The position numbers and the translations under genes are program-made. Under the pieces are notes generated by a model. It was not told where the DNA came from. It made no database searches and saw only the letters and a list, made by a program, of their open reading frames with translations. A DNA stretch of 63,649 bases, filler included, from Asterionella formosa (Eukaryota): NCBI GenBank assembly GCA_002256025.1. It is 21 parts of 21 records of this genome, joined end to end, with 100 filler letters (N's around TTAATTAATTAA, not from the genome) between each part and the next. Parts side by side here need not be neighbours in the genome. Positions count along the whole stretch, not along the records: positions 9,137 to 28,526 come from NKIB01003694.1; 20 more parts are not named here. The stretch is one strand, 5' to 3'. This document shows positions 1 through 63,649 of the stretch, one piece after another; position 1 is the stretch's first letter, and every line of letters begins with the position of its first letter.

Positions 1-1206
1 TCTTGAAGAGAACGCAAAAAATATTCGAGTGTCAGTTTTTCCATTTTTATATTTTGGAGGTAGTAGTGTGCTCTTTTTAATCGATTCATCAAAAGAACTG
101 GGTCTTGATTAAGTCCATGCTCAATATCTGCTTTATTGTCAAAGAACATGGGATAGTCTTCACCAAGATACTCAATTGTTGATGGGATTCTTCTCACGTA
201 TGCAGAAATAGTTAAAGCCATTATTTCCAGAATTGCATTATTGGCTGTGGCCCCCCAAAGGTCTATAATGACAATGTTGTGCTTTATCAAATTGTCATAA
301 TCTGTAAAGTTCGAAGTGTAAAGCATCGTGACAGAGGGGTCAATTGTTGTTGAATTATCTATTGCCAACTCAGAAGGCAATTCATTTTTTATCGTCTCTA
401 CCTCAGCACTGCCTTTTGGTGCCCCTGGTAGCCATAACTTCTGTCGTGTTGTCATTAAAGTGTGTATTGTGGCTAATCGTCTATACTGTTGTCCAAGCAA
501 GATAACTCCTGCACTTGAAGATTCAATCAAAATGTCAAGATCTTGCAAAGTGAATTTTTCAGCACTGCTTTCCACTGTCACTGGATGTCGAACTGTGTAA
601 ACAGCTACTTTCTCAAACCAATTAGAATTCAGATATTTTGTCAAGAATGTTCGGACATCATCAGACAGAACAAACAAAGCGAGGCAGTGCTCAAGACTTG
701 CCAGAAAGTTACTGTTCCTTAATGTATTCTCGAGGCGTAATGTTTGATAAATGTGTACGGGAAGATTCATAGCGTGATGCATGATACCAACCCATGGCAT
801 TCTCACTGTCTCTTTCTTGTCCGATTCAAAATATTTCTCTACGAAATCCAGAAAAAATATGTCGGTCAGGTTACCGCCTTTTCGATCAATATCGATCTTT
901 TCAGAATTTGTAACCATAAGATTTGGAATCAATCAAATACTGTATCACGCGTCCCCATCCACTTCGATGGCTCACCGTTTGAAAATAACTGTCATCTGCC
1001 AAATGAAATTTCATGGCTTTACTTTCCTTTAGCGTCGTGACAAAATTCGGATTCCAAAAGTCACAGAGCATATAGTTCTTGGGACGGTTAGCTGTGATTT
1101 CAGCAAGAAAAGTATGTGCTTCGTCTTCATTAGTGGCTGTGGTCGAGTCGATAATAAACTTCCAGAGCTGTGATAACGCTAGGGTTTCATTATAAGACCG
1201 AGTGCA
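1..1206 (-). pseudogene. Frameshifted ORF of an uncharacterised family with HRSGW...PWxGxxHH...ANNxxxE...EYLGEDYP motifs (recalled from giant viruses and cyanobacteria); partial at both ends
   Basis: Manual translation of the minus strand: ...QTVSHRSGWGRVIQYLIDS, then a 1-nt shift near 922-924, then NLMVTN...FLDFVEKYF...MPWVGIMHH...FLASLEHCLALFVLS...VRHP...LGQQYRRL...YDNLIKHNIVIIDLWGATANNAILE...IEYLGEDYPMFF...AHYYLQNI. The frame stays open to position 1 and is absent from the ORF track. Confidence 0.7.
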
Positions 1207-1306
1207 NNNNNNNNNNNNNNNNNNNNNNNNNNNNNNNNNNNNNNNNNNNNTTAATTAATTAANNNNNNNNNNNNNNNNNNNNNNNNNNNNNNNNNNNNNN
1301 NNNNNN
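1207..1306. other. Artificial contig spacer N44-TTAATTAATTAA-N44 (first of 20 in the window)
   Basis: The same 100-nt block, with stops in all six frames, recurs at 2512, 3817, 5122, 6427, 7732, 9037, 28527 etc. Adjacent pieces are unlinked, and ORFs running into X's are truncated by it. Confidence 0.98.
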
Positions 1307-2150
1307 AAAACGTGCACAACCAGGCCTTCCAGGGTTGTTTGTTAGAATACATAGGAAAATGCACCTATCCAGAGAACGACATCACAACAGTTACAATTCA
1401 AGTCCTCCTTGAAAGTACGGCGCCACCAGATAACAAAAGACAATAAGTGAATTGTATCCTAGTATGTTATGAGACAATGAGGACTCGTGGATAGCTGCTT
1501 TTCCATCATTTCAATTATTCATTCGATCATGATAGATAAGGGTCATTGTAGACTCCGCCTAGTAGTTCTCTCTTGAAGAGGCTTGGATGATGAATTCTCT
1601 GAAGTTGTGATTAGATTGGATGGCTCTTCATCCTTGTGTGCATTTCCTATTGATTAAGAATGCGGTATGAACCAGAAAACCATCTTCGGCTCCTTCAAGG
1701 ATATCCTGGATAGTTTGTACTCAAGTTCCGCTTCCTCCCTCCAACACAAACGGATCATAACACATCCCCTTTCAATAATTTTTTGACTGGGTTAGTTTTC
1801 TCTGTGGATGACATACAAAATGTTCCATGATGTCAGGATCGCTGAGCAATGACACCATGAGTTGTTGTACTGGTTCAAAGTAATGTAATGTCTGTGGCAT
1901 ACTAACAGAGAGTATTCCATTAGTGCTCTCAAGACGAATTTTCTTTTTCAACAACTCGCCACCTGTTAAACTTGGTGGAAATGAATCATCCATTCTCTTT
2001 ATCAAGGTTTAATAGAAAAGAGCTTACTTCTTTCCATGAAAATATTTCATTCTCTGTGCTTTGAATAACAATTTCATAAGATGATTAAAGTACATTGGCT
2101 GGTAGTATATAAATCTCATTAAGGAATAACATGAGTTATAATTTGATTGG
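1307..2150 (-). mobile_element. Degenerate transposase relic, possibly Plavaka-like
   Basis: ORF 2005-1772 contains QQLMVSLLSDPDIMEHF. Downstream frameshifted remnants resemble the (S/W)RxLGFIP and LSFVI motifs I associate with Plavaka-type transposases. There are many stops. Confidence 0.4.
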
Positions 2151-2611
2151 GTGCATGTTTGCTCAGCAAATACTTATTGGGAAGTTTAAATTGAAGAGGA
2201 GCGAAGAGGCATTTTCATAGACTCTTTAGAAATGAAGCCACATAATGCATAGTATCATTATCCAAACCAACGGTTTCTTTCAGTCCTTTGTCTTCTTTAC
2301 CTAGCCCTGATGCATTTGAACTCATTGAGTTATTTTCATCATTTAATGGAAATGGTATACTACCCTGGTCATCTAATTGTGGATATGGAGACTCCGTATT
2401 GAACCTATTTCCGAAATATTAGGCATACTGTATAATGAGGAGGGAAAACCGGATTTTACAGTTTCATTCTTTTCATCAGCCACTTGATGCATTTTCGCAA
2501 TACATATTTTCNNNNNNNNNNNNNNNNNNNNNNNNNNNNNNNNNNNNNNNNNNNNTTAATTAATTAANNNNNNNNNNNNNNNNNNNNNNNNNNNNNNNNN
2601 NNNNNNNNNNN

Positions 2612-3816
2612 ATGTTGTTAAGTACACGGCTATCTATTTCATTTTACATGAAACCCCGTAGATGTAGAGCAATTCCCGCTCCAGCTATCGTCTTGCCATT
2701 CGGGTACTTCTAAGTAATTTTTAGTCTCTAAGTAATTTTTATTTAAGGGCAATATGGGGCACATCGAATTTTTCGGCAATAAAATTGCCGATTTTAGCAT
2801 GACAACCAAAATAACGGTAATATGCATGGAGATGGTACAACAAGCGTAAAACACACGAGAATGATTGTAACATGCAACATCAATGAAAATTGAACATGAT
2901 GTTTGGAGCAACCAAAGTATGAAATGCGATGTAATAAGTAGCATCAAATGAGAAATAGAAAAAATTGTTTTGAGTTAGAAATGAAATAAAAAATAAGAGT
3001 TCCAATGGAGATGTATGCATTGTGAATCATTGTAGTACTTACACACCAGGCAACATTCACTTTCCATCACCACACAATCGAAGACCAAGCAAAATAAGAA
3101 GGGAAAAGCTGAACCCAATCTTGACCTACATCGTTATGTAGCGTAAATGGTCTGGTTTCTGCAACCATGCGCATCGCTGTAGTAGCCTGACACCAGTAGC
3201 AGTATTTCCGCCACAGTCATTCCTCTCTGCTGCCCACCAAACAAGCAACCCTGATCATTCCATTCTGAGCAAGCGTGATCGCCATGTAGCTTCTGATACG
3301 AACTCGTAGTAGAAATGTAGCAAAGCGCGTTAGTACAAGAAAAGCATTGCGTGGCGGCAATATTGACATCATTGTCAACGACTATACAAATCAACAAATA
3401 CGATCAACAACGGCACAATACCACATCTTCAATGAGTAGTCATTGATAAATGCATTGGTTCTCATGTAGATATGTACAATCGAAACAAAACGACAGTGCG
3501 CAACGACAAACAACGATGGAAGCGATCAAAACAAACCACGGAAGCAATCAAATCGGAAATTCGATAAATACGATCTACAATCCACATTCAGTATTTCACT
3601 GTTGTACTCACCGATCCGCTTCAACTAGCATAACAAGCAGCAGACAATGGGATAATAGAAAGACGAACGTTGCCTATTGCAAGCCCGAATAGAGCAAAGG
3701 CAGGCAAGATAGAGTGAGAACTATATTTGTGAGGACGAAATCGGGCATACGGTACGTAAAATCAATGAATATGTGAACGATATAATTCAACATTTCAGGT
3801 CTCGTAAAAATAATAC
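2612..3816 (-). repeat. Right part of the ~2 kb non-coding repeat family (continues contigs 29931-31134 and 57238-58440)
   Basis: The reverse complement of 3784-3816 is identical (33 nt, GTATTATTTTTACGAGACCTGAAATGTTGAATT) to the 3' ends of those two contigs. The reverse complement of 3816-2834 aligns to 16872-18114. Confidence 0.88.
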
Positions 3817-3918
3817 NNNNNNNNNNNNNNNNNNNNNNNNNNNNNNNNNNNNNNNNNNNNTTAATTAATTAANNNNNNNNNNNNNNNNNNNNNNNNNNNN
3901 NNNNNNNNNNNNNNNNTA

Positions 3919-4377
3919 GTAGCCGATGATCATCCAACAACGAGTACCCACCAAACATTCAAACGAAAACTTGTCGAATGTGTAGGAGCCACTCCTATTG
4001 TAAGTTGGACAGATCGGACTTTGAATGAACATGGCTTGAACGAACTTGATTCGGAAATTAAAGCGCTGGCAGAACAAGTGAATTCTTGTGACTCCATCTT
4101 GGCACCGTTCAGATCCGCCATTCGAGTGGCCGAACGAGACATACCGCTGCACTTGAAGGAATGTACACAAGACAAGGACAGTGACTGTCATCGGGATTAC
4201 TTTGGATTGGTGCAAAGTAAGACACAAATGGATTTGAAACTTACTTATAAATTTATGGATATTTGCAACGCTAGAGAGCGAACCTTGATCATGATGCAGA
4301 AATTGTTACGCGGAGAATTGGAAAAGAACATGTTGCTCAAGTATGAACAAGAACGCAAGGGAAGGAAACTGGCGTAA
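3919..4377 (+). CDS. Hypothetical protein, 5'-partial
   Basis: The frame is open from the contig start (VADDHPTTSTHQTFKRKLV...) through ORF 4021-4377 and has a helical/coiled-coil composition. No family recognised. Confidence 0.4.
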   Translation, partial: VADDHPTTSTHQTFKRKLVECVGATPIVSWTDRTLNEHGLNELDSEIKALAEQVNSCDSILAPFRSAIRVAERDIPLHLKECTQDKDSDCHRDYFGLVQSKTQMDLKLTYKFMDICNARERTLIMMQKLLRGELEKNMLLKYEQERKGRKLA

Positions 4378-5221
4378 ATAGCAGAATGATGGAGAGAATG
4401 GTCAGCGGTCACTTTTGAGACTAAATACATACACTTGTCGTTTTATCATGGCTTCTACGCATGGCTGAAATGAAATGAACACCTTTTATCGAATTCTTTT
4501 GTGGTTGGTCCAGATGCTGGAGTGACATCGTATCACTCAAGGAAGAAGCAATCAAAAGATGTATTTTGGACTCGGGTTCAGAGCGACCAATTTAAAGTGA
4601 TAATGCAGCAACTTAATAAAAAATAAAGAAAAAATCCTTTATCGATCGAAAAACACATTAATTTTATAGGGTTTGGGCTAACCACCACCATTTCGTGACG
4701 AGTAGAATGGTAGAATATTTCATTTTTCCAATTTCCCAACCCCTAGATTACCCAAAGTCAACGGCATCTTGAACGAAGCGAGGAGTGGAGTTGTTGTAAA
4801 ATCTAAATACACATGTTGAAGTACTGTTACTATCTAGCGAATCTCGGAGAGAGCACAAGTTCTTTCAGGAAAAACCAAATAAAGACTAGATCAAAGCAGT
4901 GTGAAGGGGGTCATTTGAGAAAATAAAACAAGATTTTTTATTAATTATGAATGTAGTGAAGTATTACAACATGTCGTGATAAATAGGGGTGGGTGGGGTG
5001 GGTTACAACGAAAAAGCCTGAATGATTGAATCCCATAACAAACATTAGACTCTTGAGTAGTTAGCACACAGCACAGGAAAATGTAACAAGTATTTGTTTG
5101 GAGTGAATTTCGTTTCAAGGGNNNNNNNNNNNNNNNNNNNNNNNNNNNNNNNNNNNNNNNNNNNNTTAATTAATTAANNNNNNNNNNNNNNNNNNNNNNN
5201 NNNNNNNNNNNNNNNNNNNNN

Positions 5222-6205
5222 TTCGTCAGAATGGTAAGCTTCAGATTGTGCAATCTCGTTAGTGTGATGAGGAAAAGACAAGTCCACTCCTCCAGCGTGT
5301 ACATGAAACGTGTGAGAGTCTTGAAACTTCTTCTGAACATATTCTATCATGGCGGAACATTCAATGTGCCAGCCAGGTCTTCCTTCACCCCACGGTGACG
5401 CCCAAAAGATCCCTTCTCCAACCTTTCGATTCTTCCATAAAACAAAGTCTCTTGGATCTTTTTTAAAATGATCCACTGAAGGAGAGCTTTCATTCAATAA
5501 GAAAAAATCAGTAGCAGACGACGGTGGCGCTAGCTTCCCGTACTTGGTAAGATGACCCATTTTGGCTTCAAAGGCGCGGACGTCAAAGTAAAGCCCATTC
5601 TCAGCGGTGTACGCCATTCCGTTCTCCACAAGCCTTTCTATGTATGGAACCAGGTCAGATTGTACATGCTCCGTCACGCGTGTCACAACATGAGGTCGCA
5701 AACATCCTAGAGCATCCATTTCTTGCCAGAACTCGTGTTCATACCGACGAGCCAGGGCGAGTGGTGCCTCCCCCACCTCCTTGGCGGCTGCCAGGATCTT
5801 ATCATCTACATCCGTAATGTTCATGACAAAGAGAGGAGCTGGCTTTCCTGAAAGGCTCAACGTGTGTTCCAGTATTCTGCGGACAATATCAAGACAGACA
5901 TACGTTCGAGCATGGCCAAGATGGGCGGGAGCATAAGTCGTTGGGCCGCACGTGTACCAAGCGATACCTTTCTCGTCCAATGAAGCGATGGACTTGAAGG
6001 AGTCACTCAGAGTATCGAAAAGTACCATGCCGTCATTGCAGCTGCGACGAGAGTGGCAAGTAGCAGTGTATGCCCGCGTCGCGAATCTATGTAAAGAAAG
6101 GGGGGATATGGCTTTGGTGGATCGCATCTTGTATTCACAACAGGCTGGTACCTGTCGGTGTGCTGCAACGAATCGTTTCAGCGATCCGTTGATACAAACG
6201 GCCAT
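5222..6205 (-). CDS. cysS: Cysteine--tRNA ligase, organellar-type, 3'-truncated by contig end
   Basis: [12 protein letters not shown]-like [30 protein letters not shown] and [18 protein letters not shown] motifs. Arg/Ser-rich N-terminal transit-like extension. Confidence 0.95.
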
Positions 6206-6939
6206 GGCGCTGTGACAGTGAGTTGCTTGGGGGAAAGAATCGGTTTCTCACATCAAAAAAATATCGTATGCTTCTAATAGCTGATTCGGCGCATGCTCGG
6301 GGCATAAGATATGGGCAAGTCCCACGGTTGAGCCATGATCACCGTACATCATATACCCGGTACCAGTACAACAATAATCGTCTGGATATCTTACTTACTG
6401 CCTTACCTGGTATATTATTTTAGCTTNNNNNNNNNNNNNNNNNNNNNNNNNNNNNNNNNNNNNNNNNNNNTTAATTAATTAANNNNNNNNNNNNNNNNNN
6501 NNNNNNNNNNNNNNNNNNNNNNNNNNATACCGGAAAAATTTGGTACATCACCCATTATCGTGCGTTGCAACGGCCCGCGACAGGGTGGCTGTGGTTATGG
6601 AGCAGGGGGTAGAACGCCACAACATGACGAAGTCCCAAGGATCATGAATGGGAAGAAAACTTTGCTGCATTCTGGTGGTACCATTGGACTTGGGAAACAG
6701 CGAGGAAGGTTGTATCCCGCCGTATCAAACGGTTTCGAATAAGAGGAGTTGGAACGAAGAGATGTGACAAGAACTGACATAAACATGACACTTCTGTCCG
6801 ACTCGGTCGATGGAGCAAAAGAAACGACACCAGCGTCCGGTTATTTGCAAATGGCTGTACTTGATTAAAAACAAATAACCATTTTGTTAGTAACTATTTA
6901 TGAGTACATAAAAATTCTTACTTCCATATTTCCCCATAG

Positions 6940-7158
6940 GAATCAAGCAAAAACGAAAGTTGTCCTGATGAGGAATACTGTGTCGTCGATCCGGAAAGTG
7001 GGGAACTCATTCGTCTCACAGTAGCCGAAAAGGAGCGTATCTTTCTGGACGCGCTTCAGTCCTACGATGCCACTGGAAGGCAAATGCTCAAGGATGACGA
7101 GTTTGACCTATTGAAGGAAGATTTGCAATGGAATGGATCTGAGCATATATATAGCTAA
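6940..7158 (+). pseudogene. PGRL1: Isolated PGR5-like protein 1 exon fragment
   Basis: After an acceptor-like TTCCCCATAG it reads ESSKNESCPDEEYCVVDPESGELIRLTVAEKERIFLDALQSYDATGRQMLKDDEFDLLKEDLQWNGSE, matching the PGRL1 block ExxFLxALQSxY...EFDxLKExLxWxGS. Similarity stops at a (TA)n run followed by a stop codon. Confidence 0.75.
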
Positions 7159-8079
7159 AACAAGGAAAGACGACACGACAATGAACGTGATGGCTGGTTG
7201 TTGAGGATGCCGGTATGTGATATGCATCAATCCATATCACAAATCATATTATAGTGATGTACATATCAACGCATCCATATACTTAGATCCTATCCACTGT
7301 ATAATACTATCATATTAACTGTTGACTTTAACTGTATTTATTAAACGAAAAACATATATATTAATTAACATACTTTATGATTGCTTGATTTATATTCTGT
7401 GATTTATCGATAACACTTGCGGACATATTTTATCGTATTTTATTGTCATTGTACTATTTTTACATGATCATATTTTGATCAAATTTATATCATATATATT
7501 TTATAAAATCATCATAATTTTAGGATCAATGTATCATAGCTATGTGATGTACTTTATTCAATATTACGTATCATACTTCGGTGATGTATGCATCGATGTA
7601 ACCTTATCATGATATCACAGTATCATCCTATCAATCATGATGAGATGATTGGGAAGCAACTGTATTCTGCATCGTGCTACAGGGTATATTATTATATCAC
7701 GCAATTTAGTAGCGAAGTCACTCCGCCTGTANNNNNNNNNNNNNNNNNNNNNNNNNNNNNNNNNNNNNNNNNNNNTTAATTAATTAANNNNNNNNNNNNN
7801 NNNNNNNNNNNNNNNNNNNNNNNNNNNNNNNCATGTTCACACTGAACATCATATTTTTATCTTTATTACCCTACACAGAAACTCAGCGTGTTCTCCGGTG
7901 GAGGATTTATATTGAAGAATATCTTCTCACTTTTCACAATATGAAGGGTACTGATGATGTCAAATATTACAGATTCTATCTCTCGCCTCCCGAGGCTTGA
8001 GTCTTTGGTGGGGGATGAACTTGGACCGAAATCTTCAGCATCAACATCCATTTCTACTTTCTCAATTGAAGTAGATGAT

Positions 8080-9036
8080 GAACCTTTGTTTACCTGTTCC
8101 CTCAATCATCCAATTTTGGCAGACAATATTCAATATCCTCTGGAATATTACTCAATACATGATAGACAATTGCTGGATATACAATTGATTCTCAATCAAA
8201 CAACTCATCTCATTCTCAATCAACAAACCAAACACATCTGTTAAATTTTCCCTCTATCAATTTTCATCATATACATTTAATGTATTTTGTGAAGAATCCA
8301 GGAGATACTTGACGTATTGTTATTCCTACATCACTATCGAATCCTATTATTTATTGGTATCATCAGATGTTAGCTCATGTGGGTATGACAAGATGAAATG
8401 CCACAGTTTCTACACATTTTTACTATCCTCCATGAAAAGCAAGAGTGGAACATATTGCAAGCATATATGAAACATGTCAAAACGTACAAAATTACCTGAT
8501 GCTTGGTTTTGGTGAACTTTCACCAAGGAATGCATTGTTATTACAATGCTCAGAAGTCACAGTGGATTTCATTGGTCCATGGAAGATAACAGTGACTGCA
8601 CAAGCGATTGAATTTCATGCTCCAACTTGAGTCAAGTTAACACAGTCACCAATTTACCAGAAATTTCACATATCAATAATAAGACATCAGAATATATTGC
8701 GATGAAATTTAAAAATGATTGGTTGGACGGATATCTCCGTCCAGAAGGTTGTATACATGACTATGGAGGTCAATTTACTGGTATTCCTTTCATACACATG
8801 TAAGTGTTGAATGGAAATAAAATTGGGACCATTACAGTCAAGAATCCACAAACAAATGCTATCCGTGAACGTTTACATCAATCTATCAGTAAAAATCTAT
8901 GTACAAGTCATGTTAAAGGCTCATCCTCCAATCAAGGAATTTCAAGTTCAGAATATTGTGGATACCAGTTTGCTGCATCATATGCAGCTCGAGCTACTAT
9001 TTATAGTACATTGTGTATTTTCACCAGGAACATGGG
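8080..9036 (+). mobile_element. Decayed Ty3/Gypsy pol (integrase) fragment
   Basis: Frameshifted remnants WYHQMLAHVG...HFYYP...CQ (zinc-binding part), GFGELSPR...EVTVDFIGPW, WLDGYLRPEGCIHDYGGQF, TVKNPQTNAIRERLHQ. In-frame stops and CpG depletion. Confidence 0.85.
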
Positions 9037-9430
9037 NNNNNNNNNNNNNNNNNNNNNNNNNNNNNNNNNNNNNNNNNNNNTTAATTAATTAANNNNNNNN
9101 NNNNNNNNNNNNNNNNNNNNNNNNNNNNNNNNNNNNGAGTTCTACACAACCTTGGATCCTTCTACAATCTGTAAAATTCTGGAAATTTCTAGTTTTCATT
9201 ACCTTCCATTTAAGACTCAATCTCTTATATATATCACTACATCATCAAGTGATATACTGACTCTTTCTTTATGTACACATTATTATTATTGCACTCTCAG
9301 CTGTCTGTCCTTGTTACGGGGTGTTTTTTGACGAGGTAGTACCAGTGGTGTACCTGGTACCTGGTACCTGGTACCAGTGCTACATACTACCTTTCATCTC
9401 TTATCGTGCGAGCAACTCAAACGACCACAC

Positions 9431-9518
9431 AAAAAATAAAAATAAAAAAGCGCCTTTTGATCGACTTCAAGAGGACTAGAAAGACGAGTTGCCCCTGCAA
9501 CCACAAAACAAAGAAAAA
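9431..9518 (+). promoter_or_regulatory. A-rich putative 5'-UTR exon of the PABP gene, followed by a GTAAGT donor at 9519
   Basis: AAAAAATAAAAATAAAAAAG (9431-9450) and CAAAACAAAGAAAAA|GTAAGT. Candidate acceptors at 9762 and 9923 lie upstream of ATG 10087. Confidence 0.5.
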
Positions 9519-10086
9519 GTAAGTGGATGCATTGTTTGATGAAAGAGAGCCGTCAACGATAAAATGATGAACGGCCACAGTCAAAAGTTCCATCCATTTT
9601 CCTTTTGTTTTCGTCCCGAATAGCTCGACCTTGATTCGTTGATTACTTGTTACCTTTCGTTACTAGAAAATTTCGGTTTCAGGATTCCTTCATTCTGTAG
9701 CAGTCTACAAAATGCTTTGGTTGTTCTCAGGAATCTGGATTCGGTTCGTTTCCCTTTTTCAGGTTATGAGTTATATATGTAGTCGTTGTGCGGCTACCTG
9801 CCGCCTGTCGTTACTGCCGTTTTCCAAGCGTTCGATTTCTTGTGGTCGATGAGGCAGGACCAATCTCACGAATCGCGGTCTAATTTCATTATCTCCATTT
9901 ATTTCTTACCCCAACCCTTCCAGAAACAGCTAGTACCAGTAGTACAGTAGATTGTCGCATCTATTGTATCTGATTATTCAACGAGAAGCATTCTTTCCTT
10001 TCTTGCACAAAGGAATATCCAACCGATCTCTCCGACAATTTCGAATCCAAACACATCCAAGCCCTCAAACCCTCAAAAGCTATAAA

Positions 10087-12168
10087 ATGTCTGTCCCAGC
10101 CAACGCCACCCTTTCTGACGCCCCCGATGCCATGCTCGAGCCTCAACCACTTCCTTATTCGTCGATGGCCCCCCCCTCGAATCAGGAAGTGCCTTTCCAA
10201 ACGTCATCGTTGTACGTCGGTGACCTAGCTCCAGATGTCAACGAAGGCCTTTTGTTTGAGATCTTCAACGCTGTTGGACCAGTTGCGTCCATTCGTGTCT
10301 GCCGTGATGCTATTACTCGTCGTTCTCTTGGATACTCCTACGTGAATTTTCATCAGATTGTTGATGCCGAACGTGCCCTCGACACCATGAACTACACCAT
10401 GATCAAGACCAAACCCTGCAGAATCATGTGGAGCCAGCGCGATCCCTCCCTTCGTCGCTCTGGAGTTGGAAATATTTTTGTCAAGAACCTTCATGAGTCG
10501 ATTGACAACAAGCAGCTTTACGACACCTTTTCACTATTTGGAAACATTCTGTCGTGCAAGGTTGTGACCGATCGCGAGACTGGAGGTTCGAAGGGATATG
10601 GATATGTCCACTACGAAACTGCTGAAGCTGCCAGTGCTGCTATTGACAAGCTTGATGGGATGTTGATCGATGGGCAGGAGGTTCAGGTGGGACACTTCAT
10701 GCGCCGAAACGAGCGCCCCGGACAGAACGACTGGACTAACCTTTACGTCAAGAACGTTCCACTGGAATGGGACGACAACAAGTTAACGGAAGAATTCTCC
10801 AAGTTCGGTGAAGTAGTCAGTTGTAGCATCACCAAGGGAACCCGCAAGTCGAAGAAAAATCTTTCGAAAGGAGAATCACCAGAAGGAGAGGATACTGAGA
10901 CTGCCGACGAGAACAAGGACTCCGATGAAGCGGAGGGAACGAAGGGGGACTCTCTCGGTTTTGGTTTTGTCAACTTCCAAGAACACGAGGCCGCCGCCGC
11001 TGCCATTGAAGCACTCAATGGTAAAGAGTTTACGACAGTTGGAGAAAATGGCGAAGAAATCACTATCGAAATGTATGTCGGACGCGCACAGAAGAAAGCC
11101 GAGCGTGAGCGTGAACTCCGCGCCAAGTTTGAAGCGGAAAAGATGGATCGTATTTCCAAGTTCCAAGGCGTGAACTTATATGTGAAGAATCTCGATGAAA
11201 GTGTTACGGATGAGACCCTCCGCGACGAATTTGCCGCGATGGGCACTATTACCTCTGCTCGTGTCATGAAGGACATGAAGGACGGCAGATCGCGAGGCTT
11301 TGGCTTTGTATGCTATTCATCCCCTGAAGAGGCTACCCGAGCAGTCAATGAGATGAACGGAAAACTTGTTAACAGCAAACCTATCTTTGTTGCCTTAGCT
11401 CAGCGAAGAGAAGTCCGTCGCGCTCAGCTGGAAGCACAACACGCCACACGTGGACCTGGTGGTCCAGGAGGGCCTGGACAGCCAGGGATGATGCGTGGTG
11501 GACCAATGCCTCCCATGGGATACCCTGGTGCTATGCCAATGTATATGCCAAGACCAGGACCTGGCGGCGCCATGCAACCTGCTTACCCCATGATGCCCCA
11601 AATGATGGGTCCTGGCGGGCGTGGTGCTGGACCAAGGCCAGGAGGGTACCCAGGCATGATGCCAGGTCAACCAGGACGAGGGGGTTACCCCATGCCCTAT
11701 GGTATGATACCTGGACAACCTGGACAGCCTGGACGGGGAGGAGGACGTGGACGTGGGAGAGGTCCTATGGTTCAAGGCCGAGGAGGACCAAATCCAATGA
11801 TTGGACGAGGCCCGAATCAGAATATCAAGTTCAGCCAGCAAGTTCGCAACGCCGGGGCTCCCGGAGGCATGCCTCCTGGAGCTCAAAGTCAAGGTGTCGC
11901 ACTTCCACAACCTCAAATCGAGGGTGCCCTGACAGCATCCGCTCTTGCCTCTGCCTCTCCTGAGATGCAGAAGAACATGATCGGAGAACGTCTCTACCCA
12001 CTTATTCATCATTCTCAACCTGACCTTGCTGGTAAAATTACTGGAATGCTTCTTGAGATGGACAACTCTGAGCTTCTCCATCTTTTAGAAAGTCCCGAAG
12101 CTTTGAACGCCAAAATTTCTGAAGCTCTTCAAGTGTTGGAGGCTCACAACGCCATTCCGATTGAATAA
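10087..12168 (+). CDS. PABP: Cytoplasmic polyadenylate-binding protein (4 RRM, Pro/Gly/Met linker, MLLE domain)
   Basis: SLYVGDL, RSLGYSYVNF, IMWSQRDPSLRRSGVGNIFVKNL, NLYVKNL and KNMIGERLYPLI...AGKITGMLLEMD. The likely start is the first ATG (MSVPANAT), not the TTG at 9952. Confidence 0.98.
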   Translation: MSVPANATLSDAPDAMLEPQPLPYSSMAPPSNQEVPFQTSSLYVGDLAPDVNEGLLFEIFNAVGPVASIRVCRDAITRRSLGYSYVNFHQIVDAERALDTMNYTMIKTKPCRIMWSQRDPSLRRSGVGNIFVKNLHESIDNKQLYDTFSLFGNILSCKVVTDRETGGSKGYGYVHYETAEAASAAIDKLDGMLIDGQEVQVGHFMRRNERPGQNDWTNLYVKNVPLEWDDNKLTEEFSKFGEVVSCSITKGTRKSKKNLSKGESPEGEDTETADENKDSDEAEGTKGDSLGFGFVNFQEHEAAAAAIEALNGKEFTTVGENGEEITIEMYVGRAQKKAERERELRAKFEAEKMDRISKFQGVNLYVKNLDESVTDETLRDEFAAMGTITSARVMKDMKDGRSRGFGFVCYSSPEEATRAVNEMNGKLVNSKPIFVALAQRREVRRAQLEAQHATRGPGGPGGPGQPGMMRGGPMPPMGYPGAMPMYMPRPGPGGAMQPAYPMMPQMMGPGGRGAGPRPGGYPGMMPGQPGRGGYPMPYGMIPGQPGQPGRGGGRGRGRGPMVQGRGGPNPMIGRGPNQNIKFSQQVRNAGAPGGMPPGAQSQGVALPQPQIEGALTASALASASPEMQKNMIGERLYPLIHHSQPDLAGKITGMLLEMDNSELLHLLESPEALNAKISEALQVLEAHNAIPIE

Positions 12169-12277
12169 AGTCCAACAGTTGACACTTAATGGTTAGGATT
12201 CCGTCTGGCAAGCATCGGTTGGCACCTACGCGTTTGTGAAAAAGGAATGAATGTTCTCATTGGCTGATCTTGCTGGA

Positions 12278-12520
12278 AGCGCAGACATCAACTGGTGATG
12301 TACAATAATAGTTTCAACGTAACGGTATAGAGCCTTTGGGTAAGAAAGGCGATTGCTAGCGCAGAGACATTAAGTGGTGATGTACAATAGTAGTTTCAAG
12401 TTAACGGTATCAGCCCCTGGGTAAGAAAGGCGACTGCTAGCGCAGACATCAACTGGTGATGTACAGTACCGGTAGTAGTTTCAACTTAACGGTATGCCTT
12501 TGGGCAAGCCAGGCGATTGC
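12278..12520 (+). repeat. Three tandem ~80-bp repeats downstream of the PABP stop
   Basis: Units start at 12278, 12358 and 12439: AGCGCAGACATCAACTGGTGATGTACA...GTTTCAAC.TAACGGTAT..GCCTTTGGGTAAGAAAGGCGATTGC. Confidence 0.92.
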
Positions 12521-12601
12521 CTGTTCGCAAACAACTAGAGCCAGTGAAAAGGAGAAAAATGTATTCTGTTGTTCAAATTAGTTAAGGTTTTCGACTCAGG
12601 C

Positions 12602-14044
12602 TTACAAGTAGCCAATAACCATATCAACGATGAGCACAGCAGTGAAAAAGGCAGCACCTTGTTGATACAACTCTTTTCTTTGCCGACCTTTGCCTTGATC
12701 AACGTGAAGGTGTTCTCTAAAGCTCTTGATCAGCTCTTCTCCGACTGTATCCAATTGTGTAAAATGAATAGTTTGAACTTCCCGAAATTCAAGGAGAGAG
12801 ATCTTGGGGGCTAGCTCCACATAACGTTTACGACCACCCAAACCAGTATCAATCATGACATTGTCAATTTTGTTACATTGGTGCGCCTTTTCAGCCCAAG
12901 CGTATATGCAACGAAGTCTCTGCGGCATTTCAATTTCTTCTTCAAAGTGCTTGTTGAGAGTTTCTTGAAATAACTTCAACAATCGTTTCTTAACTTTCTG
13001 TTCCTTTCTGCGAGCTCTCCAACCTGTCGGGGGTTTTGCTTCCTGGTTATCACCAATCGACAGAGGAGCTCGGACAGGACGAGCAGTGATGGCTTCCTCC
13101 AACAAACGCCGCACTGACGCCTGCACGGGGGTAATCGATAGCTTACAAACTCTTTCCATTTCCACTTGATCCAATAATCCATCTCCGTCTCGATCAAGTA
13201 GATTCCATAAGGCATCCGTGCGAGTTCGGCACGTTCCAGTCGCGAACGAGTTCAAAACATCCAAGAGCTTGTCTTTCCGCAAAGTAGTGGCTTGGGGGAG
13301 AAGTGAAACTCCTTGAGTAGCAGCTCTGTCGAGATCTGCATCGGAAACCTTTGTCAGTTCATTCCATGCCTTTTTTAGTTGGGTAACAGTCTCTTGAAGC
13401 AATGCTAAGCGATACCTTATGACGCATTGCTCAACCGTCCCCTCCCGCAATTCGCTACCATATGCGGAAAGATCACCATCCTCAGCAGTGATCTCTTTTG
13501 GCTCTAGAATGTCTCTAATATCTTGAAGGTAAAGCGTCTTTGGAAGCCCAAGGAGAATAGATTGAATTTCCTGATCAACGTTCGTCAAGAAGCCTTCCCA
13601 GTGAGATTGGGTCAACAAGTCCTTGTCATTTACTTGCTCCGCCATCCATTCTTGTAGGTCCATCAGTATTGTGGAACTGGTTGCTTCTAAGGAATCCGAT
13701 GCCTTCGCAATGACATGCATTCCATCAGCTAGGTACAAGTCCAGCAGCTGTTCGGGTGTGGCTGCGTCATCAAGTGACAACTGGCCAACGACTAATTCCC
13801 CTCGTAATTCTCCCAACTTGTCTCGCTTTGCTGACGTTGCCGACCAAACTCCGCCAATCCGTGCATCCATTTCCCCTGGAATGGTACTTCCCGAAAACGT
13901 CTGAAGCGGTGTCCCCGGTGACATGGGGGAGAAGCCCATATTCGAGGAAAATTGACGATGCACAATAGTAAGGGAGTGTCTTGTTGGTGACACCGTCCAA
14001 CGTCGAAGGCATACTCTCGATGCTGCAGCTGCCTGTGTGCTCAT
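12602..14044 (-). CDS. EF-hand-containing protein with putative mitochondrial presequence and C-terminal TM helix
   Basis: Long intronless ORF with EF-hand loop DRDGDGLLDQVE, Arg/Ser-rich N-terminus from ATG 14044, and hydrophobic C-terminus AAFFTAVLIVDMVIGYL. Confidence 0.85.
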   Translation of the reverse strand: MSTQAAAASRVCLRRWTVSPTRHSLTIVHRQFSSNMGFSPMSPGTPLQTFSGSTIPGEMDARIGGVWSATSAKRDKLGELRGELVVGQLSLDDAATPEQLLDLYLADGMHVIAKASDSLEATSSTILMDLQEWMAEQVNDKDLLTQSHWEGFLTNVDQEIQSILLGLPKTLYLQDIRDILEPKEITAEDGDLSAYGSELREGTVEQCVIRYRLALLQETVTQLKKAWNELTKVSDADLDRAATQGVSLLPQATTLRKDKLLDVLNSFATGTCRTRTDALWNLLDRDGDGLLDQVEMERVCKLSITPVQASVRRLLEEAITARPVRAPLSIGDNQEAKPPTGWRARRKEQKVKKRLLKLFQETLNKHFEEEIEMPQRLRCIYAWAEKAHQCNKIDNVMIDTGLGGRKRYVELAPKISLLEFREVQTIHFTQLDTVGEELIKSFREHLHVDQGKGRQRKELYQQGAAFFTAVLIVDMVIGYL

Positions 14045-15836
14045 GCTGCTGCTGCTGGAATTTTTCAAGTTTGACTTCAGACTAATAAAAGCTCAAGTCA
14101 GCGTTTTAGAGAGATTATTGCTGCCCCGCCCGCCATTCGGATGATATGAATGTTTTCTGGCGTTAAATATTATACATTTGTTATAGTCGAGCCATCCAAA
14201 ATTGAAAAGTATACCGGTAATTACTTTAGACTAATATATTTGCATTATATAGCATTACGGTAGTAGACGTACTACCGGTACGCACAGGTACCGGTATACA
14301 GTTCGTCATGATAACATATATATATCCGTCCTGCTAAAATGTTTTCTTATGTAACATGGTGACAGCGACTGCGAAATGTTTCTCTCTCAAATCTCAGCCA
14401 GTCATCTTTCCCTGGCCTTTTTAAATCCATTATTATATTCATACTCGATACTTGCATATCCATCAGGTCTAATGATAAAAGGCATCACTTCTTATTCTCT
14501 GCAACAAACTACAAATTGGTCCATGTTCTGGTGGAGACAACTGACATTTCACTGCTACTTTGTCAATGACCCACCACCCCAACATTTGCCACCAAAACAT
14601 AATGAGACATGGTAGTTAGGAGTCTGTAGTAAAGGGGTGAATTCTTCCAAAAGGCTGGACATGGTGCACATTAGCATTCTTTCATTATATTTTCTTTTCC
14701 AAAAAAGGATGCAATCACATATAATTAAAATGGTGGGATTTGACCATAAGGCGGGGGGGGGGGGCTAGAACTAGTACACTCAGGTACTACTCATTGTTAT
14801 ATTCTGAGATTGCAGATTCCCTGAATAGCCTGGCAGAGATGTCAATACTACCTGAAGGGTTTTTGAGTTATGAAAATAGCTATTTAAAAATTCATTGCCT
14901 TTTTGGTGGAATGATTACCAAGAATGTAAACAAAATTCTATGGTACTACTACTAGCAGTGCATCCTAATAGCGAGCGAGCTATCCCATGAAATCTAAGGA
15001 CCCTGTCAACTTAAAATATTGATCCCTCACAGGGCAGCAGGAGTACATTTTCTGGTGACCCTATACCTAGCTATGTTACTGGTACAAAGGAATCCGGAAT
15101 ATATCCATGTTCAAGTCCAGGGTGTAGAGGTGGAGAAAGCTATCCCCGCTCCTCCTAAATTTCTGCATTTTTATTTCTAATTTCAGCGCTAAATTAGTAG
15201 AACCCCTTGCTTCTGTTCCTTCATCATTGCAACCAAACTTAGGTCAGTGCCTCTCTCATAAAGCGCACGCTCTAATAATTCTCCGCCTAATGGCCCCTCC
15301 AAATAAAAAATCATTCTGAATCGAATGGGGAATACAATATATGTTCTAAGTATTAAAGAAAAAGGGGAACCTGACCTCGATTTCTTTGTTGCATATTTCG
15401 TAGAATAGTGCCCTGATTGGAATGTTTGTTCTGGACCCCCCTTTTTTGTTGACCTTTTGTTTGTCAATATGCATAAGAAAAACGATTTGAAACCAGAACA
15501 GCGACAATATATCGTCGATTGCTCGCTTCGCAACCTCAAAAGGGAGGCTGGTGATCATAAATCAGGGCGCGCACAAAACGTTCGCTGACATCGGTAGAAC
15601 CAAAATCCTTTTTTTTCCAGAAATGAATGGCTGCTCGCTAGTTTTTTTAGCTAGATTTCTTTGGTAGTAATAGCCGATATTACACACATGGATATGGGTC
15701 AGTACACTGGCCAGCACAAATCAATAACCCTGATCTATCCATATGTATCACTATTTAGCATTATATTCATTAAATAGTATAAAAATCTAACTAACGTACC
15801 CATAGCCTACATCGACTCGTATAGAGAGTGCATATT

Positions 15837-18268
15837 GCTTCCACTACAGAGGCCTTCTATAAAGGACGTGGATCAAGCCGGTTAGTCGTTGAGCGTGTTG
15901 CAAGAACTATACCGGAACAGACAGAGTGTCATAACACCAATGACAAAAAACCGCCTCCTACTTGGAAGATGCTGACAGCACTATTATTGAAGGCAATATA
16001 CGCCTGAGTTGGTCTTATGTCTGCGAGTATACATGTGTACTTGGCTGGGTTGGCACTCATGATAGCTAGGGTGACCTTCTCACAGCTCCAGGAAAGCATG
16101 TAGCCGCTGAGAAGGGTATTGTTGAAGCAATTCAAAGCCTAGCTATCGTCTCGCCATTCACTTACCTACTGGCTGCCCACTCATTGAGCATAAATGTTAT
16201 TTTGAGCTGGCTATTGCCCATCATATAAAATATATTTTGCATATTTACTATCTTCACATCGAAATCTGCAATTGGTCCAATATTTCCCACCATTAAATTA
16301 TATATTTCATATGTTAACATTTCGGGAGTACGATTTAATCCAATTGACCCTCAGTTTTCCAGCCCTTGTAGGATTGCCGAAAGCGGCAAGGGCGGGTCTA
16401 CTAAAGGAATCTATTCTGTATACCGGTACTCTACAAATTTATAAAAATATATCTTGTTGTATTCACCTCCTTTGTGTTTGTCCCCTGAAAAGTGACAGTG
16501 GCGATTCACCTTTCACCATGCATGGTGATCATCGTCCCCCATCATTCCCAGTCTAAAGCGAAATGAGCTAATTGATGACGCCTATAGTGATTCGTCGTCA
16601 AACGGATGTGGTTGGTTGCTTCTTGGTTTGCTCTTCTTCTCGCGGGATTCATGTAGTAGCATCGTACATATTTGTTAGCTCGAACAATGATTCCGATATA
16701 TTTAATGTTGGTGGCAAGTTTTTGCGCTGGCCATTTATGTGCTTAGCGGATATTCTAGTCTTGTAGTCTTTATATGTGCATAGTACTACTAAAAGCAACC
16801 ATACATTATGTTTTAACCTAAACTTTAAGAACGCGTACTTAAATACATTATAATATATTTTTTGTAGATTCGCTATTATAATTACGAGACCAGAATGTTG
16901 AATTATATCCTTCACATAATCATTGATTTTACGTATGCCTGATTTTGTCCTCACAATTATAATTCTCACTCTGTCCTGGTTGTCATTGCTCAATTCAGGC
17001 TTGCAAGAACAGCAGGAACCTTTCGACTTTCGATTGATCCCATCATTGTTTGCTGCTTGTTATGCTGCCTAGATGCAGTGGATTGGTGAATACAACAGTG
17101 AAACACAGAATGCTCAATGTAACTCTTTACACCACAGGACAACACCCGGCCCTTCATCTCTCAACTCGCCCAAGACCACCACTGACATCAGGGCTCCATC
17201 CGCCATCAATGCCTCATCAACCACAGTGCCCCGCATCGTCCCACACAGTACCCTACGTAGCAGCTATGATTTCTTACCGGGCGCTGCACACCCCGGTGCA
17301 ACCCAACAAACTCCACAGTACTAGTCGAGGATCTATAACGTGTACTTAAAAATTTAATTTGCAATTATAGATGCTATTTGTCTGATTTGCGATTTCATTG
17401 TTTCTATTCTCCATTTGATCGCTTCCGTCGTTTTTCGTTGTTCTGTACAGTCGTTTGGTTCTATTGTATCCATCCACACAAGGGCCGATGTATGCATCAA
17501 TGCCCACTCTTTGAAGATGTATTGTTGGTTCTTGTTCTTGATCTTATTTGTTGATTTGTATTGGTCTTGTCAAACATGACGTCAATATTGGCACCAAGAA
17601 ATGATTTTCTTGTACTAACTCGGTTTGCTATCTTTCTACTCAGAGTTCATATCGCAAGATTCAATGTAGGGAGCTGATACAGGAGTGGCCTGGCTAGTAT
17701 CCTGCACAGAATCATTTGATCAGGGTTGTTTGGTTGGGGCAGCAGAAGGGCAACTGCTACTTGGATTCTGCCTTCAGGCTACATCTATGTGAATAGTTCC
17801 AACAACCAAATCATCTACTCTATAGTATGATACAGATCTCAATTGGGTTCAGAGTTTCTATTTCTTTTTCTTTGTTATTTCGTTGGTCGATTCTGTGATG
17901 GAAAGGCCATGCTGCCAGTGTAAGTACTAGCAAAATGCATGCATCTCCATGGAAACTGATACTTTTTCCTTCACTTCTAACCCAAAACAATTTTATTTAT
18001 TTCTCACATGACACTACTTTTCACATTGCACGTCATTAACAACCATCATGTTCAATTTTTATTGATATTGTATGTTAAAATCATTCTCGCGTGTTTTGAT
18101 GCTCGTTCTACCACGCAAAATATGTATTTCTATATGCATCATTTATACTACCGTATGTACCTTCATTCTAGCTCTGCTTCTACAGCGGGCTTCTTTGAAG
18201 GACGAGGATCGAGCCGGGTTAGTCGCTGAGTGTGTTGCAACTATGGATACCGGAACAGGGGGAGTGTG
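15837..18268 (+). repeat. Most complete copy of the ~2 kb non-coding repeat family, bracketed by ~93-bp diverged direct repeats, with a ~250-bp insertion
   Basis: 15985-16903 aligns to 30170-31134 and 57478-58440, and in part to 44478-45141. 16872-18114 aligns to the reverse complement of 2834-3816. Direct repeats at 15837-15929 and 18176-18268. No long ORF. Confidence 0.85.
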
Positions 18269-18450
18269 TTTCAGCATGTTCCTCATACGCGCCTATGATG
18301 CATGGTTGTGGTTCTAGACTATGTACATTTAGTGTACTCACTAGCTAGTAAATACTCCTAGCAATTACGATTCCATGATGGTCTAGCATCGCTCCATATT
18401 CTTGGATACAATACTGTACGCGCAGACAACTTACATTAACCTACATGTAA

Positions 18451-19710
18451 ATGACTAGCAATCATAGTAGTTTCGCTTCCGTTGAAGACGTGATCCTGGT
18501 GATTGGATCCTGCTGCCTCGACCGTCTCTTGACTGTCTCGTCTTACCCCAGCGCCGATGAAAAGATTCGATCGACAGCATACCATGAAGGTGGAGGTGGA
18601 AACGCTGCGAATACTGCGCATACCATGGCCTTGCTTGCCAACGCTTCGTTCCTGAATAAGGTTATTCGCATCAAGTTGCTTACCAAGATCGGTAATGACG
18701 ATGTGGGGAGACAACTTACCGAGGAGTTGCAGACAGCAGGTGTCGACCTGTCCTCGCCATTATTCATCACTGCGGGCGGCGACACAACAACACCTTTTAC
18801 CACAGTAGTGGTGTCAGAACTAGAGCATACAAGGACTTGTATTCACACGCCAGGGACTTGTGGAGAATTGGTATTAAAAGACTTGGAAGATGTTACTATA
18901 GATCAAATCTTGGAAAATGTCGTACATTTGCATTCCGACTGTAGACACACGAATTTGGCATTCGCTCTGGCTCGTGAGGCACGAAACAGAGGAATACCTG
19001 TTTCGGTAGATGCCGAGAAAGATAGACACATTGAATCTATGGATGGTCTACTTGATCTTGCTACACTACTATTTACAAATTCAACTCAACTAGACACATA
19101 TTTCGCTCGAAGGATTGGTGAATTAAACGGAACTAATATTGATGAATTGCCAGAGATTCTACCGTCTTTTTTGGAACCAAAGAACATACATCTCGTTTGC
19201 CAAAAGAGTGTCGCCCCAAGTCGATATTTTTTACAATGGTATGGTCAACGCGCAAAAGAAGTTGTTATTACGAAAGGAAGTATGGGAGCACTTCACATTA
19301 GTTGTTGTGCAACATCAGCGACCATGTCAGAACCGATTCCATCCGTTCACGACCTCCCATCAGAGACCTCAGGTAATACACTGATAGCCGTAGAGACAAT
19401 CACAGGAAAGAAGCGAATGTACACTATTCATTCAGCTGGTGTTCTGCGAAAGGATATAAACATTGTCGATCCAACTGGAGCTGGCGATGCGTTTATTGGA
19501 GCATTTATCTTATCTCGATTTGCAAGTACTACAAAAGATCACATCCAATTTGGATTAAACTTTGGATCGTGGGTAGCGGGCCGAAAACTGGGAGGAACAG
19601 GAGCCAGGAGTGCCCTCCCACGGGCTTCCGCTGTTGACATGTGCCTGGGACGAACGGTAGAAGAAATGGAAGCAACGCTAAGTAGCAGTATTTCTGGATT
19701 TGGAAGTTGA
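18451..19710 (+). CDS. PfkB-family carbohydrate kinase (ribokinase/ketohexokinase-like)
   Basis: GGGNAAN, KIGNDDVG, VITKGSMGA and signature DPTGAGDAFIG. Confidence 0.93.
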   Translation: MTSNHSSFASVEDVILVIGSCCLDRLLTVSSYPSADEKIRSTAYHEGGGGNAANTAHTMALLANASFLNKVIRIKLLTKIGNDDVGRQLTEELQTAGVDLSSPLFITAGGDTTTPFTTVVVSELEHTRTCIHTPGTCGELVLKDLEDVTIDQILENVVHLHSDCRHTNLAFALAREARNRGIPVSVDAEKDRHIESMDGLLDLATLLFTNSTQLDTYFARRIGELNGTNIDELPEILPSFLEPKNIHLVCQKSVAPSRYFLQWYGQRAKEVVITKGSMGALHISCCATSATMSEPIPSVHDLPSETSGNTLIAVETITGKKRMYTIHSAGVLRKDINIVDPTGAGDAFIGAFILSRFASTTKDHIQFGLNFGSWVAGRKLGGTGARSALPRASAVDMCLGRTVEEMEATLSSSISGFGS

Positions 19711-19952
19711 ATTCCGAAAGGCAGGATGATATGTCACGTTATCAATTACTTCTCAACATAGTATGAAATATTAAGGTCCTTCGCCCACTCTCTATAGGTA
19801 AAGCAATATTGCAGATTCTAGCGCTGGCAGCTCAAAAAATTTCATGCACACCGACAAAGAATTACACAAACTACCTAGATAATGTATCTTGAGATAGTGA
19901 GTACAACCGGGCCTGAGATCAAAGCAGCCATATGCTAGGAACTGTTCTTTCC

Positions 19953-20773
19953 TCATCTAACGGCCCAGATTGGAACTCCACTTAGCAGACTTGCCGTCAA
20001 AATCCCACTTGCCATCAAGGCGAAGGTCCCGCAAACGTTCATGAGAAAGACGACCAAGCCGAAGGCAACTGGTTTGCTCACATTAAAGCGTTCCTGTAGG
20101 TTCTGGATAGCTCTCTCCCAATATGGCGAAATGGCAATGGACAAGGCAAATCGGAAAGGTCGAATAATATTGGACAAGATGTAGAAACCCGCGTATGCAG
20201 CAGTGAAGGCTTTCCATTGTCCTGGTGCCAGTGGAGAAAGTCCAGACTATTTGAAGGAAAAACATGTTAGGAATTGATTTTGAAGCTGACTCATTGTGTA
20301 TATCACTTCACTTCACTCACTCGTTTGGAAGCAATGTACCAAGCGCAAGAAACAGAGACAGCACCGAAAGCGTTGCTGACAAATCCATACGCCAACAAAA
20401 CATTGGTTCCCAACTTGGCCAGTGCCTGTCGATCTAGCTTCTTCTCCTTGCCCTGTAGTCCCTTCACATTAGTCATCATCCTTCGTAATCGACCTATAAT
20501 ATTCTCCTCGGTTTGGGAAGACATTGATGAATCCATAGAAATGACAATATTGGGTTCGCCGGTCATATTATCCTGGACAGGTTCGGAAAGGTAGTCGTCA
20601 GACTGATCTTTCTCAGAATTCGTTCGAAGTGGTGAAAGACCACCATGGCGAAGTCGTGCCATTGAGTGAATGACGACTACATGCTTTGGGCTAAAGGCAG
20701 TCGACACAGCTACGATGGTCAAAAGATAGAATAATGCTAGTATGCAAGACTTCATGTTGTTGCTGCCTTTCAA
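19953..20773 (-). CDS. Conserved algal plastid-targeted membrane protein, 2 exons (intron 20247-20320)
   Basis: Signal peptide ending VSTA|FSP (ASAFAP-like). A 74-nt GTGAGT...TAG intron joins ...YGFVSN...AWYIASKR to SGLSPLAPGQWKAFTAAYAGFYILSNIIRPFRFALS... in frame. Confidence 0.85.
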
Positions 20774-21245
20774 CTGGCTCTCGACAAATCGCCATCCACG
20801 ATCAGGATGTTCATGGTGACAATTTACTCCTTCGTCTTATAGCACGACACGTGCGTATTTTATTGGTTGTTCCTGGTACTCCCTCTGTGCGTACACCAGT
20901 GTCGTACCAATATGTAGTGACGAGATTGCATCGATTTACAGAGCGACTCGATAAATGCCGAGAAAGAACTATTTAGGACGGATTACGTAGAGAGGGTCAG
21001 ATTACCGACTTCTGTGCTCGAAAAAATGCGTTTCATGACTTACATACTAGATGTGAATGTATGGACCCTGATTCTGGAATTAAACTACCAGCTACCAGGT
21101 ACCGGAATTAGCATTTAAATAAAATAATCGAAACCAGTTGAACATACATTATATGCATTGGCAACATGTTTATTTAAAGAAATCCCTTGCATTGATTTTG
21201 CTAGTATGATTGATTTCATTCATCATCATGATAATTGTCATCAAA

Positions 21246-21520
21246 ATGGATGTTGACATGAATGACATCCCTGCTCCTGATGGTCAGATCCTTGGCTTGA
21301 TGGCAAGCAATAATGGGCACAGCTGTGTCAATTATCACTGTTATGGATCAACTGTGAAAGTTGGATCTGTGCCCTTCTTCAATTGGTGTGCAGTGCTGGA
21401 CAAGGTCCTCAAAGAACTCGAGGATGCAATCCAAGTGACAGTGGACTACTATGACCTCCATCCACAAGGTCAAAGGTGCAGAGTTGGGTAACTTTCCAGG
21501 AGAATTGAAGCTGACAAAAT
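21246..21520 (+). pseudogene. Decayed small Cys/His ORF of a repetitive diatom family, probably a DNA-transposon accessory gene
   Basis: DGQILGL...NGHSCVNYHCYGSTVKVG...EDAI...CRVG*LSR resembles a recalled pattern (DGEIVGL..NGRSC..H..CG..V.VG...CxVGFLPR). In-frame stop at 21489. Confidence 0.4.
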
Positions 21521-21629
21521 CGAGGCAGTGCAGCATTTTAATCGTACTGCTGTACTTGTTAAACTGCACAATAAACTATATATATATCATACGTGTTTCA
21601 GGGTATATCAATATGAATGGTAGGAGTAA

Positions 21630-21694
21630 GGGGGAATGCTTAGTTGGTAAGCACGTCTTCATAGGTGGCGGGTTCGCTTCCTGCATTCTCCCCC
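21630..21694 (+). ncRNA. tRNA-like element (SINE-type head or tRNA pseudogene) with A and B boxes and a shortened anticodon arm
   Basis: Acceptor stem GGGGGAA/TTCTCCC; D-arm GCTT-AGTTGGT-AAGC; T-arm GCGGG-TTCGCTT-CCTGC (B box GGTTCGCTTCC). Only ~13 nt lie between the D and T arms. A T-rich tract follows. Confidence 0.6.
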
Positions 21695-21713
21695 TGTCTT
21701 TCTTTTTCATTTA

Positions 21714-22157
21714 GTCCCTAGGGTTCCAGGGGTGCAGCTAATGAATTGAAAACAACAGGTTCCTGCTATATAGATCCCTGCGTACCAGTGCCCGAACTCA
21801 TCATGTTTGTTGGGATGAGTCTGGGTTGGTAAGTAAGTACGCACATAAGTACATGAACGTCAGGGCTGGCAGCACCAGGAAGCGCTATGTGGTCTACCCT
21901 TACTATAGCAAATGAGTAGTCTTAAAGCGCTTAAATGATAATCTGTTTTAGTATTCATTGTGCTACCTACTGACAAGACCTGTGAATCCCAAGTTTTGTT
22001 AGCATAGGAGAGTCCCCAACCACCTTTTGCGAAAGGTGATTGTCTTAGCTAGCCACAGCGTTAGGGAAACTCTGACCGCCTAGGATGATGGCAGCACAAG
22101 CTGCTTGTAGGGGGCAAACCCACTATTTCATGCACCCCAGGCAAGACCGTGTGGGAC
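21714..22157 (+). ncRNA. Candidate large structured RNA domain (unknown class)
   Basis: Closing helix 21714-21745 pairs with 22127-22157 and encloses at least seven internal helices, several needing G-U pairs on the + strand (see findings). Confidence 0.6.
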
Positions 22158-22537
22158 AGTAAGGAGCATGGGAGTTGAACCAAACAAATTTCTTCTCAAA
22201 AAAATTGCAGGAATCAAACCACACAACTTCAAATCAAAGGCAAAATGCTCAACCAACTACTGTAAGCCATTCCCTCAGTCTTTTAGCACTTAAAATAAGT
22301 GAGGTTAAATTAAAAAATTTCAAATCGGACTTGCTCAATCATAACATGATTACATGGCAATTCAATCAATACCTTGAATACATTCAAATGCTATACTACT
22401 ATATAAATCCCTGCATATATCGTACATTCATAGAAAATAATCTAAATAATTTTCCATGACTGTATATATCAGCCAATCTTTTTTCTGAATATATGCTCAC
22501 GACCAGATTCGGTTCACTGGGGGTTTCATCAATAGTT

Positions 22538-24106
22538 TTACCAATCTGTGTTCTCTTTGGTAGTGTCTGCTTTGGAAGCTTCTGCAGCAGCTCGCTCTTC
22601 TTGCAACGCCTCGTGCTTTGTTCGTCTCGCTTGCTTGATATCGTACTGATCCTCCATTTCCTCCAGTGCCATCTTTGCCTGTTGTTCGGTTGCACACTCC
22701 ACAAATGCAAACTTGACATTAAGTGGCACAGTGACAATCACCCCACGATCCCCTCCATACTTTCGGAAAGCACGTTCCAATTCAGCTCGGCGTAATTCGA
22801 CCTCAGCTTCCGTAGAAATTTTGCCAAGTCCCTTGATGAAAAGCTTCTTCGGATGAAATCCGGAGTAAGCATTGACCCCATAAACGTCACTAAGATCTTC
22901 CTTGGCAAGAATTTCCTTATGGCCCCACCAGACCTTGTAAACTGTCCAATCCTCGGTATTTCCATAATCGTCAGTAGCTGGAAATTGCAGGGTCAGGTTG
23001 ACTTTGCAAGTAGGCAACATTTGCCGATGCTCCAAGCGAGCACAATGTTTATCTTCAATGTAAACATCAAAGCCAGCATCTGTTATTTGAATGAGCAAAG
23101 TGCAAGCTTGTTCACCAAAAATCTTGGGAACTCGCGAGAGCGGAACAGATATCGATTGTCCCCATAGGCCCTCTTGCTTGTTATTCAACACCAACAGGCC
23201 TCCCTTTTCGAATTGACGAGGATTGAAATGGAACAGGATAGATTCATACCGAGCGTTATCGGGAGCCGCAATGTTGATGCTAAATCTCTTTGACTCAATT
23301 GGTGCCATGTATTTGATAGCCAAAGTGTTATTTCCTTTTGCCTTGGCTTGCGAAACATCAAAATCAGTCAAAGAAAACGACATGTCGCCATCGGTTGGAG
23401 AGTTGGATGTTTCCGGCGGTTTCCACCTTGGCGCATCTGGCGTGACAGGAAACAAGACCTTTCCTTCCCAGGATTTTAGACCAATTTTCTTGCTAAACTC
23501 ATGTGGTGGCGTTGCGTTCGCTGCCAGATTAGCAATAAGAGAAGACTTATCGTCACGCACTGGTGACATTTTCTTACGCTTGAGTGATAGCCCAATGTGT
23601 TCGTCATCTTGTTCTGTATTCAACAACTTTGTTCTCATTGCTTCTTCGTTTGCTTGATCGCTGATTTCTTTCTTTTGTTTTGATTCTATCTCTTCTCTCC
23701 ATTCCGCCAATTTGGCTTCGCGACGCTCACGAATCGTAAGGTCGTCGTCCTCTTCCTCTTCGTCAGACGATGCTTCAGCCATGACGATTTCTCCGTCAGC
23801 GTCCCGTTCCTCGACATTCTCCTTTCTCTTCTTCTTTCTCGTTTTGATCGGAATTGCGCCACTAGCGTCTTCCCCGTGCATCTTATCATATTCTGCCTTT
23901 TTAGCGTCCATCTTGGCCCGCGCCTGCTGTTCCTTAATGCGAGCAGCCTCCCTTTCATACCTTCGTATCTTTTCGTACATATCTAACAAGTCCTCCTCTT
24001 CCTTTGTTGGCTCAAAATCATCCTTGAGGACTCGAAGGTTGAATTTGCTCTGGAGTTCACGAGAAGGGGTTCGCCAAGAGGAAGTCTGTGAGGAAAGGCC
24101 TGACAT
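22538..24106 (-). CDS. Coiled-coil + galectin-like domain + C-terminal RRM protein
   Basis: RFSINI...ILFHFNPR...LVLNN...WG...F.V..ED is a galectin CRD pattern. KLFIKGL and KFAFVEC are RNP2/RNP1. The N-terminus is a charged coiled coil with basic NLS-like runs. Confidence 0.85.
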   Translation of the reverse strand: MSGLSSQTSSWRTPSRELQSKFNLRVLKDDFEPTKEEEDLLDMYEKIRRYEREAARIKEQQARAKMDAKKAEYDKMHGEDASGAIPIKTRKKKRKENVEERDADGEIVMAEASSDEEEEDDDLTIRERREAKLAEWREEIESKQKKEISDQANEEAMRTKLLNTEQDDEHIGLSLKRKKMSPVRDDKSSLIANLAANATPPHEFSKKIGLKSWEGKVLFPVTPDAPRWKPPETSNSPTDGDMSFSLTDFDVSQAKAKGNNTLAIKYMAPIESKRFSINIAAPDNARYESILFHFNPRQFEKGGLLVLNNKQEGLWGQSISVPLSRVPKIFGEQACTLLIQITDAGFDVYIEDKHCARLEHRQMLPTCKVNLTLQFPATDDYGNTEDWTVYKVWWGHKEILAKEDLSDVYGVNAYSGFHPKKLFIKGLGKISTEAEVELRRAELERAFRKYGGDRGVIVTVPLNVKFAFVECATEQQAKMALEEMEDQYDIKQARRTKHEALQEERAAAEASKADTTKENTDW

Positions 24107-24239
24107 GAGATCTTGATGCTAATAATAATGTACTGGACCATCACAAACCTAGAAATACCGGTAAGCTAATACGAAACATGATTCTATTTTCATTTATGGA
24201 AGTGAGCGAATATTCCTGGTGTACGTTTGCACACTGACA

Positions 24240-24564
24240 AATAGTGAAGGGATCATTTGAGTCGAGTCACAAAAGTGACTGCAACTATGATTATGCTCCA
24301 ACTATGTGTTATAGTAAATGTGGCTCCCAGGGACCACAGAATTGTTTTGGTAAAGACGATGACGAGATGATTGAAGTAGAAGTTGAAAGATCGAAAATGG
24401 ATCTTAGGAAGGAGCTTATTCTAAGTAGTAGAAAGCTCACAATAAAGTAAAGCAGAAAGTGAGTTTCTGACGTTTACTAAAGATCTAGAAGTAGATCAAG
24501 AGAAATAGCTAGCTGAGAGTGAAGTATAGACGTATACTACTCAAGAGTACTAGATACTTTAACA
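24240..24564 (+). repeat. 5' LTR of the Copia element (left edge approximate)
   Basis: Ends CTTTAACA, the inverse of the TGTTAAAG start of the related LTR at 59334. Shares GAGTC repeats, CTCC.ACTAT and CTCACAATAA blocks with that LTR. Lies 46 nt before the gag ATG. Confidence 0.6.
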
Positions 24565-24610
24565 CGTTTATAAACGGACCTTTGTATCTACAAAGCAAAA
24601 GATAAGTAGC

Positions 24611-27600
24611 ATGACTGCAGCAGAAGAGAAAGTCGGAACCATCAAGTTTGATGGAGACGAAAACCATTGGCATGAGTGGAGCGTGAAGGCGCTCGCTCTG
24701 GCCAAAAGCAAGGGGTTTCGCCATATCTATGCCAACGACACGAAACCATGCTCAGATGCGGTCTATTTTACTTCGACGCACGACGAAGAGAAGAAAAATT
24801 ATGAGGATAATGATAAAGCTTACCAGTTTTTAATCCTCAGCTGTACTGGAATCGCTTTTGGGTTAGTGAATCATGCAAAGACGAAGGACCTAATCGATGG
24901 CGATGCTTTCTTAGGATGGAAGAACCTTAACGACAGGTATGCGCCCAACGAAGCATCGGATTTGATTCAGCTTGCTGGAGAATTCAACAAGTGCAACCTC
25001 AAGGATACGAAACAAGACCCTGATGAATGGTTCATTAAGTTAGACAACATCAGGAACAGGATGATACAGATTGATATCGACTTCGAGAAAAAGGACGCCG
25101 AAGTCATCGCGCATATCATTGACAAACTTCCAGGAGAGTACAGCGAAGTGATTACTATGGTTGAAGGAGTAAAAAACGTGACGCTTACGGAGATCAAGGC
25201 TAAGATCAGGGCGTTCTACAAGCGCAAGTTCAAGACAACAGACAAGAATGAAGACGAATTGGCTTTGTTTGTCGGAGGAAAGTTTAAAGGGAACTGTCGC
25301 AACTGTGGAAAGCAGGGACAAAAGGCAGCGGAATGCCGATCAAAAGCGAACACTGCTGGTGGTGGGAACAAGAAACGAGCAAAAGTCGATGAAGCCGTTG
25401 ACAAAGGAGTCAAATGTTTCAATTGTAATAAGTATGCTGGACACATTGCGAAAGATTGCCCTGAGAAAAATAAGAAAGACGAAAAGGACAAAGACAAAGA
25501 AACCGGAATGTATGTTGGGGTGACGATTACGATCGATGACGACGAAGAAACTGCGAAAGAAGGCGTCGAACTCATCAAGAAGACGAACAACAATGAGTTC
25601 AAAAACAAAATCGAAAATAACGAATTTTGTGGAGTGAGTGATGATGTCAAGACTGAAGAATGGTTAGCGGATACAGGAGCTACAAGTCATTTCACTACGT
25701 GCGATGTTGGTATGACAAATATCGAAACAGTCAAGACTCGAGTCATCGTTGGCAATGGAGAGGAAATTTTATGTACCAAACGTGGTGACATCCTCCTCAC
25801 TGATACTGCTACACAGAAGGTCCTACTCCTGAAGAAGGTCCTATATACACCTACCTTCCACAAGAATATACTTAGTGTCGGTATGTTTGTGCGAAATGGG
25901 AGTTTCGAGGTTGGTATTCTCAAGGACAAGATGACCGTACGCAAGGAAGGGGAGCACGACGGACTAACTTTCAAGAGTAAGGCCAATGGTGTGCTCTACT
26001 ATATGCATGGTACTAGAAAGTACGGCAACGAAACAGCATTGTCCACAGAGGACAACAACGAGGAAGCTGCGCCAACGACCGGCAACCCTAGTAAGCAAAC
26101 ACCTAAGAAAAGTATGGACATCAATGTCGCACATGACAAATTCGGGCACACTAGCGAGGCAGCTCTGCGTGCTACATTGAAGTCGATTGGTATTGCGACC
26201 AGTGGAGCCCTACAGCCATGTGAGGGATGTGCTTTGGCTAAAGCAAAATCAAAGGCTGTACCTAAAGTTCTAACTAACAAAGCGACTAAGGCAGGTGAGC
26301 GTTTAGGTGCAGATATAAGTGGCCCTTACAAGAAGTCCATTGTCGGGAGTACTTACTGGATTTTGGTCGTTGATGAATATAGTGGAAAATCCTGGAGTTT
26401 CTTTGTCAAGAAAAAGTCGCAGATGGCGGCTTCAGTAGAACCACTATTGCTTAAATTACGTACTGCTAACTACGTCATTCGGTACCTGCGATGTGACAAT
26501 GCTGGGGAAAATATCAAGGGACTTTCTGCAATGTGTGACAGGCTTAATATCACTATCGAATTTACTGCCCCACATACCCCACAGCAAAACGGTATGGTGG
26601 TACGCAAATTTGTGACTATTAGAGACAGAAGCGTTGCTGCAATGTTGAAGGCTAAATTTTCTGATGAGTCACAAGGACTCTTATGGGCAGAAAGTATCAA
26701 CACACACACACGCCTCACAAATAGTGTATGCAACACAAATGACATGGAGAAAAGCCCAGATTGGATTTTCTATGGGAAGTGTCCCGAGATAGTATATGAT
26801 AATCTTGTTGAATTTGGAAGAATTGGTTGGGTAAAAATACCAGGAAAAATACCTAAACTTGAGGCTAAAGCTACTAAGTGTATAATGATTGGGTACTCTG
26901 ACAACCATGCAGGGGACACATACAGAATGTACAGACCAGACACCAAGAAAGTGATCAATACTAGGAACATCAAGTGGGGAGAGTGGCATGGGAAGTCCAA
27001 TATCACAACAGATATGACCGTATATGACATCACAGAAAATGTCAAAATACCCCCAGCAATTGTGGTACCCCTACCAGTGTTTGGTGATGGAGCTAGTACC
27101 CCGGCTACAACGATACCCCCCATTAAACCTCATGTGCATTTTGCTGCTTCTAAAGACAGCAAATTGCAACGAGAAATGAGGAAATTGGATGGATGGACAC
27201 AGATCCCCATGAAAAATGCCAGAAGAGCACTAATGATGGCGTCACCACCACCAAAACAACACGAAGAGGTTCTTACAACAATGGTCAATGAAATTGACAA
27301 AGTAGTTGAAATACATTGGATATATTCAACATCATTAGCATCTGATCCCGGAGAACCAAAAGGGTACAAACAAGCAATGACTGATCCTGAACGTGATAAG
27401 TGGATCGAGGCAATGAAAGTGGAAATTAACAATTTCTACAAATGCAAAGTGTGGGAGAAATTTCCAAGGAAAATGCTCAATGAACGCAAGATGCTAGGCA
27501 GTCGATGGGTGTTTAAGAAGAAGTCTGAACAAGACTTATCCATCCGCTATAAAGGACGAATTGTTGTGAAGGGATATGTACAAATCCCTGGCGTCGACTT

Positions 27601-28526
27601 CACAGAGTCATTTGCCCCAGTTGCAACCGATACAACAACAAGAACAGTTTTTGCAATCACACTCTATAATCACAGCAAGGATGTTAACGAACGATGGATT
27701 TGCGAAATTGTTGATGTGGAAGCGGCATTCCTAGAAGGTGATATGGACGAAGCAATCTATATTGGCTGGCCAGAAGGAATAGAAGAGCTTGGCTATGAAA
27801 CAAAAGCCGACACCGAAAATTATTGCATCTTGCTCAAAAAAGCGATGTATGGGACAGTTCAGGGAGCTTTGCAGTTTTTTAAGAAACTGGTTGAAATTTT
27901 GAAATTAGTTGGTCTGACTCAATGTCAAGTGGACCCATGTATTTTCTATTTGAAACGGAATGGGAAATTAGTGTTACTAATTGCCTCACACGTTGACGAC
28001 TGCGCTGTAGCCGGAAAGCCTAGTGATGTAGAGTGGTTCAAGAATGAGATAAAGAAATATTTCACAATTAAAGAGCTTGGACAATTGAAGAAACACCTGG
28101 GCGTGTGGTACAAATGGGGAGAGAATTCTACAGGACGCTACTTAGAGAGTAGTATGGAAAGTTTTGTCCAAGGTATGAAAGACGATTTCAAAGATATCTT
28201 TGGACATTTCCCAAAAGATGCAGCAACTCCGGCTTTCCCCAGTACTACGCTGAGAAAGTCAACTGGGAATCCAGTGAAGCATAAAGAGTACCGATCTATG
28301 GTAGGCAAGCTACTATACTACGTTAAAAAGATTGGTCCTGTTTGTTCCAACGCATGCCGAGAATTGTCACAACATTTGGATAATCCAGGTGATGAGCACT
28401 GGAACGCAGTAGAAAGACTACTTGGGTATATTTGTGCTAAACCTGAAAATCGAAGATTGAAGTTGAGACCACCAAAGGAACTACGTGTACAAGATGTCGT
28501 TGACAGCTCTTTCGGCGATAATCCTG
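24611..28526 (+). mobile_element. Ty1/Copia LTR retrotransposon gag-pol (diatom CoDi-like), truncated in RNase H by scaffold end
   Basis: Single ORF with gag, two CCHC knuckles, protease WLADTGATSH, HDKFGH/CEGC, integrase ADISGP/RCDNAGE, RT DVEAAFL and SHVDD, and RNase H start VVDSSF. Domain order PR-IN-RT-RH. Confidence 0.97.
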
Positions 28527-28626
28527 NNNNNNNNNNNNNNNNNNNNNNNNNNNNNNNNNNNNNNNNNNNNTTAATTAATTAANNNNNNNNNNNNNNNNNN
28601 NNNNNNNNNNNNNNNNNNNNNNNNNN

Positions 28627-28831
28627 CTAGACGCTTCAAATCCTTGGCGGTGTAGGGCCAGTCTGAGCCGCTTCCATCAAAATCAGTTTCATCAAATGTA
28701 CAAATGGAGCGGGCTGGAAGAAATGAAAAAGCAATGTGGCGCTGCTGCTGCTGAGGAACAACAAAGGAATCTGTGACAATGATAGCTGTAGTCCACAGAA
28801 GGAGTCTGGGTGATATGAGTTTATTTGTCAT
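28627..28831 (-). CDS. N-terminus of a plastid-targeted protein, probably a type-11 SAM-dependent methyltransferase
   Basis: Signal peptide ending TDS|FVVP, then WPYTAKDLKRL, which resembles the WPYxxxDxxRxD start of an algal methyltransferase family. Truncated by the contig edge. Confidence 0.5.
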
Positions 28832-29930
28832 TTTGCTTTACCGGTAACTACCGGTAATACGGTAGCTAATATATGTAATGAATAATAGTGAATGACAATT
28901 GGCAACATCAAAAAACAAGGCCATGTTGCATTATTTGATTGATTATTGACGAGGCCATCATTACATCCTGATGCCTAACCACTATCTTATTGTTGACTCT
29001 TCTAAAGAATACAACAACTATAATACATCGTTTACGATTAGTTACAGGAATATACCGGTAGTTGTTCGTAAATCGTATTTAGTAGACTACGACCCCTGAT
29101 TATGTAAACCCTTTACCATTGGTGTAAGTACCCATGAGTATGTATGATGCAAGTGGTCGCATAAACACCTTGTCGCACTGTACTACCTGGTACCTGGTAC
29201 CTGTATTCGGTCTTTGCTTAAATAAACAATTTAATATAGGATAAAGATAGCTAAACGTTTAGCTCACAATGATCGCAACTTGTTTCTGAAATGCCTGTTA
29301 CTCCTACCACCTGGTTGTATGTACGCCTGCATGATAAGTATTATCGGTTGTTGACTTGTAGGTACAGGTATGTATGCATAGTTGCTTGCTGGCGGCAGAT
29401 AAGGAAGACACCAGAAGAAAGATTCTTGATACAGTAGGTAATTCCATTGGCTAAAATAAACCATCGCATCTATTCTAGATTTATAATATTCGGTTATGGA
29501 TATATGCGTAGTATTGCTCAAGATTGTTGCGCCCTCTCTCACGTCTCGTCCTTGTATCAATCAGTGTTTGCTTGTTGCATTTTGTGCTTCTGCCTTTTTG
29601 TTTTCCTGTTTCGCCTGTACATAGCTTTTAATTCCTGCCGTCATTATAATTATTATAAATAATACAAAGGAAGGCATTTCCAACTCTCTGGTATCTCTCC
29701 TCTTCATCGCCTCAGCGTTACATTAGACAACCATTTTGTTGCAGTCGTTGTAAATTCTCTCGAACTGAGCATCACATATTACGGAAATTTTCAAAGTATG
29801 AAGTATTCCCATTCTCCATTGCTTGTTTTGNNNNNNNNNNNNNNNNNNNNNNNNNNNNNNNNNNNNNNNNNNNNTTAATTAATTAANNNNNNNNNNNNNN
29901 NNNNNNNNNNNNNNNNNNNNNNNNNNNNNN

Positions 29931-31134
29931 GGTGCGAAGGATCTTCTCTTGTATATGGCGTTTGTTTCAATCGTGATTTGGTTCTGCTGTTTTGTGAGTC
30001 CAAGCAATGATTATTTCTGAAAAACCGATCATTGCTTTGATGCGACTTCTAATTCATTCATGTAGGCCTTTGATTTTGTTAGTCGGACAAATTGACACGG
30101 AATAATAGCCTCGCTGAAAAATGAGCGAAATGCATGATCGTTTCCTATGCATGCATGCCGGTACACTGACTGCTAAAGGCAATACACGCCCGAGGTGGTC
30201 TCTTGCCTGCGAGTATACCTGTGTTCGAGGCTGGGTGGCGCGAGTAGGTTGACCGTACGAGTGGCGCCCCCGGCGCTGCGAGAAGGTCACCCTACGAGTG
30301 CCATCCCAGTCGAGTACACATGTATACAAGAAGGCAAGTAGCCGCCGAGAAGGGTATTGTTGAGGCAATTCCCGCTCTACCTATCGTCGTGTCATTTGCT
30401 TACCTACTGCCCACAAATAAAGCATAAATGTCAATTTTAGCCTACTATTGCCCATCATATAAAATATACTTTCTTATCTTTCCTATCTTCACATCAAAAT
30501 TTGCAATGGGTCTGATATTGCCCATCATTATAACATATTTTGTATTTTTCCTATGTTTGCATTTTGGCATTACAATTTGTAGCAATTGCCCCTTGGTTTT
30601 CCAGCCCTGGGATTGCCGAAATTGGCAAGGGGTATACTTAAGGAAACCATTTTATATACTCTACAGATTTCGATAATTTATATCTAGACCTCACCTCGTT
30701 TTTGTTCATCTCCTGAAAAGTGTACTCCAGCAATTCACCTTTCACCATGCCAATTGTCGTCCATCATGACCGGTTTGAAGCGAAATCAGTTCAGTGATGA
30801 CGCCAGTAGCGATTTGTTTTCTGATGGATGCAGTTGCTTGTTGGATTGCTTGTCTTCTCGAGGTATTCATGTAGTCGCATTGTCCATATTTCGTCGGACG
30901 AACGATGATATCGATACATCTGATGTTGGTGGCAAGTTTTTGCTCCGGTCATGTATGTAATGATGCTTAACGGACATTCTACCAGTTACCGGCAGTCATC
31001 TAGTCTACATACATACGTGGTACTAAAAACAACCATGCATGGTTTAAGCTATGCTTTAATGCTTATTTTGAACACGTTATAATATTATCTCTGTAGACTC
31101 GGTATTATTTTTACGAGACCTGAAATGTTGAATT
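29931..31134 (+). repeat. Left part of the non-coding repeat family, with intact ~180-nt hairpin (30180-30359)
   Basis: Near-identical to 57238-58440 with the same contig ends. Homologous to 15985-16903 and 44478-45141. Confidence 0.9.
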
Positions 31135-31234
31135 NNNNNNNNNNNNNNNNNNNNNNNNNNNNNNNNNNNNNNNNNNNNTTAATTAATTAANNNNNNNNNN
31201 NNNNNNNNNNNNNNNNNNNNNNNNNNNNNNNNNN

Positions 31235-32215
31235 GTCAGTGGGGAATAAAGACGGTCTTAGGAGTGCCCATTCCGTCCCCTAATGTAGGGCGTATTGTGG
31301 TTTTAATGTATTCACGGTATGATCGCACCCGAGACCAAGAAATGGTGGTGAAATTGGTGAATGAGATGACAAACGTGAGTTTTTTAAACCTTTGCTGATC
31401 CGTCAAATGTGATGGATCAAAACTAACTGATCAATATTATTGTCTTTCCGTAGCTGTTACCTTCCCCAAAATGGAAACTTGTAGTCGACGTTGCGCCAAA
31501 CTCAGAATCACATGTGAAGAATAAAGGGACTCATGGCGAGATCATGAATCTTGCAGCTATAAAACATGAAAGCTTTAAGGACGATGAAATGTCAGCTCTG
31601 ATACAGGAGTTCATGCCACTGGACTCGACGTCGCCATATCTTCCTGGATTCACGTCACTGCTATTGTTGTTGCGGAAACGAACGTCACACACTCCTCTTG
31701 AGACAGAAAATATAAAAACGTTGACAAATCAATTCGTTACATACATGAGTCAGAATAAATCACGCCACGACGTGGCTTTATTACTTGCTCGTGATTTTAT
31801 GGCGATCACGCAACAACAGCAACTTAATATCCAAGCTCAACCGCAACAGCCGGTTGAACAGCAGCAAACCCAACATCTTTCTTTCGTGTCACACACCCAT
31901 CCCCTTCAGGGAATACAAGGATCTGTTTCTAACCATCAACTGCTGCAACTGACACCAGCACAACTGTCCTTGGTATCCGGAGGAGGATTGACTCCAGGAC
32001 TCTTGTCCCATCCTTCACACCAACAAGACCTGCTGCATCATGCTCCTGTTCACTTGGATCCTCTGAGTCAATTGCAGCCGCAGCAACAAATGCAGCAAGC
32101 TTTAGCGCAGGGAGCCTTTCCCGCTCGTACCATACCGGTAGAGGTACTCGGACAACATAATCCAAACCATTATTCTCAGCAATCGCAACAAGGTTCGTCA
32201 TCGAATAACTTTTGA
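31235..32215 (+). CDS. 3' part of a Gln-rich putative regulator with a GAF-like (NIN-like protein type) domain; intron 31375-31453
   Basis: QWGIKTVLGVPIPSPNVGRIVVLMYS...EMTN, then a 79-nt GTGAGT..ACTAAC..TAG intron, then LLPSPKWKLVVDV, in frame with ORF 31514-32215. The domain call is from recalled motif only. Confidence 0.65.
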
Positions 32216-33114
32216 GTTAATGAACACACTATGGAGTACAATTATTAGAAGTGTTTTTGTGTCATGCCAAAATTTGCATGAACCAAGGTCTTTGCCCTAT
32301 TGCGTTTAGTTGTGACGCCAGGGTGCACTTTTCTACTATATACGCAAAGTAGAATCAGTACTTAAAGTTTTCTTGCAGACTTTAGTAGGCTACTGTTTTC
32401 CCTTGACCCAAATCGAGTTGTGCTGCTCCTCTACAAGANNNNNNNNNNNNNNNNNNNNNNNNNNNNNNNNNNNNNNNNNNNNTTAATTAATTAANNNNNN
32501 NNNNNNNNNNNNNNNNNNNNNNNNNNNNNNNNNNNNNNACAACAACTTCTATAGATCATTTGCCAAAGGAGCAATCCGGAAGCAATCATGCTGAATCCCA
32601 TGGGATTGTTTTGCCAGCAGGTGAGGAAACCATGTTTGGGAATACACACAACTGTTGTCGACTACATACCGGTATACAGGTACAAAATTTTAAAAAAATA
32701 TAGATGCATCTCAATTGATTTCGAAATCATGAAACATGTGGGAATCCACGGCGCTTGAAATCTCACTGGACGACGACCACATGATGTGTGTCATAATACA
32801 CTATGTATGAAGCAGAATGTCACTTTGCTATATAATAATTTACCGGTGGTACCTGGTATTGGTACCTGGTACCAGGTCCTGAGGAGGACAGTGTGTTTGG
32901 ATATATAATGATACGATGTATCCTACCAGGAGGTACCAGTACCAGGTGCCGGTATTCAAAGAGGAGTGAGCCAAACAAGCATACCGAGTTTTGTTGTCGT
33001 ACGACGGAGTATGATAAAATCCGGTGGTATATATGTAGTATGTAGTCTACCGGTGTGCATGTGAGCATTGTTGGTACCATATACCGGTTACTCCGTATAT
33101 CCTACCAAGATTCC

Positions 33115-33742
33115 TGTAAGTGCTTAATTCCCGTGAGTACTGGTCCCTCTACAGCTAGTTAAATACTACTTTAGAATCTCAGTTCCTTGTTAATGTAGCT
33201 GCCGCTGGCATCCGTTGCAAGCGTTTCTCCCTCTCAACACACACAGGTTACTGATCCCTTACCAGACTTCCCTCCATCATGCGATCTCCATCGCCTCATG
33301 ATGCCAATGACACTGATGCAGCTGCATTCAGTGGCGAATTGGCTGCATGGCAACAACACAATGCTGGTGCATTATTTCCCCATCCCCATGGTGAACTTTT
33401 GGTGGCACCGCTTAACCCTAACCCTAACCCTAACCAGAACCCTAACCAGAACCCTAACCAGAACCCTAACCAGAACCCTAACCCTACCTGCCATCACCAG
33501 TTCTCCACTAATGCTCAACTTCCGCATTTTGTCCCGCCCTCATCATCCGAGTTCGCTATGGACCCCCGCACGTCTGCGCCTCCTCTTCGCTATTCAGCCC
33601 CGTATTCTATGAGTCCCTACCCACCACCCCATATTTCACCCCGGGCTCTGCCTTCGGCTTCCCCGGCATCCTATCTACACCTTTCTGACCATGCCTCTGC
33701 CTGGTCTGCCCTTTCCGGCCCTTCCTCCCACTCCCACAGCTC
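33115..33742 (+). mobile_element. Putative 5' end of an LTR retrotransposon: short TG...CA LTR (33115-33245), PBS-like GGTTACTGATCCC, Pro/Ser-rich gag-like ORF from 33279
   Basis: TGTAAG...ACACA is immediately followed by a sequence resembling the copia half-tRNAiMet PBS GGTTATGRGCCC. A C-rich ORF is open to the contig end. No diagnostic domain is reached. Confidence 0.4.
33413..33486 (+). repeat. Telomere-like hexamer array (AACCCT)3(AACCAG AACCCT)4 AACCCT inside an ORF
   Basis: Read directly; encodes NPNPNPNQNPNQNPNQNPNQNPNP. Confidence 0.9.
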
Positions 33743-33842
33743 NNNNNNNNNNNNNNNNNNNNNNNNNNNNNNNNNNNNNNNNNNNNTTAATTAATTAANN
33801 NNNNNNNNNNNNNNNNNNNNNNNNNNNNNNNNNNNNNNNNNN

Positions 33843-34823
33843 GTCAGTGGGGAATAAAGACGGTCTTAGGAGTGCCCATTCCGTCCCCTAATGTAGGGCG
33901 TATTGTGGTTTTAATGTATTCACGGTATGATCGCACCCGAGACCAAGAAATGGTGGTGAAATTGGTGAACGAGATGACAAACGTGAGTTTTTAAACCTTT
34001 GCTGATCCGTCAAATGGGATGGATCAAAACTAACTGATCAATATTCTTGTCTTTTTCGTAGCTGTTACCTTCCCCAAAATGGAAACTTGTAGTCGACGTT
34101 GCCCCTAATTCAGAATCACAAGTGAAGAATAAAGGGATTCATGGCGAGATCATGAATCCTGCAGATATAAAAAATGAAAGCATGAAGGATGATGAAATGT
34201 CAGCTCTGATACAGGAGTACATGCCACTGGACTCGACGTCGCCATATCTTCCTGGATTCACGTCACTGTTATTGTTGTTGCGGAAACGAACGTCGCACAC
34301 TCCTCGTGAGGCAGAAAATTTAAAAACGTTGACAAATCAATTCGTTACATACATGAGTCAGAATAAATCACGCCACGACGTGGCTATATTACTGGCTCGT
34401 GATTTTATGGCGATCACGCAACAACAGCAACTTAATATCCAAGCTCAACCGCAACAGCCCCTTGAACAGCAGCAAACCCAACCTCTTTCTTTCGTGTCAC
34501 ACCCCCATCCCCTTCAGGGAATACAAGGGTCTGTTTCTAACCATCAGCTGCTGCAACTGACACCAGCACAACTTTCCTTGGTATCCGGGGGAGGATTGAC
34601 TCCAGTACTTTTGTCCCATCCTTCACACCAACAAGACCTGCTGCATCATGCTCGTGTTCACTTGGATCCTCTGAGTCAATTGCAGCCGCAGCAGCAAATG
34701 CAGCAAGCTTTAGCGCAGGGTGCCTTTCCCGCTCGTACCAAGCCGGCAGAGGTAGTCGGACAACATAATCCACACCATTATTCTCAGCAATCGCAACAAG
34801 GTTCGTCATCGAATAACTTTTGA
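33843..34823 (+). CDS. Second allele/paralog of the gene at 31235-32215; intron 33983-34061
   Basis: Contig 33843-35046 has the same start, end and length as 31235-32438. The 233-aa ORFs differ at 19 residues. Confidence 0.65.
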
Positions 34824-36592
34824 GTTAATGAACACACGATGGAGTACAATTATTAGAAGTGTTTTTGTGTCATGCCAAAATTTGCATGAACAAAGGTCTT
34901 TGCCCTATTGCGTCTAGTCGTGACGCCAGGGTGCACTTTTCTACTATATACGCAAAGTAGAATCAGTACTTAAAGTTTTCTTGCAGACTTTAGTAGGCTA
35001 CTGTTTTCCCTTGACCCAAATCGAGTTGTGCTGCTCCTCTACAAGANNNNNNNNNNNNNNNNNNNNNNNNNNNNNNNNNNNNNNNNNNNNTTAATTAATT
35101 AANNNNNNNNNNNNNNNNNNNNNNNNNNNNNNNNNNNNNNNNNNNNCTTGCTGCACGGTATGTACATGATCTACTGAATTTCCCAAGGTCACAACCAAGT
35201 TCTTCCATTCATTTGCGCCTATGTGACCTGCTATGAACTACATATTGCCTCAGAATGCCAATGAACAGCTAGAGACATTTTTGTATGAACTAGCTACCCT
35301 TCATGCAGAAAGATATGCGCCTAATTAACAGTGTGGTACACTCATGAGTTATGAAGAAAAAGAAAACAGGAGGAGTTCTGTTACTATTACTGATACTAGT
35401 ACAATGAATCCAGATGCAAAATGCAAGTGGTTCACCTACTAAAACTGTTGCTACATTGTTTGGCTGGAATTACTAATACTTCTACCATCCCCACCACAAC
35501 ACCGAAGAAAAACCGGACAAGTGGGACCATTGAATTTGAAGAGATTTTTGTGTCTGCCAAAACTCTTGTAAGAAGCTTGAGTTGGACTTGAATCTTGGGA
35601 GGAAAATGGAGCATTTCCTCCACGCAGATGTCACTGAATAAATGTAACTCGCTGATGTTGAATTCATCAAGGCGATCATCGTATGCTCCCAGAATCACCG
35701 AAACAACAACAGGGACACTTTCCACAGTATCCTCCATTCAAAATTCTCCAAAGGTTACAGATGTAGTAGCAAAGGTTGATTGTAGAGTTCATTGGCTAAT
35801 AAAATCAAGCAATTACACGTTGAGGATAGCAACAGCCAACCAGCAAGGAATGATATTAATTTTACATGATGTTTAATGTGCATGATGCAATGTTGGAGAT
35901 GAATATTAAACAGGTGCTCATGTGCAATGATTATATTTAAAAATGACTCCATACCGACATCCTGTCCTCACTTCACCACATTCCACCTCCATAGTAGACC
36001 GCCTACTGGTACCTGGAACTATGGTTTCACACTGCAATTTCACATTTCGAGTGAAGCAATGCAATAGATATAAGAATCTGGATTCCTTTTCTTCTTGTTT
36101 AATGCATGCTGTGTTCTCGCGAAGAACGTTGGCTGATTGCTGATGGCTGATGATATGTGCAATGGTTTATGAAGGCACCATCAGGTGGAGCCATGCGAGT
36201 GCCAGGTAGTCTACGTACCGGTAGTCTACCTTTTTCTCATAAACATAATGTGCACAGGTGAACATTTGGGATTTCCTTGCGCATCATCAAGATATATACT
36301 CAAGGAGTACTGCTACCAGCAAGTGGTTAAAAGGCGGTTCTTACTTAAAGTAAAGAACGTCTAAATTTCTTATCGCAACTTGCTCCTGGTATCATGTGGT
36401 GAGTACCGGTACCTTGCAATTTTGTTTTGTCATGATCTAGCTTGCTTAAATAGTACTGGTAAACACTCTACATAAATATACTCAGTATGCAAACGCATAC
36501 CGGGCACCGGCATTGCTGTATTATCCTCTGTATATTGATAGAAAGTACCAGAACTGTATGTACTGTGAATTCAAAGATAAATATATCTAGTA

Positions 36593-37085
36593 TGTAAAGA
36601 ATAAATACTTTATATAAATGCATAGTACACTGAAGTACTGTATAGGCATTTCAAAGTATTAAATTTTTTACATAGATCTATATTGTTAGAAAAAGAAGGC
36701 TATAGATGGAGCCATTTGCTTCTCTTTCATTTCTATATTCTTATTGTGAGCTGGAAAACTTGTTTAGGTTGTTTGGTTTGAATAATCAAATGAACAACTG
36801 TTCTCCAAATGCTGTTTGCATTTCTAGAAACATACATTCATAGATAGACCCATGTCTATCTCACACTTAATGATCATAGGTGTATAACCATTGACCATTC
36901 AATTCAAACTATTGGTCTTCTGAATAACTCATATTGTCTGGCTCATTACAGTCAGCCAGAGTTAGAATGTGTGGTTGATGAGAGCTGGGTACATGAAAGT
37001 CGAGTCATAGGACTCAATTGACTCATTTGACTTTGACTCAGAATATGTATGTACCTGGTACCGTAGACGATGAGCTCACTTAAAA
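36593..37085 (-). mobile_element. Degenerate solo LTR of the Copia family at 58541-59743 / 62448-63649 (left edge approximate)
   Basis: 36665-37085 aligns colinearly with 62450-62856 (e.g. TTCTCCAAATGCTGTTTGCATTTCTAGA, TAGATAGACCCATGTCTATCTCACACTTA, GATGAGCTCACTT). No pol sequence is adjacent. Confidence 0.9.
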
Positions 37086-37229
37086 ATAGGCAATCACTCC
37101 CCTCATCGCTCGCCACTGATTATAGTCATTCACTGACCCAACACCGCCCCATCATCAGGCACAACGTTCCCCTCGAGCATCAGGCCAAAGTCAACACCGC
37201 ACACACGACTGTATTCTATCTACTTGAAA

Positions 37230-38149
37230 ATGGCGGACGCATGGGACGACTCTGACGATGAATGGGACAACGATGATGACGAAATTGATGCTCGTCTGAG
37301 CAAATTGTCGCTTCCAGCGAAGGCTTCTGCTGGTTCTGGTGCTGCTACTGTTCCCCAATTCGACGACGACGAAGACCTAGCCAAGGTCGAAAAGGCCAAG
37401 CAAGAACAGGCCAACCTCACGGAACTGAAGAAGAAGGGAAACGCCTTGGCCGCCAAGAAGCAGGCGGATCTGGATCGTAAGATTGAAGAAGAAGTGGCTC
37501 GCAAAGTGATGGAAATGGAAGCCGAGTTCGAGGCCGACATGGACCCCGACGAGCTTAAGCGCCTCAAGCGGCAACAAGTGGAAGATGCGGACAACGCGCT
37601 GACTGACGATTTGTTCGGGACGGTTGACAATCGGACGACTCCGGGGCCTGCGCAAGCAGTGGGGGATAGAGTGGTTATGAAGGACTTGAAAGATCATTTG
37701 AAGCATGCTAAGAAGGTGGCGTCTTGTATGAAGGTGCGTGTCATGAAAGATAGGAAGAGCTTTCTTTTTGGAAAAGTAACTTGGGATTTCTGACTCGTGC
37801 TGCTTCCTTTTACTTTTACATTCACATTCGCATCCAAATTATATATTATTCTTAGGGCCACGGAAATGTTCACCTTGCCACTGCCTTTATGAAGGAGTTG
37901 ATTACTGAAAGCAAGGACGTCTTGGACGATGCCGCTATTTCAGAAATTATCAAGACGTGCAATGTCATTAAAAATGATTTGGTGCAAGCGGCGAAACGAA
38001 AGGTCAAGGGTCAGGCACAAAAGGCGGCCAAACGGGACAAAGTGGCGGAATTGAAGGCACGCAAGCTGCAAGAAGAACTATATGGAGAAAACGACAAGTA
38101 CGATGCGTATGACGAGTATGCAGATGATTATGCGGATTCATTCTTTTAG
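37230..38149 (+). CDS. eIF3j: Eukaryotic translation initiation factor 3 subunit J, 2 exons (intron 37734-37855)
   Basis: Acidic MADAWDDSDDEWD start and LKRQQVEDADNALTDDLFG motif. The GT-AG intron joins exon 1 in frame to GHGNVHLATAFMKEL...YDEYADDYADSFF. Confidence 0.9.
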
Positions 38150-38330
38150 GTAGAATAGATCTGTTTGTATGTCTTGACCCATCAGTGATCACTCTGCCTG
38201 TAGTGGTTGTGTTATTGTGGTAAACAACGATAATCATATTGTGGATTACAAACATTTTATTCCATCACATGACATATAATCGTCTACATTCTATCATCTC
38301 ATAGATAAAGTTTACATTTTCGAAAATTAA

Positions 38331-39710
38331 TTAGCAAAGAGACTGCAAACACTCGGGCAATCGCTCATTCCCATCGCCACCAGGCCACACTAGTCCCCAT
38401 TCGTCTATAAAGTCCCTATTCCAAAACCTAGTCACATGCCGATTTCCTGAATCGCAAATGACCGTAACAACAGTAGCACCTTCTGGCAACTGCAACGCCG
38501 TCTTGATCGCTCCCACGACATTCATACTCGACGAGCTCCCGACCCACAATCCTTCATGATGTAGTAAATAATGCGCCATATCCACAGCCTCTTGGTCTGA
38601 CACCCGTATGGCATACTGTATGCTGTCCAATCCCAATTGGAAATTGCGTGTCATACGATCCAGTCCAATACCTTCGGCAATGGTATCGTATCGATGTTTC
38701 TTTAGAGATCGTTCACTCTGTTGTGGTGCATAGACAATGCCATGAGTGATTCTATTATACAGGGCACTCCCCGGCGGGTCCACAAGGACGATTCGAATGT
38801 TTGGTTTCCGGGAAAGCAGGTATTGCCCGACTCCAGCAATAGTCCCACCAGTCCCCGAGGACATGCAAAACGCGTCTAGTTGAGGACACTGTTGGTATAG
38901 TTCTGGACCTGTGGTGGTGTAGTGAATGTGAAAATTCGCCTCATTTTCAAATTGGTTTATAAATGAAGCCTTGATATGGAACCTAGTTCTTGCTACTTCT
39001 GCAATGTCCCTTGCGACGTTGACGTAATGTTGTGGATTGGAAATGGAAGCTGTAGGGACAACATGCACTACAGCTCCCAATGCAGTTAGTATTCGTGTCT
39101 TTTCGTCAGCTTGGTCATCAGGGAGGACTACCAAACATGCATGTCCACGAGCAGTGCACAGCGTGGCCAAACTGATTCCAGTTGACCCCGAGGTCCCTTC
39201 TACAACCAGTCCTCCGGTGCGGGAGGTACGCATGGCATTGTGAATCAAAAGCTCCATCGCTATGACGGCGTCGGATGATGACTTTGTGTCATGAAGGGGA
39301 TTGTTTCCTGTATTGCTATTATTATAATTATGATCAATACCAGCAGTAGTCGACAAAATAGGAGACGGCGTTGGAAGTTCGCCACTTGCCTCTGCATTCG
39401 TAATCATGGCCAAAGCGGCTCGATCCTTTCCTGTTCCTCCTGGATTTAATGATTCCATTTTGACCAAAATATTCCGTTTGGTAATGTTGGATAAGCCCTG
39501 GAGTTTGACCATGGGCGTGTTTCCAATCAGCGATTCATAAGCAAGGCTGCTACTGCAGCTGACATCTCGTCGCTTCTTACGGTGTCGTCGACATTGTAGC
39601 ACAGTCATGATAGTAGAGCTTGTAATCAAAGTAGCAGCAGCAACCATTATGGCGGCAATGGGTATTGCTAATACTAGCAAAGAAGATGAGGATGCTCGGA
39701 TGCTTGACAT
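38331..39710 (-). CDS. Cysteine synthase-like PLP enzyme with N-terminal TM anchor (mitochondrial MCY1/cys12-like)
   Basis: LIGNTPMV, KMESLNPGGTGKDR, EGTSGSTGISLA, NQFEN, SGTGGTIAG, EGLWVGSSS and VTVICDSG motifs. Hydrophobic N-terminal helix; start taken as ATG 39710 just below the gap. Confidence 0.92.
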   Translation of the reverse strand: MSSIRASSSSLLVLAIPIAAIMVAAATLITSSTIMTVLQCRRHRKKRRDVSCSSSLAYESLIGNTPMVKLQGLSNITKRNILVKMESLNPGGTGKDRAALAMITNAEASGELPTPSPILSTTAGIDHNYNNSNTGNNPLHDTKSSSDAVIAMELLIHNAMRTSRTGGLVVEGTSGSTGISLATLCTARGHACLVVLPDDQADEKTRILTALGAVVHVVPTASISNPQHYVNVARDIAEVARTRFHIKASFINQFENEANFHIHYTTTGPELYQQCPQLDAFCMSSGTGGTIAGVGQYLLSRKPNIRIVLVDPPGSALYNRITHGIVYAPQQSERSLKKHRYDTIAEGIGLDRMTRNFQLGLDSIQYAIRVSDQEAVDMAHYLLHHEGLWVGSSSSMNVVGAIKTALQLPEGATVVTVICDSGNRHVTRFWNRDFIDEWGLVWPGGDGNERLPECLQSLC

Positions 39711-41322
39711 GACATTGTTTTGTTGATTTTTAAGGCCAATTANNNNNNNNNNNNNNNNNNNNNNNNNNNNNNNNNNNNNNNNNNNNNNNNNNNNNNNNNN
39801 NNNNNNNNNNNNNNNNNNNNNNNNNNNNNNNNNNNNNNNNNNNNNNNNNNNNNNNNNNNNNNNNNNNNNNNNNNNNNNNNNNNNNNNNNNNNNNNNNNNN
39901 NNNNNNNNNNNNNNNNNNNNNNNNNNNNNNNNNNNNNNNNNNNNNNNNNNNNNNNNNNNNNNNNNNNNNNNNNNNNNNNNNNNNNNNNNNNNNNNNNNNN
40001 NNNNNNNNNNNNNNNNNNNNNNNNNNNNNNNNNNNNNNNNNNNNNNNNNNNNNNNNNNNNNNNNNNNNNNNNNNNNNNNNNNNNNNNNNNNNNNNNNNNN
40101 NNNNNNNNNNNNNNNNNNNNNNNNNNNNNNNNNNNNNNNNNNNNNNNNNNNNNNNNNNNNNNNNNNNNNNNNNNNNNNNNNNNNNNNNNNNNNNNNNNNN
40201 NNNNNNNNNNNNNNNNNNNNNNNNNNNNNNNNNNNNNNNNNNNNNNNNNNNNNNNNNNNNNNNNNNNNNCTAGAAACAATATTTTCCAAAGGCAGTAAGT
40301 AGCATAGCTATCCACAGGAGGATTGAAAATGGTAGATTTAACAATCAAGCAAGGAATCAGAGGGATGCAAGTTTTCTTATATCATAAGTATGCACAGGGC
40401 AATGTCTCAAAAATGATCAACATTGCTTCAAGAATCAAGTCAACTAGAGTCAGGAACAATTTTCAGTACCATAGCTGACATATTATCAATATGAGAAAGC
40501 TTTTTGGGGAGGAAAAATTAATCATTGATATTGGCAATACTTTGAGCCCAGAAAGACATCTTAAAACTGACTCAATGATAATGCGAATTATGGCCAACAA
40601 AGTTATCTGTCATCGCAACCGGAACTCTATGTTTACCGGTACCAGAACCAGGGTACCAGGTACTATAATAGGGAGTATCAGGTACATAAACAAAGAAAGT
40701 GGAGAATGCGGGAATCGTGGTCCAATGGGCTGTGTGGAGAAATATCATAAACCCTGTTGAAAGTTCATGTACTCCTTCCTGTCTGATGGTGGGTATCCTC
40801 TTACGTAGGTTTTACCTGTTGTACAACTAGTACTGTTATCATCTTCTCATGCTGCTAGCCTCTGTGCTAGTTTTTGCTATTGACCTTACTCTGTGATTGT
40901 TTCTCACTGTTTCTTAATTATAAGCTTCAACTAAAACCGAATTTCAATCCCATTCATAACACTTTGAGAAACTGCTCTTTGTATTACCTTCTCGCTGATG
41001 CAAGCCTTCTTCTGATTGATCCAAAACATACATCTTGTTAGCATGCTTCTTGACATGGGAAAAACCATTTGACTCATTGGACAACAGTCGAGTCCACAGT
41101 CTTAGTGACTCGTAATGGCCATTCGCGCTCAGGTACCTGGTTACCGGTAGGCAGGGAAAATAAGATACCGGCACCGGTAGTTAGTTACCGGTAGTTAGTT
41201 AGCTTTCGTTTTCATATGAATATAATTATCATAGTAAAGGTAAGAACCGTCTTTTAACGTACAATCTTCCCATGCACTATTACACCAGTACCCTTTAATC
41301 GAGAGAACATACAACACCGAGA

Positions 41323-43974
41323 ATGATGCTCCTTCGCTTTGTGCAGCGCAAGGGGGTATCAAAATGTATACGATGCCATGTCAATGGAAGCCTCCTCCGC
41401 ATCATCAGATTGAAATCCTCGTTGCCGGGCTCTTCGTCCTGGGGAAGCAATGCAACGAGATTAATCAACGCGGAAAAAGGCACTTGGACAAGTTCAGATT
41501 GGGAATCCGCGAGAAATGGATTAAGGAGGCATTGGAAGTGGGAACAACAAAAGTCGGCGAAAGCCTCGGAAATGTCATGGAGTTTATTGGACCGTATGTT
41601 CATAGAAGAAACCATCCGGAGAGAATTCCATGGGACTATTCCAGATGACACAAAACTCGATCATTCAGACCTATTGCATGGATTCGTATTTGCATGGAGC
41701 GAAGGACCGGATGATGTCCTATCCGTCAAGGAGCTTTGGAAGAAGCTAGAGTCATACAGAGCGATGGGGTTATGTCCCATGATTGATAGTTACAATATAC
41801 TGCTGCATGTTGCCATCAAATGGGGACTTACGGATGCTCACGGATTTGCGGACCATGTTCTATGGACACTCCAACACGATACACATAACATTGTTCTGCC
41901 TGATAGAATCACCTTTCATATCGCCCTAAACGCATGGGCGAAAAGTGGCGCATCTGATTCTCTGGAACGAGCAGAAGACATATTCAAAACCATGAAGGAC
42001 TTGGCAGCTCATCATGGACGCGAAGATCTAGTTCCCAATCAAATGACAATTAATACATTGATTACTGCCTGCGCCCATACATCACAACCCGGAGCACCAT
42101 TCAGAGCGGAGGAACTATTACTAGAGTCTCCAAATCCTGACTACGTCACACACAGTGCTGTTATGAACGCTTGGGCGAACAGTGATGCTCCGGATGCTCC
42201 TGATAGATGTAACAGAGCCTTTCGGCATATGCAACGCTCGTACAAAGACGAAGGCGATGAAACCAAACCGGACACTGTAAGCTACGGGACGCTCATTTCA
42301 GCATATGCAAGGAAAGGAAGAGTTAAGGAAGCCGAGACCATATTGAAAGAACAAATCGATGCATATGAAAGGACTATGGCAAATTGTTTGTTTCCCAGCC
42401 GAATTGTTTTTAATGCAATGATTGATGCATATGCCAAAAGTGGTGAGAAAGGAGCAGCCCAAATGGCAGAATCATACCTAATTAAGATGCAGAAATTGGC
42501 AGAAGAGCGGATGGATGACAACCTTTTTCCAAATGTTATTTCGTATTCTACTGTATTGCATGCCTACGCGAGATCCAATGAGCCAGATGCAGCAACCCGA
42601 GCGGAAGAAATTTTGAAAGAAATGATCAGACTTGACGGATTGGGGGTTCCGAATGTCAAACCTAGCATTCATTCATATAGCAATGTGATGGCTTGTTGGG
42701 CACACAAGAGGTCGGAAGAGGGGGCAGCAAGGGCAGAATTATTATTACGAGAAATGATAATGAAGGCTAACTCAGGAGAAGAAGAAATTAGACCAAATAC
42801 CATCTGCTTTGTCACTGTTATTGATGCCGTGGTCAAGAGTCGAGCGAAAGACGCTCCTGAGCGGGCGGAAGCCCTCTTGGCCGAAATGGAACATTTGTCA
42901 ACGAAAAAAATATATGATATTGAAGTGAATCAGCATTGTTTCAGTGCTGTGATTACCGCTTGGTCACAAAGTCAATGCGAGGAGGCCGTTGGTAGAGCAG
43001 AAGAGCTGATAGAAAGGATGAAGCAGATGGCCCGATCTGGTCGACCTGATTTGCAGCCAACTGTGTTTACATATTCCACATTGCTTGCAACATATGCCAA
43101 AAACGGCAAGGCCAAAAAAGCCGAAGATTTACTCAATCTCCTTTGCGATGACTTTATCACTGGAAGGAGCACGATGAAGCCGGATGTTGTTGCCTTTGCT
43201 ATTGTAATCTCAGCTTGGGCTAAATCCAGTGAACACAAGGTTGGAAAGAAAGTTGACAGATTATACGCCCGCATGATAGAAGTTGGTGAACATCCAGATG
43301 TGTCCACATTTACCATGCTTATTTCAGCTTGGGCGAAGGGTGGGAGTCCTCAAGGCCTAGAGAAAGCTGAATTCTACCTGAGTGAGTTAAAGCGACACTA
43401 TGCTGCTGGACAATGTTCGTGCAAACCAAACAGGATGGTGTATACAGCTACACTCAACGCATGGGCTCAGTACAGACATCATCCTGGGGCATTTAGCAGA
43501 ATGGCCGCGATCATTGATGAAATGATTGAACAAGATGCTTCCGGTAATCATGACTGTCGACCAACTGCATACTCGTACAATGCAATAATTTCCTCTATTG
43601 GAAAAAGTGATCTGACTAATAAGGCAGGCAAAGCATTGCAAGTCCTAGCTGAGATGGATGAAAGGAAGATTCCACCAACTAGAACAACCTTCAAAGGCAT
43701 CCTCAAGGCATGTGCCTATTCAAGCGAGTATTCCCAACCAGTTCGGACTAGGGCATACGAAATTGCACAACGAATTTTAGAACGAGCATCCTTAGGACCT
43801 GAGAAGTTAGACCGCGATATATTTTGCTTATTTTTTGAGGCTGCAAATGGTGTGGGCAAGGAGCATGAGTTGGAGGCAGCTTATAGACTTTGCTGTCAAG
43901 AAGGGTTCCAGCATGATGCTAAAGTGCTTCAAGTCTTACAACAAGCAGCACCACATCTTATCAAATCTGAGTAG
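41323..43974 (+). CDS. Pentatricopeptide repeat (PPR) protein, organellar
   Basis: Many diatom-type PPR units (PDTVSYGTLISAYARKG, PNVISYSTVLHAYARS, PTAYSYNAII) and a basic N-terminal presequence. Confidence 0.95.
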   Translation: MMLLRFVQRKGVSKCIRCHVNGSLLRIIRLKSSLPGSSSWGSNATRLINAEKGTWTSSDWESARNGLRRHWKWEQQKSAKASEMSWSLLDRMFIEETIRREFHGTIPDDTKLDHSDLLHGFVFAWSEGPDDVLSVKELWKKLESYRAMGLCPMIDSYNILLHVAIKWGLTDAHGFADHVLWTLQHDTHNIVLPDRITFHIALNAWAKSGASDSLERAEDIFKTMKDLAAHHGREDLVPNQMTINTLITACAHTSQPGAPFRAEELLLESPNPDYVTHSAVMNAWANSDAPDAPDRCNRAFRHMQRSYKDEGDETKPDTVSYGTLISAYARKGRVKEAETILKEQIDAYERTMANCLFPSRIVFNAMIDAYAKSGEKGAAQMAESYLIKMQKLAEERMDDNLFPNVISYSTVLHAYARSNEPDAATRAEEILKEMIRLDGLGVPNVKPSIHSYSNVMACWAHKRSEEGAARAELLLREMIMKANSGEEEIRPNTICFVTVIDAVVKSRAKDAPERAEALLAEMEHLSTKKIYDIEVNQHCFSAVITAWSQSQCEEAVGRAEELIERMKQMARSGRPDLQPTVFTYSTLLATYAKNGKAKKAEDLLNLLCDDFITGRSTMKPDVVAFAIVISAWAKSSEHKVGKKVDRLYARMIEVGEHPDVSTFTMLISAWAKGGSPQGLEKAEFYLSELKRHYAAGQCSCKPNRMVYTATLNAWAQYRHHPGAFSRMAAIIDEMIEQDASGNHDCRPTAYSYNAIISSIGKSDLTNKAGKALQVLAEMDERKIPPTRTTFKGILKACAYSSEYSQPVRTRAYEIAQRILERASLGPEKLDRDIFCLFFEAANGVGKEHELEAAYRLCCQEGFQHDAKVLQVLQQAAPHLIKSE

Positions 43975-44477
43975 CCCCTAATGTAGAAGATACTTCAAAT
44001 ATCTGCAAATGGAAGTAGTATGCCCTCATGTATCGCTATTTTCTAGCCAATAAACGATGAACAGTGAAATGTATGAACACAACTAGAGAGATACTCTGAT
44101 TCGTGTCATGAGATTCTTTCGTGGTGACACTGGTGCCTTTGTCTTTTAGATGAATTGTCTTGTTCAGCTACTTCAGCTACGTGAAATCCTGAACACTGCT
44201 GTCATCATCTGTTATAACACTGTCATCAAGCACTAAAACCAGAGGTGATGACATAATTCATGCTATGGTTGATGTGGGTGTAAATATAATATATTGCATA
44301 CTGCTGGTTGACCATCAAAATATTCTGGAGGGAAATATACATGATCGTCATGGGCCTGTTGCCGTTGAAGATCTGTGTTACAACATGATACACTGTGACA
44401 GAAATTAGTGATACATATGATTTTATGTGGGGAATGGAGAAAATTCAGGTCAGATCTACTGGTAGTTGCTGTTGTTA

Positions 44478-45141
44478 CTAAAGGCAATACATGCCCAAGG
44501 TGGCCTCATGCCTGCGAGTTCACATGTATATAAGAAGGCATGTAGCCACCAAGGAGGGTATTGTTGAGGCAATTCACAACCTTGCTATCATGGCGCCTTT
44601 TGCTTACTTATTGCCCACTCATTGAGTGTAAATGTCAATTTTAGCTTGCTGTAGCCCATCATATCAAATATATTTTGTATATTTCCTATCTTCACATTGA
44701 AATTTGAAATCGGTCCAATATTGCCTATCATTAAAAATTGAGTATTTCAGATGTTTGCATTTTGGCAATAAAATTCATGCCGATTGCCCCTCAATGTTCT
44801 AGCCCTGGGATTGCCAAAATTGGCAAGGGGTTCTGCTTATGGAAACCATTCTATATACTCTGCAGATTTGATTAAAATATATCTAGTATCTCGCTTTTGT
44901 TTGTCACCTGAAAACTGACTCTGGCAATTCACCTTTCACCATGCCGATCATCGTCCATCATTCCCAGTCTGAAGCGAAACTAATTCATTGACAATGCTAG
45001 TAGCGATTTGTTGTCTTGCAAATGCGGTTGGTTGTTGGATTGCTTGTCTTTTTGTGGGATTCATGTAGTCACATCATCTTTGTTTCATTGGACAAACAAT
45101 TATATCGGTATATCTGATGTTGGTTGGAATTTTTTGCTCTG
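44478..45141 (+). repeat. Truncated, CpG-decayed copy of the non-coding repeat family with the hairpin interior deleted
   Basis: Aligns to 30173-30947 but jumps from GCCTGCGAGT directly to CACATGTATA. Confidence 0.88.
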
Positions 45142-45401
45142 GAAGGTCTGGTAATCAGCGAATTGCGCGCACTATATACTAAAAATTCCACGTAGCGGTT
45201 TCAAACTACCTGCCGGGAAGAAAACTAGTATACCGGTACGGTACCTGGTAGTCTACTCCGCAATAAAAAGTTATTAACCCACTTACCAGGATGCGTAGTA
45301 ATTTGTCCGAACATTTCCTATCATCCATACCGCCAGCAGATCCAAACCGATTACTTGAACTTCTCGCCATCCTTCATTGCAACGGCAACAACATCATCAT
45401 C

Positions 45402-48400
45402 ATGTCCACCTCATCAGATGACGAAATCCCTCTTTCCAAAATCAGAGAAAGAAGGCGAACGGTGGAGCAAAAATTGAAACTTCCTGCTGTCGACGATAAT
45501 CAGTCGTCCTTCATCGTCAAACGAGCTTCCACCAGAACAATGGTCATCACCGTCGCCAAGAAATTAAAAAAAACTATCAAACAAACTCGAGACAAAAGTG
45601 CCGTCAAACAGAAGCGCAAGGCGTCTTTGTTAGTTAAGAAGCGACGTTCTATTTCAAATGTCAAAAAGGAAGACAGCAGCGACGACGATTATGATGAGCT
45701 ATCAGCCACCAAAACACAAGGAAAGGAGAAAGCCACGAAACCAATCCTGACTTGCCCCCATTGTTTCAAAGTCATTTCCACCAAACTTGGCCTACAATAC
45801 CATATCGACAATTTTGTATGCAGAAAAAATGAGAAAAATGGGAACAGTCCAGGGAAAAAATCAGGTAAAGAAACTACCAAGGACAAGAAAACAGCCGAAA
45901 AATTACCCAAACGAAGGCGGACGAACTCCAACAATATGGCTTCTGTTGAAAGTACTGATGATGAAGATTCAAATGATGCAGACCAATATCATATCGAAAA
46001 TTTTGCATGCAGAAAAAATCAGAAAAATGGGAACAACAGTCCGGAGAAACAATCAGGCAAAGAAACGACCAAGGACGGGGGAATAGCCGAAAAATTACCC
46101 AAACGAAGGCGGGCGAACTCCAACAACATGGCTGCTGTTGAAAATACTGATGATGAAGATTCAAATGATGCAGATCAATATAAAATGGAAAATTTTGTAT
46201 GCAGAAAAAATCAGAAAAATGGGAACAGTCCAGAGAAAAAATCAGGCAAAAAAACGACCAAGAACGGGGGAACAGCCGAAAAATTACCCAAACGAAGGCA
46301 GNNNNNNNNNNNNNNNNNNNNNNNNNNNNNNNNNNNNNNNNNNNNNNNNNNNNNNNNNNNNNNNNNNNNNNNNNNNNNNNNNNNNNNNNNNNNNNNNNNN
46401 NNNNNNNNNNNNNNNNNNNNNNNNNNNNNNNNNNNNNNNNNNNNNNNNNNNNNNNNNNNNNNNNNNNNNNNNNNNNNNNNNNNNNNNNNNNNNNNNNNNN
46501 NNNNNNNNNNNNNNNNNNNNNNNNNNNNNNNNNNNNNNNNNNNNNNNNNNNNNNNNNNNNNNNNNNNNNNNNNNNNNNNNNNNCGGAGCAGAAGAAGATC
46601 GGACATGCCCTCATTGTCTCAAAGTCATTTCCACCAAACTTGGTCTACAATACCATATCGACAATTTTGTATGCAAAAAAAAACAGGCAACGTCATCGAA
46701 TGCATCGTCAAAGCGCAGACGTGGGAAAGGGATTGCAACGGGAAGCAAAAAGGAACGTGGCAAGGCCGAAGATAGGACCTGTCCGATGTGTAGCCGAGTG
46801 TTCACTTCCGTTCTGGGATGTAGGTACCATGTGCAGCATCAAGTTTGTATCAAGTCGGGAGACACGGACAAGGATGCACCATGTGATACATTGAATGCAG
46901 GGAGTCGATTCGTTACTCAATTTGGCATTGTCGAAGTAGTTCGAGATGATCGTGCTATACCAACCGCGGTACTTTCGGAAGATATCAAAGTCCTGCAGAA
47001 ACGATTCAATTCATACAAGGATAGAGTGGAACGCCAGAGATTAAGGGCGCAAGCTAATTGTACAGTACTTTCACGCCTTCGGCGGCATCGACTTAATCAA
47101 CTTTTTGTAACCAATGATTTTTCCGCGCAGCACATGCGCCACGCCTACTTTGGTGACCAAAAGCGATCTTTGCCAAAGTCGGAGGAAGCTTTAACATGGA
47201 GCCATGATCCGTCCTTTCCAGAGGGGTCGTTTCCAGATCGAATGGTGGAATGCAAGTTGATACCTGATCAGCGAGCAAGGGTGTTCGATGTCAACGAATA
47301 TAGGGACAATGGACAGAAACTAGTCCCTGATACTCCCTTCGAGACAAAACTGTTCCTTCGTCGGCGACTTCTGAATAAGCCCTACGTTGAGAACATCGTG
47401 ATATACGTGTGTGCTTCATGCGGTGCTGAGTATAATTCCAAGGATGGCTTTGTATATCATGCTCGGAGTGAAGCTTGCACTAGAAAGCAACAGACTCGCC
47501 TTGACAGTGCCAGAGACTACCTAAACGCCATAGAAGAGCGAATAAATCGATCGCTTCGGACGAACCGATTTACTGATAATAAAAGAAGGCTAATGCAGAA
47601 CCTTGCTGTGTATCCGGAAGTCTGGCAATCTCTTGGATTTAAGATTCTCCCACTTTTCAACATGGAATTGGATATTGAGATCGACGATGATGATATCCTA
47701 GAGGTCGAGGAGCCAGAGGAAACATTGATTTCGCTACGACAGCAGCTCCGATTGGAACGAGACCTCGAATTGGGTGCCGTCTACCCTTCTGTATGGAAGT
47801 CTCTTGGATTCCGACGGCCAAATAGTGCGTCGAAGCGGAAGAACCTACCAGGTGACCGCATTCAATCCAAACGTCGGAAAAAGGCTCCCGATGTTGTAAT
47901 AGAAACACCCGCAAAATTTATTTTCCCTCCACCTCCAATTATCGACATGCAAGTCTTAGTGGACGAAGCGGATACTGGCCGGTATCCGACTGTGCAAAGA
48001 TTTACGGAAGATCATGACGCCGAATGCAAAATTTGCAAAAAAGAAAGTGGCACCGTGTATATGTGTACGTTTTGCCCAAAGGTGGTCCACCTCACCTGCA
48101 TGAGAACAAAGGTGGCTATAAAGGATCCAGAACCAGAAAACGATTTCATGTGTCATTCTTGCATCAAATTCATTTTGTCAAGGCGACGTCGAGCCGAAAA
48201 GCGGCGATTCCAGAAACAGGAGGCGACACTGGAAAGGGCCGCATGTCGAAGAGACGCGGAGGCTGCTGCAGCCGAAGAAAGGACCAAAGCTCTGGAAGCC
48301 GAACCGCAATTTTTGAGCGAATATCATCGTGTTGCTTTCATGGGCCAAGAGTTGAGTGAATTGATTGAACTACTAGCGGATGCAAACTCACGAATGAATC

Positions 48401-48450
48401 AACTGGCTGTGGCATGTCGAGCGAATGGTATTCGACGAAGTCAACTGTGA
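45402..48450 (+). CDS. C2H2/C2HC zinc-finger and PHD-finger nuclear protein spanning an assembly gap
   Basis: CPHCFKVISTKLGLQYHIDNFVC occurs twice, plus CPMC...YHVQHQVC, CASC...YHARSEAC and PHD CKIC...CTFC...HLTC...CHSC. Internal ~63-aa repeats precede the gap at 46302-46583. Confidence 0.85.
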
Positions 48451-48846
48451 AGGGTATATAGTATAAACTAGTTTCTTTTTGCGTTGCCTGCTTGATTTCA
48501 AGCTTAATGCTGGGAGAGTACGTCCGTGATTGTGTGACAGCAGGGTCAATCATAATATGCACAATGACCACTCCATAAAGCACCGAAGTCTTTTGGTTTT
48601 TGGAACATTGCTCATGCGCTCTATAATATCCCGAGCTGTGCATATTGACCTTTAAATATTCTATTGAGCAAGCAGGTGCAATCACACACTATTTCGCTAC
48701 AACCCTTGGGTGCTATAGAAAAGGAGTCAGCAATTCCTTTTTATAAATTATTTTGCGGATGTATGTATATACGTACCTGTGAATCGAAGACGCTTCATCA
48801 CTCAAGTGATTAGCAGCTGGTACATGCATAGTAAGCAGTAATGTTG

Positions 48847-49632
48847 CTACGTATAGTTCGTCAAGCATATTAATTGTTCATCATTTTCATGACATTGAAT
48901 GACATGACAGCTTCGCAAGAAGGTGATGTGTTCTGACTGTATTGGCAAGTGTGTGGTCAATAGGTAAGGATCTGATTTGTTCGACGCCCTTTGTACAAGC
49001 TCTAGCACGAGTCGATCCAATGTCCACATTCCACGTTGTTTCTTTCGTTGGTGTTGTTCCACCCGCGCTGCAACGGATGGTTGGTCGTCTTCCAGTACTA
49101 ATTGCTGAGCCACATGAGAAAGCTCGTTTCTGACCCATTCATTTTCGTTGCTGGTTGTTCCATTTATGAATACTTGACTTAGTGATAGCCCTTTGCGAAT
49201 AGCATGGTTGCTATTATTATCATGATTCAATGCCATTAATGTTTGAATTCTTTCCTGAACTTGACGATGATGATTGTTAAGATTTTGTAAAGAGACTAAT
49301 CGTTCTTGAGCAATTCGAATCCTTTGATCCAATACAACGTTGACCTGTCGCAGTTCATCATACGATTGTATGATTTGTTGTCGGCAATACGACTTGGTGT
49401 CGCCGTCGTCGTCATGTAGCGCCGCAATCAAAGGAGCATCAGTTGTTTTTGATGTCACTGCACGCAGTTCGACCCAAAGAGCTTGGCCTGCACTACCGGT
49501 ACTGGTATTCGTAGTAGTTGTCATTGACGATAACGGAGAGCTCTGCTGCATCTTTTGGAGCTTCTTCCATTGCATTTCATTTTCTCGACGAAGCTCCTTC
49601 AGTCTTCCTTCTTTCTCGTAACAAAAGTCCAT
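48847..49632 (-). CDS. CENPK: Probable centromere protein K (CCAN subunit) homolog
   Basis: 261-aa coiled-coil protein ending TLDRLVLELVQRASNKSDPYL...HITFLRSCHVIQCHENDEQLICLTNY, resembling the CENP-K C-terminus (L..L......DPY....Y..LL...I...HP.D...I.L..F). Confidence 0.55.
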   Translation of the reverse strand: MDFCYEKEGRLKELRRENEMQWKKLQKMQQSSPLSSMTTTTNTSTGSAGQALWVELRAVTSKTTDAPLIAALHDDDGDTKSYCRQQIIQSYDELRQVNVVLDQRIRIAQERLVSLQNLNNHHRQVQERIQTLMALNHDNNSNHAIRKGLSLSQVFINGTTSNENEWVRNELSHVAQQLVLEDDQPSVAARVEQHQRKKQRGMWTLDRLVLELVQRASNKSDPYLLTTHLPIQSEHITFLRSCHVIQCHENDEQLICLTNYT

Positions 49633-50705
49633 CTCAATTATTCGAAGTAGTTAATTATGATGATAGGAAGGAATAATAAACTACCGGTATACCGGTAAAT
49701 GATTTCCACTACAAAACATGCGAGTGGTATCTGAGTATGGCGCACCGAATAAGCGCAGAACTGGTACAGACTGGTTGCAGGTACCGGTACTCAGTACCAC
49801 CCGGTATTCATAGCCACGAACCGATTGACCTTGTATTTGCGGCCCTCTAAAGAAATGTAAAACCACACAGCTACCTGGTACTCCACCAGGTACCTGGTAC
49901 CCTGCCAAAGGTATCATCATGTGACAACAGCTACCGGTACTCATTCGTGGGACTTTCACCACCTATTTCTACTTCTTCCATTCAGGCAGCATACTAGCTT
50001 GACCAAGAGTCTAGATAGGCAACATATATATTGCTGACAAGGTTGGGTCCATGTCAACAGTTATAGTTTAAGATTATTATGGCTAGGATGAAAAAGGAAA
50101 TTCAAGACCCCAACATGGTGATGATATTGTGTGGAGTTAGAATTAGGAATTAACTTGAAATACAAGAATTTAAAAAAAATCTCAACACAGAAGTGAGCAA
50201 CGGTACCAAGTAGTTAGTATGTACGGATCAGCTATGTATTGACAAAACTTGCGTGCTGCGTGATTTCTCGTCCAACATAATTTTANNNNNNNNNNNNNNN
50301 NNNNNNNNNNNNNNNNNNNNNNNNNNNNNNNNNNNNNNNNNNNNNNNNNNNNNNNNNNNNNNNNNNNNNNNNNNNNNNNNNNNNNNNNNNNNNNNNNNNN
50401 NNNNNNNNNNNNNNNNNNNNNNNNNNNNNNNNNNNNNNNNNNNNNNNNNNNNNNNNNNNNNNNNNNNNNNNNNNNNNNNNNNNNNNNNNNNNNNNNNNNN
50501 NNNNNNNNNNNNNNNNNNNNNNNNNNNNNNNNNNNNNNNNNNNNNNNNNNNNNNNNNNNNNNNNNNNNNNNNNNNNNNNNNNNNNNNNNNNNNNNNNNNN
50601 NNNNNNNNNNNNNNNNNNNNNNNNNNNNNNNNNNNNNNNNNNNNNNNNNNNNNNNNNNNNNNNNNNNNNNNNNNNNNNNNNNNNNNNNNNNNNNNNNNNN
50701 NNNNN

Positions 50706-53700
50706 ACTAGAAGTGTCCACTACTGAGTCCAACAAGCACACGCTTGTATCCATCAACACACCAGTCTCTTGCAAAGAACTAGGCAATAAGCTCTTCAGCA
50801 GTCAGAAATACGAGCAAGCCGTTACTGCCTATCAAGAGGGACTGTCGCTGCTTTCCATCGTCACATACGACAAAGTCATTCATGACGAATTGGAGAGCGC
50901 CCTTCGATCCAATCTCGCCATGGTACTGCTCAATTTAAAAAATTGGCAACTTGCGGAGGAAGAATGCACTGCCGTTCTTGCGAAGGACCACACACACATA
51001 AAGGCATGGTATCGAAGGGCATTAGCAAAAGAAGGTCTGGGAAAGTGGGCACAAGCCAACGAAGACATCGACGCTTGTTTGGCTCTTTTCACGAGCAAGT
51101 TGACGACCCCTCAAAAGAAGATGCGACTTGCGGCAATAGAAATGAAGAAGCGACTACAAAGCAAGGCGACATCAAGAGAAATTATGCCTGCATCGACGCA
51201 ACAAAGACAAGATGTCATTCGCTTGCTCATGGGACGTGTTGTCTTGGAGAAGCAAAGACAGCTACCTATGGGGGAAGCATTCTTCTGTCTCAATTGGAAC
51301 TGGTGGAGACAGTGGTGCACGTATGTGGATTTTTATTACTGCCAAGATGATAGTGACGTTGTTGTCATGCGACAAATTGAAATCCTTAAGCTGTTGCCAC
51401 CTGGAGCCGTCGTTCCTACGAAATTCAAGGACGATGACGACAGTGATGAAGAAGATATAGATCCACCAGGGAAGATCAACAATTCCACGCTGCTGAGAAA
51501 TACGACCGATCCCTTCCATCGGCACTGGTACGATACGACCCAACAACTTGCGCCGGGATTGGTCCGAGGCCATCATTTCGAGTTGGTCCCTCGTGAGGTT
51601 TATTTCGCACTGAGAACGTGGTATGGTGAAGTCACACCGAGTATATGTAGGCGTATGAACGGAAAGATACAACTATATACACCTGTTTCTAATTGTGATG
51701 TCAACAAGCAGAACTCGCATGGACCAACCAGTAAATGTGCAGCCTGTTGGGCACCACATGTTACTAATCGCTGTCGTCAATGTAACATCGTCCAATATTG
51801 TGCTCGCTCCTGCCAAGAGTCACACTGGCCATATCATAAGCGAGATTGCAAAAAATGGGCTCAAATGGATGAAAAACTAGTCAGTATTCCGGTGCCAACA
51901 GGCCACGTTGGTCTTCATAATCTTGGCAACACATGTTTTATGGCATCATCACTCCAATGCCTCTCTCATGCGACACCACTTACCAGGTACTTCCTTTCAA
52001 ATCAATTTTTGCAAGATTTAAATATCGCCAATCCTTTAGGAACAGGTGGAAAGCTAGCACATGCGTATGAAACTGTTTTGAAAGACATTTGGATGAAACA
52101 ATCAGATACCACTAGTCCTACTGCATTGAAGCGTGCCATTGCCATGTTTGCTCCTCGTTTTGCCGGATGTTCGCAACATGATGCACAAGAATTTCTGGCT
52201 TATCTACTGGATGGCCTGCATGAAGATTTGAACCGCATTCGAAGTGCCCCATATGTCGAGTTGCCAGATGTGAGTGGTGACATGAATTTTCATGTTGCAG
52301 GAGCCCAAGCCTGGGAGGCACACCAACGGAGAAATGATAGTGAGATTATGAACATTTTCTACGGTCAGTTCAAGTCAACCTGTGTCTGCCCCATATGCCA
52401 GCGAGTGTCGGTGAGCTTTGATGCATTTAATCATGTATCATTGGAAATACCGCAAGTGAATGATTTGACGAGGCTAGTACCAGTAACTGTAAGCAATGGT
52501 ACCAACGTTCGGTACCTAGTAGATGTGAGAAAAAGTGCTTGTGTTGGCGATCTTCGAAGTGAGCTCAGTAATTTGTGTGGAATTCCTGTTCAGCGATTGG
52601 CCATTTGTGATGTCTATGAGCATTCAATTTATGACATCTTGAAAGACAATAGGCAGTTGGCTACGATTCGAACGACGGATGTCCTTGTGGCATACGAAGT
52701 AGATCCCTACACAAATTCGACCATTCATGCTATTGCGACAAATCGTATGGTTCCTACTCCTCGTGATAATGTTGATGCCGAGTACGATCAAATGATCCCA
52801 ATGGAACTGTTTGGCTACCCCTTTCTAACGTCTTTCTCAGCGGACTTCACGTGTCGACAAGTGTGGGAACATTTGTGGAAAATGGTCGAGAAACACGTTG
52901 ACGAAGACCAAAAGTGTTGTTTAACAGTTCGAATTGTGGATAATATGGGCAAGCCCTATCCTATCTTTTTGGATGCAAATGTTGGAACAAACGACGACGA
53001 TTCTACTGTTGTGTCTCCCACCAGCGACGAAATTCTGGCCAACTTCCTTGACAATGGATACACAGAAAGTTTCCTGTTTATTGCGTTGGAATGGCGCGAC
53101 TGTGAAAAAATGGAAGCATCTGACGTGAAGTCGATCGATTTAAATAAGTTTCTCGAATGTAAAATCCATCCTAGTTACAGTGTGGCACTTGAAAAGCACC
53201 ATTTTAACAGGACTTCGTCCCAGGGCGTTTCCTTGGACCAATGTTTCAACACGTTTACAAGGCCTGAGCGTCTTGACGAGAACAATATGTGGTATTGCAG
53301 TAAGTGCAAGGAGCATGTAAGGGCAATGAAAACAATGGAGTTGTGGAAGCTTCCCAATATCCTTGTGATTCATTTAAAACGCTTCGAATTCAAAAACTCT
53401 TTGAGACGAGACAAGCTCGACACATCTGTTGATTTTCCACTCGAAGGTCTGGATATGAGCAGGCATTGCGCCTCGACCAGGAAGAATGGGGCGGATGTCG
53501 TGGATGACTCAATTGACGCCACGTACGATTTGTTCGGAGTAACAAACCACTATGGCCGCCTTGGATTTGGTCACTACACTGCGTTTGCAAGAAAGTGGGA
53601 CGAAGAAGGAATGTCAAATGAATGGGCCCTTTTTGACGATTCTAGCGTTCGATGTATTGGTAGTGGCAAGGGTAGAAACAATGGAGTCGTTTCTCCTTCG

Positions 53701-53739
53701 GCATACGTCCTTTTTTATCGCCGACGAACATTCACCTAA
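50706..53739 (+). CDS. Ubiquitin-specific protease (peptidase C19) with TPR, DUSP and zf-MYND domains; 5' end in gap
   Basis: TPR (KELGNKLF, KAWYRRALA), DUSP (WW..W..YV, PPGKINNS), MYND (CAAC..CRQC..YCARSCQESHWPYHKRDC), Cys box GLHNLGNTCFM, His box HYGRLGFGHYTA. Confidence 0.95.
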
Positions 53740-54630
53740 TAACGGTGACTTTTGACGCATACAGCTACTCATTAACATGGCATAGAATCAGAATGAGGTT
53801 ATGGCGGACCGCAATCCATAGAGCCATAAAATTAGGTGCTCCGCAGTTGCTTAGGCGAAGAAAAGAAAAATGCCCTTGTCAAACAAGAGTACAGCAACCC
53901 ATAGGACTAGTATATCTTCTTATTGTTGTGTCTGTGTACCGCATAGTGTATTGTGCATTTGCCTTGATGTACAAACGACAAACTTAATGGTCTGCACTTT
54001 CGCAAGGAAGCGAAGCTCGGCATAGTTTTTGGCTCAACCTTACTTGAAGTGGACGAGTACAACCTTGTATTCAATATCAAGTGCCAAAAACACCGTGTTT
54101 TAACATCTGAGAATAGTGGAAGACGCATCATCTGAAAACTTAGAAAAAATATTTCTTTACAATTGTTGCCATGTGATCAACTACCGGGGAATAAGCAAAG
54201 AGACAGAAGTGTGACTATTTGTGATTGATTATACGCTTTCAATGGCAAGAGGTCACTCTCATGATGTTTAGGCAACGTCTGGGAGATGCACCCAACGCAT
54301 GTAACATAATTTTCCTCAAAAAGTTGAATCCTATGCAGAGCCCAATTCTGGTGTCGGTGCTTCTACATGGATTCGCATGATGAAAATCATAGGGAAGTAG
54401 AGGTACCGAATATCAACATGCATTCTAGAATTCACTGTCTTGATGAGGTGTTTAAAGAGTCTGCTGTTCACGTTAATCCAGCTGTGTGAATGTTTGTCAT
54501 TTACTTGATGTGATAGTTTGGGTCAGGTGTNNNNNNNNNNNNNNNNNNNNNNNNNNNNNNNNNNNNNNNNNNNNTTAATTAATTAANNNNNNNNNNNNNN
54601 NNNNNNNNNNNNNNNNNNNNNNNNNNNNNN

Positions 54631-55830
54631 GTCAATGGGACTGATGGCCTTGGATCATGGTGGTAGGAACCAGATCCATACGCTCCTTCAGCTTGAAGGG
54701 GTGGAATTGCCTGGGGAGGCCCCATCGGCGGAAGTGCAACCATCCGGCCATCGTCTTGAGTTGGACTGTCAGCATGGCCGGATCTCCAAGATTGGCTTCC
54801 TTCAATCGCATCTTCCTCGCTCCCTGCAGAGCTGCCTGGCACGACTATGTCGTAATCAGACAGTACTGTGTCACTACTACTGAGGTCTCCAGCTTGAAAA
54901 GGAACATAGGAAAATGGCAGAGGATCAAGATCCTCATTCCATTCAAAGTCGTGTAGAGAAAAGTTCTCTCCAGGCTCCAAGGATGACTCGCCTAGCGAAT
55001 GGACGAACCTAAGGACGGGTTGCTTGGGAGGAAGATTTGGTTCGCTTTCGTCGATTGTTCCAATCTGTTCTTCAAAGGCAATCTTCGTTGAAAATTAGTA
55101 GGACTCGTGAGATGGTTAACGGTAAAATCTGGCTTGTCATTTATAGAGACATCATTGAAAAACATGAATCTACAACAACAACACAACGGCACCCACCTTG
55201 TCTCCTGATAATGAGTCGTCCGAGCGCTCCTCATCGCCGCTTGCGTTCTTTTTTAGCCTTATTCCCTGAGCTTTGATTTCTCTGAATAGTTGGGACGTCT
55301 TTTCCTTGGAAATCTTGTCACCAATATCTTCCCATAGATTATCCACGATCTTCTTCAAGAAGCGACCAGGAGGGTCTTGAGTGGTCCGCCAGGAGTGCAC
55401 CATGGCGGCAACGATGGGCCCCTTATCAGTACGGGCTGCCATTGCGTAACTTGGATAATTCTCTTTCACAAGGTCGCGGTATCGTTTGTTTCCTAGATCT
55501 GAACTCAAATCGCAAAGAGAATGAAAGGGATGAGGCAAGGGAGCGATCGATGAGAAAATTAATGTGAGTATGACGAACGAAAATCAAAAGTCACAATACT
55601 GAAGTGTTGAGAAAAGGCACTAATAATGGAAACGCGAGAAACTTACGGTTATTGGTACCTCCTCCTCGACCACAAAGCACATCATTCTCGTGAGGTTCTT
55701 CGATTCCTTGCAATGGCCATGGCATAGTTGAATCCGCAACCTTGGTACTGTCTTCTGTCACAACTGGCGTCTCCGTCAAATGGCACTCATCCATGATATT
55801 TCCTGCGTTATTATCATCATTGGTCGTCAT
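54631..55830 (-). CDS. DUF6824 domain protein (diatom-expanded family), 3 exons, 3'-partial
   Basis: PHENDVLCGRGGGTNN, intron 55646-55499, then HLGNKRYR...PPGRFLKK...WEDIGD...EKTSQLFRE. A second intron from 55196 can join in frame to ORF 54980-54631. Confidence 0.85.
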
Positions 55831-56489
55831 TGTTNNNNNNNNNNNNNNNNNNNNNNNNNNNNNNNNNNNNNNNNNNNNTTAATTAATTAANNNNNNNNNN
55901 NNNNNNNNNNNNNNNNNNNNNNNNNNNNNNNNNNACGAGAGCAGTAGTACTGCTATAGTTGTCAGCGTTAAGCGCCGTTGTTGTTGAGTCAGCATCATAG
56001 TCATGGTGGGCGGGCATTCGTAGAAAGAGGAGCGAAGATTTAATTTATTTTCTCTATTCAATCAAGGAGTGGAGGATGAAAGAATGTTAGTCAGTATAGT
56101 TATATACCGGTATATCACATGTATGTATACATGGAACTACAGGATTATCCATGGTATCATATCATTGGTCAGGATGGCAGTGCAATATCCGCATTACTCC
56201 GTGATACTACCGGTATTTATGACGCAATTTTTTTCATGCTGTGGAGGCAGAATGAAGCCACATTTTGAGTTCCAAACGAGTGTGAAAAAACCAATCATTT
56301 TCAGTCCCAAACGAGCGATTGCTGATGTGTATAATAGCCGTTGGCTATATTTATTGTATCCTTTGTAATATCAATTAAAAATTATGTGATAACAATGACA
56401 AAGTGACAACTAATGCCCTAAAACTGATATGCAACTCATCATTGTGAAGGCTCGGTTCCATCGTAATAAGGCCATTACACGTAATAGTC

Positions 56490-57137
56490 ATGGACGGACC
56501 GAGAGTTAAGAAGGAGAGAGTGACGGAAGCTTCATTCAAGAGGCTTTTCAAAATCTCTCTTCCAATCACATTCCTTTGTATATTGGGAACACGGCCCTTG
56601 CATAAGCTACATTCCCTCACAGTACATAGGTTCGCCAACGAAGGCTTCACCACTCATGAGGAAATCAGTGGTTACCCTCAGAATCTGAAGGGCGTGATGG
56701 ACACAAAGGACGACATTTTGGAGTATCCCTGGAATCGGACTTTAAAGGGGTGGGAACCACCAAGCTGGATTACCAACTATATTGAATGGCACAGGGAAGT
56801 GCGATCGACTCATCCTGCATTCAACGGTGACAATGAAGCACCATTTCCCCCTCTGTATGTTGTATATTGCCAAGTCGACCGAGGATCATTTGCAGAGACA
56901 AGAACATCAGATTGTGGAGGCCTTCATGATCGGCTGGGCTCACTTCCCTTCGACTTGTATATCGCGAACCAAACAAAACGGCTTCTTCTCTACGTATGGG
57001 AAACCCCCATGTCTCTTGAGACGTTTCTTGTGCCGAATCTTCTGAATTGGACCCTTGATAGGAATCGCCCAGATCTTCGACTGCTACTAGAGACTGCGCC
57101 GAATTTGTTCACAAGGAATACACAAGCATATGCAACA
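56490..57137 (+). CDS. Type II membrane protein of a diatom family, possibly fucosyltransferase-like; 3'-partial
   Basis: N-terminal TM segment, then W...YIEWH...CGGLHDRLGSLP...A..TKRLLL..W...LETFLVP...W. Confidence 0.6.
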
Positions 57138-57237
57138 NNNNNNNNNNNNNNNNNNNNNNNNNNNNNNNNNNNNNNNNNNNNTTAATTAATTAANNNNNNN
57201 NNNNNNNNNNNNNNNNNNNNNNNNNNNNNNNNNNNNN

Positions 57238-58440
57238 GGTGCGAAGGATCTCCTCTTGTATATGGCGTTTGTTTCAATCGTGATTTGGTTCTGCTGTTTT
57301 GTGAGTCCAAGCAATGATTATTTCTGAAAAACCGATCATTGCTTTGATGCGACTTCTAATTCATACATGTAGGCCTTTGATTTTGTTAGTCGGACAAATT
57401 GACACGGAATAATAGCCTCGCTGAAAAATGAGCGAAATGCATGATCGTTTCCTATGCATGCATGCCGGTACACTGACTGCTGAAGGCAATACACGCCCGA
57501 GGTGGTCTCTTGCCTGCGAGTATACCTGTGTTCGAGGCTGGGTGGCGCGAGTAGGTTGACCGTACGAGTGGCACCCCCGGTGCTGCGAAAAGGTCACCCT
57601 GCGAGTGCCATCCCAGTCGAGTACACATGTATGCAAGAAGGCAAGTAGCCGCTGAGAAGGGTATGTTGAGGCAATTCCCGCTCTACCTATCGTCGTGTCA
57701 TTTGCTTACCTACTGCCCACAAATAAAGCATAAATGTCAATTTTAGCTTTCTATTGCCCATCATATAAAATATACTTTCTTATCTTTCCTATCTTCACAT
57801 CAAAATTTGCAATGGGTCTGATATTGCCCATCATTTTAACATATTTTGGATATTTCATATGTTCGCATTTTGGCAAGACAACAGACGCCAATTGCCCCTC
57901 GGTTTTCCAGCCCTGGGATTGCCGAAATTGGCAAGGGGTATACTTAAGGAAACCATTTTATATACTATACAGATTTTAATAATTTATATCTAGAATTCAC
58001 CTCGTGTTTGTTCGTCTCCTGAAAAGTGGACTCCGGCAATTCACCTTTCACCATGCCAATTGTCATCCATCATGACCGGTTTGAAGCGAAATCAGTTCCG
58101 CGATGACGCCAGTAGCAACTCTTTGCCTAACGGATGCGGTTGATTGATGGATTGCTTGTCTTCTCGAGGTATTCATGTAGTCGCATTGTCCATATTTCGT
58201 CAGACGAACGATGATATCGATACATCTGATGTTGGTGGCAAGTTTTCGCTCCGGTCATTTATGTAATGATGCTTAACGGACATTCTACCAGTTACCGGCA
58301 GTCATCTAGTCTTCATACATACGTGGTACTAAAAACAACCATGCATGGTTTAAGCTATGCTTTAATGCTTATTTTGAACACGTTATAATATTATCTCTGT
58401 AGACTCGGTATTATTTTTACGAGACCTGAAATGTTGAATT
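57238..58440 (+). repeat. Second near-identical copy of 29931-31134 (repeat family left part with intact hairpin)
   Basis: Same ends, scattered substitutions. Confidence 0.9.
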
Positions 58441-58540
58441 NNNNNNNNNNNNNNNNNNNNNNNNNNNNNNNNNNNNNNNNNNNNTTAATTAATTAANNNN
58501 NNNNNNNNNNNNNNNNNNNNNNNNNNNNNNNNNNNNNNNN

Positions 58541-59743
58541 ATGACTACACGACTATATTTGGAAAGGAACCAAAGAAAGCCTCAACGCCGGGATTCCCGG
58601 GAACGGTCCTAAGTAAGAACCGAGGAGAGACGATCAAGAATAAGGAATATCGCTCCCTCGTTGGAAAAATACTTTACTTCGTGAAGAAAATATCGCCAGT
58701 ATGCGCCAACGCATGTCGTGAATTGTCACAGCACCTCGACAACCCAGGCGAAACGCACTGGCAAGCATTGGAACGCCTACTCGGGTATTTGTGTCTACAT
58801 GGGGACATTGCATGCAGAATGAAACTACGTGCGCCCAACGAGCTACGTATACAAGATGTCGTGGACAGCGCCTTCGCCTCTAATCCTGATACACGAAAAA
58901 GTGTCAGCGGTTATTTAGGCACGATCGGAGGGTGCGCCCTAATTCACTGGATATCAAAAGGACAGGATATCGTAACGCAATCAAGCACCGAGTGTGAATA
59001 TGTCGCACTCAGTAACGGCTCAAAGGAAACTGTCTTCGGAACGAATCTACTGGGCGAAATAACCACTATCGTGATGCCTAGTCTAATGGGTGAGGACAAT
59101 ACCGGTGCGATTTATTTAACGAAAAATCATCAGGTCGGGGCACGTACAAAACACATCGACGTTAGATACCACTATGTACGAGAACAAGTCGAAAACGGAA
59201 CGATTAAGGTTGACTACGTCAATACGGAAAAGAATCCAGCAGATGTTCTAACTAAAAATGTCACGGACAAGATTATGAACATGCACGGATATGCGATCCA
59301 AAACGGGATGATGGATTGTTGGAACAAGGAGAGTGTTAAAGTGAGCTCATCTACGTAGTTAGGACTCGGAGTCAAACGAGTCAAACGATTCGAATGAGTC
59401 CACTTTGATGTACCAAGCTCTCATCAACCACACATTATACTTTGCTACTCCGACTATAATGAGCCGGACAACATAAGCTATTTCGGAAGACCGATAGTTT
59501 GAAATGAATGATCATGGTTAAATACCTATGATCAGTAAGTGTGAGATAGACATGGGTCTATCTATGATTGTATGTTCCTAGAAATGCAAACAGCATTTGG
59601 AGAATAGTTCGTTTGTTTTGTTCAAACAGAACAACCTAAACTAGATTAGTAAACTCACAATAAGAATATAGAAACGGAAAGAGAAACGAACGTCTCTATC
59701 TATAGTCTTCTTTGTCTAACGATATAGATCTATACAAAAGGTA
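58541..59743 (+). mobile_element. Copia 3' end: RT tail, RNase H, polypurine tract (59321-59333) and 3' LTR from 59334
   Basis: VVDSAFA..DTRKS, SSTECEYVA, EDNTGAI, RTKHIDVRYHY and NPADVLTK motifs; GGAACAAGGAGAG|TGTTAAAG. The ORF stops inside the LTR at 59358. Confidence 0.95.
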
Positions 59744-61145
59744 NNNNNNNNNNNNNNNNNNNNNNNNNNNNNNNNNNNNNNNNNNNNTTAATTAATTAAN
59801 NNNNNNNNNNNNNNNNNNNNNNNNNNNNNNNNNNNNNNNNNNNATAATAGCGGAGCGTTTCAAGTGAGAAGAGAGGTGCTTGATAGGTCGACATACGTTC
59901 CTCCTGGTGATACGCTGTTGCAAAGACGGACAGAATTGAAGCTCGCGATCCTCAGTGTTCAAGTTTGCCATCAAGGACACTATGTACAATTCTACGTGAA
60001 GACTAACTGAAGGATATGTGCTTCAAAGATACAACAAGGAATGTAGAATGTCCATCTCAAAAGGCACGCAGGAAAATGGGTTATGATACTTTGCAACGAC
60101 ATGATTCCTTTTTTTGGCGAAGCGGACCATCATATGTATATAAAACATATGGACATCATCATTATACATATGTAGTACTTATTACCCGGTACCTTGTAGG
60201 TCCAGGGTACCTACCGGTAGCAGTAAGACATCATGCGGTGAACGAGTGGCTGTGTGTCACAGTAGAAAAAGCAAATTGCTTTCAATCGACTGAATCAGAT
60301 TTTGAACGACCCGAAAGCACAACTAGCTATGGTACTGGTACATACTTTTTGCACGTTGCTTTGCTGTTTGCCTTGGCTGTTTCCTGTATTGCACTACCGG
60401 TAGTTTACTAGACAGTGTATACATCATGTAGGTACCGGTACTCCACTTATCATGTATCCGAGGAGGGTAACATTCCGGCAAAACCTTACCGGTATCATTG
60501 TGGAGAGGTACACGTGAGAATAAAAATGATTCTGTTTTTTATGTTTCCAGCACAATGGATCATGAGGAGGACCAAAACCTCCTCTACTAAAAAAACTCAG
60601 GATGTGTCTTGAAAAACCTTGTGAGTTTGTCCCAGCAACGAAGGTTTGGTGAAGCGCCAACTTTTGTCAATTCTCCTTCTGTGAGTCAGTAATGCCTACC
60701 GGTAACCGGTATACCGGTAGTAGAATCATAACGGGGAGTACCCGGTGCTCTATGTAAAATAACACCGGTATAAAACTAAGATAATGGTGGAATTCTACAA
60801 CGAATACCGGGATACTGGGTTCGTGCGTACCAATACACCGATATCATTGTTTTCAAACCAACAGCACATCTCAACATTTGAAGTTCATCACAATCAAACA
60901 AAGAAACATAGAACAATATATTAATGCCGTCGACACTGCTAACTACCTCGAGCAGCAAGCTCCTTCAGCGAATTGGAAAACGAGCGAATTTATTTGGTAG
61001 CCGTCACGCTTTCTCCAACGAGCAGCGATTATTCTCCACGGAAGGNNNNNNNNNNNNNNNNNNNNNNNNNNNNNNNNNNNNNNNNNNNNTTAATTAATTA
61101 ANNNNNNNNNNNNNNNNNNNNNNNNNNNNNNNNNNNNNNNNNNNN

Positions 61146-62347
61146 CCGTTCCATCATCGGGATCACCTTGCTTCGGAACTGACACATACGTGTTCACTCC
61201 ATCCACTTTGGCTCCTGCTACTCCAGCTCCTGTCACACCTCCCCCCGTCACACCTGCTCCTGTCACTCCAGCGCCAGTCCCAACGATGAACAAGACGCCG
61301 GCTCCGGTCACGCCAGCTCCAGTGACACAACCTCCGGTTACTACACCTCCTATCCCTACGATAAATAAGACACCGGCACCAATAATTCCTTCAGCTCCTG
61401 TCCCATCAGCACCAGTTCCAACAGCCCCAGCAGTTCCGTCAGCTCCTGTACCTTCTGCGCCAGTTCCAACAGCACCAGCAGTCCCATCAGCCCCTGTCCC
61501 CACCATAAATAAGACACCAGCTCCAGTACCCCCTTCATCACCCCTTGCGCCCTCTCCTGTACCTGTCACTCAGCGCCCAACTATTCCAGCTGGTTCCGAA
61601 CCTTCTCCTTCTCCTTCAGGTGTCTGCTTTGCAGAGGTAAGTTCATTTACCAAAAACAAGGATGCTCATAATCTTCTTTGTCCAATTCAAATTATTCTAA
61701 CTCTCCTTACTTGTCGCTATTTCAGGTCTCCGTAACTTGCGTTGGTCCTGACAATACTGAGTGCGCCGCAATCCCACCACCAGCGACCGAAACTGACTGC
61801 ATGGTTGAGGTGACGTACACATATGTCATCACCAACACCGGATCGTCGGCAATGGACCTTACAAACCTTACAAGCACGCACAATGGTGTCACAGTCTCAT
61901 TGGTCGGGTCTCTCGATGTTACTTCACTCCAACCCGGAGAATCAGTCACTGTCACTGAGACAAAGACAATTGATTTGTGCAGTGGTTCGTCATTCACTAC
62001 TGACGTTTCTGTGGAAGCCGTTCCATCATCGGGATCACCTTGCTTCGGAACTGACACATACGTGTTCACTCCATCCACTTTGGCTCCTGCTACTCCAGCT
62101 CCTGTCACACCTCCCCCCGTCACACCTGCTCCTGTCACTCCAGCCCCTGTCACACCTGCTCCACAAATGCCTAAAACTCCAGCTCCCGTCACCCTAGCAC
62201 CCGTTGGTGTCTGCTTTGTCGAGGTAAGAAAGCGCACTGAATTCCTTTTCTTGAAATTGTGAAGTTTTCCTTATTAATTAGCATTGCCCTAACTTCTTTT
62301 TCCTCTTTTTCTTCAGGTCTCCGTCACTTGCGTTGGTCCTGACAATA
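61146..62347 (+). CDS. Internal fragment of a large Pro/Thr-rich mucin-like extracellular protein with repeated Cys-containing beta-rich domains; introns 61637-61725 and 62224-62316
   Basis: PVTPA/PTA linkers alternate with the domain CF.EV|SVTCVGPDN...VTYTYVITNTG...LQPGES...IDLC...PC..TDTYVF. Both GT-AG introns are phase 0 at the same repeat position. Confidence 0.85.
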
Positions 62348-62447
62348 NNNNNNNNNNNNNNNNNNNNNNNNNNNNNNNNNNNNNNNNNNNNTTAATTAAT
62401 TAANNNNNNNNNNNNNNNNNNNNNNNNNNNNNNNNNNNNNNNNNNNN

Positions 62448-63649
62448 TACCTTTTGTATAGATCTATATCGTTAGACAAAGAAGACTATAGATAGAGACG
62501 TTCGTTTCTCTTTCCGTTTCTATATTCTTATTGTGAGTTTACTAATCTAGTTTAGGTTGTTCTGTTTGAACAAACAAACGAACTTTTCTCCAAATGCTGT
62601 TTGCATTTCTAGATACATACAATCATAGATAGACCCATGTCTATCTCACACTTACTGATCATAGGTATTTAACCATGATCATTCATTTCAAACTATCGGT
62701 CTTCCGAAATAGCTTATATTGTCCGGCTCATTATATTCGGAGTAGCAAAGTATAATGTGTGGTTGATGAGAGCTTGGTACATCAAAGTGGACTCATTCGA
62801 ATCGTTTGACTCGTTTGACTCCGAGTCCTAACTACGTAGATGAGCTCACTTTAACACTCTCCTTGTTCCAACAATCCATCATCCCGTTTTGGATCGCATA
62901 TCCGTGCATGTTCATAATCTTGTCCGTGACATTTTTAGTTAGAACATCTGCTGGATTCTTTTCCGTATTGACGTAGTCAACCTTAATCGTTCCGTTTTCG
63001 ACTTGTTCTCGTACATAGTGGTATCTAATGTCGATGTGTTTTGTACGTGCCCCGACCTGATGATTTTTCGTTAAATAAATCGCACCGGTATTGTCCTCAC
63101 CCATTAGACTAGGCATCACGATAGTGGTTATTTCGCCCAGTAGATTCGTTGCGAAGACAGTTTCCTTTGAGCCGTTACTGAGTGCGACATATTCACACTC
63201 GGTACTTGATTGCGTTACGATATCCTGTCCTTTTGATATCCAGTGAATTAGGGCGCACCCTCCGATCGTGCCTAAATAACCGCTGACACTTTTTCGTGTA
63301 TCAGGATTAGAGGCGAAGGCGCTGTCCACAACATCTTGTATACGTAGCTCGTTGGGCGCACGTAGTTTCATTCTGCATGCAATGTCCCCATGTAGACACA
63401 AATACCCGAGTAGGCGTTCCAATGCTTGCCAGTGCGTTTCGCCTGGGTTGTCGAGGTGCTGTGACAATTCACGACATGCGTTGGCGCATACTGGCGATAT
63501 TTTCTTCACGAAGTAAAGTATTTTTCCAACGAGGGAGCGATATTCCTTATTCTTGATCGTCTCTCCTCGGTTCTTACTTAGGACCGTTCCCGGGAATCCC
63601 GGCGTTGAGGCTTTCTTTGGTTCCTTTCCAAATATAGTCGTGTAGTCAT
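62448..63649 (-). mobile_element. Second copy of the Copia 3' end (RNase H plus LTR 62448-62856)
   Basis: Reverse complement of 58541-59743 with few substitutions (G/A and V/I in RNase H). Confidence 0.95.

Follow-up and report, generated by a model that had tools for sequence, protein, structure and literature searches.

A densely paired stretch of Asterionella formosa DNA probably spans the junction of two tRNA-headed repeats

A stretch of about 445 nt (21714-22157) in the Asterionella formosa window, the whole 63,649-nt stretch of DNA analysed here, contains so many complementary strings that it raises the question of whether it encodes one large structured RNA. An earlier note had described it in these terms, as a ribozyme- or IRES-like RNA of the + strand in a mobile-looking element. 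The window is eukaryotic nuclear DNA with open reading frames (ORFs) that include a PfkB kinase, a poly(A)-binding protein, a PPR protein and a ubiquitin hydrolase, and the candidate sits in a gap of about 1 kb between two convergent ORFs. The surrounding features are as follows.

21210-21491, + strand: short ORF without a Pfam family, left neighbour of the candidate gap
22538-24118, - strand: galectin-domain ORF, right neighbour of the candidate gap
24563-28582, + strand: Copia-type polyprotein (gag, integrase, RVT_2), a single 1339-aa open frame entering an N gap

We matched contigs from three metatranscriptomes (X19, X16 and X20) and one metagenome (X6) to the 2 kb at 21000-23000; the runs containing the stretch are freshwater, lake and algae metagenomes. 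Two or three related contigs match the short left-hand ORF at 85-95% identity in X6 and X19, and this similarity suggests that the predicted frame is a real conserved exon. Adjoining it upstream is a weak snoRNA-like C/D-box match (snoR11, 21141-21232 on the - strand, 23.3 bits, E 0.51, gathering score 50) with a UGAUGA box close to its 5' end. Elsewhere in the window, two ORFs at 31454-32215 and 34062-34823 on the + strand are both 253 aa long, have no Pfam family and are spaced by about 2.6 kb, and a 20-nt word of 22369-22388 recurs at 31301-31320 and 33909-33928; the ORF pair and the recurring word together look like a tandem duplication of about 2.6 kb.

Folding of the proposed RNA

Every helix string named for the proposed RNA was found at, or adjacent to, the position assigned to it. 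Both closing helices, GTCCC/GGGAC (21714/22153) and GGGGTGC/GCACCCC (21729/22132), are part of the MFE fold of 21714-22157, which on the + strand also contains hairpins at 21970/21993, 22021/22032, 22061/22070 and 21880/21926, that is, most of those that had been listed. The stretch folds better than its dinucleotide shuffles (z -4.09 on the + strand and -4.29 on the - strand, 100 shuffles), and an independent rerun with 60 shuffles returned z-scores of -3.71 and -4.51, respectively. The strand preference claimed for the RNA did not hold up, the - strand folding as well as the + strand. The ends of the stretch had been chosen by eye, and when it was ranked, after GC regression, among 332 further windows of 444 nt from the 63-kb sequence, it was equalled or bettered by five on the + strand and by two on the - strand, so that it falls in the top 1-2% yet is not unique. 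Windows that fold equally well or better after GC correction lie at about 30001-30600, 11251-12000, 57301-57900 and 32701-33300; some of these may be repeats or GC-rich coding sequence, and the one at 11.4 kb falls inside the poly(A)-binding protein ORF.

No known Rfam family reaches its gathering score anywhere in the window. At E<=10, the Rfam matches within 21000-23000 are sub-threshold and at chance level, the only relevant one being a 22.7-bit match of the tRNA clan at 21630-21692, and ARAGORN finds no tRNA in the locus. A single + strand structured RNA of about 445 nt (ribozyme, IRES or similar) would be in keeping with the strings that pair as described, with the shuffle score and rank, with the lack of an explanatory Rfam family and with the long-range helices, which contribute about -17 kcal/mol beyond the sum of the two halves. 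The equal folding of the - strand, however, and the make-up and relatives of the locus set out below have already largely refuted this reading, which we consider extremely improbable.

The two repeats and the direct repeat

The locus consists of repeated sequence with definable boundaries, and the 445-nt stretch is probably a chimera of two short tRNA-headed interspersed repeats lying tail to tail, the right one having been inserted later. Three loci were obtained by an exact-pattern search of JGI metagenome contigs; two of them (L003 and L001) are true relatives of the right-hand repeat, and the third (L002) is a chance match. The features of the right-hand repeat, and of the direct repeat that brackets it, are the following.

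21936-22276, - strand: SINE-like element, 341 nt, starting at a tRNA-like head and ending ...AAAACAGATTATCA; bracketed by the direct repeat
21918-21935: left copy of the direct repeat, 18 nt, AGTCTTAAAGCGCTTAAA; target-site-like duplication
22277-22294: right copy of the direct repeat, 18 nt, AGTCTTTTAGCACTTAAA; target-site-like duplication
22205-22276, - strand: tRNA-like head of the inserted element; the window copy is decayed, with a 7-nt insertion in the D region
22210-22220, - strand: B-box-like GGTTTGATTCC in this head, 1 mismatch
22198-22204, - strand: T7 run (A7 on the + strand), directly behind the T-arm-like part of the head
22158-22197, - strand: second partial tRNA-like piece (T-arm and 3' acceptor-like), in L003 ending ...CTCCTTACCA
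22171-22181, - strand: B-box-like GGTTCAACTCC in the second partial tRNA-like piece, 1 mismatch
21954-22157: conserved core of the inserted family, with hairpins CTGACAAGAC/GTTTTGTTAG, CACCTTT/AAAGGTG, GTTAGG/CTCTGAC and GTAG.GGG/CCC.CTAT

In the repeat search, the two copies of the direct repeat are identical at 15 of 18 positions (83%), a match that shuffling the two boundary zones reproduced in just 3 of 2000 trials. The right end of the element is marked by the loose ends of contigs behind 22258, whose consensus at the head reads ...GAGCCATTCCCC, and the right copy of the direct repeat begins 1 base past the point at which these independent contigs diverge. The left copy stops 6-8 nt before the likeness between L003 and L001 ends. 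On this sequence evidence, we read the direct repeat as a target-site duplication generated by insertion of the 341-nt element. A duplication of 18 nt suits target-primed reverse transcription more than cut-and-paste transposition.

The left-hand repeat, which would predate the insertion, comprises four features.

21629-21695, + strand: tRNA-like head with acceptor, D-arm and T-arm-like stems and no proper anticodon arm
21671-21681, + strand: B-box-like GGTTCGCTTCC in the left head, 1 mismatch to the B-box pattern
21704-21708, + strand: T5 run, Pol III terminator-like by sequence, 9 nt past the left head
21696-21917, + strand: body of the left repeat, including the 5' half of the proposed RNA (from 21714)

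The left head matches the Rfam tRNA-Sec model at 22.7 bits (E 0.17), under the gathering score, and folds with acceptor, D and T-like stems (z -2.12); between 40 and 45 related contigs per run span 21677/21692 within it. A T5 run shortened by 2 bases is seen in a minority of the related contigs of X19 and X6, and it accounts for most of the depth in X16. The left body is covered in X6 at a depth of 14-61, where contigs from the same organism reach 3-7. A search for a duplication flanking the left element found none. The head of the inserted element, in turn, does not fold as a cloverleaf (z -0.17). Two loose ends include its T7 run, which they read as A6 to A8+, and L003 reads A4-C-A2 there. 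Ten B-box-like matches occur in the window, and this locus contains three of them. No A-box match with 1 mismatch or fewer was found in the window copies, where this box is degenerate; the loose-end consensuses of related contigs read TGGCTTAGTGG-like. The stretch at 22175-22290, previously described as A/C-rich and ORF-like in a decayed state, turned out to be tRNA-like sequence in reverse complement, its two B-box-like motifs lying on the - strand. The 3' end of the element on the - strand is ...CTA(TA)AAACA(T/G)A, without poly(A).

These features suggest a sequence of events in which the older repeat, with its + strand tRNA-like head, would have been present first, and a SINE-like retroposon of the - strand, a polarity that we infer, would have inserted into it or just behind it. 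Read on the - strand, the element has its tRNA-like head at the start, which is where an internal Pol III promoter would lie in a transcript. The putative mechanism would be Pol III transcription from the head, after which a LINE enzyme would reverse-transcribe the RNA at a nicked target. The product would have the layout seen here, with a presumably tRNA-derived head that bears B-box-like motifs, then about 200 nt of core that many copies conserve, and an 18-nt duplication flanking the whole. Several observations go against a SINE. The T7 run behind the - strand head and the T5 run behind the + strand head should stop Pol III before the body. The element has neither a poly(A) nor a simple-repeat tail, the window copies have a degenerate A-box, and the search for a partner LINE found none, LINE-type reverse transcriptase being absent from the 22 ORFs of >=150 aa scanned in the window. 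No duplication was found around L003 or the left element, and the 63.6-kb window holds just one copy of the inserted element.

The placement of the direct repeat bears on the possibility that 21629-22276 is one DNA transposon, of MITE or foldback type, with the tRNA-like heads as its terminal inverted repeats. The heads are inverted relative to each other and have motifs of 15 nt at 87% (I1) and 11 nt at 91% (I4) in common, and some contigs seem to join the conserved 5' part to the 3' part across shorter middles. These joints, linking 217xx to 218xx-219xx, each depend on a single contig in which one side measures 22-51 nt at 85% likeness, and were treated as unreliable. The inverted alignment of the two halves scores 38, however, against a shuffle mean of 31.9 (sd 5.3, max 55), and no duplication surrounds 21629-22276; the direct repeat brackets the right module alone, and the right module alone is what L003 and L001 carry. 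Cut-and-paste transposases make duplications of 2-10 nt, and 18 nt is far longer. We consider a single transposon very unlikely. The same alignment score, not above shuffles, led us to reject the two modules as one inverted duplication.

The module on the right could also be taken for a fragment of LTR or TRIM type, in which a TG...CA terminal repeat is followed by a tRNA-complementary primer-binding site. The core of L003 is indeed followed by TGGTAAGGAGTGTGGGAGTCGAACCC, the exact complement of the tRNA-like 3' end ...GGGTTCGACTCCCACACTCCTTACCA; L003 and L001 have TGTTTT at their left end, and ...GGGACA closes the core of both L001 and the window copy. Yet TGG is present in one of three copies, no second terminal repeat occurs in the window or the loci, and conservation ends about 115 nt past the putative primer site. 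Integrases typically make duplications of 4-6 nt, unlike the 18 nt found here, and this reading appears highly improbable. The sequence ...GGGTTCGACTCCCACACTCCTTACCA, at 560-640 on the + strand of the L003 locus, is a tRNA 3' end with CCA, where the window and L001 have CTG; this CCA end could be a hint of a processed tRNA in the ancestry of the family.

Relatives of the locus and structural constraint

Related contigs number 440 in X19 (RNA), 301 in X6 (DNA), 22 in X16 and 23 in X20, most of them 85-95% identical to the window, and numbers this high may in part come from a multitude of species instead of repeated copies within each genome. The contigs heap on 21603-21736 and 21938-22272, where depth ranges from hundreds to about 1300, compared with roughly 5-40 over neighbouring genes. 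Over the core (21954-22157) it reaches 700-1300 in X19 and 200-700 in X6, and single sites are covered by as many as 52 contigs. The middle, 21737-21937, is matched by 8-14 contigs per run (for example at 21819 and 21859), at lower depth than the flanking peaks. Short matches are embedded in longer unrelated transcripts, as in the case of 67 nt within a 1715-nt RNA contig. For RNA contigs nearly identical to the window itself, depth is about 2 (X16 record 1 and X20 record 17), versus 14-40 for the neighbouring gene; this tells against a single RNA as a weak point, since contigs measure expression poorly.

The two metagenome loci resemble each other (92% over 286 nt) more than they do the window (85% over 282 nt for L003 and 82% over 254 nt for L001, in the region 21950-22234). 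Their flanks are unrelated, and the likeness ends sharply at the left side in both. Neither L003, with 226 nt upstream of the element, nor L001, with 749 nt, shows likeness to 21400-21950, and the 5' half of the proposed RNA is missing in both relatives. The majority alleles of the runs are carried by L003, which makes the window copy a diverged member; in the three-sequence alignment the window copy is without 33 nt found in L003 and L001. No target duplication was found around L003, and neither locus has an Rfam match at E<=1 or a tRNA according to ARAGORN. In viral contigs, exact-pattern scans returned no match, a scan of prokaryote genomes returned three bacterial matches, all by chance, and a protein search with one frame of the core returned five unnamed clusters.

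Two further origins were considered for this sequence and rejected. An organelle insert (NUPT or NUMT) finds no tRNA or Rfam matches, and the flanks of L003 and L001, without a significant translated match to the window, were judged non-organellar by eye. Protein-coding sequence is at odds with the 1-4-nt indels of related contigs, which fall within or between hairpins; tblastx matches occur in several frames and on both strands, which is what likeness at the DNA level would produce.

The proposal of a single closed domain did not survive division at the insertion boundary, where the parts fold differently. The 5' part (21714-21935) has z-scores of -1.11 on the + strand and -3.22 on the - strand, and 21936-22157, an arbitrary sub-stretch, has -3.35 and -2.19; the inserted element with its own ends (21936-22276) folds no better than shuffles (z -1.14 and -0.69). 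The two closing helices, ATGAA/TTCAT, GGCTGGC/GCTAGCC, AGCAC/GTGCT and the MFE pairing of 21736-21754 with 21944-21964 all cross the boundary, and they pair bases of two different elements.

Sequence variation among the relatives bears directly on these helices. At 22136, A replaces the C of the window in 2238 of 2246 of the depth in X19 (42 contigs) and in 418 of 424 in X6, and at 22130, T replaces A in 1929 of 1953 and 349 of 349, respectively; L003 and L001 agree with both alleles. Set against the 5' arms of the window, these bases would introduce one mismatch each into GGGGTGC/GCACCCC and ATGAA/TTCAT. Since about 99-100% of the related depth reads 22136 A and 22130 T, the perfect complementarity of the closing helices is private to the window copy. 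The GCTAGCC arm and the TAGCT partner of the suggested pseudoknot include 4 nt (22046-22049) that are missing from L003 and L001. The long-range helices may combine chance complementarity with, in part, substitutions private to this copy, and pairing across the two elements was possibly aided by a distant likeness of their head-proximal segments in opposite orientation.

One ribozyme- or IRES-like RNA of about 445 nt would therefore have to cross the junction between an inserted element and older sequence, with a 5' half absent in two of two relatives and closing helices specific to the window. The earlier note was borne out in its mobile-looking, SINE-like part, given the repeated tRNA-headed modules, one of them with an 18-nt target-site-like duplication, and failed in the part that concerned a large ribozyme or IRES.

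Local hairpins were examined in the three aligned sequences. Among the 30 pairs of the five local hairpins none is compensatory; 23 are invariant, and all seven that vary lose pairing. No one-sided change preserves a pair, and 500 of 500 shuffles do at least as well. The earlier note had named a lack of compensatory change in homologues as an outcome that would refute its RNA, and these 30 pairs show that outcome; with only three sequences aligned, this absence of covariation is weak evidence. On the same alignment, RNAalifold predicts 71 pairs for the + strand, of which one is changed on both sides, six on one side and ten are broken, and 66 pairs for the - strand, with none changed on both sides, nine on one side and five broken. 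The pair changed on both sides is the long-range pair 21972/22152 inside the element, A-U in the window and G-C in L003 and L001. In CTGACAAGAC/GTTTTGTTAG, the + strand is favoured by two G-U pairs. The hairpin at 22017-22042 points to the - strand, where it extends to 11 pairs, shows two one-sided changes and, unlike on the + strand, keeps its variants paired. Weak as this sequence evidence is, the strand signal across hairpins appears contradictory and leaves a + strand RNA unsupported. Telomerase RNA was rejected as a candidate, since the template-like words on the - strand are only 7 nt long and one of them, CCCTAAC (22060-22066, - strand), is not kept in one loose-end consensus (TTTGGGG).

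Two observations stand against the junction of two repeats as a full account, namely that the 3' part alone (21936-22157) keeps its z-score of -3.35 on the + strand and that the pair 21972/22152 changes on both sides. Both could be explained if the 3' module (about 21941-22200) were a multi-copy family of functional non-coding RNA genes, for instance Pol III-linked, with hairpins that are real on one strand. Copies that stay near one consensus (the 92% identity of L003 and L001, and the majority alleles of L003), the high depth in three RNA runs and the 11 pairs reached by 22017-22042 on the - strand, where two one-sided changes keep pairing, would fit such a family as well. Against it are the loss of pairing in all varying hairpin pairs, the indels in and between hairpins, the contradictory strand signal, the element's shuffle-like folding with its own ends, the target-site-like duplication of the window copy, the pieces inside unrelated longer transcripts and the lack of Rfam matches for L001 and L003. 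We regard an RNA gene family as unlikely. It is very unlikely, too, that the core (21954-22157) is a functional structured RNA module of a very abundant, so far undescribed tRNA-headed repeat family of freshwater microalgae. Such a core could serve, on either strand, to recruit a reverse transcriptase or to process itself, like the highly conserved central domains of SINE superfamilies, and the novelty would then lie in the family, not in this locus.

Because the stretch is most likely the junction of two repeats, it seems to be ordinary repetitive DNA rather than a structured RNA of a new kind. Had a new large ribozyme been borne out, it would have mattered greatly; the evidence does not back one. 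The locus carries a caution for structure scans, in that two repeats lying tail to tail give z-scores near -4 on both strands and a seemingly convincing 'closed' fold.

Relation to known mobile elements and structured RNAs

In size and helix density, the stretch resembles RNase P/MRP, group I and II introns, SRP, tmRNA and telomerase RNA, although no Rfam match supports any of them. MITEs and foldback elements are likewise small, with inverted ends, here tRNA-like, and strong predicted hairpins on both strands; unlike them, the locus has an inverted similarity that is insignificant and an 18-nt duplication around one half only. The closest resemblance is to tRNA-derived SINEs, with which the 341-nt element shares a tRNA-like 5' head, B-box-like motifs, a body conserved in dispersed copies in unrelated contexts and a direct repeat at its flanks that, at 18 nt, has a length expected of target-primed reverse transcription (about 7-20 nt). 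It differs from them in the T6-8 run behind the head, in the second partial tRNA-like piece and in the lack of a poly(A) or simple-repeat tail. As in the SINE superfamilies with a conserved central domain, heads differ over one core, as seen between the window and L003. At most, the element adds a new and abundant member to a kind of mobile element already known; it is not a new class of RNA.

Among diatoms, the Phatr3 annotation of Phaeodactylum tricornutum lists 13 'putative SINE' copies (PMC5859163), and SINEs are reported in Cyclotella cryptica v2, where their roles 'remain poorly understood' (PMC7466962). In a comparison by copy counts and not by consensus sequences, the present element falls in the same broad class and, if the window comes from a diatom, in a similar organism. 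In these two accounts, diatom SINEs have so far been 'putative' pipeline calls (PMC5859163, PMC7466962); the locus described here is a modest addition to them, a SINE-like copy in which a head, a conserved core and a target-site-like duplication can be told apart and which has many relatives among freshwater metagenome and metatranscriptome contigs.
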